A stretch of DNA of 64,000 bases from Patescibacteria group bacterium (GTDB lineage Bacteria; Patescibacteriota; Minisyncoccia; Phycocordibacterales; UBA9973). The first letter of the stretch is position 1. The number at the start of each line of letters is the position of its first letter. The stretch spans positions 83,179-147,178 of the forward strand of contig JBBTUV010000003.1 of NCBI GenBank assembly GCA_038063535.1, given 5' to 3'. The translations under genes and the position numbers were made by a program. This document shows positions 1 to 64,000 of this stretch, one piece after another. The notes beneath the pieces were generated by a model that was not told where the DNA came from, made no database searches, and saw nothing but the letters and a program-made list of their open reading frames with translations.

Positions 1-1644
1 GCAGTCCGCATGCAGATCCCAATCGGCCTTGAAGAAAAGTTCGAAGGCGTTGTCGACCTCTTGCGCATGAAGGCCTATTACTTTGAGGGCGAGATGGGCA
101 ATCAAGTGGTAGAGAAAGAAATTCCGGCGGAGCTCAAAATCGATGCAGATAAATATCACCATGAATTGGTGGAGAAAATTGTCGAGACTGATGATATGCT
201 CATGACCGAATATCTCGAAGGCATGGTTCCAAATATTGAAACCTTGAAAAAGACCCTTCGAAAGGCAGTTATCGCCAACATTATTTTCCCTGTCTACACC
301 GGCTCGGCGCTCAAGAACAAAGGTGTGCAACTCGTACTCGATGCGGTAGTAGACTACTTGCCATCACCGATCGATATTCCCGCGATTAAGGGAATTAATC
401 CTGATACAGAAGAACACATAGAGAAACATGCTTCGGATGCTGAACCTTTTGCCGCGCTTGCATTCAAAGTCGCAACTGACCCTTTCGTGGGACAGCTCAT
501 TTTCTTCCGCGTCTATTCGGGAACGCTTGCCGCTGGTAGTTATATTTACAATCCGCGCACCCGCAACAAAGAACGAATTGGCCGCATTCTGCGCATGCAT
601 GCCAACGATCGCGAAGAAGTGAAGAAAGTTTTTGCCGGAGAGATCGCCGCGGCGGTGGGGCTCAAGGACACCATCACCTCCGACACACTTTGTGACGAAA
701 ATAATCCCGTTGAGCTTGACCGAATTGTTTTCCCAGAGCCGGTGATATCGCTTCGCATCGAACCCAAGACCAAGGCCGATCAGGAGAAAATGGGCATGGC
801 CCTTAATCGCCTGGCGCAGGAAGATCCGACTTTCCGTGTCTCGACTGACCAGGAAACTGGAGAGACGATTATCGCCGGCATGGGCGAGCTACATCTCGAG
901 ATTATAGTTGACCGGATGAAGCGAGAATTCACGGTGGAGGCTAATGTCGGCAAACCACAGGTCGCCTACCGCGAGACTATTACCGCGCCGGCTGAAGCCG
1001 AAGGCAAATATATCAAGCAGACCGGCGGCCGCGGCAACTACGGACATGTCAGGATCAAGGTAAAGCCGATGGAAGCGCTTTCCAAGGAGGAGCTGGAAGA
1101 CCTACCGAAGAATACAAAGCGCTCGCAAGGTTTTGAATTCGTAAACTCGATCAAAGGGGGAGTAATACCGCTTGAGTACATTCCCGCCTGCGAGAAAGGT
1201 TTCAAAGAAGGGCTCGACCGCGGGGTTGTGGCCGGATTTAAATTGGTGAACATCTCCGTCGATCTCTGGGACGGCTCATACCACGAAGTAGACTCGAATG
1301 AGATGGCTTTCAAGATCGCCGCCTCGATGGCGGTGCAGGACGCTTGTAAGGTCGCAAAGCCGGTAATCTTAGAGCCGATGATGAAAGTGGAAGTGGTGAC
1401 GCCGGATAAATTTATGGGCGACATTACGGGGAATCTATCCTCCAAACGCGGCCTCATCGAAGGCATGGAAGACCGCGGCATGAACAAAGTCGTCCGTGCC
1501 ATTGTTCCGCTCTCCGAAATGTTCGGCTACATGACCGGCCTGCGCTCCATGACCGAAGGCCGTGCTTCTTTCAATATGGAATTCGTCCGCTACGACATTG
1601 TCCCAAATAATGTGGCGGAAACCATAATCTCCTCTAGAAAGTAG
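1..1644 (+). CDS. fusA: Elongation factor G, C-terminal ~545 aa (5' partial, continues upstream of window)
   Basis: ORF is in frame from nt 1. EF-G domains II-V are recognisable ([30 protein letters not shown]-terminal FNMEF...). Start lies outside the window. Confidence 0.92.
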
Positions 1645-1700
1645 GCGACGAGTTTTCCACACTTGCATCATTTCAAAAAGGTGATACCATTCCACCTAAT

Positions 1701-2930
1701 GTGCCAACGATTGAAGGTAACCTAGTAACAACTCAAAAGGTATTCCGCGGAAGGGTAGAAATCGATCAGAGCGGAACCATCTCGAAAATCGGCGTCCCGA
1801 GCGGGGACGCCGATTTTGTTTTTGGTGAGGAGCTCATTTTTCCCGGATTCGTCGATTTGCACGTCCATGCCCGCGAGTGCGCCGACCATTCTCAGGACTA
1901 TAAAGAAGATTTCCAGAGCGCCGGAGCTGCCGCGATAGCGGGAGGCGTGACTGCTTTTGCGGACATGCCCAACAACCCAACTCCGCCTGTAGATGATGCG
2001 AGCTATAAAACCAAAGCCAAACTTGCCGAAAAATCGTCCGTTCCGGTTCTCTGCTATGCCGGCATTGGAGCAAACACGCAACCCCTAAAGAAAAAAGTTC
2101 CTTATAAGGTTTTCATGGGGCCCTCCGTCGGAGAGCTTTTTTTTAATTCTGACGAAGAGCTCGAGAGAAGAGTTATGCTCTACACTGGGCAAAGCGTAAG
2201 TTTCCACTGCGAGGATCCCGAGATAATTCATGAGAAATCTCACGAGATAACTCATGAGGCGCGCCGACCCAAAGAAGCAGAAGTAGTGGCAGTGGCTTTC
2301 GCACTCGAACTTATAAAAAAATACAAATTGAAGGGTAAAATTTGCCATTGTTCGACCATCGAAGGAATCAGAAAAATTGCCGAAGCCAGGCGCTGGGGCA
2401 TGAACGTTTCTGTTGAAGTCACTCCGCACCATCTCTTCTTCGATGAGACTATATTAAATGAAAAAAACCGTAAGATGTTCCAAGTAAATCCGCCCATCAG
2501 GCAGACTAAGGAGAACAGGCTAGCGATGATCGAAGTACTCCGGGCCGGGGATATAGATTATCTTGCCACCGACCACGCCCCTCATACCCTTGAAGAAAAA
2601 GAAAAAGGTACTTCTGGACTTCCCCACCTTGATACTTACGGTTCTTTCACCACTTGGCTCATGGCCGAGCACAATTTCACACCGGAAGACATTGCTCGAG
2701 TTTCCTCCCGCAATCCAGGAGGATTTTTTAACGAGTTTTCGGAAGAGAAGTGTGGGGAAATAAAAGAGGGCTATACAGGTTCGCTAACCGTCATAAATTT
2801 GAATAAGAAGTTAAAAGTTGAAAAAGAAAAGTTAAAGACCAAGTGCGGCTGGTCGCCGTTTGAAGGAGTGACTTTCCCCGGGAGCGTAGTTATGACTGTG
2901 GTCGGGGGTAAAATTTATGCAAAAAGCTAG
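1701..2930 (+). CDS. pyrC: Dihydroorotase (cyclic amidohydrolase family); GTG start
   Basis: Metal-binding motif DLHVHARE and a later DHAPH, amidohydrolase fold. Position immediately upstream of carA/carB/pyrB supports pyrC rather than another amidohydrolase. Confidence 0.7.
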   Translation: MPTIEGNLVTTQKVFRGRVEIDQSGTISKIGVPSGDADFVFGEELIFPGFVDLHVHARECADHSQDYKEDFQSAGAAAIAGGVTAFADMPNNPTPPVDDASYKTKAKLAEKSSVPVLCYAGIGANTQPLKKKVPYKVFMGPSVGELFFNSDEELERRVMLYTGQSVSFHCEDPEIIHEKSHEITHEARRPKEAEVVAVAFALELIKKYKLKGKICHCSTIEGIRKIAEARRWGMNVSVEVTPHHLFFDETILNEKNRKMFQVNPPIRQTKENRLAMIEVLRAGDIDYLATDHAPHTLEEKEKGTSGLPHLDTYGSFTTWLMAEHNFTPEDIARVSSRNPGGFFNEFSEEKCGEIKEGYTGSLTVINLNKKLKVEKEKLKTKCGWSPFEGVTFPGSVVMTVVGGKIYAKS

Positions 2931-3963
2931 ACTAACACTTAAAGACGGGAGTTCATACGAGGGCATAAGCTTCGGGGCGAGTAGATCCATGGCTGGTGAG
3001 GTAGTCTTTGCAACCGGCATGGTCGGCTACCCGGAGGCGCTCACTGACCCCTCTTTCGCTGGACAGATTTTAGTCCTCACGTATCCCTTGGTCGGGAATT
3101 ACGGCGTGCCGGATGAAAAATTTTGGGAATCGGAGAAAATCCAGGTGGCAGGATTGGTAGTCTCTAATTATATAGATACTCCTTCGCACTGGCAGAGTAA
3201 AATGACTCTGGCCAAATGGTTCCAGAGCGAGAACCTGCCGCTCCTTGAGATCAAAGACACTCGCGGACTCACGCAAAAACTGCGAAGCCAGGGCGTGATG
3301 CTCGGGAAGATCGAGACTGGAAAAAAAATAAACTTTGAAGACCCGAATAAGAGAAACCTGGTCGCGGAAGTTTCGAGGAGAGAAGTTACTCAAGCCGGCG
3401 CAGGTAAAACGACCGTAATTCTCGTTGACTGCGGAGCAAAACGAAATATAGAAAGGAGGCTTGAAGAACGAGGCCTTCGAGTTGTAACGGTGCCTTGGGA
3501 TACCGATCTTGAAAAATTAGATTTCTCGTATAAAGCGGTAGTAATTTCAAACGGTCCCGGTGATCCGAAGATGGCGAGACGCACCGTCGCCAACGTTAAG
3601 AAAATTATGGGCAAAGTTCCGATTCTGGGTATATGTCTGGGCAACCAGATACTTGCGCTTGCTGCCGGCGGGAGCACTTACAAACTCAAATTCGGTCACC
3701 GGAGCCAAAACCAACCAGTCGTCCTCTCCGGCTCGAAGAAATGTTACTTAACGACGCAGAATCACGGTTTTGCTGTCGGGAAAATTCCGCGCAGTTTTCG
3801 TGAATGGTTTCGAAATGCCAATGACGGTACGAACGAGGGGGTTATCCACGAACGTCTGCCCATAATGTCCGTTCAGTTTCATCCGGAATCGTCGCCCGGG
3901 CCGCTCGACACCGACTGGATATTCGATTATTTCCTTAAGCGCGCCAAAATACAAAAGAAATGA
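2917..3963 (+). CDS. carA: Carbamoyl-phosphate synthase small (glutamine amidotransferase) subunit
   Basis: N-terminal CPSase small-chain motif GMVGYPEALTDPSFAGQILV. GATase active site GICLGNQILA and HGF/HPE motifs. Overlaps carB start (ATGA). Confidence 0.9.
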   Translation: MQKARLTLKDGSSYEGISFGASRSMAGEVVFATGMVGYPEALTDPSFAGQILVLTYPLVGNYGVPDEKFWESEKIQVAGLVVSNYIDTPSHWQSKMTLAKWFQSENLPLLEIKDTRGLTQKLRSQGVMLGKIETGKKINFEDPNKRNLVAEVSRREVTQAGAGKTTVILVDCGAKRNIERRLEERGLRVVTVPWDTDLEKLDFSYKAVVISNGPGDPKMARRTVANVKKIMGKVPILGICLGNQILALAAGGSTYKLKFGHRSQNQPVVLSGSKKCYLTTQNHGFAVGKIPRSFREWFRNANDGTNEGVIHERLPIMSVQFHPESSPGPLDTDWIFDYFLKRAKIQKK

Positions 3964-6900
3964 GCAAGTACAAAAAAATTTTGGTTCTAGGCTCTGGCGC
4001 GCTCAAGATCGGAGAAGCCGGCGAGTTCGATTACTCGGGGAGCCAGTGCGTGAAGGCACTTAGAGAAGAAGGAATAAAAGTTGTGCTCGTAAATCCGAAC
4101 ATCGCCACTTACCAGACCTCAAAAGGCCTTGCGGATGAAGTTTACTTCTTGCCGGTGAGTTATTATTTTGTCAAAAGAGTCATTATAAAAGAACGACCGG
4201 ATGCCATCATGCTCTCCTTCGGCGGGCAGACGGCGCTCAACTGCGGGCTTGAGCTCGAGGAGCGCGGGATTTTGAAAAAATACAGTGTCGAGGTTCTAGG
4301 CTCACCGACTTCCGCTATTCGCTTGACCGAGGACCGCGAACTTTTCGCAAGGCACCTAAAAAAGATCGGTCTTCCTATTCCACCCTCCGGTTCTGCGACG
4401 ACATATCACCGAGCAAAAAAAGTAGCAAAGAAAATCGGCTACCCTCTCATGATTAGGGCGGCATATGCCTTGGGGGGACAGAAGTCAGGCGTCGCCGAGA
4501 ACGATGCGGAATTCAAAGAGATAGTCGCGGGGGCCCTCGCTATCTCGCCGCAAATCCTCATCGAGAAATATCTTCACCACTATAAAGAAGTCGAGTACGA
4601 AGTGGTGCGGGACAGGTTCGGCAATATTGTCACCGTCTGCAATATGGAAAATCTCGATCCGCTCGGGATCCACACCGGCGACTCGATCGTGATCGCTCCT
4701 TCTCAGACGCTCACCAACCGCGAATATCACGGCCTGCGCGAAGCCAGCCGAAAAATTGTCGAGAGTTTGGGCATTGTGGGGGAATGTAATGTGCAGTATG
4801 CACTCAACCCGCGCCCAAAGAAGGATGAGCTCGAATATTACGTCATTGAGGTAAACGCTCGGCTCTCGCGCTCCTCGGCGCTCGCCTCGAAGGCGACCGG
4901 TTATCCGCTCGCTTACGTTGCCGCCAAGCTTGCTCTCGGAAAAAGCATGCTTGAAGTAAAAAATAAGATCACTGAAGTCACCCAAAGCTTTTTCGAACCG
5001 GCGCTCGACTATGTCACGGTCAAAATACCGCGCTGGGATCTTGAGAAATTCAGGGGGGCAGAAGAGAAGATAGGAAGCGCGATGAAATCAGTGGGGGAAG
5101 TGATGGCAATCGGTAGAACTTTCGAAGAAGCGCTTGAAAAGGCGGTCCGCATGCAAGGCGGGCAAGGTGAGAGTGTCACCTCAAATGGTTTTAAGGATAG
5201 AGGAGAAATAAAAAAATTCCTGTCCTTCCCGAGTCCGAAGAGAATCTTTGCTGTTGCCGCGAGCCTGGCGGCAGGCGAGAAAATAGAAAAAATTTACAAA
5301 ATGACAGGGATCGATCCGTGGTTTCTCTATCGAATAAAAAATATTGTTGATCTCGAGAGGAGATTTAGGAAAAACCGGAAGCTAGAAAAAGAGGCAATGC
5401 TTGAATTAAAACAAAACGGCTTTTCGGACAAAAAGATAGGAAAAATCATCGGCACTACGGAATTCAAAATTCGCGCCCTTCGCAAAAAGCTCGGCGTTCT
5501 CCCGTCAGTCTTCGCCATTGATACGCTTGCCGGCGAAGTGCCCGCGAAGACGAACTATCTTTATCTCACATACAACGGCGCTCACTCGGACGTTGCCCCG
5601 CTTGGCAAGGATGCGATACTCGTCCTCGGGAGCGGCCCTTATCATATCGGCTCTTCGGTTGAGTTCGACTGGTCGGCGGTGAACGCCGCCCTCGCGCTCA
5701 AACGCCACGGCAAGCGCTCGGTCGTCATTAACTGCAATCCCGAGACTGTCTCGACCGATTACGACATGTCCGACAGGCTATATTTCGAGAATCTTTCCTT
5801 CGAGACGGTGTCCGATATTATGGAGTTCGAGCGAGGCGGAGGCGTCATTATTTCGGTCGGCGGCCAGCGGCCGAATAATCTTGCGAAAAAGCTCGATCGC
5901 GAAGGATTCAATATTCTTGGAACGCGCGCTTCCGACATCGATCGTGCGGAGGACCGTAATCTCTTCTCGGCGCTTTTGGATAAACTTCAGATTGACCAGC
6001 CGAAGTGGAGAAGTTTTACTCATATGAAAGACGCGTTAAAATTTTCCATTGAAGTCGGTTTCCCGGTACTTGTGCGGCCGTCTTATGTTCTCTCCGGCGC
6101 CGCCATGAGCGTCTGCTATAACCGGCGGGAACTAGAGGAATTTGTGAGCAAAGCGGCAGTACTTTCTCCGGAATACCCGGTGACTATCTCCAAATATATC
6201 GAAAACGCCAAGGAGCTTGAATTTGACGCGGTCGCCGAAGAGGGCGAACTGATAATTTATGGAATCTCCGAACACGTAGAGAATGCCGGGGTCCACTCGG
6301 GAGATGCAACGATAGTTTTTCCGACTCAAAGAGTTTACGCTTCGACCGAGCGGCAGCTTCGCGAAATCGCAAAGTTAATTTCCAAAGAGTTAAACATTAC
6401 CGGCCCCTTCAATATACAATTTTTAGTCAAAGACAACCGGCCGTATGTGATCGAAGTGAACCTCCGGGCGAGCCGCACCTTCCCGCTCCTCTCCAAGGCT
6501 ATGGATGCTAATTTCCCGAGCATAGCGGTGGATGCGTTCTTTGGACGCGCGGAACGGAAGAAATACAAACTTCCGAGCTCGGTCGTTGTGAAGTCCCCGC
6601 AGTTTTCGTTCTCCAGGCTTTTGGGCGCCGACCCGGTGCTTCGCGTTGAGATGGCCTCGACCGGCGAAGTGGCGGCTTTTGGGCACGATTACGATGAGGC
6701 GCTCTTGAAGGCGGTGCTTTCTTCCAACAGATTTTACTTCAACAACAAATCGGTTCTGCTCTCGCTCGGCGGTACGGTCAATAAGGCAAAGTTTCTCGAA
6801 GCGGCGAAAATTCTCCGCTCACTCGGTTACAAGATCTTCGCGACTGACACAACAGCAAAATACTTGGATGAGCAGGGTATACAATGCAAAATGGTCCGGA

Positions 6901-7172
6901 AGGCTTATGAAGAATCACCAAACGCGCTGGATATTGTTAGCAAGAAGAAAGTGGGTTTTGTGGTAAATTTAAGTAAGGATGAAACCGAAAGGGCTACTGG
7001 TGGGGCCAAGCGGCGGATTACCGATGGCTTCCGCATACGCCGAGCGACTGTCGACAATCAGATACCGCTCTTCACCGATCTGCACCTCGCGCGGGCTTTC
7101 ATCAAAGCCCTCGGCCGCTACAACATCAAGGATTTGGAAATTAAATCTTATAAAGAATATTTAGATGCCTAA
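3960..7172 (+). CDS. carB: Carbamoyl-phosphate synthase large subunit
   Basis: 1070 aa with duplicated ATP-grasp halves (two copies of ...EVNARLSRSSALASKATGYPLA-like / ...EVNLRASRTFPLLSKA... motifs) and a C-terminal MGS-like domain. Confidence 0.95.
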   Translation: MSKYKKILVLGSGALKIGEAGEFDYSGSQCVKALREEGIKVVLVNPNIATYQTSKGLADEVYFLPVSYYFVKRVIIKERPDAIMLSFGGQTALNCGLELEERGILKKYSVEVLGSPTSAIRLTEDRELFARHLKKIGLPIPPSGSATTYHRAKKVAKKIGYPLMIRAAYALGGQKSGVAENDAEFKEIVAGALAISPQILIEKYLHHYKEVEYEVVRDRFGNIVTVCNMENLDPLGIHTGDSIVIAPSQTLTNREYHGLREASRKIVESLGIVGECNVQYALNPRPKKDELEYYVIEVNARLSRSSALASKATGYPLAYVAAKLALGKSMLEVKNKITEVTQSFFEPALDYVTVKIPRWDLEKFRGAEEKIGSAMKSVGEVMAIGRTFEEALEKAVRMQGGQGESVTSNGFKDRGEIKKFLSFPSPKRIFAVAASLAAGEKIEKIYKMTGIDPWFLYRIKNIVDLERRFRKNRKLEKEAMLELKQNGFSDKKIGKIIGTTEFKIRALRKKLGVLPSVFAIDTLAGEVPAKTNYLYLTYNGAHSDVAPLGKDAILVLGSGPYHIGSSVEFDWSAVNAALALKRHGKRSVVINCNPETVSTDYDMSDRLYFENLSFETVSDIMEFERGGGVIISVGGQRPNNLAKKLDREGFNILGTRASDIDRAEDRNLFSALLDKLQIDQPKWRSFTHMKDALKFSIEVGFPVLVRPSYVLSGAAMSVCYNRRELEEFVSKAAVLSPEYPVTISKYIENAKELEFDAVAEEGELIIYGISEHVENAGVHSGDATIVFPTQRVYASTERQLREIAKLISKELNITGPFNIQFLVKDNRPYVIEVNLRASRTFPLLSKAMDANFPSIAVDAFFGRAERKKYKLPSSVVVKSPQFSFSRLLGADPVLRVEMASTGEVAAFGHDYDEALLKAVLSSNRFYFNNKSVLLSLGGTVNKAKFLEAAKILRSLGYKIFATDTTAKYLDEQGIQCKMVRKAYEESPNALDIVSKKKVGFVVNLSKDETERATGGAKRRITDGFRIRRATVDNQIPLFTDLHLARAFIKALGRYNIKDLEIKSYKEYLDA

Positions 7173-8085
7173 TTTAGTTTCGACCAAAGAATTGAGCCAG
7201 AAAGGCAGAGATGCTATTTTGGCGCTCGCGGAGAAACTGGAGAGAGAATACAAGAAAGGGAAACTCAAAAAGTACCTTGAGGACAAGGTGATCGCCTGCA
7301 TATTCTTCGAGCCCTCCACGCGTACGCGATTATCCTTCGAATCGGCGGCCAAAAGATTGGGCGCGCAAGTTATCTCCACCGAGAACGCAGAGTCGAATTC
7401 CTCCGCATTCAAAGGCGAAAGCATCGAAGACACCGCCCGCATGCTCTCGATCTATGCCGATGCGATCGTCATGCGGCACCGCCAAGCAGGGGCAGCGCAC
7501 GCCGCCGCCGAGGTTTCGGAGAGGCCCATCGTGAATGCCGGCGACGGGGCCAACGAACACCCGACTCAAGCGCTTCAGGATGTATACACGATAAAGAGCC
7601 TCCTGGGGCGGCTTGAGAATTTAAATATCGCTTATGCTGGGGATCTCCTCTATTCGCGGCCGCTCCATTCGATCATGCCGCTATTTTCTACAGAGCAAAA
7701 AAACAATTTCTATTTTATTTCACCGCCGGAATTACGCTTACCTCTAGAATTCAGAAAAGCACTGGAAGGGAGGGGAATTAAATTCACAGAAAGCGAGGAC
7801 TGGCAGAAAATTCTGCCCGAATTCGATGTGCTCTATATGACCCGGGTGCAGAAAGAACGTTTCCCCGATGCCGGGCAATATGAAAAAGTTAAGGACTCGT
7901 TTATTTTAAGATCCGAACATCTGAAAACTATGAAAAAAGATGCGGTCATAATGCACGCGCTTCCGCGAGTGAACGAGATCGAGATTTCGGTCGATACCGA
8001 CCCCCGCGCCGCTTACTTCCGCCAGGCCGAGAACGGCCTCTACGTGCGCATGGCAATATTGCTTTGGTGCTTGGGGATAAAATGA
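7165..8085 (+). CDS. pyrB: Aspartate carbamoyltransferase catalytic subunit
   Basis: Carbamoyl-phosphate binding motif FFEPSTRTRLSFE. Asp/Orn-binding half-domain with HALPR motif. Confidence 0.9.
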   Translation: MPNLVSTKELSQKGRDAILALAEKLEREYKKGKLKKYLEDKVIACIFFEPSTRTRLSFESAAKRLGAQVISTENAESNSSAFKGESIEDTARMLSIYADAIVMRHRQAGAAHAAAEVSERPIVNAGDGANEHPTQALQDVYTIKSLLGRLENLNIAYAGDLLYSRPLHSIMPLFSTEQKNNFYFISPPELRLPLEFRKALEGRGIKFTESEDWQKILPEFDVLYMTRVQKERFPDAGQYEKVKDSFILRSEHLKTMKKDAVIMHALPRVNEIEISVDTDPRAAYFRQAENGLYVRMAILLWCLGIK

Positions 8086-9149
8086 GCAAAATGAACTTGC
8101 CTTTCTACGATCCGACAAAAACCTACGAAGAAAATTATACGGATGGCCCGTTTGGAGTTTTCTCTGACAGGCAAATTTGTGCAACATCGGATGTTGCACA
8201 GAATGATTTTCTCGGAATAAAAGTAAATTCGCTCTTCGGAATACCCGCAGGACCACTAATCAACAGCAATTTCTGTGGGGCGGCATTCGAGAAAGGCTTC
8301 GATATTTGCGTATACAAAACCGTTCGCTCGGGAGTATATCCTTGCCATCCTTTTCCTAATGTCCTTGCAGTGAAAGTGGCGGGTGAGCTTCACTACGGAG
8401 AGAACAAACTCGTTGGGAATACGGACTACACCGAACCGCTCTCGATCACGAATTCTTTCGGCGTGCCTTCAAGAGACCCAAAAATTTGGCAGGAAGACGT
8501 GAAGCGTGCGATCTCTTATGCGCAGAAGGGGCAAGTACTTGTGCTTAGCTTCATGGGGACTGTTCGGGAAGAGCAAACTGAAGAAGAATTTATCGAGGAT
8601 CACAGAAAGGCGGCTAGGCTCGCCAAGGAAACCGGCGCGAAAATTCTTGAAGTCAATTTATCCTGCCCAAATATCGGTAACGAAGGCCTCATCTGCTATG
8701 ACCTAGATATTACGGAGAAAATTTGCGAGGCAATAAGGAAAGAAATCGGAGCGACGTCGCTCATACTCAAAGTAGGTTATTATAAGAGCGAGGAGGATTT
8801 GAAAAATTTAGCTGAAATTGCAGAGAAGTACGCGCAGGCAATCGCGGCCATAAACACGATTCCCGCTGAAATTGTGGATGCGGAAGGTAAGCAGGCATTG
8901 CCGGGACCAAATAGAGTTAAGTCAGGTGTCTGCGGAGCATCGATCAAGTGGGCGGGGATTGAGATGACGCGGAAATTAAAAAAAGTTCGAGATGAAATGA
9001 ACGGTAGTTTTAAAATTATCGGGGTCGGGGGCGTCATGCATGCGGACGATTACTTTGAATATCGCGAAGCCGGCGCGGACTTTGTCATGTCCGCCACCGG
9101 CGCGATGTGGAACCCGTATCTGGCAAAAGAAATTAAAGAGCGATTATGA
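8064..9149 (+). CDS. pyrD: Dihydroorotate dehydrogenase (class 1-like, Cys active site); true start probably internal (MSKMN..., ~8082)
   Basis: TIM-barrel DHOD motifs (NLSCPNIGNEG active-site loop, GIKVNSLFGIPAGP). Position within the pyr operon. Confidence 0.7.
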   Translation: MVLGDKMSKMNLPFYDPTKTYEENYTDGPFGVFSDRQICATSDVAQNDFLGIKVNSLFGIPAGPLINSNFCGAAFEKGFDICVYKTVRSGVYPCHPFPNVLAVKVAGELHYGENKLVGNTDYTEPLSITNSFGVPSRDPKIWQEDVKRAISYAQKGQVLVLSFMGTVREEQTEEEFIEDHRKAARLAKETGAKILEVNLSCPNIGNEGLICYDLDITEKICEAIRKEIGATSLILKVGYYKSEEDLKNLAEIAEKYAQAIAAINTIPAEIVDAEGKQALPGPNRVKSGVCGASIKWAGIEMTRKLKKVRDEMNGSFKIIGVGGVMHADDYFEYREAGADFVMSATGAMWNPYLAKEIKERL

Positions 9150-9769
9150 GTGAAGTTATTGGGATATTAAAAAAAGTAGGTGCGATAATTACTGATAGCC
9201 ATTTTGTAGGAACTTCAGGTCTTCATTTTGATACGTATATAAATAAGGATGCTCTCTTGCCCCATACTGAAGAAGTGTCGAGGATTTGCCAAATTTTTGC
9301 TGAAAAATACAAAGACGATAATATAGAAGTTGTAGTTTCCCCTGCAGTTGCTGGGATTCCATTTTCCCAATGGACGGCCTACCATTTAACCAAGATTTGT
9401 AAAAAAGAAATTCTAAGCGTGTTTACGGAAAAAACTCCAGAAAACGACCAAATATTTAAACGTGGCTACGAAGAATATGTAAAAGAAAAAAGAGTGCTAA
9501 TCCTAGAAGATTCCACGCAAACGGGAGGATCAGTAATGAAAGTTGTTAAGTCGGTAAAGCAGGCTGGAGGTAAAGTCATCGGCGTATGTGTAATAGTAAA
9601 CAAGGATGCCGAAAAGATTAATGCGAAATCTTTGGGAGTAGCTTTTGATTCTCTGGCCGAACTTCCCGTTCAAACTTACCGGGGGAAAGACTGCCCGCTT
9701 TGCAAAAAGGGTATTCCGATCAATACCGTGGTTGGCCACGGCAAGAAATTTTTGGAAAAGAAAAAATGA
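9146..9769 (+). CDS. pyrE: Orotate phosphoribosyltransferase
   Basis: PRPP-binding motif VLILEDSTQTGGS, type I PRTase fold. 4-nt overlaps with both neighbours. Confidence 0.8.
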   Translation: MSEVIGILKKVGAIITDSHFVGTSGLHFDTYINKDALLPHTEEVSRICQIFAEKYKDDNIEVVVSPAVAGIPFSQWTAYHLTKICKKEILSVFTEKTPENDQIFKRGYEEYVKEKRVLILEDSTQTGGSVMKVVKSVKQAGGKVIGVCVIVNKDAEKINAKSLGVAFDSLAELPVQTYRGKDCPLCKKGIPINTVVGHGKKFLEKKK

Positions 9770-10443
9770 ATAAAATAATTCTTGCGCTGGATGAAATAAA
9801 AGATTTAGACGAGGCGGTTACCCTTGTTAAAGATGTGGGGCACTTATTTTATGCAGTTAAAATCCATAACCTATATGACCGATTTGGCCCGGAAGCCGTT
9901 CGCAAACTCAAAGAAGCCGGAGCAGAAAAGGTCTGGGTGGATTTTAAACTCTACGATATCTCCAATACCGTGCGGCTGCGAGCCCGCGACATAGAAGCCG
10001 ACATCATTTCTGTCCATGCGTCTGGCGGAGTAAAGATGATGCGGGAAGCAGTCGCTTCCGGCAAAGAAATTTTTGTCATCACCATTCTTACTTCTTTTTC
10101 TCCTCTCGAAGTTAAGCAAATTTACAATAAAGGGGTTGATGAAGCGGTTTTGGTTTTGGCGAGACTCGCCCAAGAGGCCGGAGTTTCTGGCATCGTTTGT
10201 TCCCCAAAAGAAATTAAAATGATTAGAAATAATCCGGAGTTCAAAAATTTAAAAATTATAGTTCCCGGTACTCGCTCTCTGGGTGTCAACGCCAATGATC
10301 AAATGAGAGTCAGTACGCCCGAGGAAGCAATTCACGACGGCGCGGACTACCTAGTAATAGGGCGACAAATTACCCAGGCCGCCGACCCCCACGCCGAAGC
10401 CCAAAAACTCTGCGAAGAAATCAAGAAGTACAAAAATATTTGA
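9766..10443 (+). CDS. pyrF: Orotidine-5'-phosphate decarboxylase
   Basis: KIILALD...VKIH...DFKLYDISNTV motifs (OMPdecase Asp-Lys-Asp). ATG at 9766 overlaps the pyrE stop (ATGA). The ORF-track start at 9700 is an upstream extension. Confidence 0.85.
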   Translation: MNKIILALDEIKDLDEAVTLVKDVGHLFYAVKIHNLYDRFGPEAVRKLKEAGAEKVWVDFKLYDISNTVRLRARDIEADIISVHASGGVKMMREAVASGKEIFVITILTSFSPLEVKQIYNKGVDEAVLVLARLAQEAGVSGIVCSPKEIKMIRNNPEFKNLKIIVPGTRSLGVNANDQMRVSTPEEAIHDGADYLVIGRQITQAADPHAEAQKLCEEIKKYKNI

Positions 10444-10455
10444 TATAATATAAAT

Positions 10456-10803
10456 ATGCCAGAACCAAAACCACCACAACCAGGAGAGCGCAACCAAGAA
10501 GGTCCCTTGCCTTTTTCTGTTAAGAATCAAAAAATGAAAGATGCGTTTTCAGCTGTACAGAGTCGTGTAAATAACGGCCCTTATGATCAATTGGAAAATT
10601 TTATGACAGAAATAACTTTACGTGTTGAATACTTAAGGAAAAAATATCCCGATTGGCAAAAACGTGCAGTAGTGCACATTATATCCAGCAGTACCATGGA
10701 TCCCAACTCTGAGGTGACAGAGGAAGACTTTTTGGGAGAAGATTCCGTTGAAGCCTTTATAACTAGTTTACAAAATAAGTATGGTGGTAATCTGTCAATT
10801 TGA
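10456..10803 (+). CDS. Hypothetical protein, 115 aa, AT-rich codon usage (possible orphan or horizontally acquired gene)
   Basis: Intact ORF in an AT-rich (~40% GC) segment between pyrF and tuf. No recognisable motif. Followed by a hairpin terminator. Confidence 0.45.
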   Translation: MPEPKPPQPGERNQEGPLPFSVKNQKMKDAFSAVQSRVNNGPYDQLENFMTEITLRVEYLRKKYPDWQKRAVVHIISSSTMDPNSEVTEEDFLGEDSVEAFITSLQNKYGGNLSI

Positions 10804-10833
10804 CAAAGGCTGTTAATTTGTTAGTATGTAAAT

Positions 10834-10860
10834 AACTGCACTTTCGCAGTTTTTCTATTG
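10834..10860 (+). terminator. Putative rho-independent terminator (AACTGC-ACTTTC-GCAGTT followed by T-rich run)
   Basis: 6-bp perfect stem, 6-nt loop, TTTTTCTATTGCTTTTTTT downstream. Seen directly in sequence. Confidence 0.5.
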
Positions 10861-10976
10861 CTTTTTTTCTAAAAAGAAGCCATAGAGCCAATTATTAGTT
10901 ATTAATATCGTTAGTAATTAAGTCTTAGCGACTGGTTCTCGTACGTTAAGTTTTAACTATTAGCACAAAAATTATT

Positions 10977-12167
10977 ATGGCAGAAGAATTTAAGAGAGAC
11001 AAGCCGCACATTAACGTCGGTACCATCGGTCACGTCGACCATGGTAAGACTACGCTCACGGCGGCGATCCTCCATGTTCTAAACATGGCGGGCAAGCAAG
11101 TGCGCTTGAAGGGGGTTGATCAGATCGACAATGCCCCGGAAGAAAAAGCGCGCGGAATCACCATTAACATTTCGCACAACGAGTATGCGACCGACACTCG
11201 GCACTACGCGCACATCGACGCCCCAGGGCACGCCGACTATATCAAGAACATGATCACCGGCGCCGCGCAAATGGACGGCGCGATCCTCGTCGTTGCAGCG
11301 ACCGACGGCGCGATGCCGCAGACCAGAGAGCACGTACTACTCGCACGCCAAGTAGGTGTGCCGAAGATGATTGTATTTCTTAACAAGTGCGATATGGTCG
11401 ACGATAAAGATATGGTTGACCTAGTCGAAGAGGAAATTCGAGAGCTTTTGGCCAAGCAAGGCTTTGACAAAGATTGCCCGGTCATTCGCGGCTCCGCCTT
11501 GAAGGGCCTTGAATCCAAATCCGTCGATGACGAATGGGCGAAGAAGATCCTCGAGCTCGTGACTGCGCTTGACACCTACATTCCGGTCCCGGTTCGAGAC
11601 ACGGCAAAGCCGTTTCTCATGCCGGTAGAAGACATCTTCTCGATCGAAGGCCGCGGCACGGTGGTAACAGGAAAGATCGAGCGGGGCACCGTAAAAGTCG
11701 GTGAGGAAATCGAAGTGGTTGGGATCAAAGCCACTCAGAAAACTACGGTTACCGGCATCGAAATGTTCAACAAGAACCTTCAGGAAGGTATGGCTGGCGA
11801 CAATGCCGGAGTACTTCTGCGGGGCTTGAAGAAAGAAGACATTACTCGAGGCCAGGTGCTCGCTAAGTCCGGGACCGTTACCCCGCATGACAACTTTACC
11901 GCCGAGATTTATGTTCTAAAGAAAGAGGAAGGCGGGCGTCACACCCCGTTCTTTACCGGCTATAAGCCGCAGTTCTACATCCGCACCACCGACGTTACTG
12001 GCGAGGTAACCCTTGCCGAGGGGACGGAGATGGTTATGCCGGGCGATACCGTGAAAATCACAGTCAAACTTGTTACGCCCGTTGCCCTTGAAGAGTCTCA
12101 GAGATTTGCTATCCGCGAAGGCGGGAAAACCGTTGGTGCCGGAGTGGTGACCAAAATCCTGGGATAA
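10977..12167 (+). CDS. tuf: Elongation factor Tu
   Basis: [14 protein letters not shown] (G1), DAPGHADY (G3), NKCD (G4). 396 aa. Confidence 0.97.
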
Positions 12168-12168
12168 C

Positions 12169-12585
12169 ATGGCTGAAAAAGTAGCAACAAAGAAAAAACC
12201 CGCAAAAGGGGCGAAGGCAGTGCCTCTACCCAAGGTATCACTTAAGCCGAAGGAAAAGAAAGGTAAAACAGATGAGGGTAAAGTGGTTCTCCGGATTCGG
12301 GTACGCGCGTACGAGAGCAAGATCCTGGACGCCTCGGTCAAACAGATTATCGATACTGCCCGTCGTTACGACGCAGATATCGTAGGCCCGATACCGCTCC
12401 CAACCGAGATCAAAAAGTACACGGTGAACCGCGCATCTTTTATCTACAAGAACTCCCGTGAGCAGTTCGAGATGCGGGTGCACAAAAGGCTAATCGATAT
12501 CGTGAATCCGAACGCAAAGACGATCGAGGCGCTCACCAACCTCTCGCTTCCTTCTGGGGTGGATATTGACGTGAAAATGGTATGA
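12169..12585 (+). CDS. rpsJ: 30S ribosomal protein S10, with an apparent ~36-aa Lys-rich N-terminal extension. Alternative GTG start near 12277 would give a canonical-length protein.
   Basis: Core RIRVRAYESKILD...GPIPLPT...FEMRVHKRLIDI matches S10. The ATG at 12169 has no Shine-Dalgarno sequence. An internal GTG is preceded by GAGGG. Confidence 0.85.
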   Translation: MAEKVATKKKPAKGAKAVPLPKVSLKPKEKKGKTDEGKVVLRIRVRAYESKILDASVKQIIDTARRYDADIVGPIPLPTEIKKYTVNRASFIYKNSREQFEMRVHKRLIDIVNPNAKTIEALTNLSLPSGVDIDVKMV

Positions 12586-13145
12586 AATTTATCCTTGGGA
12601 AAAAAGAAAAAATGATTGAATTCTTCTCCGAAGACGGTAGAGCCGTCCCGGTGACCGCGGTTTTGGCGGGCCCTGTCGTCGTAACGCGAGTGCTTGAGAA
12701 ATCTAAAGACGGATACGATGCCGTGCAAGTGAGCATGGAAGGCAAGAAAAAAGTCCTGAAAGAATTTCGAATCAAGCCAGGCGAAAAAAGCGAGGTGAAG
12801 ATCGGAGACACTATCGACGTATCGGTTTTCGCTCCCGGGGACAAACTTGCCGTCTCGGGGATTTCAAAGGGCAAGGGATTCCAAGGTGTGGTAAAGCGGC
12901 ACGGATTCCGCGGCGGGCCCCGCACTCACGGACAAAAACATTCCGAGCGCGAGCCGGGTTCGATCGGAGGCGGCCTCCGCACTCATATCCCGAAAGGCAT
13001 GCGCATGGGGGGCAGAATGGGCAGCGACAGGGTGACACAGAAAAATTTGACCGTGGTATCGGTGGACAAAGAGAACAATCTGCTTCTAGTAAAGGGGGCA
13101 CTTCCGGGAGTAAGGGGAACGCTGGTAGAAATAATTTCAAGATAA
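12582..13145 (+). CDS. rplC: 50S ribosomal protein L3
   Basis: S10-operon position. Gly-rich FQGVVKRHGF...GGGLRTH motifs. Confidence 0.9.
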   Translation: MKFILGKKEKMIEFFSEDGRAVPVTAVLAGPVVVTRVLEKSKDGYDAVQVSMEGKKKVLKEFRIKPGEKSEVKIGDTIDVSVFAPGDKLAVSGISKGKGFQGVVKRHGFRGGPRTHGQKHSEREPGSIGGGLRTHIPKGMRMGGRMGSDRVTQKNLTVVSVDKENNLLLVKGALPGVRGTLVEIISR

Positions 13146-13146
13146 C

Positions 13147-13803
13147 ATGCAAGCGAAAATTTACAATCAAAGCGGAAAAGAAGCAGGCAAGGTAGAACTT
13201 CCCGAGAGGGTTTTTGCTGCGCGTTTTCGCGCAGACCTGGTACACCAGGTGGTGGAGAGCATGCGTTCTAATAAGCGAGCAGGCACCGCGGACACCAAAA
13301 GCCGAGGTGAAGTGCGCGGCGGAGGTCGGAAGCCTTGGAAACAGAAAGGGACCGGCCGGGCCCGGCACGGCTCGATACGCTCGCCGATATGGGTCGGCGG
13401 CGGCGTGACGCACGGCCCGCTTGCGGAGAAAAACTACAAGCGCAAAATTTCAAAAAAGATGCGGGCCCAGGCACTTTTCTCGGTGCTCTCTAAAAAACTC
13501 GCCGACGGGGAAATTCTTTTTGTCGACACTCTGGCGCTTCCCGAGATCAAAACCAAAAAGGCGGTGGAGGTAATCAGAAATCTCGAAAAGGCTGCAGGAT
13601 GGAGCATTGGAAGAGGCAAGAAAAAAATACTGACCGCTCTCTATGATCGGGACGGAAAAAAAGAAAAAAGTTTCCGGAACATTGCCGAGCTCGAGACGAG
13701 CTTCGTTAAAAATTTAAATCCACTCGACGCACTTAACAGGAAGTATTTAATTATAGAGAATCCGGAAGAGAGTGTGAAATTCTTTTCCGAGCGCGGTAAG
13801 TAA
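13147..13803 (+). CDS. rplD: 50S ribosomal protein L4
   Basis: Operon position. RGGGRKPWKQKGTGRAR motif of L4. Confidence 0.9.
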   Translation: MQAKIYNQSGKEAGKVELPERVFAARFRADLVHQVVESMRSNKRAGTADTKSRGEVRGGGRKPWKQKGTGRARHGSIRSPIWVGGGVTHGPLAEKNYKRKISKKMRAQALFSVLSKKLADGEILFVDTLALPEIKTKKAVEVIRNLEKAAGWSIGRGKKKILTALYDRDGKKEKSFRNIAELETSFVKNLNPLDALNRKYLIIENPEESVKFFSERGK

Positions 13804-13807
13804 TTTT

Positions 13808-14083
13808 ATGGAGATCGGGAAAATAATCAAAAATCCAAGGGTTACGGAAAAAGGAAGTCTCCTCGGCGCAACAGGGGCCTATGTTTTTGACATTACCGAT
13901 GATGCAGGGAAGGATGAGGTCAAAAAAGCGATCTTTGCGCTTTACAAAGTGAAGCCCCGGAAAGTGAACATACTGAAAGTTCCGGCCAAAAAGATGAGGA
14001 GCCGAGGGAAGGTCGGCGTAAAGAGCGGCGGGAGGAAAGCTGTCGTTTACCTTTCCGCGGGGGATAAAATAGAATTCGTATAA
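13808..14083 (+). CDS. rplW: 50S ribosomal protein L23
   Basis: Operon position and size (91 aa). L23-like KVNILKVPAKK segment. Confidence 0.85.
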   Translation: MEIGKIIKNPRVTEKGSLLGATGAYVFDITDDAGKDEVKKAIFALYKVKPRKVNILKVPAKKMRSRGKVGVKSGGRKAVVYLSAGDKIEFV

Positions 14084-14928
14084 TGAGAACATACAGACCG
14101 ACAACTAAATCGAGAAGGCAGATGTCCCGAGTGGACTATTCGCATCTCACCAAAAAAGCTCCGGAGAAGTCCCTGACTCGGGGCTGGCAGCGCAGGCACG
14201 GACGCAACAGCGCCGGGCGCATCACTACCCGACACAAAGGCGGGGGGCATAAACGGCTCTTTCGGGCGATTGATTTCTTATATGACAAGCGCGACATTCC
14301 CGCCACCGTCCGCTCGGTGGAGTATGATCCGAATCGCAGCGCCTTCATCGGGCTTGCGGTCTATCGCGATGGGGAGAAAAGGTATGTGGTGTTGCCGAAA
14401 GACGTTTCGCCCGGGGGCACTTTTGTCGTTTCCGAGAAAGCCGAGCTTAAACCCGGCAATCGTCTGCCGCTCAAAAATATTCCGGTCGGAACTTTTGTAT
14501 ATAACGTGGAGCTCAAACGCGGAGGCGGAGCCAAACTTGCCCGCTCGGCAGGAATTTTCGCCCAAGTAGTCGCAAACGCCGACGGATACACTAACTTGAA
14601 GATGCCCTCGACCGAGGTAAGGAAAGTGGATGAGGAATGCTGGGCAACCATCGGGGTAGTTTCGAACGAGGAGCACCATTTGGAAAATTACGGTAAAGCT
14701 GGACGCAGTCGCTGGAAAGGAATTCGCCCAACCGTGCGCGGCACGGCGATGAACCCGGTGGATCATCCATACGGAGGTGGCGAAGGCCGGCAAGGTAGGG
14801 GCACACGAAGGCCGAAAACGCTCTGGGGCAAGGTCACTGGAGGCCGCAAGACCCGCACTCCGAAGAAATATTCGAATATTTTCATCGTCTCCCGCCGCCG
14901 AACCGGCAAGAGTAGAAAGCAAACTTAG
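14083..14928 (+). CDS. rplB: 50S ribosomal protein L2
   Basis: GRNSAGRITTRHKGGGHKR and HPYGGGEGR motifs. Confidence 0.95.
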   Translation: MRTYRPTTKSRRQMSRVDYSHLTKKAPEKSLTRGWQRRHGRNSAGRITTRHKGGGHKRLFRAIDFLYDKRDIPATVRSVEYDPNRSAFIGLAVYRDGEKRYVVLPKDVSPGGTFVVSEKAELKPGNRLPLKNIPVGTFVYNVELKRGGGAKLARSAGIFAQVVANADGYTNLKMPSTEVRKVDEECWATIGVVSNEEHHLENYGKAGRSRWKGIRPTVRGTAMNPVDHPYGGGEGRQGRGTRRPKTLWGKVTGGRKTRTPKKYSNIFIVSRRRTGKSRKQT

Positions 14929-14946
14929 TGTGATATAATTGGGTAG

Positions 14947-15192
14947 ATGATGTTCAAACCCGACACTCCTCCCGAGGGCAAGAGAATGGAAAGACGTCTA
15001 CGCCCCGGGAAATGTCCAATCCACGGGGAAGTGGCTTTTCTGGATGGGGAATGCATTAAGTGCAACCCGAGAGATGGCTCCGAGCATTTTCTTTCCGAGC
15101 CTTCGATCGAAAGCTCTCCTCTGACGCGGCGGAGTCGTGTTGATTTCCACGAACAGCAACTCCCAAGGGGCGATCGTTCCGACGCAGCCTAG
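14947..15192 (+). CDS. Hypothetical 81-aa protein with a CPIHG...CIKC (Cys-x2-His / Cys-x2-Cys) putative zinc-ribbon, inserted between rplB and rpsS
   Basis: Intact ORF in a position that is normally a tight rplB-rpsS junction. A TATAAT-like box lies just upstream. Followed by a GC hairpin. Confidence 0.4.
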   Translation: MMFKPDTPPEGKRMERRLRPGKCPIHGEVAFLDGECIKCNPRDGSEHFLSEPSIESSPLTRRSRVDFHEQQLPRGDRSDAA

Positions 15193-15195
15193 CCT

Positions 15196-15225
15196 GGGCA
15201 GCCTTACGGCTGCCCTTGTCTATTT
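15196..15225 (+). terminator. GC-rich hairpin GGGCAGCC-TTAC-GGCTGCCC followed by TTGTCTATTT (terminator/attenuator-like) inside the ribosomal operon
   Basis: Perfect 8-bp inverted repeat seen directly. U-tract is imperfect. Confidence 0.45.
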
Positions 15226-15275
15226 AGGCTCAATTTGCTATTATCTTTCCAAGCTCAATTGGGAGCTTTTTATTT

Positions 15276-15629
15276 ATGACAAGGTCAATTAAAAAAGGAA
15301 TGTATATAGACCCAGGGCTCCTAGAGAAAATCAAGGGCAAAAACCCCATGCAAACTCCGCCGATCAAGACCTGGAAGCGCGCCTCCCAAATTTCTCCCGA
15401 AATGATTGGTTTCACCTTCGGGATCCACAACGGGAAGACCCATGTCGAAGTTCTGATTACTGAGGACATGGTCGGGCACAGGCTCGGCGAATTTTCCCCG
15501 ACCAGGAAATTTATCAAGCACGGCGGGCGCATGCAGAAAGAGATCGAAATGAAACAGAAGGAAACAGAAATAGCGCAGGCGAAAGCCGCTACTGAGGCCG
15601 CGACGGCCGCCAAGGGTCCCGCAAAGTAG
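15276..15629 (+). CDS. rpsS: 30S ribosomal protein S19 with ~25-aa Ala/Lys-rich C-terminal extension
   Basis: GFTFGIHNGKTHVEV...GHRLGEFSPTRKF core of S19. The extension is ...KQKETEIAQAKAATEAATAAKGPAK. Confidence 0.9.
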   Translation: MTRSIKKGMYIDPGLLEKIKGKNPMQTPPIKTWKRASQISPEMIGFTFGIHNGKTHVEVLITEDMVGHRLGEFSPTRKFIKHGGRMQKEIEMKQKETEIAQAKAATEAATAAKGPAK

Positions 15630-15653
15630 TTCGACAGGCTCACATAAATAGTT

Positions 15654-15983
15654 ATGAAAGCATTTTTGAAAAATTACAGACAATCTCCGAGAAAAGTTCG
15701 CTTAGTGGCGGATTTGATCAAGAACAAAAAGGTGGAGGATGCCCTTACCAAACTTGAGTTCTTGGCCAAGCGCGCCGGGGCGCCGCTCCGGAAACTGCTT
15801 CTCTCGGCTGTCGCGAACGCGCGCACGCAAGGGTTTGCGAAAGAAAATTTGAAAGTAAAGGAACTTCGCGTGGATAAGGGTTTAGTTTATAAAAGGATGA
15901 TGCCCCGGGCGATGGGTCGTGCTTCCCGGATAAATAAAAGAACGAGCAACGTCACTCTCGTCCTCTCTGAAAAAAGCAAATGA
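15654..15983 (+). CDS. rplV: 50S ribosomal protein L22
   Basis: Operon position. SPRKVRLVADLIKNKKVEDAL L22 N-terminus. Confidence 0.9.
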   Translation: MKAFLKNYRQSPRKVRLVADLIKNKKVEDALTKLEFLAKRAGAPLRKLLLSAVANARTQGFAKENLKVKELRVDKGLVYKRMMPRAMGRASRINKRTSNVTLVLSEKSK

Positions 15984-16654
15984 GTAAAATTGTCCATCCA
16001 TACGCGCATAGGCTGGTAACACTTCGAGACTGGAAGTCCCGCTGGTTTGCTGATCCGAAAAAATATATTGATTATCTCCGCGGCGACGTGCTCCTCCGCG
16101 AGCACCTCGAGAAAAAACTCCGCGGCATGTATGTTTCTTCAGTTGAGATCGAAAGATCTCGTAAGGCTACCCGCTTTATCATAAGAACCTCCCGACCCGG
16201 ACTTCTTATCGGCCGCTCCGGAGAGGGGGTCGCCAAACTCAAAGACGACATTTTGAAAAAGATCGCCAAGCTCGGCTTGCCGCGGCCGGAAGATTTCAAA
16301 CTGGAGATCGTTGAAGTCAGTAATCCGGAGGCCGACGCCTCGGTGGTGGCCTATATGGTCGCGGAGGGCCTCGAGAAAAGGATGCCCTACCGGAGGATCT
16401 CGAAGCAGGTGCTCGAGAAGGTCATGTCCACGCGCGGAGTGGAAGGCGCGCGGATCGTGCTTTCTGGTCGCCTCGGCGGTGCGGAGATCGCCCGGACAGA
16501 GGAATTCAAGCGCGGCTCGATTCCGCTTCAGACACTTCGCGCAGACATAGATTTCAAACGAGAACGCGCGGTCATGCCCTACGGGACGATCGGGATAAAA
16601 GTTTGGATTTATCGAGGGAAAATTTATGCTAATACCCAAAAAAGTAAAATTTAG
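15980..16654 (+). CDS. rpsC: 30S ribosomal protein S3
   Basis: KH domain plus C-terminal S3 domain (RLGGAEIARTEEFKRGSIPLQTLRADID). Confidence 0.93.
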   Translation: MSKIVHPYAHRLVTLRDWKSRWFADPKKYIDYLRGDVLLREHLEKKLRGMYVSSVEIERSRKATRFIIRTSRPGLLIGRSGEGVAKLKDDILKKIAKLGLPRPEDFKLEIVEVSNPEADASVVAYMVAEGLEKRMPYRRISKQVLEKVMSTRGVEGARIVLSGRLGGAEIARTEEFKRGSIPLQTLRADIDFKRERAVMPYGTIGIKVWIYRGKIYANTQKSKI

Positions 16655-17048
16655 AAAGTGGCAGACCGGCCGGAGGAACCCGAAAAAAGTCGGCCCGGAT
16701 ACGCGCGGCTCGCGCCTCTCTTTCGGCTCGTATGGCCTGAAGGCCGAATCGGCCGCCCGGGTGCGCTCCAATCAACTCGAGTCGGCAAGAAAAATAATTT
16801 CGCGTACTTTAACCAAAGCCGGTAAATATTGGATCCGTGTTTTTCCGGACAGGCCTTACACTGCTAAACCTGCCGAGATGGGCATGGGCAAAGGCAAGGG
16901 CGATCCGCAAGGATATTCGGTGGCAGTTTTCCCCGGCCGAATAATTTTCGAAGTGGACGGGGTGGAAGAAGCGGTTGCACGCGAAGCGCTTCGCAAAGCG
17001 GGCGCGAAGCTGCCGGTCAAATCAAGGATGGTAAAGCGAATGCACTAA
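16626..17048 (+). CDS. rplP: 50S ribosomal protein L16
   Basis: MLIPKKVKFRKWQTGRR... L16 N-terminus. Confidence 0.92.
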   Translation: MLIPKKVKFRKWQTGRRNPKKVGPDTRGSRLSFGSYGLKAESAARVRSNQLESARKIISRTLTKAGKYWIRVFPDRPYTAKPAEMGMGKGKGDPQGYSVAVFPGRIIFEVDGVEEAVAREALRKAGAKLPVKSRMVKRMH

Positions 17049-17049
17049 G

Positions 17050-17247
17050 ATGAAAAAGAGTAATTTAAAAACATTAAGCGCGGGGGAACTTGAGAAAAAA
17101 GTGTCGGAGATGGAGGAATCACTCCGGGAGCTTCGTTTCAAATCTGAGGGGGCTCGGCCGAAGAATGTGAAGGGGGAAAGATCGCTCCGCAAGGAAATCG
17201 CTCGGGCGCTTACGTTTTTACAAATGCAAAAACAACATGAACACTAA
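17050..17247 (+). CDS. rpmC: 50S ribosomal protein L29
   Basis: 65 aa, [11 protein letters not shown]... L29-like helix. Operon position. Confidence 0.85.
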
Positions 17248-17473
17248 AAAGGGAGGAAAAATTTTGGAAGGGGTAGTCGTATCGGACAAAATGAAGGGCA
17301 CGATAGTGGTTTCTGTTTCCCGCTTCGTAAAACACAAAAAATACGGAAAATTCTACAAGATCACTAAAAAATACAAGGCGGACGATCCGGGCAATCAGCA
17401 CAAAGCCGGAGAGAAGGTGGCCATCGTCGAAACCCGGCCGATATCAAAGGATAAAAGATTCAAAGTACTATGA
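17237..17473 (+). CDS. rpsQ: 30S ribosomal protein S17
   Basis: [16 protein letters not shown]...[27 protein letters not shown] (OB fold S17). Confidence 0.9.
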
Positions 17474-17841
17474 TCCAGCCAAGAAGTTTAGTTAAAATAA
17501 CCGATAATGCGGGCGGAACCTTGGGACAAGTCATCAAAGTGCTCGGCTCTTCGAAGAAAAGATACGCGGGCCTCGGCGAGGTAGTGGTCATCTCTGTTAA
17601 GGTCGCAAGTCCCAGGAAGATGGTGAAGAAAAAGGAGGTTCACCAGGCGGTGGTCGTGCGAACCAGAAATGCCCACCGGCGCGCTGACGGCTCCTATATT
17701 CGGTTTGACGATAACGCAGTGGTGATACTCGAGAAAGGCAAGACCGACCCGAAGGCCGGGCGCATTTTCGGTCCGATCCCGAGGGAGCTTCAGGAAAAAG
17801 GTTATCAAAAGATAATTTCGCTCGCCGAAGAGGTGATATAA
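17470..17841 (+). CDS. rplN: 50S ribosomal protein L14
   Basis: [16 protein letters not shown]...[12 protein letters not shown]... L14. Confidence 0.93.
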
Positions 17842-17845
17842 ATCT

Positions 17846-18061
17846 ATGCATGTAAAAAAAGGAGACAATGTAATAATAATAGCGGGAAAGGATAAGGGAA
17901 AGAAGGGAAAAGTCGTGAAGGCCTTTCCGAAAATGAATAAAGTCCTGGTCGAGGGGGCGAATATGACCAAGCGGCACCAACGCCCTCGAAAAAAGGGCGA
18001 AAAGGGACAGGTGATGAATGTCGCCATGCCCATTCATGTTTCGAACATAAGAGTCGCGTAA
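17846..18061 (+). CDS. rplX: 50S ribosomal protein L24 (short form, 71 aa, lacks usual C-terminal region)
   Basis: KKGDNVIIIAGKDKGKKGKV KOW motif. Confidence 0.85.
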   Translation: MHVKKGDNVIIIAGKDKGKKGKVVKAFPKMNKVLVEGANMTKRHQRPRKKGEKGQVMNVAMPIHVSNIRVA

Positions 18062-18065
18062 ACAT

Positions 18066-18626
18066 ATGGCCAAGCATTCTACAATCAAAGAAAAGGAGAA
18101 GAGCGCATACGAAAAAATGAAATCAGAGTTTCATTACCGGAACGCCCTGGCCGCTCCGCGAATGCAAAAAATAGTGGTGAACGTGGGCACCGGGACCCTT
18201 ATGAAAAAAGATCAGAAGAAAAACGAAGCGATCACCGAGCGACTTTCCAAAATCACCGGCCAGAAGGCGGCAATGCGCGGCGCGAAAAAATCGATCTCCA
18301 CTTTCAAAGTGCGCCAGGGCGACCCGATAGGCATAGTCGTTACGCTTCGAGGGAAAAGGATGTATGGGTTTCTCGAGAAGCTCATAAACGTGGCGCTCCC
18401 GCGCACCAAAGACTTCCGCGGAATTCCGCGCCGCTCTGTGGACAATATCGGCAACCTCACCATAGGCATCAAAGAGCACACTATTTTCCCGGAAACGGCC
18501 GACGAGGATATTAAGGACGTTTTCGGCATGTCTATCACCCTAGTCTCGAGCGCTAAAGGCAAATCCGACGGCTTGGCGTTCTTCGAACTTTTGGGGATTC
18601 CGTTTCAGAAGGAGGTCAAGAAGTAA
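18066..18626 (+). CDS. rplE: 50S ribosomal protein L5
   Basis: Operon position. L5 motifs (PRMQKIVVNVGTG..., GMSITLVSSAK). Confidence 0.92.
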   Translation: MAKHSTIKEKEKSAYEKMKSEFHYRNALAAPRMQKIVVNVGTGTLMKKDQKKNEAITERLSKITGQKAAMRGAKKSISTFKVRQGDPIGIVVTLRGKRMYGFLEKLINVALPRTKDFRGIPRRSVDNIGNLTIGIKEHTIFPETADEDIKDVFGMSITLVSSAKGKSDGLAFFELLGIPFQKEVKK

Positions 18627-18723
18627 TTTGACCGAAGTCAGCTTATCTGCTAATATACGTTACAAGGGTAACAAGCTTTGAAGAATCCTTTTTAGGATAT
18701 TATCAAGGCACCCCTTTATTTTT

Positions 18724-18909
18724 ATGGCAAAAAAATCGGTCGTCGCCAGAAGCAAAAAGAAGCCCAAATTCTCTAGCCGGCAGAAGAACCGCTGCTTTCG
18801 TTGCGGGCGGGGGAACGGCTACATGCGGGACTTCGATCTCTGTCGCATTTGTTTTCGCGAACTCGCCAACGAAGGCATGTTGCCCGGTGTTCGTAAATCA
18901 AGCTGGTAA
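18724..18909 (+). CDS. rpsZ: 30S ribosomal protein S14 type Z (zinc-binding, 61 aa)
   Basis: [23 protein letters not shown] = C-x2-C...C-x2-C S14-Z signature. Confidence 0.92.
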
Positions 18910-19050
18910 CATGGATCCCGTTAGAAGCCGCGATCGCAATTTAAATATAAACAAAAATATGAAATTAAGTAATAGAAAAATTAGTAAGATAATATATCAG
19001 ACAAGCGAGTTGATCGCGATCTGCTTCTAAACGGGATGGATCCGATAGCA
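18910..19050. repeat. Imperfect ~30-bp inverted repeat flanking a ~65-nt AT-rich spacer between rpsZ and rpsH. The right arm covers the rpsH RBS and start codon.
   Basis: Left arm ATGGATCCCGTTAGAAGCCGCGATCGC. Right arm GATCGCGATCTGCTTCTAAACGGGATGGATCC. Arms are complementary with one indel. Confidence 0.6.
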
Positions 19051-19422
19051 AACATGATTATAATGATGAAGAACGCCTCGCTCGCCGGCAGGCCGACTGT
19101 GATCCTGCCTTATTCGAAGGTCAAAGAAACAATACTCGAGTGTCTAAAAAAGGAAGGATACGTCGCAAAATTTGAGAGGAAAACACAGAAAGATCACCCG
19201 GTGCTTGAGGTAGAGCTCTCCTATACCGATGAAAGGCCAAAAATTACCGAGGCAGAGAGAGTCTCCAAGCAGTCAAAGAGAGTTTACATAAAAGTGAAGG
19301 ATATTCATTCGGTACGCGGTGGCACAGGAATCCTCGTGCTCTCGACTCCGAAAGGAATTTTATCAGGCAAGGACGCGTGGCGTGAAAAGGTCGGAGGCGA
19401 AGCATTGTTTAAACTCTGGTAA
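19036..19422 (+). CDS. rpsH: 30S ribosomal protein S8
   Basis: MDPIANMIIMMKNA... S8 N-terminus, C-terminal ...GGEALFKLW. Confidence 0.92.
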   Translation: MDPIANMIIMMKNASLAGRPTVILPYSKVKETILECLKKEGYVAKFERKTQKDHPVLEVELSYTDERPKITEAERVSKQSKRVYIKVKDIHSVRGGTGILVLSTPKGILSGKDAWREKVGGEALFKLW

Positions 19423-19955
19423 TGTCAAAAGTCGGCAAAAAAGAAATAGTGATACCCGACGGAGTGAAAGTCGAGCAAAGCGGAGGGGAATTCTCGGTGT
19501 CGGGCCCCAAGGGCACGCTTAAGAGATCTTTCCGAAACGATATCGAAATCAAAATCGGTGATAAGACCATAAATCTCTTGCCGAAAAGGAACGATAAATT
19601 CTCCCAATCTCTTTGGGGCACTTACGCTTCGCATATCCGCAACATGATCGCCGGAGTCCAGGCTCCCTACGAGAAGAAGCTCATCCTCGAAGGCATCGGG
19701 TTCAAGTCCGAGGTGAAGGGCGAGGAACTCAACTTGGCCCTAGGATTCTCCCATCCGGTTGTCAGGAAAATCCCGGAAGGCCTTACCGTAACCGCCGAGA
19801 AGAACGTGATCGCAGTATCCGGGATAGACAAGGAACTCGTCGGCTCATTCACCGCCGCGGTCCGGGCGCTAAAGAAACCGGAGCCATACAAAGGTAAAGG
19901 CATGCGCTACGAGGATGAAGTGATCAGGCGCAAGCAGGGCAAGAAAACCGTCTAA
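19422..19955 (+). CDS. rplF: 50S ribosomal protein L6
   Basis: Two L6 alpha/beta repeats. Operon position. Confidence 0.9.
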
Positions 19956-19957
19956 TC

Positions 19958-20299
19958 ATGCAAAGCAAACTCGAAAAAAGAAATAGGCTCAAGGGAAAGA
20001 TCCGGGCGAAGATATCCGGGGATAAGGAGCGCCCGCGCCTTTCGGTCTACCGATCGAACCGATTCATCTACGCGCAAGTTATCGATGACCGGAGCGGCAA
20101 GACCCTGGCCTCGGCAAGCGACCTCTCGCTCAAGAAGGGCACCAAAACCGAGCACGCAAAGGAAGTCGGGAAACTTATCGGTGCCGCTTGCCAGAAGGCA
20201 AAGATCAAACGAGTGGTTTTCGACCGGAACGGTTTCAAATACACCGGCCGGATAAAACTGGTCGCTGATTCGGCGCGAGAGGCCGGTCTAGAATTTTAG
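19958..20299 (+). CDS. rplR: 50S ribosomal protein L18
   Basis: [18 protein letters not shown]... L18 signature. Confidence 0.92.
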
Positions 20300-20301
20300 A
20301 T

Positions 20302-20832
20302 ATGGAAAAAGACCAAAGAAAAAAGAATACTGCACGCCGGGCCTTCGGAAGGCCGAAGCCGGAATTCGACCAGAAAATCATTTCAATCCGGCGGGTCACG
20401 CGAGTGGTCGCCGGAGGCCGCCGCTTCTCTTTCTCGGTGGCGCTCCTCGCCGGAGACAAGAAAGGCACAGTTGGCCTCGGACTCGGCAAGGCCGCGGATA
20501 CGTCACTTGCAATAAATAAAGCTCTCCGGAGCGCCAAGAAAAATATGGTCAAACTCCGCCTCACTAAAACCTATTCGATACCACACGAGCTTTCGGCGAA
20601 GTTCGGAAGCGCGAGGATCATGCTTCTTCCGAACCGGGGACGGGGCCTGGTGGCCGGCTCGGTGCTCCGGGACATCGTCAAGCTCTCGGGCATGAGAGAC
20701 GTAACCGGTAAAGTCCTCTCAAGGAGCAAGAACAAATTGAATAACGCGAAGGCAACGATCTTGGCGCTCGCTCCGATATCCACAAAGAATCCGAAAACCG
20801 GACCCGAGATAAGCACTTATGCAAATCAATAA
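20302..20832 (+). CDS. rpsE: 30S ribosomal protein S5
   Basis: dsRBD-like RRVTRVVAGGRRFSFSV plus S5 C-terminal domain. Confidence 0.92.
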   Translation: MEKDQRKKNTARRAFGRPKPEFDQKIISIRRVTRVVAGGRRFSFSVALLAGDKKGTVGLGLGKAADTSLAINKALRSAKKNMVKLRLTKTYSIPHELSAKFGSARIMLLPNRGRGLVAGSVLRDIVKLSGMRDVTGKVLSRSKNKLNNAKATILALAPISTKNPKTGPEISTYANQ

Positions 20833-21115
20833 TTTAAAAAGGAAAAATCGGAATATGCGCGACCGCATTGTCGGCCGTGGGGGCAAACACGCCAAAACTT
20901 CCGGCCGCGGCGGGAAGGGTCAGACTGCTCGAGCCGGCAACAAGCGCCGGCCAGAATTGCGTGACATCATCAAGAAACTCCCGAAGAATCGGGGTTACAA
21001 GTTCAAATCCATTCGGAAAGCAAAGGTTGTTTCGGGAGAATCAGCGGGGAAGAAATCATTTTCCGCCCTACGCAAGGAGCTTAAGATAAAGGGTGGTAAA
21101 ATAGTCATAAGATAA
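20819..21115 (+). CDS. rplO: 50S ribosomal protein L15 (minimal 98-aa form). No L30 gene lies between rpsE and rplO.
   Basis: GRGGKHAKTSGRGGKGQTARAG L15 Gly-rich motif. Sits directly upstream of secY. Confidence 0.8.
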   Translation: MQINNLKRKNRNMRDRIVGRGGKHAKTSGRGGKGQTARAGNKRRPELRDIIKKLPKNRGYKFKSIRKAKVVSGESAGKKSFSALRKELKIKGGKIVIR

Positions 21116-22386
21116 TGCAAACTTTTTGGAACAAACTGAAGCTTACCTGGACAGATCCCGGGCTCCGGAGGCGCATTTTATTTGTTCTCGGAGCTCTGGT
21201 AATTTTTCGGCTGCTCGCCTCGATTCCGATTCCGGGTATCGACGCGCTTCAGCTTAATCGCTTCCTTTCGAATAACCAATTCTTTGGGATACTCAATATT
21301 TTTTCCGGCGGAGGTCTTTCAAATCTCTCCATCCTCATGCTCGGAGTAGGCCCTTATATTACGGCCTCGATCATCATGCAGCTTCTCACAATCATGGTAC
21401 CCGCGCTTAAACGCATGTATCACGAAGAAGGTGAGGCGGGAAGAAAAAAGTTTACCCAGTACTCAAGGATACTCACAGTTCCGCTTGCCGCTATCCAGGG
21501 ATTTTCACTTCTCGCCATTCTCGAGAGCCAGAATATACTTCTGGACGTGGCACTCTTTGATCAGATTACCAATATCGTGGTGGTAGTCGCCGGAGCGATG
21601 CTCCTTATGTGGATCGGAGAGCTTATTACCGAGTTCGGCATCGGAAACGGCGTTTCCCTTCTCATCTTTGCCGGTATCGTGGCACAGCTTCCTACTGAGG
21701 TCGGCCAGCTCATCTTCTCTTTCGACACTTCACAAATTCCACTCTACCTCCTCTTTGTCGCGGTCGGGGCGCTGGTGATAGCGCTGGTGGTGTTCATCAC
21801 CGAAGCGGAAAGGCCGATACCAGTAACTTACGCAAAACAGGTGCGGGGGATGAAAATGTACGGCGGGGGTTCGACATATCTTCCACTTCGGGTGAATCAG
21901 GCGGGGGTCATCCCGATAATCTTCGCTCTCTCGATCCTTCTTTTCCCGCAGATGATCGGTACTTTTTTGGCCCGCTTCGACGGGCCGATAATTTCGAAGA
22001 TCTCGAACGCGCTCGTTGCTTTCTCGCAAACCTCGGTTCTTTACGCTGTGCTCTATTTCGTCCTCGTCTTCCTGTTTACTTATTTCTATACCGCAGTCAC
22101 TTTCGACCCCGAGTCACTCTCGAACAATCTCCAGAAAAACGGCGCCTTTATTCCCGGCATCCGGCCCGGTGTTTCCACCGCGCAGTATATATCAAAGATA
22201 CTTACCAGGATCACCACACTGGGTGCGATATTCTTGGGCTTTGTGGCAGTTCTGCCCTTGATTATGAGGGCGGCTACCGGCATCACTGCGATTGCGCTCG
22301 GCGGTACCGCTCTCCTCATTGTCGTCTCGGTAGTACTCGATCTAATCAAGAAAATAGACGCGCAAGTATCGATGCGCGAGTATTAG
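21115..22386 (+). CDS. secY: Preprotein translocase subunit SecY
   Basis: 10-TM protein, GILNIFSGGGLSNLSILMLGVGPYITASIIMQLL plug/TM2 region. Confidence 0.95.
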   Translation: MQTFWNKLKLTWTDPGLRRRILFVLGALVIFRLLASIPIPGIDALQLNRFLSNNQFFGILNIFSGGGLSNLSILMLGVGPYITASIIMQLLTIMVPALKRMYHEEGEAGRKKFTQYSRILTVPLAAIQGFSLLAILESQNILLDVALFDQITNIVVVVAGAMLLMWIGELITEFGIGNGVSLLIFAGIVAQLPTEVGQLIFSFDTSQIPLYLLFVAVGALVIALVVFITEAERPIPVTYAKQVRGMKMYGGGSTYLPLRVNQAGVIPIIFALSILLFPQMIGTFLARFDGPIISKISNALVAFSQTSVLYAVLYFVLVFLFTYFYTAVTFDPESLSNNLQKNGAFIPGIRPGVSTAQYISKILTRITTLGAIFLGFVAVLPLIMRAATGITAIALGGTALLIVVSVVLDLIKKIDAQVSMREY

Positions 22387-22961
22387 CGTTCTGTTAGCCA
22401 CTCTCTGTAGCTTCTAACAATTATACGAGCAACCCCTTCGAGGTTGTTTTTGTTCGTGTCCACCACTAGATCGTAATTTTTTTTGTCGGTATGGTCTTCG
22501 ATGCTGTAGAGTTCTCTGTATCTTTTCCTTTCGCTCTCCAGGCGCTTGGTTATTTTTTCGTAAACTTCTTCCGAAGTTCCGGCACGTTTCTCGCTCGCTT
22601 GCCGCAGTTTGTTCTCCTCGAAATCCTTAAAAATTCTTTCTTTCGATATATTGAGCGGGAGGTCCAAAAATACCTTGAACGATTCAGGGATCCAGTGGAA
22701 GGCGAGCCGTGAATCTATTACCGTCCCGCCGCGATTGCGGAGTTTTTTCACTTCTTCATCTATCGCCTGGTCGATCGAGGTGTCTTTTTCCGCCATCTCC
22801 GAAAGTTTGTTCAGAGTCACGCCGCGCTCGAGCGCGATCTTGCGCATGAAATCTCCGCTCGAAAATCTGTCATAGCCGAGCTCTCGGGCCACCAGGTCAG
22901 CAGTCGAAGATTTTCCCGCCCCCGGTACCCCGTTTATCGTGATAATCTCCTTTCTTACCAT
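22383..22961 (-). CDS. Cytidylate kinase-like nucleoside-monophosphate kinase, reverse strand, inserted between secY and adk
   Basis: P-loop ITINGVPGAGKSST with NMP-kinase-sized protein (192 aa). Resembles archaeal-type CMP kinase. Assignment to cmk versus another NMPK is not secure. Confidence 0.55.
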   Translation of the reverse strand: MVRKEIITINGVPGAGKSSTADLVARELGYDRFSSGDFMRKIALERGVTLNKLSEMAEKDTSIDQAIDEEVKKLRNRGGTVIDSRLAFHWIPESFKVFLDLPLNISKERIFKDFEENKLRQASEKRAGTSEEVYEKITKRLESERKRYRELYSIEDHTDKKNYDLVVDTNKNNLEGVARIIVRSYREWLTER

Positions 22962-22973
22962 TGGGAAGATAAT

Positions 22974-23585
22974 ATGTTATATTCTCTAAGCATGCAAGGT
23001 GAAACATTCGTATTTTTCGGCATTGTGGGTTCCGGCAAGGGCACCCAGGTGAAACTCCTGAAAGAGTATCTTGAGAAAAAATCTGGAAGGGAGTGTGTGT
23101 ATATTGGCACGGGTGAGATCTTTAGAAAAATATTGCAGTCATCAGAAAATAATACTGACACGGAAATTGTAAAGGAAATTTTAAGTTCTGGCAGGTTAAT
23201 GCCAGATAGCGAGACTAATAAGCTCGTCGCGAATGCGATTAGGGCGCAGTGGGTGCCGGGAAAACACTTGCTTTTCGATGGCTACCCAAGAACTGTGCCT
23301 CAGTCGAAGTTTTTTGAAGAAATGACCAATTCCTACAAAATAGAAAATGTGAAAATTATTTATATTGAGCTTAGTAAAGATGAAGCAATGAAACGCAACC
23401 TGCTTCGCGGCAGGCACGATGACACGAAAGAGGGTCTCACGAAGAGGTTTGAAGAATATGAAAAAAATGTAGTACCCGCCATGAATTATTTTAAGGAAAA
23501 ATCGGGCTACACGATCTACCAAATAAATGGGGAACAGAGCATCGAGAATGTAAAGAAAGATATCATTAACGCTCTAAATTTATAA
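22974..23585 (+). CDS. adk: Adenylate kinase (short type); likely real start at internal Met (MQGETF...)
   Basis: GIVGSGKGTQ P-loop followed by NMP-binding and LID-less short form. Canonical position after secY. Confidence 0.8.
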   Translation: MLYSLSMQGETFVFFGIVGSGKGTQVKLLKEYLEKKSGRECVYIGTGEIFRKILQSSENNTDTEIVKEILSSGRLMPDSETNKLVANAIRAQWVPGKHLLFDGYPRTVPQSKFFEEMTNSYKIENVKIIYIELSKDEAMKRNLLRGRHDDTKEGLTKRFEEYEKNVVPAMNYFKEKSGYTIYQINGEQSIENVKKDIINALNL

Positions 23586-23586
23586 A

Positions 23587-24267
23587 ATGAACGAAACCAT
23601 AATCATTTCCCTGGGAGGATCCTTGATTGTGCCAGACGCCATCGACATTGAATTTTTAAAGGATTTTAAATCACTGATCCTGTCTGAAGTGGAAAAAGGA
23701 AAAAGATTCGTCATAATTACGGGCGGAGGTAAAATTGCGCGTAGATATATAGACGTCGCAAAAGATCTGGTGACACCGCCCGATGAGGATCTCGATTTTA
23801 TCGGGATAGCTGCCCTTAGGTTAAATGCGGAGCTACTAAGAGTAGTTTTCGGGAATCAGGCTTATTCAAAAGTTATTTCAGATCTATCGGGTGATCTTTC
23901 TTTTCAAGAATCGATAATCATAGGTTCGGCATATGAGCCGGGGCATAGCACGGATTGGGACGCAGTCTTGGCAGCCAAGAACAAAAAAGCGAAAAAGATC
24001 GTTAATTTGTCTAATGTAAATTATGTATATGATTCTGACCCAAATAAAAATCCCCATGCAAAAAAGATTGAAAAAATTTCCTGGGAAGAATATAAAAAAA
24101 TTATTCCGGGTAGTTGGACCTCGGGACTCAATTCTCCCTTTGACCCTACTGCGTCCGAGGAAGCGGAGGAAGCGGGGATAGAAGTGGTAATTATGAATGG
24201 AAAACCGCTTGATAATTTCGCAAATTATCTTGCGGGCAAAAGTTTTCAGGGTACAGTCATCTCTTAA
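23587..24267 (+). CDS. pyrH: Uridylate (UMP) kinase, archaeal/amino-acid-kinase type
   Basis: Amino-acid kinase fold (IISLGGSLIV...VIITGGGKIAR...). 226 aa typical of archaeal-type UMPK. Unusual location inside the spc-operon tail. Confidence 0.7.
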   Translation: MNETIIISLGGSLIVPDAIDIEFLKDFKSLILSEVEKGKRFVIITGGGKIARRYIDVAKDLVTPPDEDLDFIGIAALRLNAELLRVVFGNQAYSKVISDLSGDLSFQESIIIGSAYEPGHSTDWDAVLAAKNKKAKKIVNLSNVNYVYDSDPNKNPHAKKIEKISWEEYKKIIPGSWTSGLNSPFDPTASEEAEEAGIEVVIMNGKPLDNFANYLAGKSFQGTVIS

Positions 24268-24268
24268 T

Positions 24269-25027
24269 ATGATTGCAAAGACAAAAGAGGAGATTGAAAT
24301 CTTGCGCGAAGGGGGCAAGAGGCTCGGGGAGATTTTACAAAAAGTCGGGAAACTCGTTGCGCCGGGTATCTCTACGAAGAAGCTCGACGAGTACGCCGAG
24401 AAACTAATCCAGGAAGGCGGAGATACACCGGCTTTTTTGAATTATCAACCCGAAGGCGCGAAATATCCCTATCCGGCGAGTTTGTGCGTTTCTATAAATG
24501 ACGAAGTCGTGCACGGCATTCCGACTGCGGAGAAGATTTTAAAAGACGGCGACATTGTTGCCATTGATCTTGGCTTAAAACACCGAGGCCTATTTACTGA
24601 TGCGGCCATATCTGTGCCGGTGGGGAAAATCGATCCCGAATCAAAGAAACTACTCGAGACTACTCGCAAAGCTCTCGCGAAAGGGATTTCAGCCGCCCGC
24701 GCCGGGAATTATGTAGGCGATATAAGTTACGCCATAGAAAGCGCCATCCGCCCGCATGGCTACGGAATAGTAGAGATCCTCGCCGGGCACGGCGTTGGGC
24801 GGGCAATTCACGAAGACCCCTACGTGCCGAATTTCGGCAGGCCCGGCACGGGCGCAAAACTTGTGCCGGGGATGGTGATCGCTATCGAGCCGATGGTAAA
24901 CCTCGGAACGAAAAACGTGAAGCTTGATCCAGACGGCTACACTTACCGGACTCGCGACGGCTCACCGAGCGTCCACTTCGAGCACACGGTTTTAATAACC
25001 AACAAAGGTGCGGAAATCCTAACCTAA
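24269..25027 (+). CDS. map: Methionine aminopeptidase type I
   Basis: Pita-bread fold metal ligands (DIVAIDLG..., HGVGRAIHEDP, EPMVN). ORF-track start at 24197 is an extension overlapping pyrH. Confidence 0.92.
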   Translation: MIAKTKEEIEILREGGKRLGEILQKVGKLVAPGISTKKLDEYAEKLIQEGGDTPAFLNYQPEGAKYPYPASLCVSINDEVVHGIPTAEKILKDGDIVAIDLGLKHRGLFTDAAISVPVGKIDPESKKLLETTRKALAKGISAARAGNYVGDISYAIESAIRPHGYGIVEILAGHGVGRAIHEDPYVPNFGRPGTGAKLVPGMVIAIEPMVNLGTKNVKLDPDGYTYRTRDGSPSVHFEHTVLITNKGAEILT

Positions 25028-25046
25028 ATCTAGTATAATTATCTAG

Positions 25047-27770
25047 ATGGAGCCGTCGTTTTTTAAAGAGACTCCGAGATTCAAGACTCCGGAAGAGGAG
25101 CTTGAGTTTCTGCGCGCTCATGTGGCGCGCAGAGAGCAGGAGCTCGTGGGAAGAGGAGAAAATAAAGAGCAAGCTGTGCATGAGACGCTCGAGGCGTATA
25201 AGAAAATTCCGGCCGGAGAGCTGATTCATAAAGAGAACGCGATCGGAGAACACGAGGCGGATAAGATAGTTCTCAATCTAAAGCCGGAAGCACACGACAA
25301 GATAATGGAAGAGCTCCTTGGAATAGCGATGGCAAAAGGCATCAAGAACGCTCTTTCAGTGGTGGAGAAGATGAATAACCCGCATGTTGACGACGACTTT
25401 CACCGGCTGCTTATCCAATACATAAAAAGCGGGCCCAAAACGGAACTGAAGCAGCCTCTTCTCTCTGAACTCAATATGACTCTCTTTGAGGTCACTCTGC
25501 CGCCTCCTCAAGAAGAGGCAGACAAATCTAAGGGCTTTAAGGAGTTCATCGGCGCTATGGAGCAGTTTTATGCGGGCATGAGCTCGACCGAGGGCTATTT
25601 TACCCTTGAGGTCGCGCTTAGTGCGGCGAGCGACGAAGTGGTAGTCTACGCCGCGATCCCCAACAAATATATCTCACTATTTGAGAAACAAGTTCTCGCT
25701 TTTTATCACGACGCGAAAATCCGCGAAGTTTCCGATGACTACAATGTCTTCTCTGATATGGGCGCTTCGGTCGGCGCCTATGCCGAGCTCAAGGAGCGCG
25801 CGGTCATGCCCCTCAAGACCTACGACAATATCGATCACGACCCGATGAACACCATACTCAATGTCTTTTCAAAATTAAAGACTTCGGGTGAAGGAGCGGC
25901 GATACAGCTCGCCATTGCCCCGGCCGGAGACAAATACATCGACCAGTTCCATCATATTCTCGATGATGTGAAGGAGGGTATGTCGGTGAAGCACGCGGCG
26001 GATAATTTTTACAAGTTCAACAGGGCATTTCTGGATGTTGGTAAGGAGCTCGTCTTCGGCGTCAAGAAGCCCTCCGGTGAGAAAAAAGAGTCGGAAATGA
26101 AAGGGCGCAGGGCGGTGGACCAAGGGGCGGTCGAGAAGATCGGCAACAAAATAAAATCGAACGTGATGAAAGCGAACATTCGGGTGATCGCTTCCGCGGA
26201 GACACCGGGGCGGGCCCGGGATATACTGCGGGAAATAGAATCTTCCTTCAATCAGTTCTCCGAGGCGGCCTCGAATGCGGTCGTCTTCCTCGAGGAAAAA
26301 GGCTCGGATTTGAAGAAATTTTTCCACGATTTTTCCTATCGGGCGTTCTCCGAAGAAAAAATCATGCCGCTTAATCTCAAGGAACTTGCTTCGATCTTCC
26401 ATTTCCCGGTCGGTATCGGTTCCCAACCACAACTCAAAGAAGCCCGCTCCGGCATCGCACCTGCCCCGCTTGAGCTCGGGAGCGAAGGAATACTTCTTGG
26501 CATAAACAGCTACCGCGGGCGCGATACGGAGGTACACCTCGCGCGAGAAGACAGGATGCGGCATTTCTATGTGATCGGCCAGACCGGCACCGGAAAGACC
26601 AACATCATGCTCAATATGATCACGCAAGACATAAAGAATGGCGACGGCTGCTGCTATATAGACCCGCACGGCACGGACATCCAGACGATCCTCTCTCGAG
26701 TTCCCAAAGAGCGTGTCGATGACGTTATCTATTTCGACCCGGCGTATACAGCCAGACCAATGGGGCTCAACATGCTCGAGTATGACCCGAAGTATCCGGA
26801 GCAGAAAACTTTCGTAGTAAACGAAATGATGGGAATTTTCAATAAACTCTTTGATATGAAGATTGGGGGCGGGGCGATGTTTGAGCAATATTTCCGAAAC
26901 TCAGCGTTCCTCGTGATGGAAGACCCGACTTCAGGCTCGACCCTTCTGGAAATTACTCGCGTTTTGGCCGACAAAGAGTTTCGCGACATGAAATTAGCGC
27001 GCTGCAAGAACCCGATCATCAGGCAATTTTGGGTCTCGGCCGAGCAGACGACCGGCGACCAGTCGCTCGCAAACTTCGTGCCTTACATCTCTTCGAAATT
27101 CGACAACTTCATCTCAAATGACATCATGCGGCCGGTTGTACTGCAGCAGAATTCTGTGTTCAACTTCCGGAAGATCATGGACGAGAAGAAAATTCTCTTG
27201 GTTAACCTCTCGAAGGGGAGACTGGGGGACATAAACGCGAATCTGATCGGGCTCGTACTCGTAGGCAAGATACAGATGGCAGCGCTATCGCGAGTAGATA
27301 TGTTCGGCAAACCCATGAACGACTTCTATCTTTACATCGACGAGTTCCAGAACGTCACCACTGATTCGATCGCCTCTATCCTTTCGGAGGCGCGCAAATA
27401 CAGGCTGTCTCTTAACATCGCGCACCAGTACATCACCCAGCTTGAAGAGAACATCAAGAACGCGGTTTTCGGAAACGTCGGCTCGCTCGCAGTCTTTCGA
27501 GTGGGGACCGAGGATGCGAACTTTTTAGAAGCTAAGTTCAAGCCGATTTTCAACGCGCACGACATAACTAAACTTGAGAATTTTAATGCCTACATGTCCA
27601 TGCTGGTGGCCGGCTATCCCGTCAAACCCTTCAACCTTAAAACCCTGCCGCCTGAAGCCGGCAACCCTGGCATCGTTGACTCGCTTAAAGAACTTTCCTA
27701 CGTCAAATACGGCAGAGACAGGGGAGAAGTGGAAGCAGAAATCATGGCAAGGTTTAACACCATGCAGTAA
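25047..27770 (+). CDS. Large (907 aa) FtsK/HerA-superfamily P-loop ATPase with VirB4/VirD4(TraG/TraD)-like C-terminal domain and a ~480-aa N-terminal domain of unknown function
   Basis: Walker A GQTGTGKTN, DPHG motif, Walker B LYIDEFQN, distal LNIAHQYITQLE sensor-like motif. Architecture resembles T4SS ATPases/coupling proteins, but no other T4SS genes are nearby. Confidence 0.55.
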   Translation: MEPSFFKETPRFKTPEEELEFLRAHVARREQELVGRGENKEQAVHETLEAYKKIPAGELIHKENAIGEHEADKIVLNLKPEAHDKIMEELLGIAMAKGIKNALSVVEKMNNPHVDDDFHRLLIQYIKSGPKTELKQPLLSELNMTLFEVTLPPPQEEADKSKGFKEFIGAMEQFYAGMSSTEGYFTLEVALSAASDEVVVYAAIPNKYISLFEKQVLAFYHDAKIREVSDDYNVFSDMGASVGAYAELKERAVMPLKTYDNIDHDPMNTILNVFSKLKTSGEGAAIQLAIAPAGDKYIDQFHHILDDVKEGMSVKHAADNFYKFNRAFLDVGKELVFGVKKPSGEKKESEMKGRRAVDQGAVEKIGNKIKSNVMKANIRVIASAETPGRARDILREIESSFNQFSEAASNAVVFLEEKGSDLKKFFHDFSYRAFSEEKIMPLNLKELASIFHFPVGIGSQPQLKEARSGIAPAPLELGSEGILLGINSYRGRDTEVHLAREDRMRHFYVIGQTGTGKTNIMLNMITQDIKNGDGCCYIDPHGTDIQTILSRVPKERVDDVIYFDPAYTARPMGLNMLEYDPKYPEQKTFVVNEMMGIFNKLFDMKIGGGAMFEQYFRNSAFLVMEDPTSGSTLLEITRVLADKEFRDMKLARCKNPIIRQFWVSAEQTTGDQSLANFVPYISSKFDNFISNDIMRPVVLQQNSVFNFRKIMDEKKILLVNLSKGRLGDINANLIGLVLVGKIQMAALSRVDMFGKPMNDFYLYIDEFQNVTTDSIASILSEARKYRLSLNIAHQYITQLEENIKNAVFGNVGSLAVFRVGTEDANFLEAKFKPIFNAHDITKLENFNAYMSMLVAGYPVKPFNLKTLPPEAGNPGIVDSLKELSYVKYGRDRGEVEAEIMARFNTMQ

Positions 27771-27785
27771 TAAGATATATTTTTT

Positions 27786-28550
27786 ATGAAATTTAATTCT
27801 CTACAGTCTTTTCCGAAGTCCGCAGAAAACAGTAGGGAGGGGATAGTGGATACGCTACAACTTTTAAAAGTTGAGTCAATGTTAGGAAAGATTTACAAAT
27901 CTCACAGAGACCCAAACAAAAGAGCCGCCGCAGTTTTGCAAGAAGCTGAACCTTATTTTCGTCATATTAGTAAAGAAATTATTTCCAACGATAAAATAGA
28001 GGAAATAAAACAAGCTTTAGAGAAATATGGAAGAATCGAAGACCAGAAAGAGTTTGTAAAAAAAGTCATGGAGGCTTTAAGTGCGGTCTTTGCCCTTAGG
28101 AAAACGAACCCAAAAGAGTATGAAGAAGGGCTAGCTAGAGCAGCAAATGAAAAAGCAGGATATATAGAATTGAATAGAGTAGTAAGTTATGAAAAAAAGA
28201 GAAGAGGGATTATCGCACTTCATCATTCCTCGGCAAAAATGGTAAATCCGCTTCGGTTGAATGCTTTGTATAAGGAAGCTATGAAGAAATTAGCAAAGAT
28301 AGTTGCGGCTGATCCTGAGGTGAGACAGATTGAAGCTATTTCTTGGATTGTAGCAAAAGCCCCTGCTCTCTTTACAGAAAATGGCTTTACCGTAGAAAGA
28401 ATGAGAGATCTACCTAATTTGGATTATTTATCTCCTGTCACTTCGGGCGATATGAAAGACCAGCAGGGAAAGAGAATAGCTCTAGCGGTTATAAAAAGAG
28501 AAGATTTTTTGAATAGGTTTTTAGAAAAAAATGACAATGGAAGAATTTGA
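27786..28550 (+). CDS. Hypothetical protein (254 aa), AT-rich; translationally coupled to downstream CYTH gene
   Basis: Intact ORF, 20-nt overlap with the next gene. No recognisable motif. Confidence 0.45.
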   Translation: MKFNSLQSFPKSAENSREGIVDTLQLLKVESMLGKIYKSHRDPNKRAAAVLQEAEPYFRHISKEIISNDKIEEIKQALEKYGRIEDQKEFVKKVMEALSAVFALRKTNPKEYEEGLARAANEKAGYIELNRVVSYEKKRRGIIALHHSSAKMVNPLRLNALYKEAMKKLAKIVAADPEVRQIEAISWIVAKAPALFTENGFTVERMRDLPNLDYLSPVTSGDMKDQQGKRIALAVIKREDFLNRFLEKNDNGRI

Positions 28551-29127
28551 AATAAAATTTTTGGAAGTTAATGTGCCGGAGCTCGAGAAGAAGCTCCTCT
28601 CGATTGGGGCGGAGAAAGTGGGGGAATATGATCAACACATGTTTCTTTTTGATTATCCGGATTTTCGCTTAGATAAGGATCATTCTTGGGTAAAACTTAG
28701 AACTAACGGTAAGGAAACCACATTATCTTATAAGCAAAGAATAGGAGTAAAGTCGACGGATGGAAGTATCCCGGATCAAGGTATGAAAGAAATAGAAGTC
28801 GTAGTAGATAATTTTGAGAAGGTGTATGAGATATTTCTGGCTATGAGTTTTGTTATAAAAAGAGAAGTTCGAAACAGAAGACTGCGCTATAAGAAAGAAA
28901 GTTCTGTATTTGATATCGATTTTTGGCCTGAGATTCCTCCGTATGTGGAAGTCGAAGCAGACTCGCTTGAAAATGTGAAAAAGGCAGCAAGAGAACTTGG
29001 GTTTGACTCAGACAAGGGCCTTGTATGTTCTCCCCTCCAAGTCTATGCCCATTACGGATACGATATGGATCAATATAATTCTGTTACGCTAGAAGGCGGT
29101 TTAAAAAAAGTTGATTTTGCAAATTAA
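28531..29127 (+). CDS. CYTH-domain protein (triphosphate tunnel metalloenzyme / CyaB-like class IV adenylyl cyclase family)
   Basis: N-terminal EFEIKFLEV = ExExK signature of the CYTH fold. Size ~200 aa. Confidence 0.65.
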   Translation: MTMEEFEIKFLEVNVPELEKKLLSIGAEKVGEYDQHMFLFDYPDFRLDKDHSWVKLRTNGKETTLSYKQRIGVKSTDGSIPDQGMKEIEVVVDNFEKVYEIFLAMSFVIKREVRNRRLRYKKESSVFDIDFWPEIPPYVEVEADSLENVKKAARELGFDSDKGLVCSPLQVYAHYGYDMDQYNSVTLEGGLKKVDFAN

Positions 29128-29154
29128 ATTTTTTCTGTTAAGATAACAATCAAT

Positions 29155-29739
29155 ATGAAACACCCGAAAGAGGAACAGACGTTTGTCTTGGTGAAACCCG
29201 ACGGGGTCCGGAAGGGCCTGACGGGCGAGACAATCCGCCGCTTTGAGCAAAGGGACTTGAAGATAGTCGCTCTTGAGATGTTTTCTCCGACGCATGAGCT
29301 CCTTGATACGCATTACCCGAAAGACGAAGCATGGATAACCCGCCTGGGCGAGAAAACCAAGGCAACTTACGAGAAATACGGATACGACATGCTCGCGGAT
29401 TTTGGCACGACCGACACGGCGAAGGTTGGCCCGGAGATAAGGAAGTGGCTGGTTGACTACATGAAGAGCGCACCCCTTGTAAAAATGATCGTGCAGGGCG
29501 TTCACGCCGTTGACGTGGTCCGAAAGATCGCAGGGCCGACGATGCCGTACCTTGCCGAGGTCGGCACTATCCGCGGAGACTTCTCCATCGACTCTCCAGC
29601 CTTGGCAAACAAAGAAAAACGTGCCGTGATGAACATTTTGCATTGCTCCGAAACCGCCGAGGAAGCCGAACATGAGATCAAGCACTGGTTTGGCGCTTCG
29701 AAAACACACGATTATAAAAGATTCGGGGTTGACGAATAA
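29155..29739 (+). CDS. ndk: Nucleoside diphosphate kinase (divergent, with insertions)
   Basis: N-terminal ...TFVLVKPDGVRKGLTGETIRRFE... and catalytic-His region NILHCSET match the NDK pattern (NxxHGSD). Confidence 0.7.
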   Translation: MKHPKEEQTFVLVKPDGVRKGLTGETIRRFEQRDLKIVALEMFSPTHELLDTHYPKDEAWITRLGEKTKATYEKYGYDMLADFGTTDTAKVGPEIRKWLVDYMKSAPLVKMIVQGVHAVDVVRKIAGPTMPYLAEVGTIRGDFSIDSPALANKEKRAVMNILHCSETAEEAEHEIKHWFGASKTHDYKRFGVDE

Positions 29740-29955
29740 GTACGAGCAGCGGGCGAGCATTCGAAAACACTAAATTATTATTGTCTATACTTGCGCAAAG
29801 GCAGGAGAGGGGTAGACTTAAGGTAGGGTTATTTTTAATTATTACCTAGAACAATATTTTTTGGGAACTTCGATCGCGCTCAGCCTTGGCCCTGCACGTC
29901 TGGTACCCACCTAAGCGAGAGCTATGGTAATAAATTGGGAATAGCCCTAAGAAAG

Positions 29956-29985
29956 AATCCGCCGCTTCAAAAGGCGGATTTTTTC
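29956..29985 (+). terminator. Rho-independent terminator AATCCGCC-GCTTCAAAA-GGCGGATT followed by T6
   Basis: Perfect 8-bp stem plus U-tract seen directly. Lies 28 nt upstream of the next start codon (attenuator-like geometry). Confidence 0.7.
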
Positions 29986-30012
29986 GTACTAATCGGATAT
30001 AATACTTATAAG

Positions 30013-30372
30013 ATGCAAAAGGACAAACAACCGATTTTCGTCGCCGGGTTCATTTTTTTAATTTTGATCATAAACTTCGCGGCGATGAAGTTCCACTGGT
30101 ATTACACAATTGCCTGGTTCGACATGCCGATGCACTTTCTCGGGGGGCTCTGGATCGGCTTTGCTCTATTTTACTTCGCGCGAGGCGAGCTGTCTTTTGT
30201 AAAATTCATCGGTTGGGTACTCGGAATAGGAGTTTTGTGGGAAGTGTTCGAACTTTTTAACAATCACTACTTCGGCACTCAAGATCCGTTTGATCTTCTC
30301 GACACACTTTCCGATTTTCTGTTTGATCTCTTGGGCGGAACTGCGGCATATTTGATGAAGCAAAAACGATGA
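30013..30372 (+). CDS. Small integral membrane protein (~120 aa, possibly VanZ-like)
   Basis: 3-4 hydrophobic segments. C-terminal ...HYFGTQDPFDLLDTLSDFLFDLLGG... loosely resembles VanZ-family motif. ORF-track start at 29935 would run through the terminator. Confidence 0.4.
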   Translation: MQKDKQPIFVAGFIFLILIINFAAMKFHWYYTIAWFDMPMHFLGGLWIGFALFYFARGELSFVKFIGWVLGIGVLWEVFELFNNHYFGTQDPFDLLDTLSDFLFDLLGGTAAYLMKQKR

Positions 30373-31733
30373 AGGGTATAGCCACAATTACATTTTCCGG
30401 AGGCGCTGGGTCGGTGACCGGCTCGAATTTCCTTTTCGAAGCGGACGGAAAGAAAATCCTGGTCGACTGCGGACTGCTGCAGGGAGTCAAGCTCGCTGAC
30501 GATATCAACTGGGAGCCCTTTCCATATGAGCCGAAAGAAGTCGACATTCTTTTTGTCACCCATGCCCATGTGGATCATCTCGGGAGGATCCCGAAACTCC
30601 TAGCCGAAGGCTTTCGAGGGAAAATTTTATCGACGCCGCCCACTCGCGCACTCGCCGGGCCGATGCTCGATGATGCGGCGGGGATACTCCGAGGGAACCC
30701 GCATTTTGCGCTCGAGAAAATTTACACGGAAGAGCGTCTCCGAGAAACACTTTCTCTCTGGCAGTCGGTTGATTATCACGCGCCGATTAAGATCACCGAA
30801 AATCTCTCAGCAACGCTCCTCAATTCCGGCCACATTCTTGGCTCAGCGATGGTGGAATTTATTTTTCACGGGAAAAAGATACTTTTCACAAGCGACTTAG
30901 GGAACAGCCCGTCTCTCCTTCTACCCGATAATGAGCGCGTTACCGACGCAGATTATCTCGTGATCGAGAGCGTCTATGGCGACCGAAACCACGAATCCCA
31001 CGCGGAACGACGGGCAGCGCTTGAAAGGATCATTCAAGAAAACTACACCCGCAAGGGGACGCTCCTTATCCCGGTATTTTCCCTCGAGCGCTCGCAGGAG
31101 CTTCTTTTTGAGCTCAATAACTTAGTCGAAGAAAAAAGAATACCGATCATGCCGATTTTCTTCGATTCGCCGCTCGCTATACGTCTCACTGAGATATTCA
31201 AGCGCTATAAGGATTATTTCAACGACCGAGCCCAGGCGGCGATGGTGCACGATAAGTACCTCTTTGATTTCCCGGGCCTGCATTCGACCCTAAAATCAAG
31301 CGAGTCGAAGATGATAGACGAGGTCCCGAACCCGAAGATCATTATCGCGGGTTCCGGTATGTCCTCGGGCGGACGGATAATTTTTCACGAAAGGAGATTT
31401 TTGCCAGACCCGAACAACACAATACTCCTCGCCGGTTACCAATCAGCCGGCACGCCCGGGCGCCTGATTCAGGAAGGAGTAAGGACGGTACGGATCGGGG
31501 GCGAATTTACGGTGGTACGTGCGCGCGTGGTCACCATTTCGGGGTACTCCGGGCACAAGGATTCGGACGGGTTGCTCGAGTTCGTTGCCGGGATGGAGAA
31601 GCGAGTGAAAAAAGTATTTGTGGTGATGGGAGAGCAGAAATCGGCGATGTATCTCACGCAGAAAATCCGAGACAACTCAAATATCGACGCCTACGCGCCG
31701 GAGCGGGGAGACAAAGTCACGCTTGAGTGCTAA
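30369..31733 (+). CDS. Beta-CASP family metallo-beta-lactamase-fold ribonuclease (RNase J-like / CPSF-like)
   Basis: MBL motif HAHVDHLG near N-terminus. Beta-CASP region with conserved D/H motifs. 454 aa. Confidence 0.7.
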   Translation: MKGIATITFSGGAGSVTGSNFLFEADGKKILVDCGLLQGVKLADDINWEPFPYEPKEVDILFVTHAHVDHLGRIPKLLAEGFRGKILSTPPTRALAGPMLDDAAGILRGNPHFALEKIYTEERLRETLSLWQSVDYHAPIKITENLSATLLNSGHILGSAMVEFIFHGKKILFTSDLGNSPSLLLPDNERVTDADYLVIESVYGDRNHESHAERRAALERIIQENYTRKGTLLIPVFSLERSQELLFELNNLVEEKRIPIMPIFFDSPLAIRLTEIFKRYKDYFNDRAQAAMVHDKYLFDFPGLHSTLKSSESKMIDEVPNPKIIIAGSGMSSGGRIIFHERRFLPDPNNTILLAGYQSAGTPGRLIQEGVRTVRIGGEFTVVRARVVTISGYSGHKDSDGLLEFVAGMEKRVKKVFVVMGEQKSAMYLTQKIRDNSNIDAYAPERGDKVTLEC

Positions 31734-31745
31734 AAACTATTTCGG

Positions 31746-32090
31746 CTACTTCACCTCGGCGAGGACTTTTTTGAAAGTCTCCGGGTGATTCTCGGCAAAA
31801 TCCGCGAGGATCTTCCGGTCAAGCACAATATTTTTTTTCTTGAGGGCGCCGATGAGTTTCGAATATGATACTCCCTGCTCCCGAGCTCCGGCGTTAATCT
31901 TGATGTTCCAGAGTTTTCGGTTGAAGGATTTCTTGTCCCTCCTGTGCGCAAGCGCGTAAGCTCCTGCGTGAAGCAGCGCTTCTTTTGCCTGGCGCTCTTT
32001 CTTCGAGCGGCCGTGGCGGAAGCCTTTCGCTTGTTTTAAAATGCTTCTTCGGCGCTTTAGCGCGTGAACTCCTTTTTTAACGCGTGTCAT
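31746..32090 (-). CDS. rplT: 50S ribosomal protein L20
   Basis: MTRVKKGVHALKRRRSILKQAKGFRHGRSK... L20 signature. Confidence 0.93.
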   Translation of the reverse strand: MTRVKKGVHALKRRRSILKQAKGFRHGRSKKERQAKEALLHAGAYALAHRRDKKSFNRKLWNIKINAGAREQGVSYSKLIGALKKKNIVLDRKILADFAENHPETFKKVLAEVK

Positions 32091-32091
32091 A

Positions 32092-32277
32092 TTAGCTAAA
32101 TGGCAAAAGGTGGCTTCTGGGCTTATTCTTAATTGTAAAACCTTTTCGCTTCCTACCGGAGAGTTGGGTAGTTCTCGATTGTTTCGCGTTGAAATGGTTA
32201 AAACCTGGCTTGCGCGAAAGGATTTTCCCGTTTTTCGTGAGCTTCAATCTTTTGCTGTATGATTTGTTCGTTTTCAT
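32092..32277 (-). CDS. rpmI: 50S ribosomal protein L35
   Basis: 61 aa, MKTNKSYSKRLKLTKNGK... L35. Confidence 0.88.
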   Translation of the reverse strand: MKTNKSYSKRLKLTKNGKILSRKPGFNHFNAKQSRTTQLSGRKRKGFTIKNKPRSHLLPFS

Positions 32278-32783
32278 TATTTTGCCTTCTCTATTGTCAT
32301 CGACAGACCCCTCGGGCCTCTTTTGGCCAACTCGGAAACTTTGTAGTCTTCGGCGAGGAGGTGAAGCAATCTCTCGAGCCGCGTATGCAGGAACTTTTCA
32401 TCCAGGTATTTCGCCCGACCGGACAGATATAGTTCAACTTTTATCCGGTGACCTTCCTTGAGCCATTTCGAGGCGGTCCCGGCCTTAAGTGCGAGGTCGT
32501 GGTCCCCGGTGCCGATCTTGATCTGGATAGACTTGGTTTCGGTCGGTTTTGCTCCGGAGCGAGCCTTTTTGAGTTTCTTGCTGGCCTCGTATTGGTATTT
32601 TCCAAATTCCATTATCTTCGCCACAGGTGGGTTTGCATTCGGTGCTATCTCGATGAGGTCGAGGCCCCGTGCCTGCGCTAACTCCAGCGCTTCCTTTATC
32701 GAGAGGACGCCGATACTCTCGTTGTCAGCCCCGAGGACGCGAAGGGAGGAAGCTCTTATTTGATTGTTGATTCTCTCGCGCAA
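32277..32783 (-). CDS. infC: Translation initiation factor IF-3
   Basis: N-domain INNQIRASSLRVLGADNESIGVLSIKEALELAQARGLDLIEI and C-domain. infC-rpmI-rplT order. Start codon uncertain (IF3 often uses a non-ATG start). Confidence 0.88.
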   Translation of the reverse strand: MRERINNQIRASSLRVLGADNESIGVLSIKEALELAQARGLDLIEIAPNANPPVAKIMEFGKYQYEASKKLKKARSGAKPTETKSIQIKIGTGDHDLALKAGTASKWLKEGHRIKVELYLSGRAKYLDEKFLHTRLERLLHLLAEDYKVSELAKRGPRGLSMTIEKAK

Positions 32784-32899
32784 ATGTATCTCAAAATATG
32801 AGGCTCCACGGATTTTAGCCTACTTAGCCCCCAAAGTCAATAAATACATCAATTATTGTAATTTAGCCATAAACCTGCCAAAATTAAAGAAATTAATTT

Positions 32900-34237
32900 A
32901 TGCTTAACGATTCAATTTTCAAGGCCTACGATGTTCGAGGCGTTTACCCCACCGATTTAAACGAGGAAACAGCTTATCTAATAGGGAGGGCATTTGGTGC
33001 GTACGCAAAAGCGGAAAAAATGGTGGTCGGTTGTGACGCCCGACTTTCTTCCCCCCAATTACTGAAAAGTCTTACCGCAGGGATAAATTCACAAAGCATT
33101 TCAGTTATTGATATCGGGTTGTGTCCCGTTGAATTGATTTATTTTGCAGTAGCAAGTAATGATTTTGATGCCGGAATAATGATAACTGCTAGCCATAATC
33201 CTAAACAATATAATGGCTTTAAGATGGTTGTGAAGGTGGGCAGTGACGTAAGTATTATTCCCGGGAGAGAACTTCTGCCCCATGTAGAAGAAATCAAAGA
33301 AATTACTGAAACCTCTAGTAAGAAGTTATCTGATATTAATTTTCAAGATGAGTATCAGAAATATATTTTAAAATTTTGCAATTTAAAGGATATCAAGAAA
33401 TTCAAAATAGTTATCGATGCTTCTAATGGCGTAGCAGGTAGAACCATTTCTTTGCTGGAGTCCCAACTTCCTGCTGATATCATTAAATTGAATTTTGATC
33501 CTGATGGCAACTTTCCCAATCACTCCCCGAACCCGCTTGAATTAAACGCGAGAGATCAAATAACAGAAGCCGTAAAGGAAAATAAGGCAGATTTTGGATT
33601 AATATTTGATGCGGACGGGGATAGAATATTTCTGATCGATGAATTGGGCAATTTTGTACCTGCGGATATCACTCTTCTTTTTTTAGCCAGACATTTTTTA
33701 AAGGGAGCAAAGAGCGCGCCTATCATTTACAACCTTATTTGCTCTAGGGCGGTGCCACAATTTATAAGAAAATGGGGTGGTAAAGCAGTACGAACGGCGG
33801 TGGGGTTTGTAAACGTTCAAAAAGAATTAAAAAAAAGTGGCGGCGCAATGGGCGGTGAACTCTCGGGTCATTATTGCTTCCGTGATTTTTTTAACATGGA
33901 TTCAGGCATTTTCCCGTTCTTAATCCTGTTAGAGGTTTTTTCCAAGGACAACCGAAATATTTCAGAAATGGTTAAAGAACTCAGTTTGTACTCCAAAGTT
34001 GCAGTAAATTTTGAGGTGAGCGACAAAGAAAAAATCTTGGAAAAATTAAAAAAAGAATATGCAGACGGTCAGCAAGATTTTTTGGACGGTATAACTATAG
34101 AATACTCTAATTGGTGGTTTAATGTCCGACCTTCCAACACTGAGCCAATCTTGCGTTTAACCATCGAAGCTGATACGCAAAATTTATTGAGTGAAAAGAC
34201 AAAAGAGATAGAGGAATTTATAAACGTAAATAAATAA
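32900..34237 (+). CDS. Phosphohexomutase (phosphoglucomutase/phosphomannomutase/GlmM family)
   Basis: Active-site TASHNP(KQYNGFK), metal-binding DADGDR, sugar-binding GELSGH motifs. 445 aa. AT-rich codon usage. Confidence 0.8.
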   Translation: MLNDSIFKAYDVRGVYPTDLNEETAYLIGRAFGAYAKAEKMVVGCDARLSSPQLLKSLTAGINSQSISVIDIGLCPVELIYFAVASNDFDAGIMITASHNPKQYNGFKMVVKVGSDVSIIPGRELLPHVEEIKEITETSSKKLSDINFQDEYQKYILKFCNLKDIKKFKIVIDASNGVAGRTISLLESQLPADIIKLNFDPDGNFPNHSPNPLELNARDQITEAVKENKADFGLIFDADGDRIFLIDELGNFVPADITLLFLARHFLKGAKSAPIIYNLICSRAVPQFIRKWGGKAVRTAVGFVNVQKELKKSGGAMGGELSGHYCFRDFFNMDSGIFPFLILLEVFSKDNRNISEMVKELSLYSKVAVNFEVSDKEKILEKLKKEYADGQQDFLDGITIEYSNWWFNVRPSNTEPILRLTIEADTQNLLSEKTKEIEEFINVNK

Positions 34238-34241
34238 TCTG

Positions 34242-34682
34242 ATGGCAAATTATGCAGAAAACAGAAAAGCGCACTTCAATTACGAAATGCTCGAGCGCTA
34301 CGAAGCGGGCGTCGAGCTCCTCGGCACGGAAGTAAAATCCGTCCGCGGGGGCAGAATGTCGCTCGAGGGTTCTTTCGTCATCCTGCGGGGCGGGGAAGCG
34401 TTCCTCATTAACGCGAACATTCCTCCTTATCAGCCGAACAATTCGCCGAAAGATTATGAGCCGCTTCGCGCGCGTCGGCTCCTGCTTACAAAAAAGGAAA
34501 GAGATGAGCTCGCCAAAAGCGAAAAAACAAATTTGACAATCGTGCCCTTAAAAGTGTACAATAAAGGGAAGAAAATCAAACTCGAGATCGCATTGGCCAA
34601 GGGCAAGAAAAAACACGACAAACGCGAAACTATAAAGCAGCGCGAGACCGAGCGTGATATAAGAAGAACTTTGAAAGGTTAG
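34242..34682 (+). CDS. smpB: SsrA-binding protein SmpB
   Basis: NRKAHFNYEMLERYEAGVELLGTEVKS... SmpB N-terminus. Followed by tmRNA. Confidence 0.92.
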   Translation: MANYAENRKAHFNYEMLERYEAGVELLGTEVKSVRGGRMSLEGSFVILRGGEAFLINANIPPYQPNNSPKDYEPLRARRLLLTKKERDELAKSEKTNLTIVPLKVYNKGKKIKLEIALAKGKKKHDKRETIKQRETERDIRRTLKG

Positions 34683-34688
34683 AATTAT

Positions 34689-35061
34689 GGGGATGCAAGG
34701 CATAGACAGAGGGCCGGCTACCTAGATGCATGTCGAGACGGCGGAGCTCGTAAAACACGCCAAAATGTTAATTGCAAAATTGACTTCAAAGCAATCGCCT
34801 TACTTCGGTAATGCGTTTGCTCCGGTTTTCGCGTAAGCCAAGACCGGTGTTCTCTCCATAGACTTCCGATATATGGAAAGGGCATAAAATTATCGGGATA
34901 GTTCCTGCGAGCGTTTCGGCGCTGGAGCAAAACTAAGAAACTCGGTCGGGAAATATTTGGCGCGTTTAAGAATTTTCCGGTCTAAAACAAAAAAGCGCGC
35001 TACACATGTAGACTTTTAGTCAGCAGCTTTCTGCACGGGGGCTCGATTCCCCCCATCTCCA
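34689..35061 (+). ncRNA. ssrA: tmRNA (SsrA)
   Basis: 5' GGGGAUG pairs with 3' CAUCUCC-A to form a tRNA-Ala-like acceptor stem with a G3:U wobble. T-arm GGGGGCUCGAUUCCCCC. Candidate tag ORF ends ...GNAFAPVFA-TAA at ~34834-34836. Lies directly downstream of smpB. Confidence 0.8.
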
Positions 35062-35092
35062 CAAAACGGATTTATTATGATAACCTTAAGCG

Positions 35093-37027
35093 ATGGATTT
35101 TAATTTTTTGAATCAAAAGGACGAGAAAGAGGCGCCCGGCAAAGGGATGAAGCAAAAAACTCCCCCGAAGTTTGGCGGGAGCTTCGCGGGCACCATCCTC
35201 ATCTTTATGCTTATCTCCGCGCTCTACCTTGCTCTCTCAGGAGTGCCTGACACCACTGCCGAGGTTTCTATCTCTGAGCTTGCCAAGAATATTTCCGCCG
35301 GAGAGGTGAAGAAAATCTCAATAGAGGGGGATAACCTGAACGTCACCTACATGAATGACGAGGTAAAGAGATCGAAAAAGGAAGTGAACTCTCCGCTTTC
35401 CGAGACGCTCAAAAATTACGGTGTCACGCCTGAAGCGCTTTCCGCCACCGAGATCGAGGTGAAGAAGGAAAGCGGATTTTTCTACTGGCTAGTGAATATC
35501 CTGCCGATACTTATCCCTATTATCTTTATTCTTATCTTCTTCTGGTACATCTCGCGGCAGATGCGCGGCGCGGGCATCCAGGCTCTTTCCTTCGGCCAAT
35601 CCAAAGCCCGTATCACCGACCCGTCCGATAAATCAAACCGTGTAACGTTCAAAGACGTGGCCGGGGTCAAAGAAGCCAAAGAAGAGCTCAAAGAAATTGT
35701 GGAATTCCTGCGCAGCCCCAAAAAATTTCTGGATATCGGAGCAAGGATCCCCAAAGGCGTGATTCTCACCGGTGCCCCGGGTACGGGCAAGACCTTGCTT
35801 GCGCGCGCGGTTGCGGGGGAGGCAAGCGTTCCTTTCTTCCACCTCTCCGGCTCGGAGTTCGTCGAGATGTTCGTGGGTGTCGGTGCTTCCCGCGTGCGTG
35901 ACCTTTTCAAGATGGCCAAGAAAGCCGCGCCAGCCATTATTTTCGTCGACGAGATCGACGCCATCGGCCGCACCCGCGGCGGAGGATTCGGCGGAGGCAA
36001 CGACGAGCGCGAGCAGACCCTAAACCAGATCCTGGTGGAGATGGATGGTTTTGAGCCCAACGAAAAGGTGATCGTCATGGCCGCCACCAACCGGCCGGAC
36101 GTGCTTGACCCGGCGCTGGTGCGGCCCGGGCGCTTTGACAGAAAAGTGCTTCTCGACATGCCCGACCGCAACGACCGCGAAGAGATTTTAAAAATTCATG
36201 CGCAAAAGAAGCCGCTCGCCGAAGATATCAACCTGCGCCTCATTGCCGAGCGCACCCCGGGATTCTCCGGGGCGGATCTCTATTCGCTTATGAACGAAGG
36301 GGCGATACTGGCCGCACGCGAGAACAGAAAGAAAGTCTCGCAATTCGACCTGATCCGCGCCATCGAGAAAGTCATGCTCGGGCCGGAGCGGAAGAGCCAC
36401 CTTCTCTCCTCGAAAGAAAAAGAGATCACTGCTTATCATGAAGCCGGGCATGCGCTAGTTGCCTCCGTTCTGCCTTATGCCGACCCGGTTCATAAAGTTT
36501 CGATTATCGCTCGCGGTTCGGCCGGTGGCTACACATTGAAACTTCCCATCGAAGAGCGACGTTTACAAAGCAAAAAAGAATTCCTTGACGACATCGCTAT
36601 GTCCTTGGGGGGATACGCGGCCGAACAGATGATCTTCGGGGACATCACCACCGGGCCCTCAAGCGACCTGCAGGTTGCAACCAACTTGGCAAGGGCCATG
36701 GTCACCCGCTTCGGCATGTCCGAAACACTGGGGCCGATTGCGCTTGTGGACGGCGAAGCGAAGATTCGCTTCGGGGAATTCGCAGAGAAGGAATATTCAG
36801 AGAAAGTCGGCGCAGAGATCGATAAAGAAGTTTCGAAAATAATAAATGACGGCATCAAACGCGCCGAGCGCGCGCTCAAAGAGCACAAGGCCGCCTTCAA
36901 GGCAATTGCGGAGAAACTGATCGAAGTGGAAACTCTAGAGCAAGAAGAATTTGAGAAACTCCTGATCGCCCACGGCATCGAGCCGAAGAAAAAAGAAGTG
37001 CCGGCGTCCTTGAATCTGGTCGCCTAG
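35093..37027 (+). CDS. ftsH: ATP-dependent zinc metalloprotease FtsH
   Basis: N-terminal TM segments. AAA Walker A GAPGTGKT, Walker [12 protein letters not shown] region. Zn-binding HEAGHA motif. Confidence 0.96.
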
Positions 37028-37046
37028 CGTTGTAGGATATCCCTAT

Positions 37047-37120
37047 CCGCCCTTAGCTCAGCTGGTTAGAGCACAGAGCTTATACCTCTGGGGTCCTTGG
37101 TTCGAGTCCAAGAGGGCGGA
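37047..37120 (+). tRNA. tRNA-Ile with anticodon UAU (TAT)
   Basis: Cloverleaf: acceptor CCGCCCT/AGGGCGG. D-arm GCTC...GAGC. Anticodon stem CAGAG/CTCTG with loop CTTATAC (U33, anticodon TAT, A37). T-arm CTTGG-TTCGAGT-CCAAG. Discriminator A. No encoded CCA. Confidence 0.85.
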
Positions 37121-37124
37121 CTTT

Positions 37125-37616
37125 TTACGCAAGCCAGGGATATTTCTGGACGAGCGGCGTTCGCCACCACTGGTTGCCCAGGCCGAAATATTTGCCCGGG
37201 GTGGACCAGGCGAGGGCGAGCATGATGAAGAAGTTCACGAAGTGATCATCAATGAACGGGTGATGCTCGGGCGGGATAAGCGCGAGGTACATGAGAAAGT
37301 ACATAAGCGCCCCCACGTATGCCCCGAGCCGAGCCATGATGCCAAGCGTAAGCGTTATTCCGACGAAAAGGAGTCCCAGCATAAAGAGCCAATCCACTAA
37401 TCCCGACCCGGCCAGGGAGTTGAAGAAACCAGTAAAGGGCCCATGCACGCCGAAGCTTAAGAATCCGGTAGTGGGCGAGCCGCCGGAGAGCCAGGCACCC
37501 TCCGGTGCCGTTGCGAACCCAAGCCCCCAAACTTTATCCACAAACGCCCAGAGGAATACGAGCCCCATCGAGAGGCGCAATACTCCTAGCGCCGCCTTGA
37601 ATTTATTTGAATCCAT
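37125..37616 (-). CDS. DoxX-family membrane protein
   Basis: 4-TM protein with LRLSMGLVFLWAFVDKV DoxX-like N-terminal helix. Confidence 0.5.
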   Translation of the reverse strand: MDSNKFKAALGVLRLSMGLVFLWAFVDKVWGLGFATAPEGAWLSGGSPTTGFLSFGVHGPFTGFFNSLAGSGLVDWLFMLGLLFVGITLTLGIMARLGAYVGALMYFLMYLALIPPEHHPFIDDHFVNFFIMLALAWSTPGKYFGLGNQWWRTPLVQKYPWLA

Positions 37617-37619
37617 TTT

Positions 37620-38000
37620 TTAGCGAAACCACTCTCGCAAACTCTTCGGCCAACCGAGCATCATAAGTAGCGCAAGCGGTGCCCCCCAGTTTGCGGAGCG
37701 TTCCACGAAGTCCCAGATCGGCTCTCCGACAAGCGGGCGCACTAAAGCTGTCCAAAATCCCCAGAGCGCGGCCCAGAGCAGCACTATTCGAATCGGTTTT
37801 AGTAAAACGATTATCGCAACCAGCACATCCACTACACCGACCAGCGTAAGTAGGGTAGTGGCCGTTGCCACGTCTGTCCCGGTAAGCTGCTGGATCCAGG
37901 ATATCCACGACGCCTTCCCCTGGAAGGCAAAAATGCCGTGGCCCAGGAATTCTCCGGCCACCGCGATCCTCAAAACCCACTCGATTTTTTTATTATCCAT
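37620..38000 (-). CDS. Small membrane protein (DoxX/DoxD-like)
   Basis: 126 aa, 3-4 hydrophobic helices. Tandem with the preceding DoxX-like gene. Confidence 0.4.
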   Translation of the reverse strand: MDNKKIEWVLRIAVAGEFLGHGIFAFQGKASWISWIQQLTGTDVATATTLLTLVGVVDVLVAIIVLLKPIRIVLLWAALWGFWTALVRPLVGEPIWDFVERSANWGAPLALLMMLGWPKSLREWFR

Positions 38001-38043
38001 GTTCTAAAAAGTTATCCACAAATATGAGGGGACTAGCCTCATG

Positions 38044-38076
38044 TATAATGGTTGCATAGTTTCGAAACCTTGCAAC
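38044..38076 (+). promoter_or_regulatory. TATAAT -10 box followed by a 26-bp quasi-palindrome GTTGCA-TAG-TTTCGAAA-CCT-TGCAAC (operator-like) immediately upstream of the B12-module first gene. A 7-bp palindrome CATGAGG...CCTCATG lies at about -35.
   Basis: Seen directly. Arms GTTGCA/TGCAAC and the central TTTCGAAA are self-complementary. Confidence 0.35.
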
Positions 38077-38078
38077 TT

Positions 38079-38618
38079 ATGGATGTTTATAAAAAAAACT
38101 GGCTAAAGTTTGTTCTCGCAATAATTGCCTGCTTTCTGATTAGAATTATACCATTTCGTCCACCGAATGTGGAACCGATTCTTGCAACCCAGATGCCTTT
38201 TAGTAAGGTCTACGGAGCTTACGTGGGCTTTATATTTGCATTTTTGAGTATTATCTTGTTCGATCTGGCGACCAGCACCTTTGGAGTATGGAGTTTCCTT
38301 ACTTCGACCACCTATGGAGTTCTGGGAATCGCTGGAGCCTACTATCTTAGGAACCGTAAAGCTAACTCTTGGAATTTTGCCAAGTTTGCAATAGTCGGGA
38401 CGCTTTTCTTCGATGCCGTAACCGGCCTCTCTATCGGGCCCCTCTTTTTTAGTCAGCCCTTCTCCGAAGCATTTTTCGGGCAGATCCCGTTCACTCTTTG
38501 GCACCTCCTCGGCAACGTTTCCTTCGCGCTTGTTCTCTCACCAGCCATCTATCGCTATGTAGTTGAGAATAAAAAATTAGAGATATATGCCAAAAGCGAA
38601 AAAATATTTACAACTTAA
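38079..38618 (+). CDS. Multi-pass membrane protein resembling ECF-transporter S components (candidate cobalamin S-component, CbrT/BtuM-like)
   Basis: ~180 aa with 5-6 TM helices typical of S components. First gene of an apparent operon with nrdJ and cobO. Substrate assignment is by context only. Confidence 0.35.
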   Translation: MDVYKKNWLKFVLAIIACFLIRIIPFRPPNVEPILATQMPFSKVYGAYVGFIFAFLSIILFDLATSTFGVWSFLTSTTYGVLGIAGAYYLRNRKANSWNFAKFAIVGTLFFDAVTGLSIGPLFFSQPFSEAFFGQIPFTLWHLLGNVSFALVLSPAIYRYVVENKKLEIYAKSEKIFTT

Positions 38619-40860
38619 AAAAATTCAGAAACGCGACGGCATGATCGTGCCTTTTGACGAGCGCAGGATCGAGCGTGCGGTTTTCCGCGCGATGAACGCC
38701 GCTGGAGAGGGAGGGGAAAAAGAAGCAGAAGCGGCGATGTATAAGGTTTTAGACGCCCTGCTTGTTCTTAAAGAAGAGGAAAAAAATAAGAACTTTATTC
38801 CTTCGGTTGAAAAGATCCAAGATGTGGTGGAGAACGAGTTGATTGCTGCCAATTTTATTCAAACCGCGAAGGCCTACATTTTATATCGCAAGGAGCGCTC
38901 AATCGTGAGGCAGAAAGTCGGTTTTGTCCCGGAGAAAGTGAAAGAGTTGGTGGCTCTAAGCAGAAAATATTTCCGCAACCCTCTGGCAGAGTTTGTTTAC
39001 TATCGCACTTATTCGCGCTGGATTCCGGACGAGGGCCGGCGAGAGACCTGGATCGAGACCGTGAGTCGCTATATGGATTTTATGCGGGAGAGTTTAAACT
39101 CGAAGCTAACTGAGGCGGAATATGGGGAAATCCGGGAGGCGATTTTAAACCAGGAAACGATGCCTTCGATGCGACTCCTCCAATTTGCCGGCCGGGCCGC
39201 TCGTCGGACCAATGTTTGCGCCTATAATTGTTCCTTTATCGCGCCGCGCACTTTTCAGGATTTTGCCGAGATCATGTATATCTCCATGTGTGGCACTGGA
39301 GTTGGTTGGTCGGTGGAAAGTGAAAATATCCAGTCGTTGCCACAGATAAAAAAACAAACTGGCAAAGTTTTGCCCCCCTATATCATCCCAGACAGCAAAG
39401 AAGGCTGGGCGGACGCTTTCGCCTTCGGACTTAAGACCTGGTTTTCCGGAAGTGACGTTACCTTCGACTATTCGCTCATCCGCCCGGCTGGCTCGATTTT
39501 AAAGACGATGGGCGGAAAAAGTTCCGGACCGGAACCGCTCCGGGCGCTGCTTGAATTTTCCCGGGAGCGAATTTTGCGGAGGCAGGGCCGCCGCTTGTCC
39601 AATTTGGATGCGCATGACATCATCTGTAAAATCGGAGAGTGCGTGGTCGCGGGCGGCGTAAGGAGGAGCGCGATGATCTCGCTCTCCGATCTTGATGATG
39701 AAGCAATTCGCGATTCGAAAAAAGGACAATTCTACACAACCGAAGCGCAAAGAATGCTCGCCAATAACTCCGCGGTTTATTCCTCAAAGCCAACCGCCGC
39801 CGAATTCTTGGACGAGTGGGTCGCGCTGGCAAAGTCCGGGTCCGGCGAGAGAGGAATTTTTAATCGCGGTAATCTCTCGAAAACTCTTCCTCCGAGACGT
39901 CTCGCGCAGTGGAAAGACGGGAAATATCCGAGCTGGGGGACCAACCCCTGCGGGGAAATCGTGCTGCAATCGAAGCAATTCTGTAACTTGAGCGAAATTA
40001 TTGCCCGCTCGAATGACACTGAAGAAACCTTGATAAAAAAAATAAGAATCGCCACGATTTTGGGAACTTACCAGGCAACCCTCACCTACTTCCCGTATCT
40101 ATCAGCAGAGTGGAAGAAAAACTGCGAAAAGGAACGTTTACTCGGTGTTTCAATAACCGGCCAATGGGACTCCAAAGCGGTCCGGCATCCGAAAACTCTC
40201 CTGCGTCTACGACAAGTCGCTATTGAAACCAATAAAAAATACGCTAAACGCTTTGGTATTAGTCCGTCCACTTGCATCACTTGCGTGAAGCCTTCTGGAA
40301 ACCTTTCACAGACGGTCAATTCCTCCTCCGGCATGCATCCGCGGCACTCAGAGTATTATATTCGCCGTGTTCGGATTTCGACGACTGATGCTTTGTTTAA
40401 GATGCTTAAAGACCAAGGGGTGCCGTATTTTCCCGAGGTTGGCCAGACCAAAGAAGAAGCGACAACATATGTGTTGGAGTTTCCGGTGAAATCTCCCGAA
40501 GGCGCGATTTTCCGCGACGACTTGACCGCACTAGAGCAGCTTGAACACTGGAAGATCGTGAAAGAAAATTACACAGAGCATAACCCTTCGGTTACGATCT
40601 CGGTCGGTGAGGATGAATGGTTGGCAGTTGGCAACTGGGTTTACGAAAATTGGGACATCGTCGGAGGACTTTCCTTTCTTCCTCGCGAGAACCACGTTTA
40701 TCAGCTCGCTCCTTACGAAGCGATATCAAAGGAGAAGTACGAGGAGATGCTCTCCCATGTAAAAGACCTCGATTTTTCCAAGATCGTGACCTACGAGAAG
40801 GTCGACGAGACGGAAGTAAAAAAAGAATTAGCCTGCGTGGCGGGGGTTTGCGAAGTTTAA
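38587..40860 (+). CDS. nrdJ: Adenosylcobalamin-dependent ribonucleotide reductase, class II, with N-terminal ATP-cone
   Basis: ATP-cone (KIQKRDGMIVPFDERRIERAV). 757-aa RNR ten-stranded barrel region. C-terminal Cys pair (...ELACVAGVCEV). Adjacent cob(I)alamin adenosyltransferase. Confidence 0.75.
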   Translation: MPKAKKYLQLKKIQKRDGMIVPFDERRIERAVFRAMNAAGEGGEKEAEAAMYKVLDALLVLKEEEKNKNFIPSVEKIQDVVENELIAANFIQTAKAYILYRKERSIVRQKVGFVPEKVKELVALSRKYFRNPLAEFVYYRTYSRWIPDEGRRETWIETVSRYMDFMRESLNSKLTEAEYGEIREAILNQETMPSMRLLQFAGRAARRTNVCAYNCSFIAPRTFQDFAEIMYISMCGTGVGWSVESENIQSLPQIKKQTGKVLPPYIIPDSKEGWADAFAFGLKTWFSGSDVTFDYSLIRPAGSILKTMGGKSSGPEPLRALLEFSRERILRRQGRRLSNLDAHDIICKIGECVVAGGVRRSAMISLSDLDDEAIRDSKKGQFYTTEAQRMLANNSAVYSSKPTAAEFLDEWVALAKSGSGERGIFNRGNLSKTLPPRRLAQWKDGKYPSWGTNPCGEIVLQSKQFCNLSEIIARSNDTEETLIKKIRIATILGTYQATLTYFPYLSAEWKKNCEKERLLGVSITGQWDSKAVRHPKTLLRLRQVAIETNKKYAKRFGISPSTCITCVKPSGNLSQTVNSSSGMHPRHSEYYIRRVRISTTDALFKMLKDQGVPYFPEVGQTKEEATTYVLEFPVKSPEGAIFRDDLTALEQLEHWKIVKENYTEHNPSVTISVGEDEWLAVGNWVYENWDIVGGLSFLPRENHVYQLAPYEAISKEKYEEMLSHVKDLDFSKIVTYEKVDETEVKKELACVAGVCEV

Positions 40861-40866
40861 ATTACC

Positions 40867-41391
40867 ATGATGCTGCTTGCTTTTACAGGGAATGGCAAAG
40901 GGAAAACCACGGCGGCGCTCGGGAACGCTCTGCGGCTCCTCGGGGCGGGCAAGCGCGCTCTGATGGTGCAGTTTATCAAAGGGCCGTGGGAATCAGGCGA
41001 GCATAAATCAAGCGCCCGCCTTGAACCGGATCTCAAGATCATAAAAACCGGCAAGGGCTTTGTGGGGATTCTCGGGGACAATTTGCCGATCGAAGAGCAC
41101 CGAGAAGCTGCCGAGGAAGGATTTAAGGTAGCGCGTAAGGAAATTGCCGGGGGCAAATACCATCTCCTTATCTTAGATGAAGTCCATAACGCGATCCGGC
41201 TCGGACTCGTGCCCATTTCTTTTGTGCTCGCATTTCTCGACTATGCCCGCGACAAAGTGGAATATGTTATCACGACCGGCCGAGACGCAGCCAAAGAAAT
41301 TATTGACCGAGCCGATCTGGTGACAGAGATGCGCGACGTGAAACACCCGTTTAAAAAGGGCGTCAAAGCAAAGGTCGGAGTAGATTATTAG
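40867..41391 (+). CDS. cobO: Cob(I)yrinic acid a,c-diamide / cob(I)alamin adenosyltransferase (CobO/CobA/BtuR family)
   Basis: P-loop TGNGKGKTTAALG and QFIKG...LDE motifs characteristic of CobA/BtuR. 174 aa. Confidence 0.85.
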   Translation: MMLLAFTGNGKGKTTAALGNALRLLGAGKRALMVQFIKGPWESGEHKSSARLEPDLKIIKTGKGFVGILGDNLPIEEHREAAEEGFKVARKEIAGGKYHLLILDEVHNAIRLGLVPISFVLAFLDYARDKVEYVITTGRDAAKEIIDRADLVTEMRDVKHPFKKGVKAKVGVDY

Positions 41392-41404
41392 ATTATTAGG
41401 TTTT

Positions 41405-41558
41405 TAACAACTGAAGACGTCTTGCGTTTGGAAGTGAGGTTTAATTCCTCCACTGTGCCGCAACGGTAATCTGCAAAAGCAGTAGTCCGGTCGTTACGTA
41501 AGATGTATCCCGAGCAGGATGTTCGTTCATGAGTCGCCTGCTCTTAGCAGGTTTTTTT
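41405..41558 (+). promoter_or_regulatory. Candidate cobalamin riboswitch with intrinsic terminator expression platform (terminator GCCTGCT-CTT-AGCAGGC + T7 at ~41536-41558)
   Basis: GAGGTTTAATTCCTCCACTGTGCCGCAACGGTAA resembles the conserved cobalamin-aptamer core (GGUGAAAAUCC...CCCGCCACUGU, recalled from memory). The downstream AGCAGGATG...CCTGC is B12-box-like. An alternative anti-terminator pairing GAGCAGG/CCTGCTC is possible. Located between cobO and the DUF4430 gene. Confidence 0.55.
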
Positions 41559-41566
41559 ATTAAAAT

Positions 41567-42454
41567 ATGAAAAAAATAATTTTTGCTTCCATTATCCTTC
41601 TAACTTTTGGCCGGATTGCTTGGGCAGAAGAGGAAATATTGCCTCCTCCACCGGAGGAAGCCGTGGTTGAAGAAGCTCTGCCAGAACCAATTCCCGAACC
41701 GGAAGTAGTCCCCGAAGTCGAGTTTAGTATTCAAGATGGAGATTTTGCTCTCGAGAAAAGTCTCCACCTTCCGGAAGAGGGCAATGTCTCAATAGAGGGG
41801 CATGATGTGGATGCGCGCAGCGTTTTAGCGGTTCTTTATGCTTGGGACGAGGAGAGTAGTGACTTCGAAATTTCCGAGCTCATTTACTACCCATCATTCT
41901 CCGCTTTCTACGTGAAATGCATAACGCTTGAAGAAGAGAAATGCGACTATTGGATGTACAAGGTAAATAGTGAAGCGCCCTCGGTCGGGATGGATAGTTT
42001 CATTCTCGAAGCGGGCGATCAGGTGGAAATTTATTTTGACGACTCCTTCTTCGGTGAGCCGGAGGAAGATCCTCCGCCGGAAGTTGTGGAAGGTCCTCCC
42101 GAGGAAGAAGAAGGACCGCGAATAACGAGTTCAGGAAGCAGAGGGAAGTCGAGGGAGCCCGAAGAACCCAAGGAAGTGCCAACTGAAGAAGTTATCGTGG
42201 CCGCCCCTGCGGCGCCGCCGGTAGTTCCGGCAATTGTGCCTCCGCCGGTTGTATCCAAAGTTGCAAAAGCCGAGCCGGTCCAAGAGACACAGGAGCAAAT
42301 AGCTACAATCCCAGTATTAGAACCTCCGCCGATCGGACTTTCCGCCGCGCCCATCGAGAGTGGAAATTCTCCAAAAGCTCCGATTGTACTCGGCGGGATT
42401 GCCGCACTTCTGGTTTTGATTTTTCTGGGCAAGAGATTTCTAATGAAAAATTAG
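41567..42454 (+). CDS. Secreted/membrane-anchored DUF4430-like protein (putative surface cobalamin-binding protein) with Pro/Glu-rich low-complexity linker
   Basis: Signal peptide MKKIIFASIILLTFGRIAWA. Motif DYWMYKVNSEAPSVGMDSFILEAGDQVEIYF matches the DUF4430 hallmark (WMY.VNG...L..GD.I.W.Y). C-terminal TM anchor. Sits directly downstream of the riboswitch-like leader. Confidence 0.6.
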   Translation: MKKIIFASIILLTFGRIAWAEEEILPPPPEEAVVEEALPEPIPEPEVVPEVEFSIQDGDFALEKSLHLPEEGNVSIEGHDVDARSVLAVLYAWDEESSDFEISELIYYPSFSAFYVKCITLEEEKCDYWMYKVNSEAPSVGMDSFILEAGDQVEIYFDDSFFGEPEEDPPPEVVEGPPEEEEGPRITSSGSRGKSREPEEPKEVPTEEVIVAAPAAPPVVPAIVPPPVVSKVAKAEPVQETQEQIATIPVLEPPPIGLSAAPIESGNSPKAPIVLGGIAALLVLIFLGKRFLMKN

Positions 42455-42488
42455 TTGCAATTTTTTGAAACCAGTTTAAAATTAAAAC

Positions 42489-42797
42489 ATGAACGGACTC
42501 AAAATCAAAAGACCTCTTCCCAGAACCGCTTACGAGCGAAACGCGGTGACCTATAAAATTTTGGCGAACCCGAAGCGATTGGAAATTTTAAATCTCCTGT
42601 GCGAGCAGGAGATGCCGGTGGAATCCCTGGTCAAGGAGCTCGGCATTACCAAGGCGAACGTTTCCCAGCACCTCGCGCTCCTCCGCCACGCCGATCTCGT
42701 GACCGTGCGCCGAAACGGCCTAAACGCTTACTACAACATTATAGATCCGCGCATCGTCGAACCCTGCCGAATCCTGCACAAACTTCACTCGAAGTGA
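42489..42797 (+). CDS. ArsR/SmtB-family transcriptional regulator
   Basis: Winged HTH: LANPKRLEILNLL...ESLVKELGITKANVSQHLALLRHADLV. Confidence 0.85.
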   Translation: MNGLKIKRPLPRTAYERNAVTYKILANPKRLEILNLLCEQEMPVESLVKELGITKANVSQHLALLRHADLVTVRRNGLNAYYNIIDPRIVEPCRILHKLHSK

Positions 42798-42818
42798 AAA
42801 ATCTGATATAATGGGGGA

Positions 42819-43058
42819 ATGTTGACCGATTTCATACAAAAAAGGCTAAAAAGCGCTAAATATAAAATCTTGAAAGACAGAAGTTATTTCGGGGAAATTA
42901 CTGGGATGAGAGGGGTTTGGGCTAACGCAAGAACTCTCGAGGCATGCAGGAAAGAGCTTCAAGAAGTGCTTGAAGATTGGCTGGTTCTATCTATCAAGCG
43001 CGATAAGAATATTCCCGGCTTCAATTTCCCGAGTGCTCGAATTTTGAGAGATGCCTAG
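42819..43058 (+). CDS. hicB: HicB-like antitoxin (UPF0150 family)
   Basis: YFGEITGMRGVWANARTLEACRKELQEVLEDWL matches the HicB N-domain pattern (GE.P.L.GC.A.G.T.EEA....EA...W). Confidence 0.65.
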   Translation: MLTDFIQKRLKSAKYKILKDRSYFGEITGMRGVWANARTLEACRKELQEVLEDWLVLSIKRDKNIPGFNFPSARILRDA

Positions 43059-43263
43059 GGCAGTCTCAGCCAGGAAGCTTATCGAAAACCTCCGACTCTT
43101 TGGTTTTACCGGCCCGTATTCGGGAGGCAGGCACATGTTCATGATCAAAGGAAATTTGAAACTGCGAATCCCTAATCCCCACCACGGCGATATTTCTAAG
43201 AGCTTGCTTTCCGAGATCCTTCGTCAGGCCGGAATTTCCGCAAGCGAGTGGAATAAGTTATAA
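43051..43263 (+). CDS. hicA: HicA-like mRNA interferase toxin (YcfA family)
   Basis: KLIENLRLFGFTGPYSGGRHMFM...IPNPHHGDISKSLLSEILRQAGIS matches HicA (K.L...GW...R..GSH....HP......V.P.H.....GT...I.KQAG). Gene order is antitoxin-first. Confidence 0.65.
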   Translation: MPRAVSARKLIENLRLFGFTGPYSGGRHMFMIKGNLKLRIPNPHHGDISKSLLSEILRQAGISASEWNKL

Positions 43264-43276
43264 TAAAAGTTTTTTC

Positions 43277-43305
43277 TTGACTTTTTAACTCAAAAGGTGT
43301 ATAAT
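43277..43305 (+). promoter_or_regulatory. Near-consensus sigma70 promoter TTGACT-17 bp-TATAAT upstream of the DGR target gene
   Basis: Seen directly. A ~150-nt leader follows before the SD AAGGAGA and the ATG at 43456. Confidence 0.6.
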
Positions 43306-43455
43306 TGAAAGGTAAATAAGTTCTTTCAAGCTACTTGTTTACCTGCCTCTGGTGGGCAAAAAGTCGCCCTAGCTTTGAGCGCATAATTTTTTGTGCTTTC
43401 GGAGCTATGGCGACACCTCGGTCGCCTAGCGGACTCATATTTAAGGAGAACGGCA

Positions 43456-44097
43456 ATGTCTACCCAGAACATGCCGGAAGACGAAGTCGAACTTGCGACC
43501 GATGAACAACTCGGTCATATCCTCGACATGTGGCGCCGCCGGCTGAGGGGCCGCAAGCTCACCAACCCCGAGGCGCAGGCCATCATCACCAACGGCGGGT
43601 TCTATCTGCCGGTGATGGACGAGGCCGCTGATGTGCTCGTGGACCGCGTTCGTTCGGAAATCTCGAACACGATCGTTGTTTATCTGAACAACATCAAGCG
43701 CGGACAGACTGTTGAGCAGCTTCTCGATGCGACGGGGCGCAGGCAGTACACGGAGAAGTCTTCCGTCGCCACCATGCCACTCGTCGGCAACGGCGGCCCA
43801 CTCTCGGGTGAGTTCGTCTGGTTCAAGTCAGACGGTGGATTGTCTGACGCCGGAGTGGAGGAGGAGCGTGTCAGGCGCGGTCTCGTCCGCGATCTAGAGA
43901 TGCAGCTCCAGTACAACGCGGAGCACCCGGAGTTCGCCGATACGCACCCAAACGGCGATAGTTGGCCCGCAGACGACAAGGGCAACTACAATTTCGTCGG
44001 CCTCGGCCGGTGGGGCGGCGGGCGTGGGGTCGTTGTGGGCCGCGGCGGCGGCGGCGGGTGGGGTGCTGGCGACTGGTTCGGGGGCCGCCGCAAGTAG
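43456..44097 (+). CDS. DGR target (variable) protein, 213 aa, Gly-rich C-terminal variable region. ATG with AAGGAGA SD; ORF-track GTG at 43393 is probably an extension.
   Basis: The C-terminal 107 nt (VR) are a near-copy of the downstream TR, differing only at TR adenines. GC-rich relative to neighbours. No signal peptide. Confidence 0.85.
   Translation: MSTQNMPEDEVELATDEQLGHILDMWRRRLRGRKLTNPEAQAIITNGGFYLPVMDEAADVLVDRVRSEISNTIVVYLNNIKRGQTVEQLLDATGRRQYTEKSSVATMPLVGNGGPLSGEFVWFKSDGGLSDAGVEEERVRRGLVRDLEMQLQYNAEHPEFADTHPNGDSWPADDKGNYNFVGLGRWGGGRGVVVGRGGGGGWGAGDWFGGRRK
43987..44093 (+). repeat. DGR variable repeat (VR)
   Basis: 107 bp aligned to TR 44436-44542 without gaps. 25 mismatches, all at TR adenines (24 read G in VR, 1 reads T). 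The 3' 21 nt CTGGTTCGGGGGCCGCCGCAA are identical (IMH-like). Confidence 0.9.
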
Positions 44098-44164
44098 TAC
44101 TTAGGACTTAGTCACTGTGGTCTTTTTGACACTTTGACTTTTGTCCTGCATTGGATTTACCTAG

Positions 44165-44205
44165 GGCTCCGCCGTATACCACGTGCGGAGCCGCTTGTTT
44201 TTATA
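44165..44205 (+). terminator. Hairpin GGCTCCGC-(12 nt)-GCGGAGCC + TTGTTTTT downstream of the target gene (terminator; could double as a DGR homing-enhancing hairpin)
   Basis: Perfect 8-bp inverted repeat followed by a T-rich run, seen directly. Confidence 0.5.
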
Positions 44206-44435
44206 TATAATCAAATTGGTAGTAGGTGAATACGCGGGCGATCACGGTTTCCCGCTACCGAACCCAGTACCCATACATCGAGAGTGCTTGTGACCACGTG
44301 TTTCGGGCAGAGTGATGTATGCAGACACTTCAACAAAAAAAGAAGTTACTTGGTATGAAATGCTAGGGCATTGCGATGCCGAATACGATACAACCTCGAG
44401 AGTATTCGAAGGGTGGTGGCACAGAAGGCATTTCA

Positions 44436-44542
44436 TACAATTTCGTCAACCTCAACCAGTGGAACGACGAGCGTAAGGTCAATGTGAACCGCAGCAACGG
44501 CAACAGGTGGAATGCTAGCAACTGGTTCGGGGGCCGCCGCAA
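44436..44542 (+). repeat. DGR template repeat (TR), rich in AAC/AAT codons
   Basis: Invariant copy of the VR with A at every variable position. Its conceptual translation (ORF 44376-44564) is Asn-rich, as is typical of TRs. Confidence 0.9.
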
Positions 44543-44560
44543 CCCACTTCTTTCTCTCCT

Positions 44561-44962
44561 TTAACCGGGAGAGTTTTGTTTTGCAAGCTGTGCAGTTAGT
44601 TGTCCTTGCCATCCTCCGAGCATTTTGCCAACTTCTTCAATTTTCTCTGACAAAACAATATATTTTTTGTTGTCGAATGATTTAGTTTCCCACAATACCA
44701 TCAAAAGTATTTTTATCGTGTCAACTTTCCTCCTGGCCAAGCGAACCCAAGGCAGCTTCTCTTCTTTTGATAAAAAAGTGGCAATCGAAATTGCCTCAAT
44801 TATTTCTACAAACAAGCAATCAATTCTTTCCCCGAGCGAATATCGATGGATTTTTGCTAAAATGTTATGATAGCTATGCCAGAGAATATAGACACTTTTC
44901 AACTTGCCAAGAACCGGCAAAATCGAAGCGGGGGGGGGCTTTGTAGTCATAAATTTCATCAT
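44561..44962 (-). CDS. avd: Avd-like accessory variability determinant (four-helix-bundle / 23S rRNA IVS protein family), encoded on the strand opposite to TR and RT
   Basis: C-terminal ...LSEKIEEVGKMLGGWQGQL resembles Bordetella phage Avd ...IAEVGRILGSWIARV and TIGR02436-type four-helix-bundle proteins. Its reverse-strand coding was verified by hand translation. Confidence 0.65.
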   Translation of the reverse strand: MMKFMTTKPPPASILPVLGKLKSVYILWHSYHNILAKIHRYSLGERIDCLFVEIIEAISIATFLSKEEKLPWVRLARRKVDTIKILLMVLWETKSFDNKKYIVLSEKIEEVGKMLGGWQGQLTAQLAKQNSPG

Positions 44963-45934
44963 ATCATTTCTCTCGAAAACTTGCTGTTAGCGTGGCAAGA
45001 ATTTCTAGTCGGCAAAAAATCCCGGAAAGACGTGCAGGAATTCGAGAGGAATCTGATGGAGAACATAATTTCTTTACATCAAGATCTCGCCAACAAAACA
45101 TACAGGCATGGAAGTTATCACGCCTTCAACATCTCCGATCCCAAGCCCAGAAACATCCACAAAGCAAACGTTCGAGACAGATTGCTCCATCATGCCATCT
45201 ATCGAGTGCTGTACCCATATTTCGACCCAAAATTCATTACCGATTCATATTCTTGCAGGTTGAATAAAGGCACGCATAGGGCCATGAACAGATTCAGGGA
45301 ATTCGCATATAAAGTTTCGAAGAACAACATGCGAACCTGCTGGATTCTCAAATGCGACATCACGAAATTCTTCGCAAGCATCGATCATGATATGTTGAAG
45401 AAGATTTTAGCAAAACATATCGAGGACAGAGATATTCTTCGATTTTTAGGAGGGGTGATAGATAGTTTTCACACTCCCCAAGGTGTTTCCTTGGGGAAGG
45501 GGTTGCCACTTGGGAATTTAACTTCCCAACTCCTAGTGAATGTGTATATGAACGAGTTTGATCAATTTATGAAGCATAGGCTCAAGGTTAAATATTACGT
45601 CCGCTACGCAGACGACTTTGTGATATTAAGTGAAGGCAGAAACCAACTTATTACATTAAGGCGATATATCGCCATTTTCCTGAAAGAAGAATTGAAACTG
45701 GAACTGCCCCCTAACAAGATTTTTGTCAAAACATCAGCTTCCGGGATAGATTTCTTGGGCTGGGTGCATTTCCCGGAGCATAGAGTGCTGAGAACTACAA
45801 CAAAAAGGAGAATGCTAAAAAATTTAAAAGCAAATTATGAGAACGAAACCCTGCAATCTTATCTGGGGATGCTCTCGCACGGGAATACTCAACTTACTCA
45901 AAATGAAATTCGCCAGCTCGCTCACGCACTCTAG
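44867..45934 (+). CDS. DGR reverse transcriptase
   Basis: RT motifs: DPKPRNIHKA...DRLLHHAIYRVL (domains 1-2), LPLGNLTSQLL (DGR-specific [I/L]GxxxSQ), YVRYADDFVIL (YxDD box). 355 aa. Its 5' ~95 nt overlap avd antisense. Confidence 0.9.
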   Translation: MIAMPENIDTFQLAKNRQNRSGGGLCSHKFHHIISLENLLLAWQEFLVGKKSRKDVQEFERNLMENIISLHQDLANKTYRHGSYHAFNISDPKPRNIHKANVRDRLLHHAIYRVLYPYFDPKFITDSYSCRLNKGTHRAMNRFREFAYKVSKNNMRTCWILKCDITKFFASIDHDMLKKILAKHIEDRDILRFLGGVIDSFHTPQGVSLGKGLPLGNLTSQLLVNVYMNEFDQFMKHRLKVKYYVRYADDFVILSEGRNQLITLRRYIAIFLKEELKLELPPNKIFVKTSASGIDFLGWVHFPEHRVLRTTTKRRMLKNLKANYENETLQSYLGMLSHGNTQLTQNEIRQLAHAL

Positions 45935-48029
45935 ATTTAAGGAGCGGATATTTGAAGAGTTCCGGGTCTTCAGCGATGAGGCGGACCGCTTCGATGCGGG
46001 CCGCTTCTACCATTTTTAGATTTTTTATCGCTTCCATGCCGATGTCCGAGAGGCCCCACTGCTTCGCGCCCGAGAGTTCACCGGCACCGCGCAGTGCTAG
46101 ATCCAGCTCCGCAAGCTCAAACCCGTTCTTAGCGGTTTTAAGCGCTTTCAGGCGCTCCACCGTCTTCCCAGATTTCGCCTCCGCGAAGATGTAGCAGTAT
46201 GCCTGATGAGTGCTACGGAGCACCCGGCCGCGCAGCTGATGCAGTTGTGCCAAGCCGAAGCGCTCTGCGCCTTCGATGATGATGACGGTTGCGTTCGGCA
46301 CGTTCACGCCCACTTCGACCACGCTGGTCGCGCATAGGATATTTATTTTTCCTTTGGCGAAATCGTTCATCACGCCTTCTTTCTTCTCCTTGCTCATTTT
46401 CGAGTGAAGCACCCCCGTATCATATTCTGGAAAAATTTCTTTTTTCAAGCGTTTAGCCTCTTCCACTGCGCTCTTTACGTTAAGCGCCAGCTCTTTTTCC
46501 GGATCGGCCTCATAGATGCGGGGACAAATCACAAAAACCTGCCTTCCGACTTTTATCTCATCTCTCACCCGCTCATAGGTTCCACCTCTGTTATTGGGGG
46601 TAATGATTTCAGTAATTATCTCCTTTCTTCCCGGTGGCATTTCGTCCAAAAGCGATAGATCAAGGTCGCCGTAAATCGTAAGCGCAAGCGTGCGGGGGAT
46701 TGGCGTGGCGGTCATCGACAATAAGTGCGGCGCGACATTATCTTTCCGCACGAGCTTTCTCCTTTGCGCTGTGCCAAATCGGTGCTGCTCGTCGATCACG
46801 ACAAAAGCCAGATTTTTGAATTTCACGGTTTTTTGTATGAGCGCATGTGTGCCGATGAGTATCGGGATCTGTCCTTCGGCGACCCATTTCAAGAGCTGGC
46901 TTCGCGAAATAGGCGTCGCGTCTTTCGGATTTACTTTCGAGGGGAATTTCTTACACCCGCTTCCGGTGATAAGCCCCACTTGGATTCCGGTATGAAAAAA
47001 ATACTGAATGAAAGAATAGAAATGCTGTGTCGCCAAAATTTCCGTGGGCGCCATATACGCTACCTGAAGATTTTTTTTGACCACTTCGTTCGCAGCGGTG
47101 GCCGCGACCGCGGTTTTCCCACTCCCGACATCGCCTTCCAAGAGGCGTGACATCGGAAAGTCGTGCGACATGTCTTCTAAAATAGTTTGGATAGATTTCT
47201 TTTGCGCGCTGGTTGCTTCGAATGGAAAGCGTTTCAAGAATTCATCAACCCCTTTTTTATTTATCTTGATTTTGAAAGATTTGTTTTTCCTGTATTCGTG
47301 CTTGTCATGCTGGCGCTCGAGCTGGATGCAAAAAACCTCCTCGAAAGCGAATCTTTTCCGTGCGGCCTCGGCGTTCTTCGGATTTTTTGGCTTGTGAATC
47401 CAGATGAGTGCGGTTTTGAGAGACGGGAGGGAATATTTTTTCAGGATTTCTTCCGGGATATAATCAGAAATTTTGTAGAGAGTTTTATCTCGCAAAATTT
47501 TCTCTATTGCATGATAAAACCATTTACTCGTTATGCCGCGGGTTTCAGGGTAGACCGGGAAGGAGAGGCCAGTTGAGATTTTACCGTTTGCAAAAATACT
47601 CACATGCGAATCAATGGGCATATTGGGCATGCGCTCGAACTCCGGGTTGGCGAGATACGTGCCGCTCTTTCCGCCAGTAACTCTGCCTGTGAGCTTTACA
47701 CTTTCACCCTCGTGGAGCATCTTGGCAAGGTAGGCCTGGTTGTACCAGATGATTTTGATTTTGCCGGAGAGATCTTCGATGATTCCTTCGGCCATTGGCG
47801 TCTTACTCCGCCAAGCCTTTTTGGTTTTTAGTTTCGAAACCTTCCCGTATATAGTTGCCATCTCGCCGGGCACTAGTTCTTCGATTCTTTTGACCGTACT
47901 CACATCTGAATATCTCACTGGAAAGTGAAAAAGAAGATCGTGAACCGTAAAGAGTTTAAGCCGCCGGAGCGCCCTTTTTTGATTAACATCAATCCTGAAT
48001 TTTTCTTCTAATCTACAGGAGAGTTCCAT
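45894..48029 (-). CDS. recG: ATP-dependent DNA helicase RecG
   Basis: 711 aa. N-terminal wedge/OB. Helicase motifs GDVGSGKT, DEQHRFG, and C-terminal helicase domain. 3' end overlaps the RT gene 3' end by ~40 nt (convergent). Confidence 0.92.
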   Translation of the reverse strand: MELSCRLEEKFRIDVNQKRALRRLKLFTVHDLLFHFPVRYSDVSTVKRIEELVPGEMATIYGKVSKLKTKKAWRSKTPMAEGIIEDLSGKIKIIWYNQAYLAKMLHEGESVKLTGRVTGGKSGTYLANPEFERMPNMPIDSHVSIFANGKISTGLSFPVYPETRGITSKWFYHAIEKILRDKTLYKISDYIPEEILKKYSLPSLKTALIWIHKPKNPKNAEAARKRFAFEEVFCIQLERQHDKHEYRKNKSFKIKINKKGVDEFLKRFPFEATSAQKKSIQTILEDMSHDFPMSRLLEGDVGSGKTAVAATAANEVVKKNLQVAYMAPTEILATQHFYSFIQYFFHTGIQVGLITGSGCKKFPSKVNPKDATPISRSQLLKWVAEGQIPILIGTHALIQKTVKFKNLAFVVIDEQHRFGTAQRRKLVRKDNVAPHLLSMTATPIPRTLALTIYGDLDLSLLDEMPPGRKEIITEIITPNNRGGTYERVRDEIKVGRQVFVICPRIYEADPEKELALNVKSAVEEAKRLKKEIFPEYDTGVLHSKMSKEKKEGVMNDFAKGKINILCATSVVEVGVNVPNATVIIIEGAERFGLAQLHQLRGRVLRSTHQAYCYIFAEAKSGKTVERLKALKTAKNGFELAELDLALRGAGELSGAKQWGLSDIGMEAIKNLKMVEAARIEAVRLIAEDPELFKYPLLKSRVRERAGEFHFE

Positions 48030-48075
48030 AAATTAAAGCGATTTTATTGTATCATGATTTGCAATTTGCACCCGG

Positions 48076-48477
48076 TTGATGTATAATGCTCGCATGAAGC
48101 CTTTGTTTGCGACGCTTATGATCATTAGTTTCACGGCAGTTACCTTACTTGGAGCTTTTGGCATGCATCTAGGCATGCAAAGCCATGACGGCAACTGCAT
48201 CTTCGCGGCCGCCAAAGGCGTCGATTGCCCTAAGGGCAATAGCCTCATCGCATATTTGAATTTTCATCTCGATGCCTATAAAGATTTTTCTCTTACCCTT
48301 CTTTCTTATCTTCTGCTTGCCCTTTCTCTTTCCGCATCCATTTTCACTTTTTACCTTTTCAAACCGCTTCGGCCGCATTTCGCAAAATATCGGGTAGAGA
48401 ATTCTCATTCGCACAAAAGGGCGCGCAAGCTCACTCGTTGGCTCTCTCTTCGCGAGAATAGCCCCAATAGCCTCTAA
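48076..48477 (+). CDS. Small membrane protein with CxxxxxxxC pair (hypothetical); start likely internal (MKPLF...)
   Basis: Two TM helices. Upstream of the thiol-redox genes. Confidence 0.4.
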   Translation: MMYNARMKPLFATLMIISFTAVTLLGAFGMHLGMQSHDGNCIFAAAKGVDCPKGNSLIAYLNFHLDAYKDFSLTLLSYLLLALSLSASIFTFYLFKPLRPHFAKYRVENSHSHKRARKLTRWLSLRENSPNSL

Positions 48478-48539
48478 CTAACCGAGAAAAATCGCGGACG
48501 CGTTTTTTCTCGTGATTTACTCGTTTAACTTTCATTCAA

Positions 48540-49037
48540 ATGAAAAACGTTATCGGTATTTTTGCGGCAATTCTCGTTTTGGCTGGCCTCGTCTATATTG
48601 CCAGACCTTCCGGAGCGGGCGACACGCAAAAAAGAGAAGAGTCAGATACTTCATCAAGCGTACTTCTTGCTGAAGAAACAAGTTACGATTTCGAAGAGGT
48701 CTCAATGGCGAAGGGCAATGTTTCGCATTCGTTCAAAGTAAAAAACGTCAGTACTTCTCCCGTGACCATCGAGAAAATGTACACCTCCTGCATGTGCACG
48801 ACCGCCAAGCTCACAATGGGAGGGAAAGTCTGGGGGCCTTATGGCATGCCAGGGCACATGGCGATTCCGAAAATCGGAGAGGCGCTCGGAGCAGGCGAGG
48901 AAGCGGTAATTGAAACCGTTTTCGATCCCGCAGCCCACGGGCCTGCGGGAGTCGGAAGAATTGAAAGGCAAGTGACGATAGAAAATAGCGCCGGAGAACC
49001 GGTCGAACTTAAGTTCGTTGCCGTGGTAGTTCCTTAA
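48540..49037 (+). CDS. DUF1573-domain protein (secreted, CxC motif)
   Basis: N-terminal TM/signal. YDFEEV...SHSFKVKN...PVTIEKMYTSCMCTTA matches the DUF1573 pattern (..SCGCT). Confidence 0.65.
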   Translation: MKNVIGIFAAILVLAGLVYIARPSGAGDTQKREESDTSSSVLLAEETSYDFEEVSMAKGNVSHSFKVKNVSTSPVTIEKMYTSCMCTTAKLTMGGKVWGPYGMPGHMAIPKIGEALGAGEEAVIETVFDPAAHGPAGVGRIERQVTIENSAGEPVELKFVAVVVP

Positions 49038-49038
49038 A

Positions 49039-49818
49039 ATGAAAAAATTATCAATTCTTGTCGGGATCGCACTTCTCTTGTTCGGAGGCGTGATTCTACT
49101 CAAGACGGGGAATATCGGCACTAATTTCCTCTGGAGCGCAAGCTCCGAGGGGAAGTTCCTGCTGCCCTTGGTCGGTATTGCGGCCCTAATCGACAGCGTG
49201 AACCCCTGCGCCTTCTCGGTGTTGCTTCTTACGATCGCCTTTCTCTTCTCGATCGGGAAAATCCGCTCCGGAATCTTGAAAATTGGAGGCGCCTACATTG
49301 CCGGCATCTTCGCGGCCTATATCCTGATCGGCCTCGGGCTCTTTCACGCGCTTCACCTCTTCAATACTCCGCACTTCATGGCCAAAATCGGGGCGGGGCT
49401 TCTTATTGCACTCGGCAGCATCAACCTCATTAACGAATTCTTCCCGGCTTTCCCGATCAAGCTTCGGATTCCGCAAGCGGCTCATTCGAAAATCGCAGAG
49501 CTTATGAACAAGGCATCATTGCCAACCGCGTTTCTCCTCGGGGGACTAGTCGGTCTCTGCGAGTTTCCCTGCACCGGCGGGCCGTACCTTATGGTAGTGG
49601 GGCTCCTCTACGACCAAGCGACATATCTCTCCGGCGTGGGATATCTTATCCTCTATAACCTCATCTTCATTCTGCCGCTTGCGATAATTCTCGCAATTGC
49701 TTCGAACTCCGCGCTCTATGAGAAGGTGCAGACCTGGCGAAGGGCAGAGACGGGGCATATGAGAATCTGGGGCGGGGTGGCAATGGTCGCGCTTGGAATA
49801 TTAATCTTCCTCTTATGA
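49039..49818 (+). CDS. ccdA: Cytochrome c-type biogenesis / thiol:disulfide interchange membrane protein CcdA (DsbD-beta family)
   Basis: Two conserved Cys in TM helices: DSVNPCAF and CEFPCTGGPY. 6 TM. Confidence 0.85.
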   Translation: MKKLSILVGIALLLFGGVILLKTGNIGTNFLWSASSEGKFLLPLVGIAALIDSVNPCAFSVLLLTIAFLFSIGKIRSGILKIGGAYIAGIFAAYILIGLGLFHALHLFNTPHFMAKIGAGLLIALGSINLINEFFPAFPIKLRIPQAAHSKIAELMNKASLPTAFLLGGLVGLCEFPCTGGPYLMVVGLLYDQATYLSGVGYLILYNLIFILPLAIILAIASNSALYEKVQTWRRAETGHMRIWGGVAMVALGILIFLL

Positions 49819-49991
49819 AACTAAGATTCAAACTGGGCGATGCAATCGCCAAAATCACAAAAGCCCTCCACATTCCGCACTGCGCTAAATGCGAAAAGCG
49901 CCGAGAGATTCTCAATGAGATAGGCAGCGGCAAACCGTGGACGACTGGCGACATTATCAAAAGATTAGCTAACTGCTGCGATGAAAAATAA
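49815..49991 (+). CDS. Unannotated 58-aa Cys-rich ORF (HCAKC...CC) translationally coupled to ccdA (ATGA overlap) and overlapping the next gene start
   Basis: Hand translation: MKLRFKLGDAIAKITKALHIPHCAKCEKRREILNEIGSGKPWTTGDIIKRLANCCDEK. Below the ORF-track size cutoff. Confidence 0.35.
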   Translation: MKLRFKLGDAIAKITKALHIPHCAKCEKRREILNEIGSGKPWTTGDIIKRLANCCDEK

Positions 49992-50643
49992 CAACCTTCT
50001 GGCGATCCTTCTCCTCGCCGCCTTTATCATAGGACTCGGAAGCATTACTCCACCTCCGCAAGACTCATCTGCGGCTGGAATTTCGCTCGGGGATCTGGGC
50101 AGGCAGATGGTTCGTGCCGGCGTGATAGACAGAGACAAATTCCTCGCTCTTTACGCAGGGAGGCCTGAACTTCGCGAAGAAGCTCGCCGTCTGCTTGACG
50201 AAGATAACGTAAAAATTGAAATCACTCCCGAGAATTCTGGGCTCATGCTCAACTTCTTCTGGGCGCTCGGGCTCGGGAACAAAAATCCGATCCTCGAGAT
50301 GGAAATGATGGACCCGCGCTATGGCGGTCCGCAGAATTTCGCCTCAACCGGCGGCTGGACACTTGCCCGAGGCGGTGCGATGAGCCACTACAACGCGCAT
50401 GAGTTCTTGCTCCTTACGGAAGAGGAGCAAGCCTTAGTCGATAAGGTCTCGCGCACAATCTTCCGCCCATGTTGCGGGAACAGCGCCCACTTCCCGGATT
50501 GCAATCACGGGATGGCAATGCTTGCCCATCTTGAGCTCCTCGCCTCGCGGGGGATAGGGGAGAAAGAAATGACGGAGAAAGCTAATGAGCTCAACGCTTT
50601 GTGGTTTCCGGGTTATAATAGTTCTTCGAGTTGCAGTGCTTAG
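49981..50643 (+). CDS. Secreted hypothetical protein with Cys/His cluster (RPCCGNSAHFPDCNHGMAM)
   Basis: Signal peptide. Candidate metal-binding Cys/His motif. Lies within the thiol/copper island. Confidence 0.4.
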   Translation: MKNNNLLAILLLAAFIIGLGSITPPPQDSSAAGISLGDLGRQMVRAGVIDRDKFLALYAGRPELREEARRLLDEDNVKIEITPENSGLMLNFFWALGLGNKNPILEMEMMDPRYGGPQNFASTGGWTLARGGAMSHYNAHEFLLLTEEEQALVDKVSRTIFRPCCGNSAHFPDCNHGMAMLAHLELLASRGIGEKEMTEKANELNALWFPGYNSSSSCSA

Positions 50644-50673
50644 TGTTGATTATTAAATTAATTGTAAAAAATT

Positions 50674-51069
50674 GTGGAAAACAAAAACAATAATATGATT
50701 ATAGGTGCGGTTTTGCTTTTGGTAGGAGTGTTTATCGGCTGGCTGGTCTTCGCCAACCGCGCCAGTTGGAACCAAATGCCCTACAACATGCGTTCGATGT
50801 GGGGCGGCAGCATGATGCAAAATAACAGTATGGACTTCGCGATGCAGGGCATGATGATGGGTCTCTCCGGGAAAACCGGCGACGACTTCGATCGGGCGTT
50901 TCTCTCGGGGATGATCATGCATCACCAGGGCGCGGTTGTGATGGCCGAAGCAGTGCTTAAAACTTCGAAGCGGTCGGAACTCCTTAAACTCGCCAACGAT
51001 ATCATCTCCGCCCAGACCAAAGAAATCGAAATGATGCAGGGTTGGCAGAGGACTTGGTTTGGCGAGTAG
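50674..51069 (+). CDS. DUF305-domain protein (CopM-like, copper-resistance associated)
   Basis: DRAFLSGMIMHHQGAVVMA...AQTKEIEMMQGW matches the DUF305 four-helix motif. Confidence 0.7.
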   Translation: MENKNNNMIIGAVLLLVGVFIGWLVFANRASWNQMPYNMRSMWGGSMMQNNSMDFAMQGMMMGLSGKTGDDFDRAFLSGMIMHHQGAVVMAEAVLKTSKRSELLKLANDIISAQTKEIEMMQGWQRTWFGE

Positions 51070-51605
51070 AGATCATGAGAACAGATTATAAAATTATTAT
51101 TGGCGTGGTGCTCGCGACTGGAATTCTCATCGCCGGCGGAGCGTGGCTCTCGAGCTCAAAAGGGGAGAAAGAAAAAGAAAGGTTGAGCCAAGAGCCTCTC
51201 GGCGAGGCGTTCACTATACTTAATTCCTCTCATGTTCGAGAAGGCGTGGAGCACGCGCCTTACAACTCCAACCCGCCGACCTCCGGCGAGCATTGGGCGG
51301 GGACTGCCGGGCCGGGGATTAAGAGCGAGCCCGCTCCCGACGAGCTCGTGCTTCACAGCATGGAGCATGGCGCAGCGGTTCTCTGGTATCGGGCAGATCT
51401 GCCAGAGGGTGAGATAGATCGCCTGAAAAAGGCCTTCGGCGAGGCAGAAGGGAAGAAGATAATGCTCGCGCGCAAAGACCTAGACGTGCCGGCGACCCTC
51501 ACCTCCTGGGGCTATCTACTTAAGCTCGAAACGATCGACGAGGCAAAAATCGTTGCATTCATAGAAACCAACAACGACCGGGCGCCCGAGAAAGCGCCTA
51601 TCTAG
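51042..51605 (+). CDS. DUF3105-domain protein (secreted, metal-associated)
   Basis: PPTSGEHW...LVLHSMEHGAAVLWY motif of DUF3105. N-terminal TM. Confidence 0.6.
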   Translation: MAEDLVWRVEIMRTDYKIIIGVVLATGILIAGGAWLSSSKGEKEKERLSQEPLGEAFTILNSSHVREGVEHAPYNSNPPTSGEHWAGTAGPGIKSEPAPDELVLHSMEHGAAVLWYRADLPEGEIDRLKKAFGEAEGKKIMLARKDLDVPATLTSWGYLLKLETIDEAKIVAFIETNNDRAPEKAPI

Positions 51606-51635
51606 CCCCCACTCGGAGTTATCCACAGCTCTGCC

Positions 51636-51667
51636 TTGACAAATAGGGGGTAGGGGTATAGGGTATT
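51636..51667 (+). promoter_or_regulatory. TTGACA -35 box followed by three tandem G-rich repeats TAGGGGG/TAGGGG/TAGGGT overlapping the -10 region upstream of the csoR-family gene (candidate operator)
   Basis: Seen directly. CsoR operators are typically GC-rich with G/C tracts. Confidence 0.3.
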
Positions 51668-51670
51668 AGA

Positions 51671-51940
51671 ATGTTAAACCAAAAGCTTAAAAGTCGCGCC
51701 GTTCATCGGGCGAAAATTATCAAAGGTCAGCTCGAAGGGTTAATCGAGGCTATTGAGGCGGAGGTATATTGCCCGAAATTACTCGAGCAGTCGCTCTCCA
51801 TCCAAAGGTCGCTCAAAAGTCTTGACGCCTTTCTTCTCGAGAATCACCTTAAGAGTCATGTCCGGCATGACCTTAACCACAACGAGAAGAGAACGGTCAA
51901 AGAGCTGGTCGATTTATACGTATTAGGAAGTAAAAATTAA
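51671..51940 (+). CDS. CsoR/RcnR-family metal-sensing transcriptional repressor (DUF156)
   Basis: 89 aa all-helical protein. LEGLIEAIEAEVYCPKLLEQ...HLKSHVRHD carries the Cys/His ligand positions of the CsoR family. Confidence 0.7.
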   Translation: MLNQKLKSRAVHRAKIIKGQLEGLIEAIEAEVYCPKLLEQSLSIQRSLKSLDAFLLENHLKSHVRHDLNHNEKRTVKELVDLYVLGSKN

Positions 51941-51944
51941 TAAC

Positions 51945-52145
51945 ATGACTCAAAATTTAGGAAGATTAGACAGGGTTCTGCGGTTTGCGCTCGCGTTTTG
52001 GTGGCTGGGGCCTTGGGCTCCGCAGTATGATGCGGGTTGGGCTAACCTCCTTATTGCCGCCATCGGCTGGATTGCGCTCGTTGAGAGCTTCCTCGGCTGG
52101 TGCTGGCTCCACCGCTGGTTTAAGATAGACAACAAAAATCAATAA
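51945..52145 (+). CDS. DUF2892 (YgaP-like) small membrane protein
   Basis: MTQNLGRLDRVLRFALAFWWL matches the DUF2892 N-terminus (GxxDRxxR). Confidence 0.65.
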   Translation: MTQNLGRLDRVLRFALAFWWLGPWAPQYDAGWANLLIAAIGWIALVESFLGWCWLHRWFKIDNKNQ

Positions 52146-52156
52146 AAGACCTAGCC

Positions 52157-52336
52157 ATGTTTAGCTCTTTCTTCAGCAAACACGACAAAGAACTCCACGA
52201 ATGTCCGGAGTGCGGTTTGCATTACCGAGATGTGGAACAGGCGAGGAAGTGTGAAGAGTGGTGCCGAGAGCACCATAGCTGCAATTTAGAAATTACCAAG
52301 GGTGCCGTTGAGCATGAAAAACATGAACAAACTTAA
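52157..52336 (+). CDS. Unannotated 59-aa Cys/His-rich ORF (CPECG...CEEWC...HHSC), putative zinc-ribbon/metal-binding protein
   Basis: Hand translation MFSSFFSKHDKELHECPECGLHYRDVEQARKCEEWCREHHSCNLEITKGAVEHEKHEQT. The CPECG motif also occurs in the N-terminus of the downstream P1B ATPase. Confidence 0.35.
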   Translation: MFSSFFSKHDKELHECPECGLHYRDVEQARKCEEWCREHHSCNLEITKGAVEHEKHEQT

Positions 52337-52586
52337 CACCCTTGCGCTTGCGAATACTGTAGCGATTATTGATCTGGTGCTGCACCCATTATTCCATTTG
52401 TGGGTATATCTTTCACCGGATTCGTATGAATGGGCGATGAACTTGTTCGTTGCGGGATTGCAATTGAACGTTACGAGTTTTGATTCAAGCTTGACCCATA
52501 TATTGCTTGGCACGGTTGTGGAGGCAGGTGCGTTTTGGCTTTTAGGATATACAGTCGCATCGTTGTATAACCGATTGAACACATGA
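52302..52586 (+). CDS. Small membrane protein (hypothetical); start probably an internal Met
   Basis: Two or three TM helices. Overlaps the preceding small ORF. Confidence 0.35.
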   Translation: MPLSMKNMNKLNTLALANTVAIIDLVLHPLFHLWVYLSPDSYEWAMNLFVAGLQLNVTSFDSSLTHILLGTVVEAGAFWLLGYTVASLYNRLNT

Positions 52587-53134
52587 AGCTCCTCAAGTGG
52601 ACAATTCTTTGGCTGGCTACCTGGGGTATCTCCCAGTGGTTTTGGGGCGGAAACCCACTCCAGCCGACTCTGGTGCCGGGAACCATCTTGATAATTTTCT
52701 TGGCGGCGCTTGTCTTGGCCTTTTTGCTTTTTCCCGACGAAAGAAAAGTGTGGCTTTCCCGCCTATCCTCGTGGGAAATCCCCGTAATCCTCTTTGGCAT
52801 CGTTATCTTTAGTTTCTTGGATACGGGATTGTTTACCAATAATATACTTACCTCTGCGCACGTTTTATTTCAACAGCTTATGATTGCCGTTTTGGTCTTT
52901 ATGGTCCCAGCGGAGAAGTTTAAGCGGACTTTAGTTAGAGTGTTGCTACTTTTTGGAGTGAGCCACTTGTTGCTTGCAGTCTTTATGTCGTGGCCATGGG
53001 CGCTATTTTTCACCATCCTCGCTTCAGCTACCGCAATTCTGTTTACTTTCCTCATGCAAAGAGTAAAATACGGCATTACCTTGAGTTTTCTTATTCACCT
53101 TTCATTTTATTTAATATTTTTTAACCTCATTTAA
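52583..53134 (+). CDS. Polytopic membrane protein, possibly CPBP (CAAX protease)-family
   Basis: 6 TM. Weak matches to CPBP motifs (AEKFKR, H...N pairs). Confidence 0.3.
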   Translation: MKLLKWTILWLATWGISQWFWGGNPLQPTLVPGTILIIFLAALVLAFLLFPDERKVWLSRLSSWEIPVILFGIVIFSFLDTGLFTNNILTSAHVLFQQLMIAVLVFMVPAEKFKRTLVRVLLLFGVSHLLLAVFMSWPWALFFTILASATAILFTFLMQRVKYGITLSFLIHLSFYLIFFNLI

Positions 53135-53136
53135 CC

Positions 53137-55131
53137 ATGGAAGAAAAAACTTACACTTGTCCGATGCATCCAGAGATAAAACAGGACAAGCCCGGAATGT
53201 GCCCGGAGTGCGGGATGGCACTTGTGCCGGAGCGGAAGAAGCCCTCCTCCGCCAAGGCTCCAGAGGGCAAACATGCCGGACATTCCACTCAAATGTTTTT
53301 CAGGAAGTTCTGGGTCAGTTTAATTCTCACTATTCCGGTCGTGCTCTATGCGGATGTGATTGAGAAAATTTTCAAATGGTCTCCGCCGGATTTTCCCGGC
53401 TCGGAGTATCTCACTCTTGTTCTCGGCTCGATCGTCTTTTTCTACGGTGGCTGGGTGTTCTTGGCTGGCGCATACCGGGAGATCCGCGGACGCCTGCCGG
53501 GCATGATGACGCTTATTGCCATCGCCATCTCTGCGGCATATCTCTGGAGCATCTATGCGGTATTCGCAGGCGTTGAAGCGCTTTTCTGGGAACTCACCAC
53601 CCTTATCACCATCATGCTCCTCGGTCACTGGCTTGAGATGCGCGCCGTTTCCGGCGCGCAGGGCGCACTCAAAGAGCTCTCTAAACTTCTGCCAGATACC
53701 GCGGAACTTGTGCAGGCTAATGGCACAAAAAAGATTTCACTGGCCGAGCTTAAAGAGAATGACATCGTGCTTGTCCGCCCCGGAAGTAAAGTGCCGGCGG
53801 ACGGAGAAATTATAGAAGGCGAATCGGACTTAAACGAATCAATGGTAACCGGTGAATCGAAGCCGGTATCTAAAAAAGTTGGCGGAAAAGTGATTGCCGG
53901 AACGATCAATGGCGACGGCGCGCTTAAAATAAAAGTCGCGCAAATCGGCGAGCACACTTTTCTCGCCGGGGTAATGCGCCTCGTGGCTGAAGCCCAAGCT
54001 TCAAAGTCGCGCCTCCAGATCCTCTCCGACCGGGCGGCGCTCTATCTTACTTTTATCGCGATCGGTGGGGGACTTCTTACGCTTTTGGTTTGGCTTTTGG
54101 TCGGCAAAGAAGTTAGTTTTGCGGTCGCGCGCCTGGTGGCGGTTCTCGTAGTCGCCTGTCCGCATGCGCTTGGCCTTGCCGTGCCCCTGGTTGCCTCAAT
54201 ATCAACCACCAAAGCGGCGCAAAACGGCTTTCTCATAAAACAGCGTCTTTCTCTTGAAGCCGCGCGCTCGGTCGACACCGTCCTTTTCGATAAAACCGGA
54301 ACTTTGACTTTGGGGGAATTTGGCGTGACGCAGGCGCAAGATGAAGCGCTTTCCTTCGCGGCTGCAGTTGACGAACACTCCGAACACCCCATCGCCCGCG
54401 CGATCGTCTCCGAGGCCAAAAAGCGAGGATTTGGGAAAAAGGCGACGAATTTTAAAAATATTCCCGGCCGAGGGGCGGAGGCTCTCGTCGACGGAAGAAA
54501 AGTTTTTGTTGGCCACAAAGGCGGGGAGGACATAGTGGTAGAAGTTGACGGAAAACAAATCGGTACCATAGCCGTGGCAGACACCCCCCGTTCGGAGGCG
54601 AAGGAGGCGGTCCAGGCGCTCAAAGAGATGGGGCTCAAACCCGTCATGATCACCGGCGATTCGGAAGAAGTCGCCAGAGAGGTGGCTGGGGAGCTCGGGA
54701 TAGACGAATATTTCGCGAGAGTTTTGCCGGGAGAGAAATCAGAGAAAGTGAAAGAGCTTCAGGCACGCGGAGGCAAGGTGGCGATGGTGGGCGATGGGGT
54801 GAATGACGCCCCGGCCCTCACTCAAGCCGACCTCGGCATCGCCATCGGCGCCGGCACGAATGTCGCAATCGAATCAGCGGGTATCATTCTCGTTAGAAAC
54901 GATCCTCGAGACATCGCGAAGATCATCCGGCTCTCACGGATGACATATACGAAGATGATCCAAAATCTTTGGTGGGCAGCCGGATACAATATTATTGCAT
55001 TACCACTCGCGGCCGGGGTACTTGCCGCGAAAGGAATTCTTCTCGAACCTGCCCTCGCCGCCGTCTTTATGTCGGCGAGCACGGTCATCGTCGCGATTAA
55101 CGCGATCTTTTTGAAAAAACAAAAGTTATAA
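53137..55131 (+). CDS. Heavy-metal (copper) translocating P1B-type ATPase with CPH transport motif and N-terminal CPMHP/CPECG metal-binding region
   Basis: N-terminal YTCPMHPEI...GMCPECGM. TM CPH motif (VVACPHALGLA). DKTGTLT phosphorylation site. GDGVNDAPAL hinge. Confidence 0.9.
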   Translation: MEEKTYTCPMHPEIKQDKPGMCPECGMALVPERKKPSSAKAPEGKHAGHSTQMFFRKFWVSLILTIPVVLYADVIEKIFKWSPPDFPGSEYLTLVLGSIVFFYGGWVFLAGAYREIRGRLPGMMTLIAIAISAAYLWSIYAVFAGVEALFWELTTLITIMLLGHWLEMRAVSGAQGALKELSKLLPDTAELVQANGTKKISLAELKENDIVLVRPGSKVPADGEIIEGESDLNESMVTGESKPVSKKVGGKVIAGTINGDGALKIKVAQIGEHTFLAGVMRLVAEAQASKSRLQILSDRAALYLTFIAIGGGLLTLLVWLLVGKEVSFAVARLVAVLVVACPHALGLAVPLVASISTTKAAQNGFLIKQRLSLEAARSVDTVLFDKTGTLTLGEFGVTQAQDEALSFAAAVDEHSEHPIARAIVSEAKKRGFGKKATNFKNIPGRGAEALVDGRKVFVGHKGGEDIVVEVDGKQIGTIAVADTPRSEAKEAVQALKEMGLKPVMITGDSEEVAREVAGELGIDEYFARVLPGEKSEKVKELQARGGKVAMVGDGVNDAPALTQADLGIAIGAGTNVAIESAGIILVRNDPRDIAKIIRLSRMTYTKMIQNLWWAAGYNIIALPLAAGVLAAKGILLEPALAAVFMSASTVIVAINAIFLKKQKL

Positions 55132-55135
55132 AACT

Positions 55136-55225
55136 TGGCGGAGACGGTGAGATTCGAACTCACGAGGCCCTTACGAACCTAACACCTTAGCACGGTGCCG
55201 CTTTAGACCACTCAGCCACGTCTCC
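55136..55225 (-). tRNA. tRNA-Ser (anticodon GCU), type II with long variable arm, CCA encoded
   Basis: Reverse complement GGAGACG...GCACC-GTGCTAA-GGTGT...GTGAG-TTCGAAT-CTCAC-CGTCTCC-G-CCA. Anticodon loop has GCT at 34-36. Confidence 0.88.
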
Positions 55226-55321
55226 TCGTTCACTTTGTTCACTCGTCGACATGGCTTCGTGCCTTCCCAGGCCCTCCCTAGAGCCTGCCTCGCATCGGCT
55301 CTTTCTGCTTCGCAGAATCAG

Positions 55322-55349
55322 ATGAAATATGAAGCAGTTCATATTTCAT
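55322..55349. promoter_or_regulatory. Perfect 12-bp inverted repeat ATGAAATATGAA-GCAG-TTCATATTTCAT upstream of a TATAAT box and the small ORF/FAD-oxidoreductase unit (candidate operator)
   Basis: Seen directly. Confidence 0.35.
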
Positions 55350-55407
55350 AGCCACATCTCCGTGTCGCTATACTAGCATATTTGCTATAATTTTATAAGC
55401 CTTTTAC

Positions 55408-55593
55408 ATGTCTCAATTTGAAAAAACTAAAAAAGAGTTTGAAGACCTGTGGAAACATTTGCAGAGCTTGCTTCGGGGAGAGAAACCCGGCGAGAATGAT
55501 GCGATGCGGGCGGCGAGGGTAGCGAACGCGAAAACGGGCGAGATATATTTTGCTATACTTTTAATAACAGATGAAAAGTCTCGAAGAGCATAA
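55408..55593 (+). CDS. Hypothetical small protein (61 aa)
   Basis: ORF immediately upstream of and overlapping the FAD oxidoreductase gene. Confidence 0.3.
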   Translation: MSQFEKTKKEFEDLWKHLQSLLRGEKPGENDAMRAARVANAKTGEIYFAILLITDEKSRRA

Positions 55594-56998
55594 AAAATAC
55601 GTTGAAGGCATCATTGCCCAGATGAGAACTATTGCGCAAGACCCGACCAGTAAAAGAATTAATTTTATTCACGGAAGTACTAATTCCACCAGGACGGAAG
55701 AAAACAAGGACTTCGCTTTTGTGGACATCACTAACTTAAATGATGTAATTGAAATCAATACCAGAGATCACTACGCTCTTGTTGAACCCAACGTGGCTCT
55801 AGATAAGCTATTACAATCGACACTGGAGTATAACTTAATCCCGGAAGTCATTGCAGAATTTCCCGGTATCACTGTGGGTGGAGCAGTCAATGGAGCATCT
55901 CTCGAGAGTTCCTCTTTCAAATACGGCCAATTCAATGATACTGCTGAAGAATATGAAATTGTCTTAGCAAGTGGGGACGTTATCCAGGCGTCTAAAGGGG
56001 GAAATAGCGATTTATTTTATGGCATATCTGGTTCATATGGCACCTTAGGCTTACTTACCTTGATTAAACTTCGACTGACTCCGTCAAAAAAATACGCAAA
56101 GCTAATGTATGAACCAACTTCTTCTCATCAAGAATGTTTGGATTTATTGTACCGACGTTGCACCGATAATTCCGTAGATTATACCGAAGCTGTAATCTTT
56201 GATACGCAAAAAGGTGTAGTTTTGAGTGCGTTATTAACTGACGATGCTGGCGATCTACCGATTCGCACATACAGTCACTCTTCCGATGCGTGGTTTTATC
56301 TTCAAGCGCAGAAAGTAGCCTCTGAAGGAAAGCATTTTGAGGAAGCAGTACCCATTGCCGATTATCTTTTTAGATACAATAGGGGGGCATTTTGGATGGG
56401 GGAATATGTATTTGATATTTTACACCTTCCACATCAAAGAATGTTGCGCCACTTACTAAATCCGATAATGAATACCCGTAATCTCTATAAAGCACTTCAC
56501 GCCACCAATCTTTCTCAACAATATTTTATCCAAGATTTTTACGTTCCCCTTGATCGTACTTTAGAATTTATTAAAAAAAGCGACGAAGAGCTCGGAATTT
56601 TCCCTATATGGCTTTGTCCAATGAAGCCTACGCAAACTCCACAGAAACTTTCTCCACACTTTCTAACTACAGATCTGATCATAGATGTAGGTATCTGGGG
56701 GCAATCGGAGAAATATCTTAAAGATCCCATAAACCTAAATGAAAAATTTGAGCAGTATGCGCGGGATGTGGGGGGACGAAAGATGCTATATGCGCACGCC
56801 TATTATTCCCAAGATGAATTTTGGAAGATCTACGACCATGCATGGTATCAAGAGTTACGCAAAAAATATCATGCCGAGAAAGCATTTCCAGAAATTTGGG
56901 AGAAAGTACACGTCGCTCCACATCACTTCGAGGTACACATGCTTAAGGGAATAACAAAATTTCTTATTGAAATGATCGAGCAACCTTCAACGAAATAA
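55571..56998 (+). CDS. FAD-binding oxidoreductase (PCMH-type FAD_binding_4 family; DprE1/alditol-oxidase/DHCR24-like)
   Basis: FAD-binding segments ...GITVGGAVNGASLESSSFKYG... and ...NSDLFYGISGSYGTLGLLT.... 475 aa. AT-rich codon usage. Confidence 0.65.
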   Translation: MKSLEEHKKYVEGIIAQMRTIAQDPTSKRINFIHGSTNSTRTEENKDFAFVDITNLNDVIEINTRDHYALVEPNVALDKLLQSTLEYNLIPEVIAEFPGITVGGAVNGASLESSSFKYGQFNDTAEEYEIVLASGDVIQASKGGNSDLFYGISGSYGTLGLLTLIKLRLTPSKKYAKLMYEPTSSHQECLDLLYRRCTDNSVDYTEAVIFDTQKGVVLSALLTDDAGDLPIRTYSHSSDAWFYLQAQKVASEGKHFEEAVPIADYLFRYNRGAFWMGEYVFDILHLPHQRMLRHLLNPIMNTRNLYKALHATNLSQQYFIQDFYVPLDRTLEFIKKSDEELGIFPIWLCPMKPTQTPQKLSPHFLTTDLIIDVGIWGQSEKYLKDPINLNEKFEQYARDVGGRKMLYAHAYYSQDEFWKIYDHAWYQELRKKYHAEKAFPEIWEKVHVAPHHFEVHMLKGITKFLIEMIEQPSTK

Positions 56999-57074
56999 AG
57001 TCATCCCGCCCCGCTATTTCCCCTTCTTCGTCTTCGCATCTTCGATAAGGACGGGTGTAATTAATTGTTTTTTA

Positions 57075-57392
57075 TTGTATCATAATTCCATGCAAGGTTT
57101 TATTAATTTCGTAAGAGAGCAGGGGGTGATGGGCCTGGCCGTCGGGTTTATTTTGGGCGGAGCGGTTTCGAAAGTGGTCTCCGCACTTGTCACCGATATT
57201 ATCAATCCGCTCTTAAGTGTCGCTCTGGGCTCGGGGGAAGGCTTACGAACCGCAACGCTCAGGGTTGGCACTGCCGAGATTCTCTATGGCGACATGATCG
57301 CCGTTATCGTTGATTTCCTTGTTATCGCTCTGGTCGTGTATTTCGGCGTAAAGTTTCTGGGCATTGATAGATTAGACAAGAAAAAAGAGTGA
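57075..57392 (+). CDS. mscL: Large-conductance mechanosensitive channel MscL (probable true start at internal ATG ~57090, MQGFINF...)
   Basis: GFINFVREQGVMGLAVGFILGGAVSKVVSALVTDIINPLL matches the MscL TM1/S1 signature. About 100 aa. Confidence 0.85.
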   Translation: MYHNSMQGFINFVREQGVMGLAVGFILGGAVSKVVSALVTDIINPLLSVALGSGEGLRTATLRVGTAEILYGDMIAVIVDFLVIALVVYFGVKFLGIDRLDKKKE

Positions 57393-57407
57393 GGGTATAA
57401 TTATCAA

Positions 57408-57638
57408 ATGAATTACTTCAACGTAAACGACATAGGCGGGTGGCCGGTGTTTGTTCTAGTCGTGGCGTGGTCCTTGTTTTGGAAGGGCTTAGCGCTCTGG
57501 CATGCCGCAAAGCGCGGGCAAATAAAATGGTTCCTGGTCATGCTTATCTTAAACACTCTGGGGATACTTGAGATCATTTACCTTTTTGCGGTAGTGAAGA
57601 TAAAATTCGGCAAGCCCAAGGATATGCTACAATGGTAG
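57408..57638 (+). CDS. Small two-TM membrane protein (hypothetical)
   Basis: 76 aa hydrophobic ORF. Confidence 0.4.
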   Translation: MNYFNVNDIGGWPVFVLVVAWSLFWKGLALWHAAKRGQIKWFLVMLILNTLGILEIIYLFAVVKIKFGKPKDMLQW

Positions 57639-57681
57639 CAGGTCGGGGATTAAGATTCATAACCCGAAATTAACATGACTG

Positions 57682-58866
57682 GTGATCACTAATCAAAAAG
57701 AACCGATAGTTATAGAAGGAGGTTGTTCCTATTGCGGAGATGCGGCCATAAACCACACTCTCGCATACTGGAGCAGCCTCTTTTTCGATCCGTTCGAGGA
57801 GCATATGGTGCGGACGGCCTACCACTCTCCGAAATTTTTGAAAAATTTCGTCGACTGGCTTGCGATATTTTTTCTCAATCTCCTTGCATTTTTTGGGATC
57901 GTAAAATTTTCGAGCGATTTAGGGCGCGCCAAAAGTTTCCGCTCGCGAGTGATATGGGAAGAAGCCCGGAGGCGGGGAATACAGATGGAGCAGGTGATAA
58001 TATTCGGGAAGCCGATCGATTACTACCGGGCCCTCATTGGTGGCAAATATATATATTTCGAAAGTCTGCCGATACCGCCCGAGCACCTGGATTTTCGCAG
58101 AAATTGGGACGATAAATCTATTTTGAAAGATGAATTAGCAAGGCATAGTGTCCCCACGCCGAAGTACAAAATGGTCAGAGGAAATTTGGAACAACTTTGG
58201 CACGGGCTAGAGAAACCCCTTATCGTAAAACCGAAACTCGGCTCGCGAGGCAGGCACACATTTACGGGTATAAATATGCTCGAAGATTTTAAGAATGCCG
58301 TGAAAATTTCGGGCGAGATTTCACCGTATCTGGTTGCCGAGGAACACATCGCCGGCGACGTCTGCCGAGCGACGTTTGTGTCTGGGAAGCTTGCCGGATT
58401 TTATCGCGGCCGAGCGCCTAGCGTTACCGGTGATGGGAAGAAGAACATAGCCGAGCTTATCAAAGAGAAGGACCGAATCCGGCCCGAGCGCGTGGAAAAA
58501 GTAAGGAGGGGCAAGGAACTCGAGAGCCACCTTGCGAGGCAGGGCTACGGGCTTGATGATGTTCTCTCGGAAGGCAAAATGGTCACGCTCTCGCATCGGA
58601 TCGGCCGTCTCTTTGGCGGCACGACGCGGGAGATGATCGGTGAGCTTCATCCGAGTTTTATTCCTATCTTCAGACGCGCCGCGGAGATTACCGGACTTGC
58701 TGTCGTCGGCTTCGACGCCGTCATCCCCGACCCGACGGCGTCGGCCGATTCGCAACGCTGGGGCATCATCGAAGCCAATACTCTGCCCTTCATTGATCTT
58801 CACTACTATGCGCTCGAAGGCAAACCGCGCAACATCGCCGGCATGATTTGGAATTTGTGGAAATAA
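57682..58866 (+). CDS. ATP-grasp superfamily enzyme with N-terminal hydrophobic segment (RimK/cyanophycin-synthetase-like ligase)
   Basis: ATP-grasp signature ...LIVKPKLGSRGRHTFTGI... and a C-terminal glycine-rich loop. N-terminal CSYCG and a TM-like helix. Confidence 0.5.
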   Translation: MITNQKEPIVIEGGCSYCGDAAINHTLAYWSSLFFDPFEEHMVRTAYHSPKFLKNFVDWLAIFFLNLLAFFGIVKFSSDLGRAKSFRSRVIWEEARRRGIQMEQVIIFGKPIDYYRALIGGKYIYFESLPIPPEHLDFRRNWDDKSILKDELARHSVPTPKYKMVRGNLEQLWHGLEKPLIVKPKLGSRGRHTFTGINMLEDFKNAVKISGEISPYLVAEEHIAGDVCRATFVSGKLAGFYRGRAPSVTGDGKKNIAELIKEKDRIRPERVEKVRRGKELESHLARQGYGLDDVLSEGKMVTLSHRIGRLFGGTTREMIGELHPSFIPIFRRAAEITGLAVVGFDAVIPDPTASADSQRWGIIEANTLPFIDLHYYALEGKPRNIAGMIWNLWK

Positions 58867-58914
58867 TCGCCTGTGTACATATTTAGACAGTCGTCAATTT
58901 ATGTTAAGATAGGT

Positions 58915-59565
58915 TCAGTGCGCAACCGTGAAGGCGACCACCTTACGTGCGCCGGCCTCTCGCAAAACTTTCTTTGCTTCCGAGAGTGTCGCGCCGGTAG
59001 TAGTGATGTCATCTATTAGAATTATATTCCTCCCAGAAATTTTTTCCGGATTTTTTACGGAAAAAGCGCCGACTATATTTTCGAGGCGCTTTTTCCGCTC
59101 TTCAATCCGCGCCTGATGTTCCGAATCTTTCGGGCGCGCAAGCGCGCCGGTCTCTAGCGTAAAGTTCTCTTCTCGGTCGAGCTCGACCAACTTCCTGCAA
59201 ATGAGCTCCGCCTGATTGAAGCCTCGCTCCCGCCTTCTTTTCCGCGAAAGCGGAATCGGCAGGAGCAAGGGCTCGCCGAAATTTTCCATGATTTTACGGT
59301 CGGCAAGTTCCTCGAGCATCCTTGGATAGAGAATTTCAGCAAACACTTCGGCGAGCTGCCTCTTTCCAGAATACTTCAGCTGCCAGAGCGCGTCCTTCAG
59401 GGGCTTGTGTCTATAGTCGAGCATCGGATGTATCCAATCAGCCGATTCGCGCTCGGCAGAAGGCATCGCCGAAATGCATTCCGTGCAGAGGTATTCTCCG
59501 TTTTTTCCGCAGGCCAGGCATACAGGCGGGAAAACAAGGTCCAAGATGGAATTTAGAAGTTGCAT
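58915..59565 (-). CDS. comFC: ComF family protein (ComFC; zinc-ribbon + phosphoribosyltransferase domain)
   Basis: N-terminal CLACG...CTEC double zinc ribbon. C-terminal PRTase motif IILIDDITTTGATL. Confidence 0.85.
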   Translation of the reverse strand: MQLLNSILDLVFPPVCLACGKNGEYLCTECISAMPSAERESADWIHPMLDYRHKPLKDALWQLKYSGKRQLAEVFAEILYPRMLEELADRKIMENFGEPLLLPIPLSRKRRRERGFNQAELICRKLVELDREENFTLETGALARPKDSEHQARIEERKKRLENIVGAFSVKNPEKISGRNIILIDDITTTGATLSEAKKVLREAGARKVVAFTVAH

Positions 59566-59591
59566 ATACTATAATTAAAGGGTATTTTAAC

Positions 59592-60713
59592 ATGGCTAAT
59601 CCGCTTGCAAAAATCTTTAAAAGCTCCGGAATCTTTTCCGGCCCGTCCGAGTCCGCCGTCGGCATCGACGTCGGAACTTCCGCGATAAAAGTTGTTGAGA
59701 TCAAGAGAAAAGGAGGTAGGGCTGTGCTCGAGACTTACGGGGCGATTTCGCTCGGACCCTATGCGGGCGCCGACGTCGGTCGGGTTACCAATCTTCCGAT
59801 CGAAAAAATCACCGAAGCTCTCAAAGAAGTCCTCAAACAAGCCGGAGTAAGCTCAAGCTCCGCAGGCTTTTCGATTCCGGTTCGGGAGAGCCTGATCTTT
59901 ACACTCGAGCTACCTGGACAGACCAAGCCGGAACAGATTCCGGCGATCGTACCGACCGAAGCACGTAAATATATTCCAGTCCCGATCACCGAAGTCACAC
60001 TCGACTACTTTGTGCTTCCCAAAAAAGAGCAGTCTCATGAGGAGGCGAGCACTCCCTTGGGAGGCGAATCGGGAAAAACAGAGGTCCTGGTGGTAGCTCT
60101 CCAGAACGAATCGGTCTCGCGCTTCCGGTCGCTCGTTTCCGAGACAAGCCTCAACGCTTCATTTTTTGAGATAGAAATTTTTGCCACGATCCGTTCGACT
60201 TTCGAACACGAGCTCTCGCTCGTGCTGCTCCTTGATTTCGGAGCTTCGAGTACGAAGCTCACTTTGGTCGAATTCGGCACGGTTCGAAGTTATCACACTA
60301 TCGCCCGCGGAGGCGCAGACATCACTGACTCGATCGCGACCTCTCTCGGCGTCACTTTTTCCGAAGCGGAAAAAGTGAAAAAAGAGTCTGGCCTTTCAAA
60401 AAATGCCGCCGAAAAAAACGTTGCCGACATCATTCGGACCCACGTCGACTATATTTTTGCCGAAGCAAACACCGTACTTCTCGCTTACGAGCAAAAATAC
60501 GGCCGAACCGTTTCCAAGGTCATTCTTTCGGGCGGCGGGGCACTCCTTCATGGTCTTTCGGAGGCGGCGGCGGAGAATTTTCGCGCGGAAATCGAGCTCG
60601 GAGAGCCTTTCCGCAAAGTGAACGCGCCGGCGTTCCTCGACAAAGTGCTGGCCGCGACTGGTCCGGAATTCGCCGTAGCGCTGGGCTTGGCTTTGCGCAA
60701 GTTAGAGAAATAG
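59592..60713 (+). CDS. pilM: Type IV pilus assembly protein PilM
   Basis: Actin-like ATPase fold. VGIDVGTSAIKVVEI N-terminal phosphate-1 motif. ORF-track start at 59322 is an upstream extension. Confidence 0.85.
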   Translation: MANPLAKIFKSSGIFSGPSESAVGIDVGTSAIKVVEIKRKGGRAVLETYGAISLGPYAGADVGRVTNLPIEKITEALKEVLKQAGVSSSSAGFSIPVRESLIFTLELPGQTKPEQIPAIVPTEARKYIPVPITEVTLDYFVLPKKEQSHEEASTPLGGESGKTEVLVVALQNESVSRFRSLVSETSLNASFFEIEIFATIRSTFEHELSLVLLLDFGASSTKLTLVEFGTVRSYHTIARGGADITDSIATSLGVTFSEAEKVKKESGLSKNAAEKNVADIIRTHVDYIFAEANTVLLAYEQKYGRTVSKVILSGGGALLHGLSEAAAENFRAEIELGEPFRKVNAPAFLDKVLAATGPEFAVALGLALRKLEK

Positions 60714-60733
60714 AGGTATAATATATCGTAGAT

Positions 60734-61372
60734 ATGGAGCAAAATTTTCAAACCTCTTTCATCCCGAAAAAACCCCCGGTCCCGGAACGCGTATCGGTGG
60801 CCCGGCCCGTCGGCCTTCTTTCGGCCATTGCTTTTTTGATTTTTTTTACGATGCTCATCGCCACCGGCGGGCTTTATCTTTACCGGGGCTTTTTGAATAA
60901 AAGCATCAGTCAGTCGGCCGGCGACCTGACGGCGGCGAAAAATCGATTCGAGCCCTCCAGGCTTGAGACACTGCAGTCCCTCGACAAGCGTCTGCGGGTC
61001 GCAAACGAGATTCTCTCGAGCCACATCGCAACCTCTCCGATTTTCGAGGCGCTCGAGGCGATAACCATGAAGAGTGTTCGCTATACTAAATTTGGCTACA
61101 AGCTGGAAGGGGACAAGAATTCGAAAGCCACCGTCAATATCTCGGGGGTCGCTGTCGGTTACCGCGCGGTCGCACTGCAGTCGGATCTCTTTACAAAAAA
61201 CAAAAATCTGATCGATCCAGTTTTTTCGAACCTCACTCTTGATGATAAGGGCAATGTCCTCTTTGACCTTGTGTTTTCGGTCGATCCCGGATTTATTAAT
61301 TATAAAGCGACGCTTGCGAGAGCCGTTCCTCCAGTAAGCCCCGAGGCTGCGCCCTCGGTAATAACCCAGTAA
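60734..61372 (+). CDS. pilN: Type IV pilus assembly protein PilN
   Basis: Single N-terminal TM followed by a periplasmic coiled-coil. Position after pilM. Confidence 0.7.
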   Translation: MEQNFQTSFIPKKPPVPERVSVARPVGLLSAIAFLIFFTMLIATGGLYLYRGFLNKSISQSAGDLTAAKNRFEPSRLETLQSLDKRLRVANEILSSHIATSPIFEALEAITMKSVRYTKFGYKLEGDKNSKATVNISGVAVGYRAVALQSDLFTKNKNLIDPVFSNLTLDDKGNVLFDLVFSVDPGFINYKATLARAVPPVSPEAAPSVITQ

Positions 61373-61373
61373 A

Positions 61374-61952
61374 ATGTTCAAGCTGATCATTCCAATTATT
61401 TTGATAGTTATCTCCGGGATAATGTTTGTCACTTTTACCGGCCCGCTTTACGGCGATATCCGAATGGCTCGGGAAGAGGCGGGGGCGTACAAAGAAGCGC
61501 TAGGGAATTCCAAAGCGCTCGAGAATGAGCGCGACAAACTCACCCAGAAATACAACGCCATCGATTCCATTCAACTTTCCCGGTTGGAAAAAATGATCCC
61601 GGAAAACGTGGATAATATCCGTCTCATCCTCGAGATCGAGAAAATCGCGATGCCTTACGGGATGGTGTTGAAAGGCGTAAAGTACGATTCGGCGCCGAAA
61701 AAAGAAGAAGGCGCGGTCACGTCGCCTGCGATCGGAGTGTCCGAGAATCCGGATTACGGCACCTGGACGCTCGAGTTCTCGACTTCGAGCACTTACGCCA
61801 ACTTCATAAGTTTCCTTAAGGATCTTGAGAGGAATCTCCGGATCGTGGATGTCTCCGAGCTTTCTTTTGCTTCGGACGCGGATATTTCCAATCAAGGCTT
61901 CGGAACGTACAAGTTCGATTTTAAGATTAAAACATACTGGCTCAAAAATTAA
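61374..61952 (+). CDS. pilO: Type IV pilus assembly protein PilO
   Basis: N-terminal TM plus coiled-coil. Position in pilMNO order. Confidence 0.65.
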   Translation: MFKLIIPIILIVISGIMFVTFTGPLYGDIRMAREEAGAYKEALGNSKALENERDKLTQKYNAIDSIQLSRLEKMIPENVDNIRLILEIEKIAMPYGMVLKGVKYDSAPKKEEGAVTSPAIGVSENPDYGTWTLEFSTSSTYANFISFLKDLERNLRIVDVSELSFASDADISNQGFGTYKFDFKIKTYWLKN

Positions 61953-62285
61953 ATGACCCCGAAACTCAAAAATATAATAATGTTCCTCGTGGTCGCGGTA
62001 TGCCTCGTCGTCATCTACCTTGCACTTTTTAGGGGAAAGGGCGACGAAGAAGCGCTACTTTCTTCTTCCGGAGAGGTAGCGACGGTTGCGACAGGGAGCG
62101 GCGGAAGCTCGGGGATCACTGGTAGCTTTCTCTCTCTCCTTCTTTCGGTGAAGGGCTTGAGCCTAAACGACGCGATCATTTCCGATCCCGCTTTTATCTC
62201 GCTCGTCGACTCCTCGATCGAGCTGGTGCCTGAAGGCAATGAGGGCAGGCCAAACCCGTTTGCGCCGCTCGGGTTTGATTTTTAG
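61953..62285 (+). CDS. Small membrane-anchored protein in the pilus cluster (PilP-like or accessory)
   Basis: 110 aa, N-terminal TM, Ser/Gly-rich. Lies between pilO and pilB. Confidence 0.4.
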   Translation: MTPKLKNIIMFLVVAVCLVVIYLALFRGKGDEEALLSSSGEVATVATGSGGSSGITGSFLSLLLSVKGLSLNDAIISDPAFISLVDSSIELVPEGNEGRPNPFAPLGFDF

Positions 62286-62294
62286 AATTTTCAC

Positions 62295-64000
62295 ATGAGT
62301 TTTTTAGACGCATTAGCCAATTCCGGGGTAATTAAAAAAACCGAGATCGATGATGTAAAATCTCTCGCGGCGGAAAAATACAATGGCGACATCGAAGGTG
62401 TGCTTCTCGATCAAGGAGTACCCGAAGAAACGATACTCGCCGAAAAAGGCAAATACTTGAAGATCCCGACCCGGAAAGTAAGCTCCCGCGACGTTTCTTT
62501 CGAGGCGCTTAAATACATCCCGGAGGACTCGGCGATCTACTACCGATTCGTGCCGATCGGGTTTTCCGAAGGGGTGCTCGAAGTCGGAGTGACCGACCCG
62601 GAGAACCTCGCGGCCATGGACGCTCTCCAATTCATCTCTGCGAAGCTCGGCATCCCGTTTAAAATTTTTCTCATTTCCAAGAACGACTACGAAGCGGTGC
62701 GTGAGGCTTATAAGGCGATGTCCGTACAGATGGAGGAACCGTTTTTAAACTATGACTCGGCTTCTCGCCCAGATGAGGAGTTGAAAAGCGCGCATCTTGA
62801 AAAGCCCGGGGAACTCCAAAAACCCGGCGAGGAGGCAAAAATAGTCGAGGACGCGCCGATCATAAAGATAGTGTCGGTGATCATCAAAAATGCCATCGAA
62901 TCAAACGCCTCGGACATACACATCGAACATGCCGGCGCAAACGTAAAAGTGCGATACCGGGTCGACGGCGTACTGCACACCTCCCTGCTTTTGCCTGTCA
63001 ATGTTTATAGCGGCATTATTGCGAGGATCAAACTTCTTTCCAAGCTGCGCCTTGACGAGAAGCGCAAACCCCAAGATGGATCCTTTGGTACAGAAGTAGA
63101 CGGGAGGAAAATAGACTTCCGAGTTTCGACAATGCCAGCCTATTACGGCGAAAAGGTGGCAATGCGCATACTCGATTCGGAAAAGGGGGTAAAGCCGCTC
63201 GGGGAGCTGGGGCTATCAAAAAGAAATCTCGAGATGATAAGGAACGCAATCAAGAAGCCTTATGGTCTCATTCTCATTACCGGCCCGACCGGTTCCGGTA
63301 AATCCACCACTCTCTATTCAATGATGAACGAGCTCGAAAAAGAGAAAGAGAACATCGTTTCTCTGGAAGATCCGATTGAGTACCACATGCCCGACATCAA
63401 TCAGTCGCAAGTAATGCCGGAAATCGGCTATTCTTTCGCTTCGGGACTACGCTCGATCTTGCGTCAGGACCCGGATATCATCATGGTCGGGGAAATCCGC
63501 GACAAGGAAACCGCCCAGCTCGCCATCCAGGCGGCACTCACCGGGCACTTGGTACTCTCCACTCTCCATACGAACAGCGCAATCGGTGCAATCCCACGCC
63601 TCGTAGATATGGGAGTCGACCCCTACCTCATCGCGCCGACCCTGATTCTCTCCGTCGCCCAGCGTCTAGCTCGGATGATTTACCCGACTTCGAAAAAAGC
63701 AGTGCCGATGGACCCTTCGGTACGGATGCAAGTAGAAGAGCAACTCAAAGATCTTCCGGAAGAGTTCAAAAAAGAAATCAAAATCAGAAATGAAATGTAC
63801 GAGGTGGTGCCCTCTTCCGAATCTCCTTCCGGAACCCGCGGTCGGATCGCGATTTTCGAAATGTTCGATATCGATAGGGAGATGCAAGCTGTGATCCTTA
63901 AAAATCCGGTTGACGTGGAGCTTTACAAAGTGGCTCGAAAAAAGGGGATGCTTCTCATGCGAGAGGACGCAATGGTAAAAGCCATGGAGGGGACAATTCC
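62295..64000 (+). CDS. pilB: Type IV pilus assembly ATPase PilB / GspE family (3' partial; absent from the ORF track because no stop codon lies within the window)
   Basis: Hand translation from the ATG at 62295 gives a continuous ORF to the window end. It contains Walker A ITGPTGSGKSTTLYS, Asp box, Walker B IMVGEIRD and His box LVLSTLHTNSA. Confidence 0.85.
   Translation, partial: MSFLDALANSGVIKKTEIDDVKSLAAEKYNGDIEGVLLDQGVPEETILAEKGKYLKIPTRKVSSRDVSFEALKYIPEDSAIYYRFVPIGFSEGVLEVGVTDPENLAAMDALQFISAKLGIPFKIFLISKNDYEAVREAYKAMSVQMEEPFLNYDSASRPDEELKSAHLEKPGELQKPGEEAKIVEDAPIIKIVSVIIKNAIESNASDIHIEHAGANVKVRYRVDGVLHTSLLLPVNVYSGIIARIKLLSKLRLDEKRKPQDGSFGTEVDGRKIDFRVSTMPAYYGEKVAMRILDSEKGVKPLGELGLSKRNLEMIRNAIKKPYGLILITGPTGSGKSTTLYSMMNELEKEKENIVSLEDPIEYHMPDINQSQVMPEIGYSFASGLRSILRQDPDIIMVGEIRDKETAQLAIQAALTGHLVLSTLHTNSAIGAIPRLVDMGVDPYLIAPTLILSVAQRLARMIYPTSKKAVPMDPSVRMQVEEQLKDLPEEFKKEIKIRNEMYEVVPSSESPSGTRGRIAIFEMFDIDREMQAVILKNPVDVELYKVARKKGMLLMREDAMVKAMEGTI

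Follow-up and report, generated by a model that had tools for sequence, protein, structure and literature searches.

The element considered here poses a straightforward question. In the variable region (VR) of a diversity-generating retroelement (DGR) from an uncultured groundwater bacterium, nearly every substituted adenine of the template region (TR) has become G; what kind of event could have written such an allele, and how did it come to be the one that was sampled? The DGR lies within a 64-kb window, meaning the whole stretch of DNA that was analyzed, and its VR was compared with a set of 96 TR/VR pairs from related DGRs.

Organization of the locus

The region spanning 43456–45934 is a genuine and intact Patescibacteria DGR, comprising a target gene with its VR, a TR, an avd gene on the opposite strand and a reverse transcriptase (RT) gene (Table 1). 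The same gene order was found in 90 of 90 loci of the Patescibacteria (CPR) DGRs, which correspond to clade 2 of Roux et al. 2021 (PMC8144416), and the small target protein without a Pfam domain also agrees with what has been reported for that clade (PMC8144416). The target protein consists of a helical N-terminal part followed by a C-terminal domain with the C-type-lectin-like fold of DGR targets, and the VR makes up the final 36 codons of its ORF.

Table 1. Coordinates of the DGR features within the window
Feature	Position	Strand	Remarks
Promoter-like site, TTGACT-17-TATAAT	43277..43305	+	11/12 consensus matches, upstream of target gene; putative function
DGR target gene, 213 aa	43456..44097	+	
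Variable region (VR), 107 nt	43987..44093	+	25 mismatches vs TR, all at TR adenines
VR substituted span	43999..44071	+	24 A>G + 1 A>T
Invariant GC-rich VR 3′ end, TGGTTCGGGGGCCGCCGCAA	44074..44093	+	Exact match to TR; IMH-like boundary
Hairpin GGCTCCGC-(12 nt)-GCGGAGCC, then T-run	44165..44192	+	Read directly from the sequence
Template region (TR), 31 A, rich in AAY codons	44436..44542	+	107-nt repeat of VR
Terminator-like hairpin + TTTTGTTTTG	44552..44573	+	Directly 3′ of TR
avd (accessory variability determinant)	44561..44962	-	Opposite strand to TR and RT
Poly-G (G9) tract	44930..44938	.	In overlap of RT and avd 5′ ends
DGR reverse transcriptase (RT), 355 aa	44867..45934	+	PRNIH, LGNLTSQ and YADD motifs intact
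RT Pro281 codon	45707..45709	+	His in all 160 relatives, motif LxLHPxK

The TR lies outside the target gene, 449 nt downstream of the VR and 325 nt before the RT ORF. Since near-identical TRs occur in three relatives (L084, L085 and L090), the A-rich copy is the conserved one. Sequences flanking the two repeats diverge past 44093 and 44542, and because the homology stops there, the shared GC-rich 3′ end is read as an IMH-like boundary; its likeness to the invariant GC-rich 3′ boundary of the BPP-1 DGR suggests a corresponding IMH role. This 20-mer has exactly two exact copies in the window (0.01 expected), and a search on that basis detected no further VRs in the window. A hairpin approximately 70 nt downstream of the VR 3′ boundary probably serves as the terminator of the target gene, and was missed by the terminator scan because its loop exceeds 8 nt, while the hairpin adjoining the TR contains the avd stop codon (44561–44563) in its loop. 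An Rfam scan returned nothing in the DGR region, its matches in the window being one tmRNA, two tRNAs and one AdoCbl riboswitch, and the RNA fold of 44200–44600 was no more stable than those of shuffled sequences (z = -1.1).

The avd gene matched the Pfam bAvd family with E=1.1e-8 and 35.9 bits, which is under the 40-bit cutoff; it is also labeled bAvd in the precomputed gene calls, and a homologous minus-strand ORF is present in all 90 relatives. The RT matched Pfam RVT_1 (E=9e-25) and is 59–74% identical to the RTs of 160 Patescibacteria loci. Its LGNLTSQ (residues 215–221) and YADD (247–250) sequences, which conform to the [I/V/L]GxxxSQ and YxDD motifs of the DGR lineage, are kept in 158–160 of these 160 relatives. 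Its best solved relative is chain 8ub7_A (labeled “Reverse transcriptase”; E=1e-39), which we take to be the bRT of Bordetella phage BPP-1 given that its residues at R74 and I181 are as described for that enzyme (PMC7826257). Decay of the RT was considered and rejected, with four departures at 153 conserved positions as compared to a median of five in relatives.

In these respects, the locus resembles the prototype DGR of BPP-1 (mtd VR/TR/avd/brt), including adenine-specific transfer from TR to VR, a C-type-lectin-fold target that has the VR at its 3′ end, an RT with the [I/V/L]GxxxSQ motif, an Avd partner, and C as the favored misinsertion in vivo. Unlike in BPP-1, avd and the RT are divergent and on opposite strands, a terminator-like hairpin stands immediately 3′ of the TR, and a poly-G tract occupies the avd/RT junction.

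Pattern of substitution

The VR and TR form a direct repeat with 77% identity. In a gapless alignment, all 25 mismatches fall at TR adenines, with 24 read as G and one as T (TR 44482, VR 44033), so that both the DGR VR/TR pair identified in the original prediction and its tally of 24 G and one T are borne out. Zero differences were found at non-A positions, in keeping with a clean write of fairly recent date. Substitution affected 25 of the 31 TR adenines (81%, in line with the roughly 80% first proposed), leaving 19% unchanged; the six retained adenines are at the 5′ edge (44437, 44439 and 44440), at 44521 and at the 3′ end (44541–2). Between 44448 and 44520, 25 of 25 adenines were changed, 96% of them to G, whereas in BPP-1 about 30–50% of adenines are changed per event and the spectrum is mixed. 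The published proportion of unchanged adenines spans 13–79% (DiGReF survey, PMC3521204), as compared to 19% overall and none from 44448 to 44520 in this VR.

The substituted span of the VR has a GC content of 78%, with seven G-runs and a G-quadruplex-type motif at 44012–44039. The translation of the target ends in ...NYNFVGLGRWGGGRGVVVGRGGGGGWGAGDWFGGRRK, the same Gly-run tail that had been noted originally. The regularity of the VR is nevertheless at the level of nucleotides rather than amino acids; for example, CAG>CGG yields Arg, AAC>GAC yields Asp and AAT>GTT yields Val.

Comparison with related DGRs

The original prediction judged the skew against an implicit expectation of unbiased A>N replacement. 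That expectation was wrong, as A>G is the usual majority outcome: the 96 related pairs contain 962 substitutions to G, 448 to T and 290 to C, or 57% A>G, 26% A>T and 17% A>C. Work on other systems has shown the same tendency. In the DiGReF survey, transitions to G were commonest and changes to C rarest, and the VRs of a single DGR could differ drastically (PMC3521204). A>G preference is general to DGRs (PMC3521204; bioRxiv 10.1101/2025.08.18.670894). For the BPP-1 bRT in E. coli, C is the main misinsertion and leads to A>G. The published ranking of G > T > C, the variation between VRs and the dependence on context all recur in the 96 relatives (PMC3521204; bioRxiv 10.1101/2025.08.18.670894). 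An allele with near-exclusive G is not described in either of these two reports.

Across related alleles, the G share ranges from 0.10 to 0.96, with a median of 0.56 and a 95th percentile of 0.80, and is significantly over-dispersed; the window allele, at 0.96, sits at the far end of this range. When the G probability is set to the clade mean of 0.566, a binomial gives P=1.3e-5 for 24 G among 25 substitutions; a fitted beta-binomial raises this to P=0.0023. For at least 24 G among 26 adenines, the over-dispersed beta-binomial null gives P=1.4e-5. The claim that the skew exceeds chance therefore holds at P ~1e-5 even with an over-dispersed null. In short, the direction of the skew is ordinary, but its magnitude is a real outlier, above chance. 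Comparison with related VR states, which had been proposed as a check, thus gave a divided answer: the direction is shared, and a second near-all-G allele is that of L065, a relative with 23 G and one T that has a different target family and an ordinary RT. The near-all-G VR can be regarded as an extreme case of a known DGR bias, and is not clearly the product of a new mechanism.

Several local causes were considered and set aside. TR sequence context was rejected, as the three closest relatives by target have near-identical TRs and balanced spectra (4G/6T/2C, 6G/7T/2C and 11G/2T/4C), and a context-specific pooled model predicted 9.1 G as compared to the 24 observed. A community-wide chemical cause was likewise rejected, given that spectra are ordinary in other DGRs of the well that yielded the allele (L104, 7G/6T/5C; L141, 12G/2T/3C; L150, 13G/3T/3C) and that there is zero C>T between VR and TR. 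Nor does the G share follow the RT lineage. Its correlation with that of the nearest RT neighbor is negligible (Spearman 0.09), and lineages with identical RTs differ (0.84 vs 0.63), as do lineages whose RTs are 96% identical (0.80 vs 0.40).

Distribution of the allele

An outlier of this kind could conceivably be an assembly artefact, either a consensus collapse, as originally suggested, or a chimeric path through a mixed VR population. The metagenomic origin of the DNA would allow for it, and with G as the commonest substituted base, majority calling would lean toward G. On the other hand, 38% of all TR adenines in the 96 related pairs are kept and 35% become G, so a per-site majority would call A about as often as G. 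Thirteen contigs carry the identical 213-aa allele; they come from replicate assemblies of Hainich H41 plus a Logan assembly, and cover several samples and at least two assembly pipelines. One of these contigs has a coverage of x4, and a further x3 contig beyond the 13 (L091) carries identical VR DNA; a consensus effect is impossible at such depth. Moreover, a contig of 291,722 nt with a coverage of 57 (L081) extends past the target gene in both directions, meaning that its assembly was unbroken at the VR. Neither truncated nor alternative target alleles were present in the protein collection, and a search of ~5.8 billion protein clusters gave no second allele with more than 81% identity. Recurrence of one protein allele on 13 contigs of independent assemblies, some of low coverage, makes consensus collapse unlikely, and an artefact of either sort is extremely improbable.

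Where compared, the DNA of the allele-bearing contigs is 100% identical, except at the end of contig L083. Strain divergence was considered as a clock for the age of the allele and rejected: the 69 differences in L083 are confined to the contig end, starting at 45163 within the RT, and this end is read as a chimeric join. The VR currently carries a single real allele, dominant in the population that was sampled. Instead of several VR alleles within that population, a single one was found, at the level of assemblies, whereas some relatives have several VR alleles per RT (L038/L140 and L050/L163/L164). Since every allele-bearing sample comes from one aquifer well, fixation is supported for that one population only.

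Origin of the near-all-G allele

The best reading of this VR, and one that we hold tentatively, at slightly less than an even chance, is that a single atypical, C-inserting retrohoming event was followed by fixation. The RT-Avd complex would have placed C opposite practically every TR adenine of one cDNA, which then underwent retrohoming. The direction of such a skew is normal, as DGR RTs in general, this clade included, err preferentially by placing C opposite A, while the extreme degree would most likely stem from the single atypical event. The wide variation in G share of single alleles, even with the same RT, supports variation from event to event. Nonetheless, P ~1e-5 with an over-dispersed null strains the notion of a mere extreme draw, and some special condition must be assumed. 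A plausible trigger might be conditions that disfavored T and favored C incorporation, such as the state of the nucleotide pool. Work with bRT-Avd has shown that full cDNA can be made in the absence of TTP, with misincorporation at every A (PMC6182149). TTP shortage alone accounts for complete substitution, but not for the exclusivity of G, and a model based on the dCTP/dTTP ratio predicts that the substituted fraction and the G share should correlate, whereas across loci they do not (Spearman 0.005). Once written, the allele may have reached fixation by drift, by hitch-hiking or because it was tolerated, in a lineage where the DGR is seldom active; Patescibacteria DGRs (clade 2) are reported to have below-average activity (PMC8144416). 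With both RT and avd in frame through G9, however, inactivity of the DGR cannot be assumed. If the allele is an extreme draw that was fixed, it provides a calibration point, with natural alleles of one RT clade extending from 0.10 to 0.96 G, so that a single assembled VR spectrum says little about the enzyme.

A second possibility is that the RT itself is unusual. The original prediction proposed an RT with a preference for C, and it is true across the clade, rather than demonstrably of the window RT in particular, that C is favored opposite A. The one candidate change is H281P, which with the G share of 0.96 (clade median 0.56) sets the window apart from the rest of clade 2. Here Pro stands in place of a His found in all 160 relatives, in the motif LxLHPxK and three residues before an invariant Lys. 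This position presumably lies in the RT motif 6/D region, which affects nucleotide selection in other RTs. An enzyme that paired template A almost solely with dCTP would deterministically give an identical G-state each time the VR was rewritten, and would account for near-complete substitution and a monomorphic VR despite an in-frame RT and avd. Several findings make this distinctly unlikely. Unique residues at otherwise invariant positions also occur in 18 of 161 RTs (11%), L065 reached its skew without an unusual RT residue, relatedness on the RT tree does not predict the G share, and one A>T and one kept A would still have to be accommodated. In addition, the equivalents of bRT R74 and I181, residues shown to tune adenine mutagenesis (PMC7826257), are unchanged, with the R of PRNIH and the L of LGNLTSQ being the clade consensus. 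An RT-specific cause for the skew is weakly supported.

Selection could also have produced the allele, if a Gly-rich, featureless (“parked” or null) ligand-binding surface were advantageous and an all-Gly variant among many were favored and swept. The Gly-rich state proposed originally is real, and the allele is alone in its population; the window and L065 are both Gly-rich even though their target families are unrelated, and the L065 VR contains a non-adenine T>G that converts Trp to Gly. Many L065-family target alleles are Gly/Asp-rich as well, but in a list ranked by similarity to a Gly-rich query. For this reason, and with TRs that vary by lineage, the 120 L065-target homologues were rejected as an unbiased allele sample. 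Among 923 AAY codons in relatives, GGY (Gly) shows no enrichment, with 105 observed as compared to 107 expected from marginals and 116 +/- 6 from within-locus permutation, so relatives have no general excess of Gly. The nucleotide-level regularity noted above also argues against a sweep, as does the fact that countless other alleles could give a null phenotype. Finally, the exact allele has a probability of ~1e-12 per event at clade per-site frequencies, and would rarely be on offer to selection unless mutation were already skewed. On balance, selection is an unlikely source of the allele.

It is also conceivable that the TR RNA was hyper-deaminated (A to inosine) prior to reverse transcription and that the RT read the inosines faithfully as G. 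With hypoxanthine templates, bRT-Avd inserts C at 96–97% and A otherwise (PMC7826257), which predicts ~96% G with an occasional T, in agreement with the 24 G plus one T and with conversion being nearly complete. Both anomalies would then share one cause, although with 25 sites the numerical match has little weight. The likeness to A-to-I RNA editing is one of resemblance only: to our knowledge, no bacterial enzyme hyper-edits a whole RNA segment, and a motif scan of the window ORFs detected no CDA-type deaminase. Chemical deamination should yield C>T as well, which is lacking between VR and TR, and the same-well DGRs with ordinary spectra (L104, L141 and L150) also argue against such a cause. 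We therefore consider it very unlikely.

Either of these last molecular routes, H281P or deamination of TR RNA to inosine, might make the lineage's DGR a deterministic A-to-G rewriter rather than a diversifier, with the target toggling between defined states (e.g., an Asn-rich-derived versus a Gly-rich surface) and the poly-G tract in avd/RT possibly acting as a gate; we judge this quite improbable. If the cause were deterministic, through an RT variant or an inosine template, DGR output would be re-tunable from random to programmed recoding, which would bear on nucleotide choice by DGRs and on tools for targeted mutagenesis.

The poly-G tract at the avd/RT junction

The G9 tract is the sole G/C homopolymer of at least 7 nt in the 64-kb window, and in L091, from the same population, the tract is G8. 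Among related loci, such tracts are conserved and range from 6 to 14 in length; 84 of 87 G/C runs of at least 8 in 650 kb lie at the avd/RT junction, and of 15 groups sharing identical flanks, 5 show a length difference of +/-1. Between tract and core, the avd frame is open in 90 of 90 loci and lacks a start codon in 33 of 90; the upstream ATG is in frame in just 31 of 90. With G9, as in the window, the RT and avd frames both continue across the tract, an apparent ON state.

Phase variation through poly-G/C tracts is known from the homopolymer contingency loci of Neisseria, Campylobacter and Bordetella. The DGR tract shares with these its position inside or beside a 5′ coding region, its 6–14 nt of G/C, its variation by +/-1 between near-identical strains and its setting of the frame, with a third of loci in frame. 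It differs from them in being located in a retroelement accessory gene, avd, where it overlaps the start of the RT on the other strand. The conserved, length-variable tract looks like a candidate on/off switch, with transcriptional slippage as an alternative reading. A length-variable homopolymer at the avd/RT start in nearly all Patescibacteria DGRs examined would be a simple switch for hypermutation, and could explain why these elements frequently look inactive in metagenomes.

A retroelement variable region substituted almost entirely to G

A repeat search of the window found a 107-nt direct repeat whose two copies are the variable region (VR) and template region (TR) of a diversity-generating retroelement (DGR). 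When the copies are aligned without gaps there are 25 mismatches, every one at an adenine of the downstream copy: 24 of these read G in the VR and one reads T, with zero differences at non-A bases. The TR holds 31 adenines, 25 of them substituted (81%), while the six unchanged ones lie at the 5′ edge (three), at 44521 (one) and at the extreme 3′ end (two). Since adenines are retained only at the edges and at 44521, all of those within 44448–44520 were changed. The VR forms the final 36 codons of the target ORF, whose translation ends in ...GLGRWGGGRGVVVGRGGGGGWGAGDWFGGRRK. The skew of 24 in 25, the roughly 80% of adenines substituted and the Gly-run tail were thus described accurately in the original prediction. 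The final 20 nt are GC-rich and the same in VR and TR, and homology stops there.

The all-G VR has a GC content of 78%, against 55% in the TR and 49% in the window. It also holds seven G-runs to the TR's one, and among them is a sense-strand G-quadruplex motif of canonical form.

The locus is a complete Patescibacteria-type DGR. Its RT carries the DGR signature LGNLTSQ, the YADD motif and the PRNIH arginine, and Patescibacteria MAGs supply the great majority of the 160 nearest RT loci, which have gene order in common. No Pfam domain matches the target protein, which AlphaFold models with confidence (pLDDT 90).

Features of the DGR locus and its surroundings (window positions)
Feature	Positions	Strand	Remarks
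tmRNA	34689–35064		
Cobalamin-related cluster	38587–42454		
AdoCbl riboswitch	41403–41546		within cobalamin-related cluster
ArsR-family regulator	42489–42797		
HicB-like (UPF0150)/HicA pair	42819–43263		toxin-antitoxin
DGR target ORF	43456–44097		
VR	43987–44093	+	
G-quadruplex motif	44012–44039		
TR	44436–44542	+	
Terminator-like hairpin and T-run	44552–44583		starts 10 nt past TR
avd	44561–44962	-	Pfam bAvd E=1e-8, slightly under curated cutoff
avd stop codon	44561–44563		in hairpin loop
RT	44867–45934	+	355 aa; RVT_1 E=9e-25
G9 tract	44930–44938		
RT codon 281	45707–45709		Pro

Direction and magnitude of the skew

The skew was compared with 96 clean TR/VR pairs, drawn from loci whose RTs are 59–74% identical to that of the window and from the three closest relatives by target (L084, L085 and L090), which were found through target homologues. 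Pooled, these pairs show 962 A>G (57%), 448 A>T (26%) and 290 A>C (17%) substitutions, with 38% of adenines unchanged within the mutated span. A>G is therefore the ordinary majority outcome, and the direction of the skew is an already-known property of DGRs. In the DiGReF survey of 155 DGRs, transitions to G were most frequent and changes to C least, and VRs varied widely even inside a single element (PMC3521204). Similarly, C was the main misinsertion when the DGR of Bordetella phage BPP-1 was reconstituted in E. coli (bioRxiv 10.1101/2025.08.18.670894).

The magnitude is another matter. The G share among relatives ranges from 0.10 to 0.96 (median 0.56, 95th percentile 0.80). Under a beta-binomial fitted to them, at least 24 G in 25 substitutions has P=0.0023, at least 25 of 26 adenines substituted has P=0.0007, and at least 24 G among 26 adenines has P=1.4e-5; a context-specific model expects 9.1 G. 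Almost as extreme is the VR of one related locus, L065 (23 G, 1 T, 5 A kept), and another, L145, shows 18 G with 2 T. The original claim that the skew exceeds chance thus stands against the relatives, but its null of unbiased A>N substitution was too strict: the direction is common to the clade, and only the magnitude is outlying. The VR is a genuine single-allele outlier at a locus that is itself typical of Patescibacteria DGRs.

The same 96 pairs also reveal strong context effects. With C or G as the 3′ neighbour (AAC, GAC, TAC, CAG), A>C is about 0–1%, and with A in that place (CAA, GAA, TAA) it is 17–30%; TGY (Cys) at AAY codons is depleted four-fold (21 observed vs ~85 expected). RT context preference, selection or both could account for these patterns, which are unlike the context rules reported for BPP-1.

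A real allele of the population

The suggestion that an assembly consensus had collapsed a heterogeneous population was not borne out, and an artefact of this kind is very improbable. The 213-aa protein occurs unchanged, VR and all, on 13 contigs. Two of them, one of 291 kb at x57 (ERZ1292624) and one of 8.6 kb at x4 (ERZ1292628), come from different filter fractions and replicates of Hainich groundwater well H41, and an independent Logan assembly of ERR3858136 is also represented among the 13. Beyond these, a contig at x3 (L091) has the same VR. At x3–4 coverage there is nothing available to collapse. Among ~5.8 billion protein clusters there was no other allele of the target, the next match being 81% identical, nor any of the cut-off target fragments that a heterogeneous VR would yield by breaking contigs. 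The same allele over independent contigs, with no alternatives, identifies the all-G VR as the dominant real allele of the H41 population, at the level of assemblies from this one well.

Over 6 kb the contigs match the window at 100% DNA identity, one contig end excepted. That contig (L083, the 8560-nt contig of ERZ1292628) matches through 45162 and then shows 69 differences in its last ~180 nt, inside the RT gene. From 45163 onward it is probably a chimera in which RT genes from different Patescibacteria genomes were joined, and a warning for DGR work with short metagenomic contigs.

Elsewhere in the clade, RTs that are 100% identical accompany different VR alleles (L038 vs L140; L050 vs L163 vs L164). 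Diversification in nature is thereby documented directly for related Patescibacteria DGRs; the window's element, by contrast, shows a single allele.

Possible origins of the all-G allele

We rank first, tentatively, one atypical event whose product then became fixed; selection, an RT variant, an inosine template and an assembly artefact follow in that order. The bRT-Avd complex of BPP-1 can finish cDNA without TTP, misincorporating at each adenine (PMC6182149). A nucleotide pool poor in T and rich in C, coupled with C-preferring misinsertion, could conceivably produce the all-G pattern, and the resulting allele would then have become fixed in the lineage. Across loci, however, G share does not correlate with the fraction substituted, which counts against the pool explanation. 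The activity of Patescibacteria DGRs is reported to be lower than average (PMC8144416), consistent with a monomorphic VR.

Another means of reaching this state is selection for a Gly-rich, "parked" VR, which we consider unlikely. At 923 AAY codons of relatives, GGY showed no enrichment: it was seen 105 times, where the marginals predict 107 and permutation within loci 116 ± 6. The window's changes are uniform by nucleotide, not by amino acid, giving Arg (CAG>CGG), Val (AAT>GTT) and Asp (AAC>GAC) alike. Moreover, the exact allele has a probability of ~1e-12 per event under clade frequencies, so that selection alone is an improbable source. It is kept alive as a contributor by L065, whose target belongs to a different family and is also in a Gly-rich state, and whose VR contains a T>G change (Trp>Gly).

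The L065 target (L065 716–1351; homologues P0018–P0137) belongs to a very large family with 2055 matches. The best 120 of these are 81–96% identical outside the VR, each with its own VR tail, and source records place the family in Uhrbacteria, Wolfebacteria, Harrisonbacteria, Giovannonibacteria and other Patescibacteria groups. Such conservation is unusually strong for an uncharacterised protein.

An RT variant that prefers C opposite A is less likely still. The sole lead is H281P: residue 281 is Pro in the window and His in 160/160 relatives (LxLHPxK), but 11% of relatives are likewise unique at one or another invariant position. The RT of L065 has no unusual residues. The three closest target relatives (74–81% identity), with near-identical TRs, show 4G/6T/2C, 6G/7T/2C and 11G/2T/4C; the nearest RT neighbour's G share does not predict a locus's own (Spearman 0.09); and identical or 96%-identical RTs accompany shares of 0.84 vs 0.63 and 0.80 vs 0.40. 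These observations argue that G share is no stable property of a given RT. The preference for C holds in so far as A>G is the majority clade-wide, but it is probably not particular to the window's enzyme.

The best solved relative of this RT is chain 8ub7_A (E=1e-39), labelled only "Reverse transcriptase", which we take to be Bordetella phage bRT. The numbering agrees with the R74 and I181 described in PMC7826257, residues found there to tune adenine mutagenesis, and their equivalents in the window RT are clade consensus. Besides H281P, the window RT departs from strong consensus through L193F, I287V and T155M. RT decay was ruled out, with 4 departures at 153 conserved positions vs a median of 5.

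Finally, inosine in the TR RNA might have been read as G, which seems improbable. We know of no bacterial precedent for such a route, and no deaminase is evident among the window ORFs. Hypoxanthine templates are copied by bRT-Avd with 96–97% C and the rest A (PMC7826257), numerically equal to 24 G and 1 T, but 25 sites are too few to bear the comparison.

Gene arrangement and a poly-G tract

In 90/90 related Patescibacteria DGRs, as in the window, avd lies on the strand opposite to TR and RT, whereas BPP-1 has the order avd-TR-brt on a single strand. In the window, the 5′ ends of the avd and RT ORFs share 96 nt. The terminator-like hairpin suggests a short TR transcript, and may be common to the converging TR and avd transcripts.

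The head-to-head overlap contains the sole long G/C homopolymer of the window, a G9 tract. A G tract of 6–14 nt (mostly 8–11) occupies the equivalent position in 90/97 related loci, and 84/87 G/C runs of at least 8 nt in 650 kb of related loci fall at the avd/RT junction. Its length differs by 1 in 5/15 locus groups with identical 40-nt flanks, one case being the population of the window itself, with G9 in the window and G8 in L091. No stop interrupts the avd frame from tract to conserved core in any of the 90 loci, and a conserved LLPVLxK peptide adjoins the tract in that frame. Between tract and avd core a start codon is absent in 33/90 loci; an open ATG lies past the tract, upstream in the avd sense, in every locus, in frame in only 31/90, and the RT start is just 3′ of the tract in 64/90. 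In the window, both RT and avd run in frame through G9. We regard the tract as a candidate switch, working by phase variation or slippage, that would gate Avd, at some loci RT as well, and hence mutagenesis. In the literature searched, which left out the main Patescibacteria DGR paper, no report links DGRs to homopolymer tracts, and this one merits separate study.

Immediately 5′ of the DGR target is the HicB-like/HicA pair, with the ArsR-family regulator ahead of it. The cobalamin-related cluster includes a CobA/CobO/BtuR-family protein, a DUF4430 protein and a ribonucleotide reductase that has an ATP-cone together with a weak match to the class II (RNR-II) insertion domain.

Follow-up and report, generated by a model that had tools for sequence, protein, structure and literature searches.

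A conserved simple-sequence repeat at the avd–RT junction of a Patescibacteria DGR and its possible role as a contingency switch

The DGR locus and its reversed avd gene

The window analysed here, a 64-kb stretch of DNA (64,000 nucleotides) from a Patescibacteria group bacterium, carries the complete DGR of a groundwater bacterium, of a type known from CPR/Patescibacteria, in which the target gene with its variable repeat (VR) is followed by the template repeat (TR), a reversed avd gene and the reverse transcriptase (RT) gene. The target gene (43393–44097, forward strand; 234 aa in the ORF list) is also a called gene in L081, the gene caller placing its start at 43456; its C-terminal variable region is rich in glycine, and Pfam and NCBIfam profile searches with it gave no match. 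The VR (107 nt, 43987–44093, forward strand), found as direct repeat D1 and aligned to the TR, forms the last 37 codons of this ORF. The TR (107 nt, 44436–44542, forward strand), recovered from the same direct repeat and alignment, contains 31 adenines, 25 of which are altered in the VR, and all 25 differences between the two repeats fall at TR adenines (24 A>G and one A>T). The 21 nt at their 3′ ends are the same in VR and TR, resemble an IMH and occur nowhere else in the window, and no further VR was found within the 64 kb. A 62-aa ORF predicted by the gene caller over the TR (44376–44564) is probably no gene. An Rfam scan of 43300–46000 returned as its sole result a sub-threshold DUF3800-V match at 43305–43392 (E 0.24), which we take as chance.

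The avd gene occupies 44561–44950 of the reverse strand (stop codon 44561–44563) and encodes 129 aa, a delimitation that follows the HMM matches, the structure model and the start of NCBI entry MEK7569553.1; the mechanically defined ORF reaches 44962 (44561–44962, 133 aa). The protein matches NF033474 (DivGenRetAVD; E 1.6e-13, 50.9 bits) and PF22296 (bAvd; E 1.1e-8, 35.9 bits) without reaching the curated cut-off of 80 for the former or the cut-off of 40 for the latter, and PF22296 is the precomputed Pfam annotation of all 120 homologues among the matches listed. Its AlphaFold model (pLDDT 89.7) is a four-helix bundle with the bAvd fold, superimposing on the Bordetella-phage Avd structure 4DWL with a best TM score of 0.76/0.89 and an rmsd of 1.6 Å (TM 0.72–0.76 for the query and 0.84–0.89 for the target, rmsd 1.5–2.0 Å, over the 4DWL chains) and matching the Avd chains of the DGR RNP 8UB7 too; at the level of sequence no match to solved structures was obtained with the single sequence or with a 38-sequence profile. 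The N-terminal tail, MTTKPPPASIL, is modelled with low confidence as a disordered segment outside the helix bundle. Coordinates, HMM matches and fold thus bear out the initial annotation of an Avd-like gene on the minus strand between TR and RT, and avd adjoins a DGR RT and a TR in 149 of 149 relatives.

The RT gene (44876–45934, forward strand; 352 aa, with an alternative ATG at 44867) was assigned from its ORF, its RVT_1 match and its motifs. The longer ORF (44867–45934, 355 aa) matches RVT_1 with an E value of 9e-25. It presents the DGR signature LGNLTSQ (residue 215), which fits the (I/L/V)GxxxSQ motif of the DGR clade, and a YADD (residue 247). In the NCBIfam comparison, made with libraries that hold no DGR-specific HMM, the best match is a related group II RT below its cut-off.

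A 2017 paper by Paul et al. reportedly deals with CPR/DPANN DGRs of TR-(avd)-RT architecture. This arrangement, termed B3, was found in 90% of the CPR DGR set of Wu et al. (2018, NAR, PMC5758913), and the coordinates in the window conform to it, with TR, reverse avd and RT and no other accessory gene, as do all 149 of 149 relatives with enough upstream DNA, in each of which a reverse-strand avd lies between TR and RT. The inverted avd, which had been singled out as unusual, is therefore the published architecture typical of CPR/Patescibacteria DGRs and is not new; the real finding is a conserved repeat at the junction of avd and RT. The window DGR shares with the published B3 elements of CPR/DPANN (PMC5758913) the gene order, the Patescibacteria host, the RT signature and the adenine-specific substitutions, and additionally possesses the junction repeat, an antisense overlap of the two gene starts and a TR-proximal hairpin embedded in the 3′ end of avd. 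These three features are unmentioned in the DGR papers compared, a comparison outside which lie both the paper of Paul et al. 2017 and a 2026 bioRxiv preprint that names DGRs and poly-G, where an earlier description of the tract is possible.

With the DGR of Bordetella phage BPP-1 (mtd-avd-TR-brt) the window shares the parts list, the Avd fold (4DWL, TM 0.76/0.89), the (I/L)GxxxSQ motif of the RT and the IMH-like identical 3′ repeat end. The avd gene of BPP-1 is, however, co-oriented and upstream of TR, and the DGR RNA there includes the TR-brt spacer, whereas in the window avd is inverted and a terminator-like hairpin follows the TR. We know of no repeat tract in the BPP-1 DGR, in contrast to the hypermutable tract that is predicted here to gate avd and RT.

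The hairpin, TTCTCTCC-loop-GGGAGAG plus TTTTGTTTTG (44552–44583, forward strand), was identified from the sequence and from homologous hairpins in relatives. It lies directly 3′ of the TR and straddles the avd stop codon, its 3′ arm and T-run being the antisense of the Avd C-terminal codons K-Q-N-S-P. Of 125 relatives, 91 have a homologous hairpin with T-run; the frequency at random control positions is 5.6%. The TR transcript may end at this structure as at an intrinsic terminator, or else the structure is an element of the DGR RNA. Its conservation argues against an obligatory TR-to-RT read-through transcript. The suggestion that such a transcript would run antisense to avd is weakened accordingly, the RT of many relatives moreover having a −10-like element of its own.

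The antisense overlap and the junction repeat

As the initial annotation had it, the 5′ end of avd overlaps the RT ORF in antisense. The overlap measures 96 nt for the longest ORFs and 75 nt with the best-supported starts (RT ATG 44876, Avd ATG 44950). Where automatic annotation shows no overlap, this is only because RT has been given a later start, TTG 44981 or GTG 45032, both of which remove the conserved N-terminal motif xHxYxxIIS.EN, and in the window no ATG, GTG or TTG occurs between the tract and this conserved RT motif (xHxYxxIIS.ENLL). The Avd ATG at 44950 is the antisense of the RT His28 codon. This N-terminal histidine is encoded by CAT in 103 of 103 loci, whereas CAT makes up 58% of the histidine codons in the rest of these ORFs (p 5e-25, with loci not corrected for phylogeny), and the antisense ATG is thus preserved by selection as the probable Avd start, which places the tract inside the Avd frame. 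No stop codon interrupts the frame between the antisense ATG and the tract in any of the 103 loci, although the codon content of RT would by itself tend in part to keep a codon-aligned antisense frame open. The NCBI annotation and numerous gene predictions likewise put the Avd start at the antisense ATG, giving proteins that begin M(N/K)(T/S)TPPP, and the 5′ overlap is general across the loci with the Avd start antisense to the conserved RT histidine codon. This reason for the overlap had gone unnoticed in the initial annotation.

The tract itself is a G9/C9 homopolymer at 44930–44938, read as Avd codons 5–7 (PPP) and, from ATG 44876, as RT codons 19–21 (GGG), exactly in the position and frames first given for it. 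No other G/C run in the 64-kb window reaches 7 nt. Shuffling of the window by itself gave no significance for a G8 match (shuffle mean 2.6), and the case for the tract therefore rests on comparison. A simple-sequence repeat is found at the avd–RT junction, with spacing measured by motif-anchored analysis, in 148 of 151 related loci (about 98%). In 140 it is a plain run of G6 to G14, with a mode of 9–10, and in a few loci it is instead (GA)10–12, (AG)8, (CT)7, (CTGG)9 or C9G9, the di- and tetranucleotide repeats amounting to 7 loci. Repeat units are of 1, 2 or 4 nt and never a multiple of 3. The 868 kb of flanking DNA contain just three G/C runs of 8 or more, and outgroup DGRs from IMG/VR, with co-oriented avd or, more distantly, with divergent avd, show no junction repeat. 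About 95% of loci have the guanines on the strand that is sense for RT, a bias that may reflect common descent or a sequence-specific role. What is conserved is the presence of the tract, not its length or its sequence.

Most relatives have an RT ATG of their own 4–20 nt past the tract, 22 of 133 loci have no RT start past it, and in relatives of the L003 type the RT ATG is 50–60 nt away, the tract still lying beside the Avd 5′ end. On the avd side, the TTG at 44918–44920 (reverse strand), which encodes the leucine of the Avd ILPVL motif, is a possible alternative and leaky start beyond the tract. A canonical start, mostly TTG, is located just past the tract in 54 of 133 loci, and the TTG after the tract is the only canonical in-frame Avd start in many relatives. 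The homologous leucine codon is TTA or CTG in many other loci, which rules out the TTG at 44920 as a universal Avd start, and the codon is conserved as a leucine and not as a start. In 24 of 133 loci an intact Avd ORF has no canonical in-frame start, and an out-of-frame upstream ATG is open to the tract.

Upstream of RT, a TAnnnT hexamer ends 6–8 nt before the start in 37 of 111 loci, while 6.5% of control ATGs are preceded by one at this distance, and in relatives this −10-like element adjoins the tract, often 7 nt before the RT ATG. The distance from a GGYAA motif to the element past the tract peaks at 17–18 nt and is negatively correlated with tract length (r = −0.27, p = 0.013, not corrected for phylogeny). 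The promoters are thus putative, assigned by their likeness to a consensus in a phylum for which promoters have yet to be characterised. A general role of the poly-G as the RT Shine-Dalgarno sequence was rejected, the modal distance to the ATG being 13 nt with the −10-like hexamer in between, and 50–60 nt in the L003 type.

Tract length and reading frame

Seven pairs or groups of near-identical assemblies (2–6 kb compared, 0–2 substitutions outside the VR) differ in the tract, the tract indel being the only indel and the difference ±1 G; six are pairs besides the window strain, for which three independent assemblies have G9 and one contig, L083, at 3x coverage has G8. These differences between independent assemblies may represent the within-strain polymorphism expected of a contingency locus, or could in part be homopolymer consensus errors. 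In the window G9 lies inside both ORFs, at the 5′ coding/promoter position and with the unit not divisible by 3 that typify such loci, and full-length Avd and RT are obtained only with n = 0 mod 3 (G9, G12). The earlier proposal of a slipped-strand site able to switch RT and Avd thus gains support, since only G9 and G12 open both ORFs, G8 is found in an independent assembly of the strain and six further pairs differ by ±1.

Each of the five same-strain pairs that differ by ±1 combines an in-frame with an out-of-frame tract. In L132 a −1 change of the tract is accompanied by a second, +1 indel 19 nt away that restores the Avd frame, and in the repeat-less relatives L095 and L163 the antisense ATG is in frame with Avd, so that these two may be regarded as locked-ON variants. 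Only 26 of 103 genomes have the antisense ATG in the Avd frame (phase split 26/46/31), and therefore most consensus genomes would be OFF. Such a random phase fits a contingency locus equally as well as RNA-level slippage or an Avd start past the tract. The concordance of the RT and Avd ON phases (16–17 of 21 loci) was dropped as independent evidence; it is largely geometric because both ATGs are antisense to in-frame histidine codons.

We consider it probable that the G9, the window's representative of a repeat that is conserved and hypermutable, acts as a slipped-strand contingency switch for DGR activity. The strongest competing explanation, a real though considerably less probable one, is decoding at the RNA level, in which RNA polymerase or the ribosome slips on C9–C10 and some transcripts are in frame at any tract length; the tract would then be a constitutive attenuator keeping Avd (and here also RT) low, with no heritable switch. 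Transcriptional slippage is known at tracts of comparable length, such as the poly(A) tracts of endosymbionts, and junction runs of at least 9 fall within that range. The nearly random phase of the antisense ATG, as if genomic length were nearly neutral, and the persistence of intact Avd and RT ORFs where the genome consensus is out of frame are also in keeping with it, although a fast DNA switch predicts random phase as well. The compensatory indel in L132 and the in-frame repeat-less loci suggest, on the other hand, that the frame in the DNA matters, and the di- and tetranucleotide repeats of 7 loci are classic substrates for DNA slippage and poor ones for slippage by RNA polymerase. Known cases of rescue by transcriptional slippage, in endosymbiont poly(A) tracts and at IS element and dnaX slippage sites, resemble the junction in having a long homopolymer in a conserved ORF whose genomic frame is often wrong, but they involve A/T runs, whereas here a G/C run, in some loci a di- or tetranucleotide repeat, is combined with polymorphism at the DNA level.

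Rather improbable in our estimation is a fixed cis-regulatory element, a sequence-specific G-run whose length variation is noise and beyond which Avd starts from the TTG/Leu codon. Such an element might be an RT promoter spacer, a UP-like element, a Shine-Dalgarno mimic, an RNA polymerase pause or roadblock that keeps the divergent units apart, or a binding site for a protein or for RT-Avd. The strand bias of the guanines, the position of the tract beside a −10-like hexamer or 4–20 nt from the RT ATG in most loci and the 17–18 nt peak in total spacing would all be accommodated, and in the 54 of 133 loci with a canonical, mostly TTG, start just past the tract Avd could start independently of tract length. 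Sequence specificity fits badly, however, with the substitutes (GA)n, (CT)n, which has the opposite strand sense, and (CTGG)9; many loci have TTA or CTG as the leucine codon past the tract, and in 24 a canonical start is missing at that place; the invariant CAT (103 of 103 loci) speaks for an ATG before the tract; and in the L003 type the RT ATG is 50–60 nt off while the tract is still beside the Avd 5′ end.

Retention of the tract for the sake of a poly-proline tail on Avd or a poly-glycine tail on RT is very improbable: a TPPP N-terminal motif is common to the called homologues, but every proline codon is CCC in genomes that range from AT-rich to moderate GC, so that selection acts on nucleotides. 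The tails differ in how many prolines they have (2 to 4 or more), and the frame is random; where another repeat replaces the G run, the residues encoded are unrelated; the tail is modelled as disordered and outside the bundle; and in most loci RT starts downstream of the tract. Least credible of all is a sequencing or assembly artefact, a homopolymer miscall or poly-G artefact as the initial annotation had allowed, since, error-prone as homopolymers are and with the variant contig L083 at 3x coverage, many projects and platforms have yielded contigs with the tract in their interior, at about 150 loci (about 98% of the 151 compared, which come from numerous independent studies), G9 is identical in three independent assemblies of the window strain and the tract indel stands alone in kilobases of otherwise identical sequence; an artefact is thereby refuted for the existence of the tract, single ±1 differences being still open to objection.

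A putative contingency switch for targeted hypermutation

For the slipped-strand contingency switch we propose the following mechanism. Translation of Avd would start at the ATG within the first RT codons, antisense to the conserved histidine codon, and a ribosome on avd would read through the C-tract before it reached the four-helix bundle; the tract would thus encode a tolerant region of the protein, the modelled tail outside the bundle. Slipped-strand mispairing, taking place at the DNA level in vivo, would add or remove one repeat unit, the Avd frame would be lost or regained, and expression would presumably follow the frame. The window RT has lost its own start past the tract and would be readable only from ATG 44876 or 44867 through the tract, and therefore one tract would gate both Avd and RT: with G9 both would be ON, with G8 or G10 both OFF. 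In most relatives the tract would gate Avd by frame and, if the promoters assigned above are those in use, may tune the RT promoter through spacer length. DGR cDNA synthesis requires Avd, and the tract would therefore amount to a stochastic, heritable on/off switch for targeted hypermutation.

Established contingency loci provide parallels. Intragenic poly-G tracts occur in Campylobacter and Neisseria, poly-G/C promoter spacers at Neisseria porA and opc, poly-C at Bordetella fim, and a (TA)n repeat in the overlapping divergent promoters of Haemophilus influenzae hifA and hifB. The junction repeat is like these loci in being a G/C homopolymer of at least 8 nt, or a repeat of 2- or 4-nt units, at a 5′ coding or promoter-spacer position, in the unit that is not a multiple of 3 and in its apparent ±1-unit polymorphism between otherwise identical genomes, and it is like hif in that a single tract serves two divergent genes. 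It differs in that the gene system controlled is a retroelement, a targeted mutator, and not a surface antigen or restriction-modification gene, in that the hosts are uncultured ultra-small Patescibacteria and not host-adapted pathogens, and in that both divergent ORFs of the window would be gated by frame through a codon-aligned antisense overlap.

Whether this extends to a clade-wide switch of Patescibacteria DGRs, in which a repeat between a hidden antisense Avd start and the Avd body heritably toggles hypermutation, with one tract gating both genes here and with mostly OFF populations in which rare ON cells diversify, we regard as evenly balanced. Little is known of how DGRs are regulated in nature, and mutagenic retrohoming that ran unchecked would presumably come at a cost. 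As a design for DGR engineering, the compact module of head-to-head avd and RT, with its overlapping starts and a putative TR terminator in avd, is of interest. A switch of this kind would provide a simple and testable regulatory principle for CPR bacteria, the most DGR-rich organisms known, and would explain both the intact-looking DGR genes that have no in-frame start codon and the automatic truncation of RT and Avd genes at the junction; tract phase, set against VR diversity in metagenomes, could then report DGR activity. Contingency loci would no longer be a matter of pathogens but would occur in ultra-small symbionts of groundwater as well, and in retroelement regulation, and a mutable switch governing a mutator would represent a form of second-order evolvability.

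Composition and orientation of the retroelement

The region 43393–45934 is a complete diversity-generating retroelement (DGR). Its target ORF (43393–44097, plus strand) carries at its 3′ end a 107 nt variable repeat (VR, 43987–44093, plus strand), and the template repeat (TR, 44436–44542, plus strand) lies 449 nt downstream. The two repeats differ at 25 positions, 25/25 at TR adenines, and share an identical 3′-terminal 21 nt found at no other site in the window. The reverse transcriptase (RT) ORF (44867–45934, plus strand) matches RVT_1 (E 9e-25) and contains a DGR-type LGNLTSQ motif and YADD. Between TR and RT, on the minus strand, lies the ORF of the accessory variability determinant (Avd, 44561–44962), as the initial annotation accurately described it, detected by NF033474 (E 1.6e-13) and PF22296 (E 1.1e-8) with scores under the curated cut-offs of both. 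Sequence searches of Avd against solved structures gave no match; an AlphaFold model built from 45 homologues (pLDDT 89.7) superposes on the Bordetella-phage Avd 4DWL (TM 0.76/0.89, rmsd 1.6 Å) and also on the chains of Avd in 8UB7, a DGR ribonucleoprotein.

The inverted avd, initially presented as unusual, is ordinary for this clade. Architecture B3, TR-(avd)-RT with a reverse-strand avd, makes up 90% of the set drawn from CPR (Wu et al., PMC5758913). The relatives compared, with RT identity of 57–74%, comprise 80 metagenomic loci and 80 from species-representative genomes; wherever 150 nt or more of sequence precedes RT (149 loci), the Avd homologue stands immediately next to it in divergent orientation, without exception. 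In more distant IMG/VR DGRs (RT identity 33–38%) avd is co-oriented.

The VR/TR spectrum is strongly skewed, with A>G at 24/25 and A>T at 1/25 positions and 25/31 TR adenines altered, giving a VR rich in Gly/Arg/Trp (…GLGRWGGGRGVVVGRGGGGGWGAGDW…); the skew is not clade-wide, because VR changes between the related loci L038 and L132 are of mixed types. A near-consensus promoter-like site (TTGACT-17-TATAAT, 43277–43305) lies just 5′ of the target gene, and a GC-rich hairpin (GGGCTCCGC..GCGGAGCC plus T-run, 44164–44200, plus strand), approximately 70 nt past the VR, is likely the target-gene terminator. A weak, sub-threshold Rfam match to DUF3800-V RNA, next to the promoter-like site at 43305–43392 (plus strand), scores 22.5 bits (E 0.24), short of the gathering score of 37.4, and is probably due to chance. 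Also just 5′ of the target gene are two small plus-strand ORFs (42819–43263), to the second of which (43051–43263) the contig annotation assigns a HicA_toxin domain, and a HicAB-type toxin-antitoxin pair therefore likely adjoins the DGR. At the other end recG (45894–48029, minus strand) is convergent, its 3′ end sharing 41 nt with the RT stop region (45894–45934). A 62-aa ORF over the TR (44376–44564, plus strand), which the gene calls of the ENA and Logan assemblies include, is the TR in the VR frame and probably not a gene.

A terminator-like plus-strand hairpin (CTCTCC..GGGAGAG, 44552–44573, then TTTTGTTTTG/TTTTGTTTT to 44583) occurs 10 nt past the TR, across the avd stop codon. A homologous hairpin with T-run is present in 91/125 relatives (L002–L160), compared with 5.6% at random positions, and its stems show co-variation; the conserved Avd C-terminal K-Q-N-S-P codons are encoded opposite the 3′ arm and T-run, and the stretch is thus dual-coding. 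This conservation and co-variation suggest that the TR RNA is probably a separate unit ending at the hairpin, or that the hairpin is a functional element; it could represent the TR RNA 3′ end or a functional analogue of the spacer RNA of the Bordetella DGR. The TR-to-RT read-through transcript antisense to avd, earlier proposed from the gene order, is thus not required.

The avd start and the repeat in the avd/RT overlap

At its N-terminus RT carries the conserved motif M-x-x-I-x-F-x-H-x-Y-x-x-I-I-S-x-E-N-L-L, and the codon for the motif's histidine (44948–44950 in the window) is CAT in 103/103 loci and CAC in none, while other His codons of the same RT ORFs are 58% CAT (binomial p 5e-25, kinship among loci ignored). 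Read on the avd strand this CAT is ATG, a clean case of synonymous-site selection by an opposite-strand start codon. No stop codon interrupts the frame between the antisense ATG and the tract in 103/103 loci, compared with 27/206 open cases for the other two frames; part of this openness would be expected from the codon alignment of the antisense frame alone. The NCBI annotation MEK7569553.1 (129 aa) starts Avd at this ATG (44950), and many called homologues open with M(N/K)(T/S)TPPPxxLP(V/L)L or a longer form from the same codon. From these alignments and gene calls we conclude that the predicted Avd start is the ATG antisense within the first RT codons, that the 5′ overlap noticed in the window is general to the clade, and that the repeat would lie within the Avd reading frame, between start codon and helix bundle. 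In the AlphaFold model Avd residues 1–11 (MTTKPPPASIL) form a low-confidence tail outside the bundle, which as modelled can tolerate arbitrary repeat-encoded residues.

The G9 tract, confirmed at 44930–44938 (C9 on the avd strand), is the sole G/C run of at least 7 in the 64 kb, and only three runs of at least 8 occur outside the junction in 868 kb of flanks of the related loci. A repeat is found at the homologous junction in 148/151 aligned loci. In 140 it is a plain run of G6–G14 (mode 9–10); elsewhere it is replaced by (GA)10–12 in three junctions, (AG)8 and (CT)7 in one each (these dinucleotide cases being L039, L060, L064, L067 and L108), (CTGG)9 in one (L154, approximately 60–95 nt upstream of the RT motif) and palindromic C9G9 in two (L048 and L150). 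L119 and L120 carry a degenerate GCGGCGGCGGGGG, and the repeat is lost in L095 and in the IMG/VR relative L163, both of which have Avd in frame with the antisense ATG. The junction repeat is conserved in presence and position and variable in length, sequence and strand sense, and no replacement has a unit divisible by three, a pattern that points to selection for mutability and not for a sequence motif.

On the RT side, 111/133 loci have their own RT start after the tract. The tract-to-start distance has a mode of 13 nt (33 loci), made up of a hexamer, 7 nt and ATG, with T1 in 32/33, A2 in 26/33 and T6 in 31/33 hexamers, which is the geometry of a putative −10 box for a leaderless mRNA with the tract at the promoter-spacer position. 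A TAnnnT hexamer ends 6–8 nt before the RT start in 37/111 loci, against 6.5% at control ATGs, and the distance from a conserved GGYAA motif to the post-tract element peaks at 17–18 nt and tends to be shorter where the tract is longer (r = −0.27, p = 0.013). Other subgroups present an AGG/GGAG-like motif in place of the hexamer, and therefore no one RT-side role fits all loci.

The window belongs to the 22/133 loci in which no ATG, GTG or TTG separates the tract from the conserved RT motif. In the window, RT can begin in frame at a canonical codon only upstream of the tract, at ATG 44876 or ATG 44867, each of which is the antisense of an Avd His codon. The RT start differs between gene callers (44867–45032): the automatic calls, TTG 44981 (NCBI, 317 aa) and GTG 45032 (Prodigal-type, 300 aa), both escape the avd overlap by dropping the conserved N-terminal motif. 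The 352-aa and 355-aa RT products have no exact entry in the protein collection. When tract lengths were simulated in the window, only n = 0 mod 3 kept both ORFs: G9 and G12 give an RT of 352–353 aa and an Avd of 129–130 aa, and G7, G8, G10 and G11 give 22–38 aa and 16–25 aa respectively. By predicted frame, one tract gates both Avd and RT in this genome, and the sequenced state is ON (in frame) for both. The same phase opens both ORFs in 16–17/21 such loci, mostly through the geometry of the codon-aligned antisense layout.

Tract length and Avd frame in natural populations

Seven groups of near-identical assemblies (2–6 kb aligned, 0–2 substitutions outside the VR) differ in tract length by one G, which is the only indel in each except for the pair L038/L132. 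The window strain is represented by four assemblies. G9 is present in three of them, namely the window itself, L081 and Logan L082, and the window sequence recurs without change in a contig of 291,722 bp from Hainich groundwater well H41; the fourth, from another filter fraction of that well, has G8 and, over 2,028 nt, one substitution besides, and the gene caller yields from it only an 84-aa Avd fragment. For this assembly alone, because its coverage is 3×, the G8 may be an error. All five same-strain pairs with a ±1 difference combine an in-frame and an out-of-frame member (chance probability ~0.13). Between L038 and L132, two assemblies of one strain, 17 substitutions cluster in the VR (L038:3077–3168, ~90 nt) with almost none elsewhere in 6 kb, indicating that this type of DGR is active in natural populations; the pair also shows −1 G in the tract and, at a distance of 19 nt, +1 A, which returns Avd to frame.

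Relative to the Avd body, the antisense ATG is in phase in 26 of 103 genomes and shifted by +1 in 46 and by +2 in 31, so that phase is essentially random. Among 133 unique loci, 55 have an in-frame Avd start of some kind upstream of the tract, 54 have a start only just after it, mostly TTG, and 24 have an intact Avd ORF that lacks any canonical in-frame start but has an out-of-frame ATG whose frame stays open as far as the tract. TTG 44920 of the window, the Leu codon that follows the tract, is not a conserved start, because many loci have TTA or CTG there.

A candidate switch on retroelement mutagenesis

The initial annotation proposed a slipped-strand on/off switch. Its physical basis is supported by tract lengths that vary between near-identical assemblies and by predicted frames that depend on them; switching itself is the best-supported proposal. 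On balance, the sequence comparisons favour the tract as a contingency switch, in which slippage would turn Avd, and in the window also RT, on and off and with them DGR mutagenesis. The main rival, slippage at the RNA level, would leave genomic phase nearly neutral and make the tract a constitutive attenuator; it accounts for the random phase as well as the contingency switch does but is a poorer fit to the compensatory indel of L038/L132 and to the replacements by di- and tetranucleotide repeats, and we give it a minor though real chance. A fixed cis-element without switching is unlikely, weakened by those replacements and by the CAT/ATG evidence. A protein-level need for poly-Pro or poly-Gly is highly improbable given the uniform CCC codons, variable proline number and random frame, and a sequencing or assembly artefact, at first a concern, is effectively excluded as the source of the tract by its recurrence among relatives.

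Both the inverted avd and phase variation through simple sequence repeats are already known, and our literature search, incomplete in coverage, found no paper in which a homopolymer or repeat switch is linked to DGRs. The proposed tract switch would explain, in concrete and testable terms, what controls the activity of DGRs in the phylum where they are most abundant.
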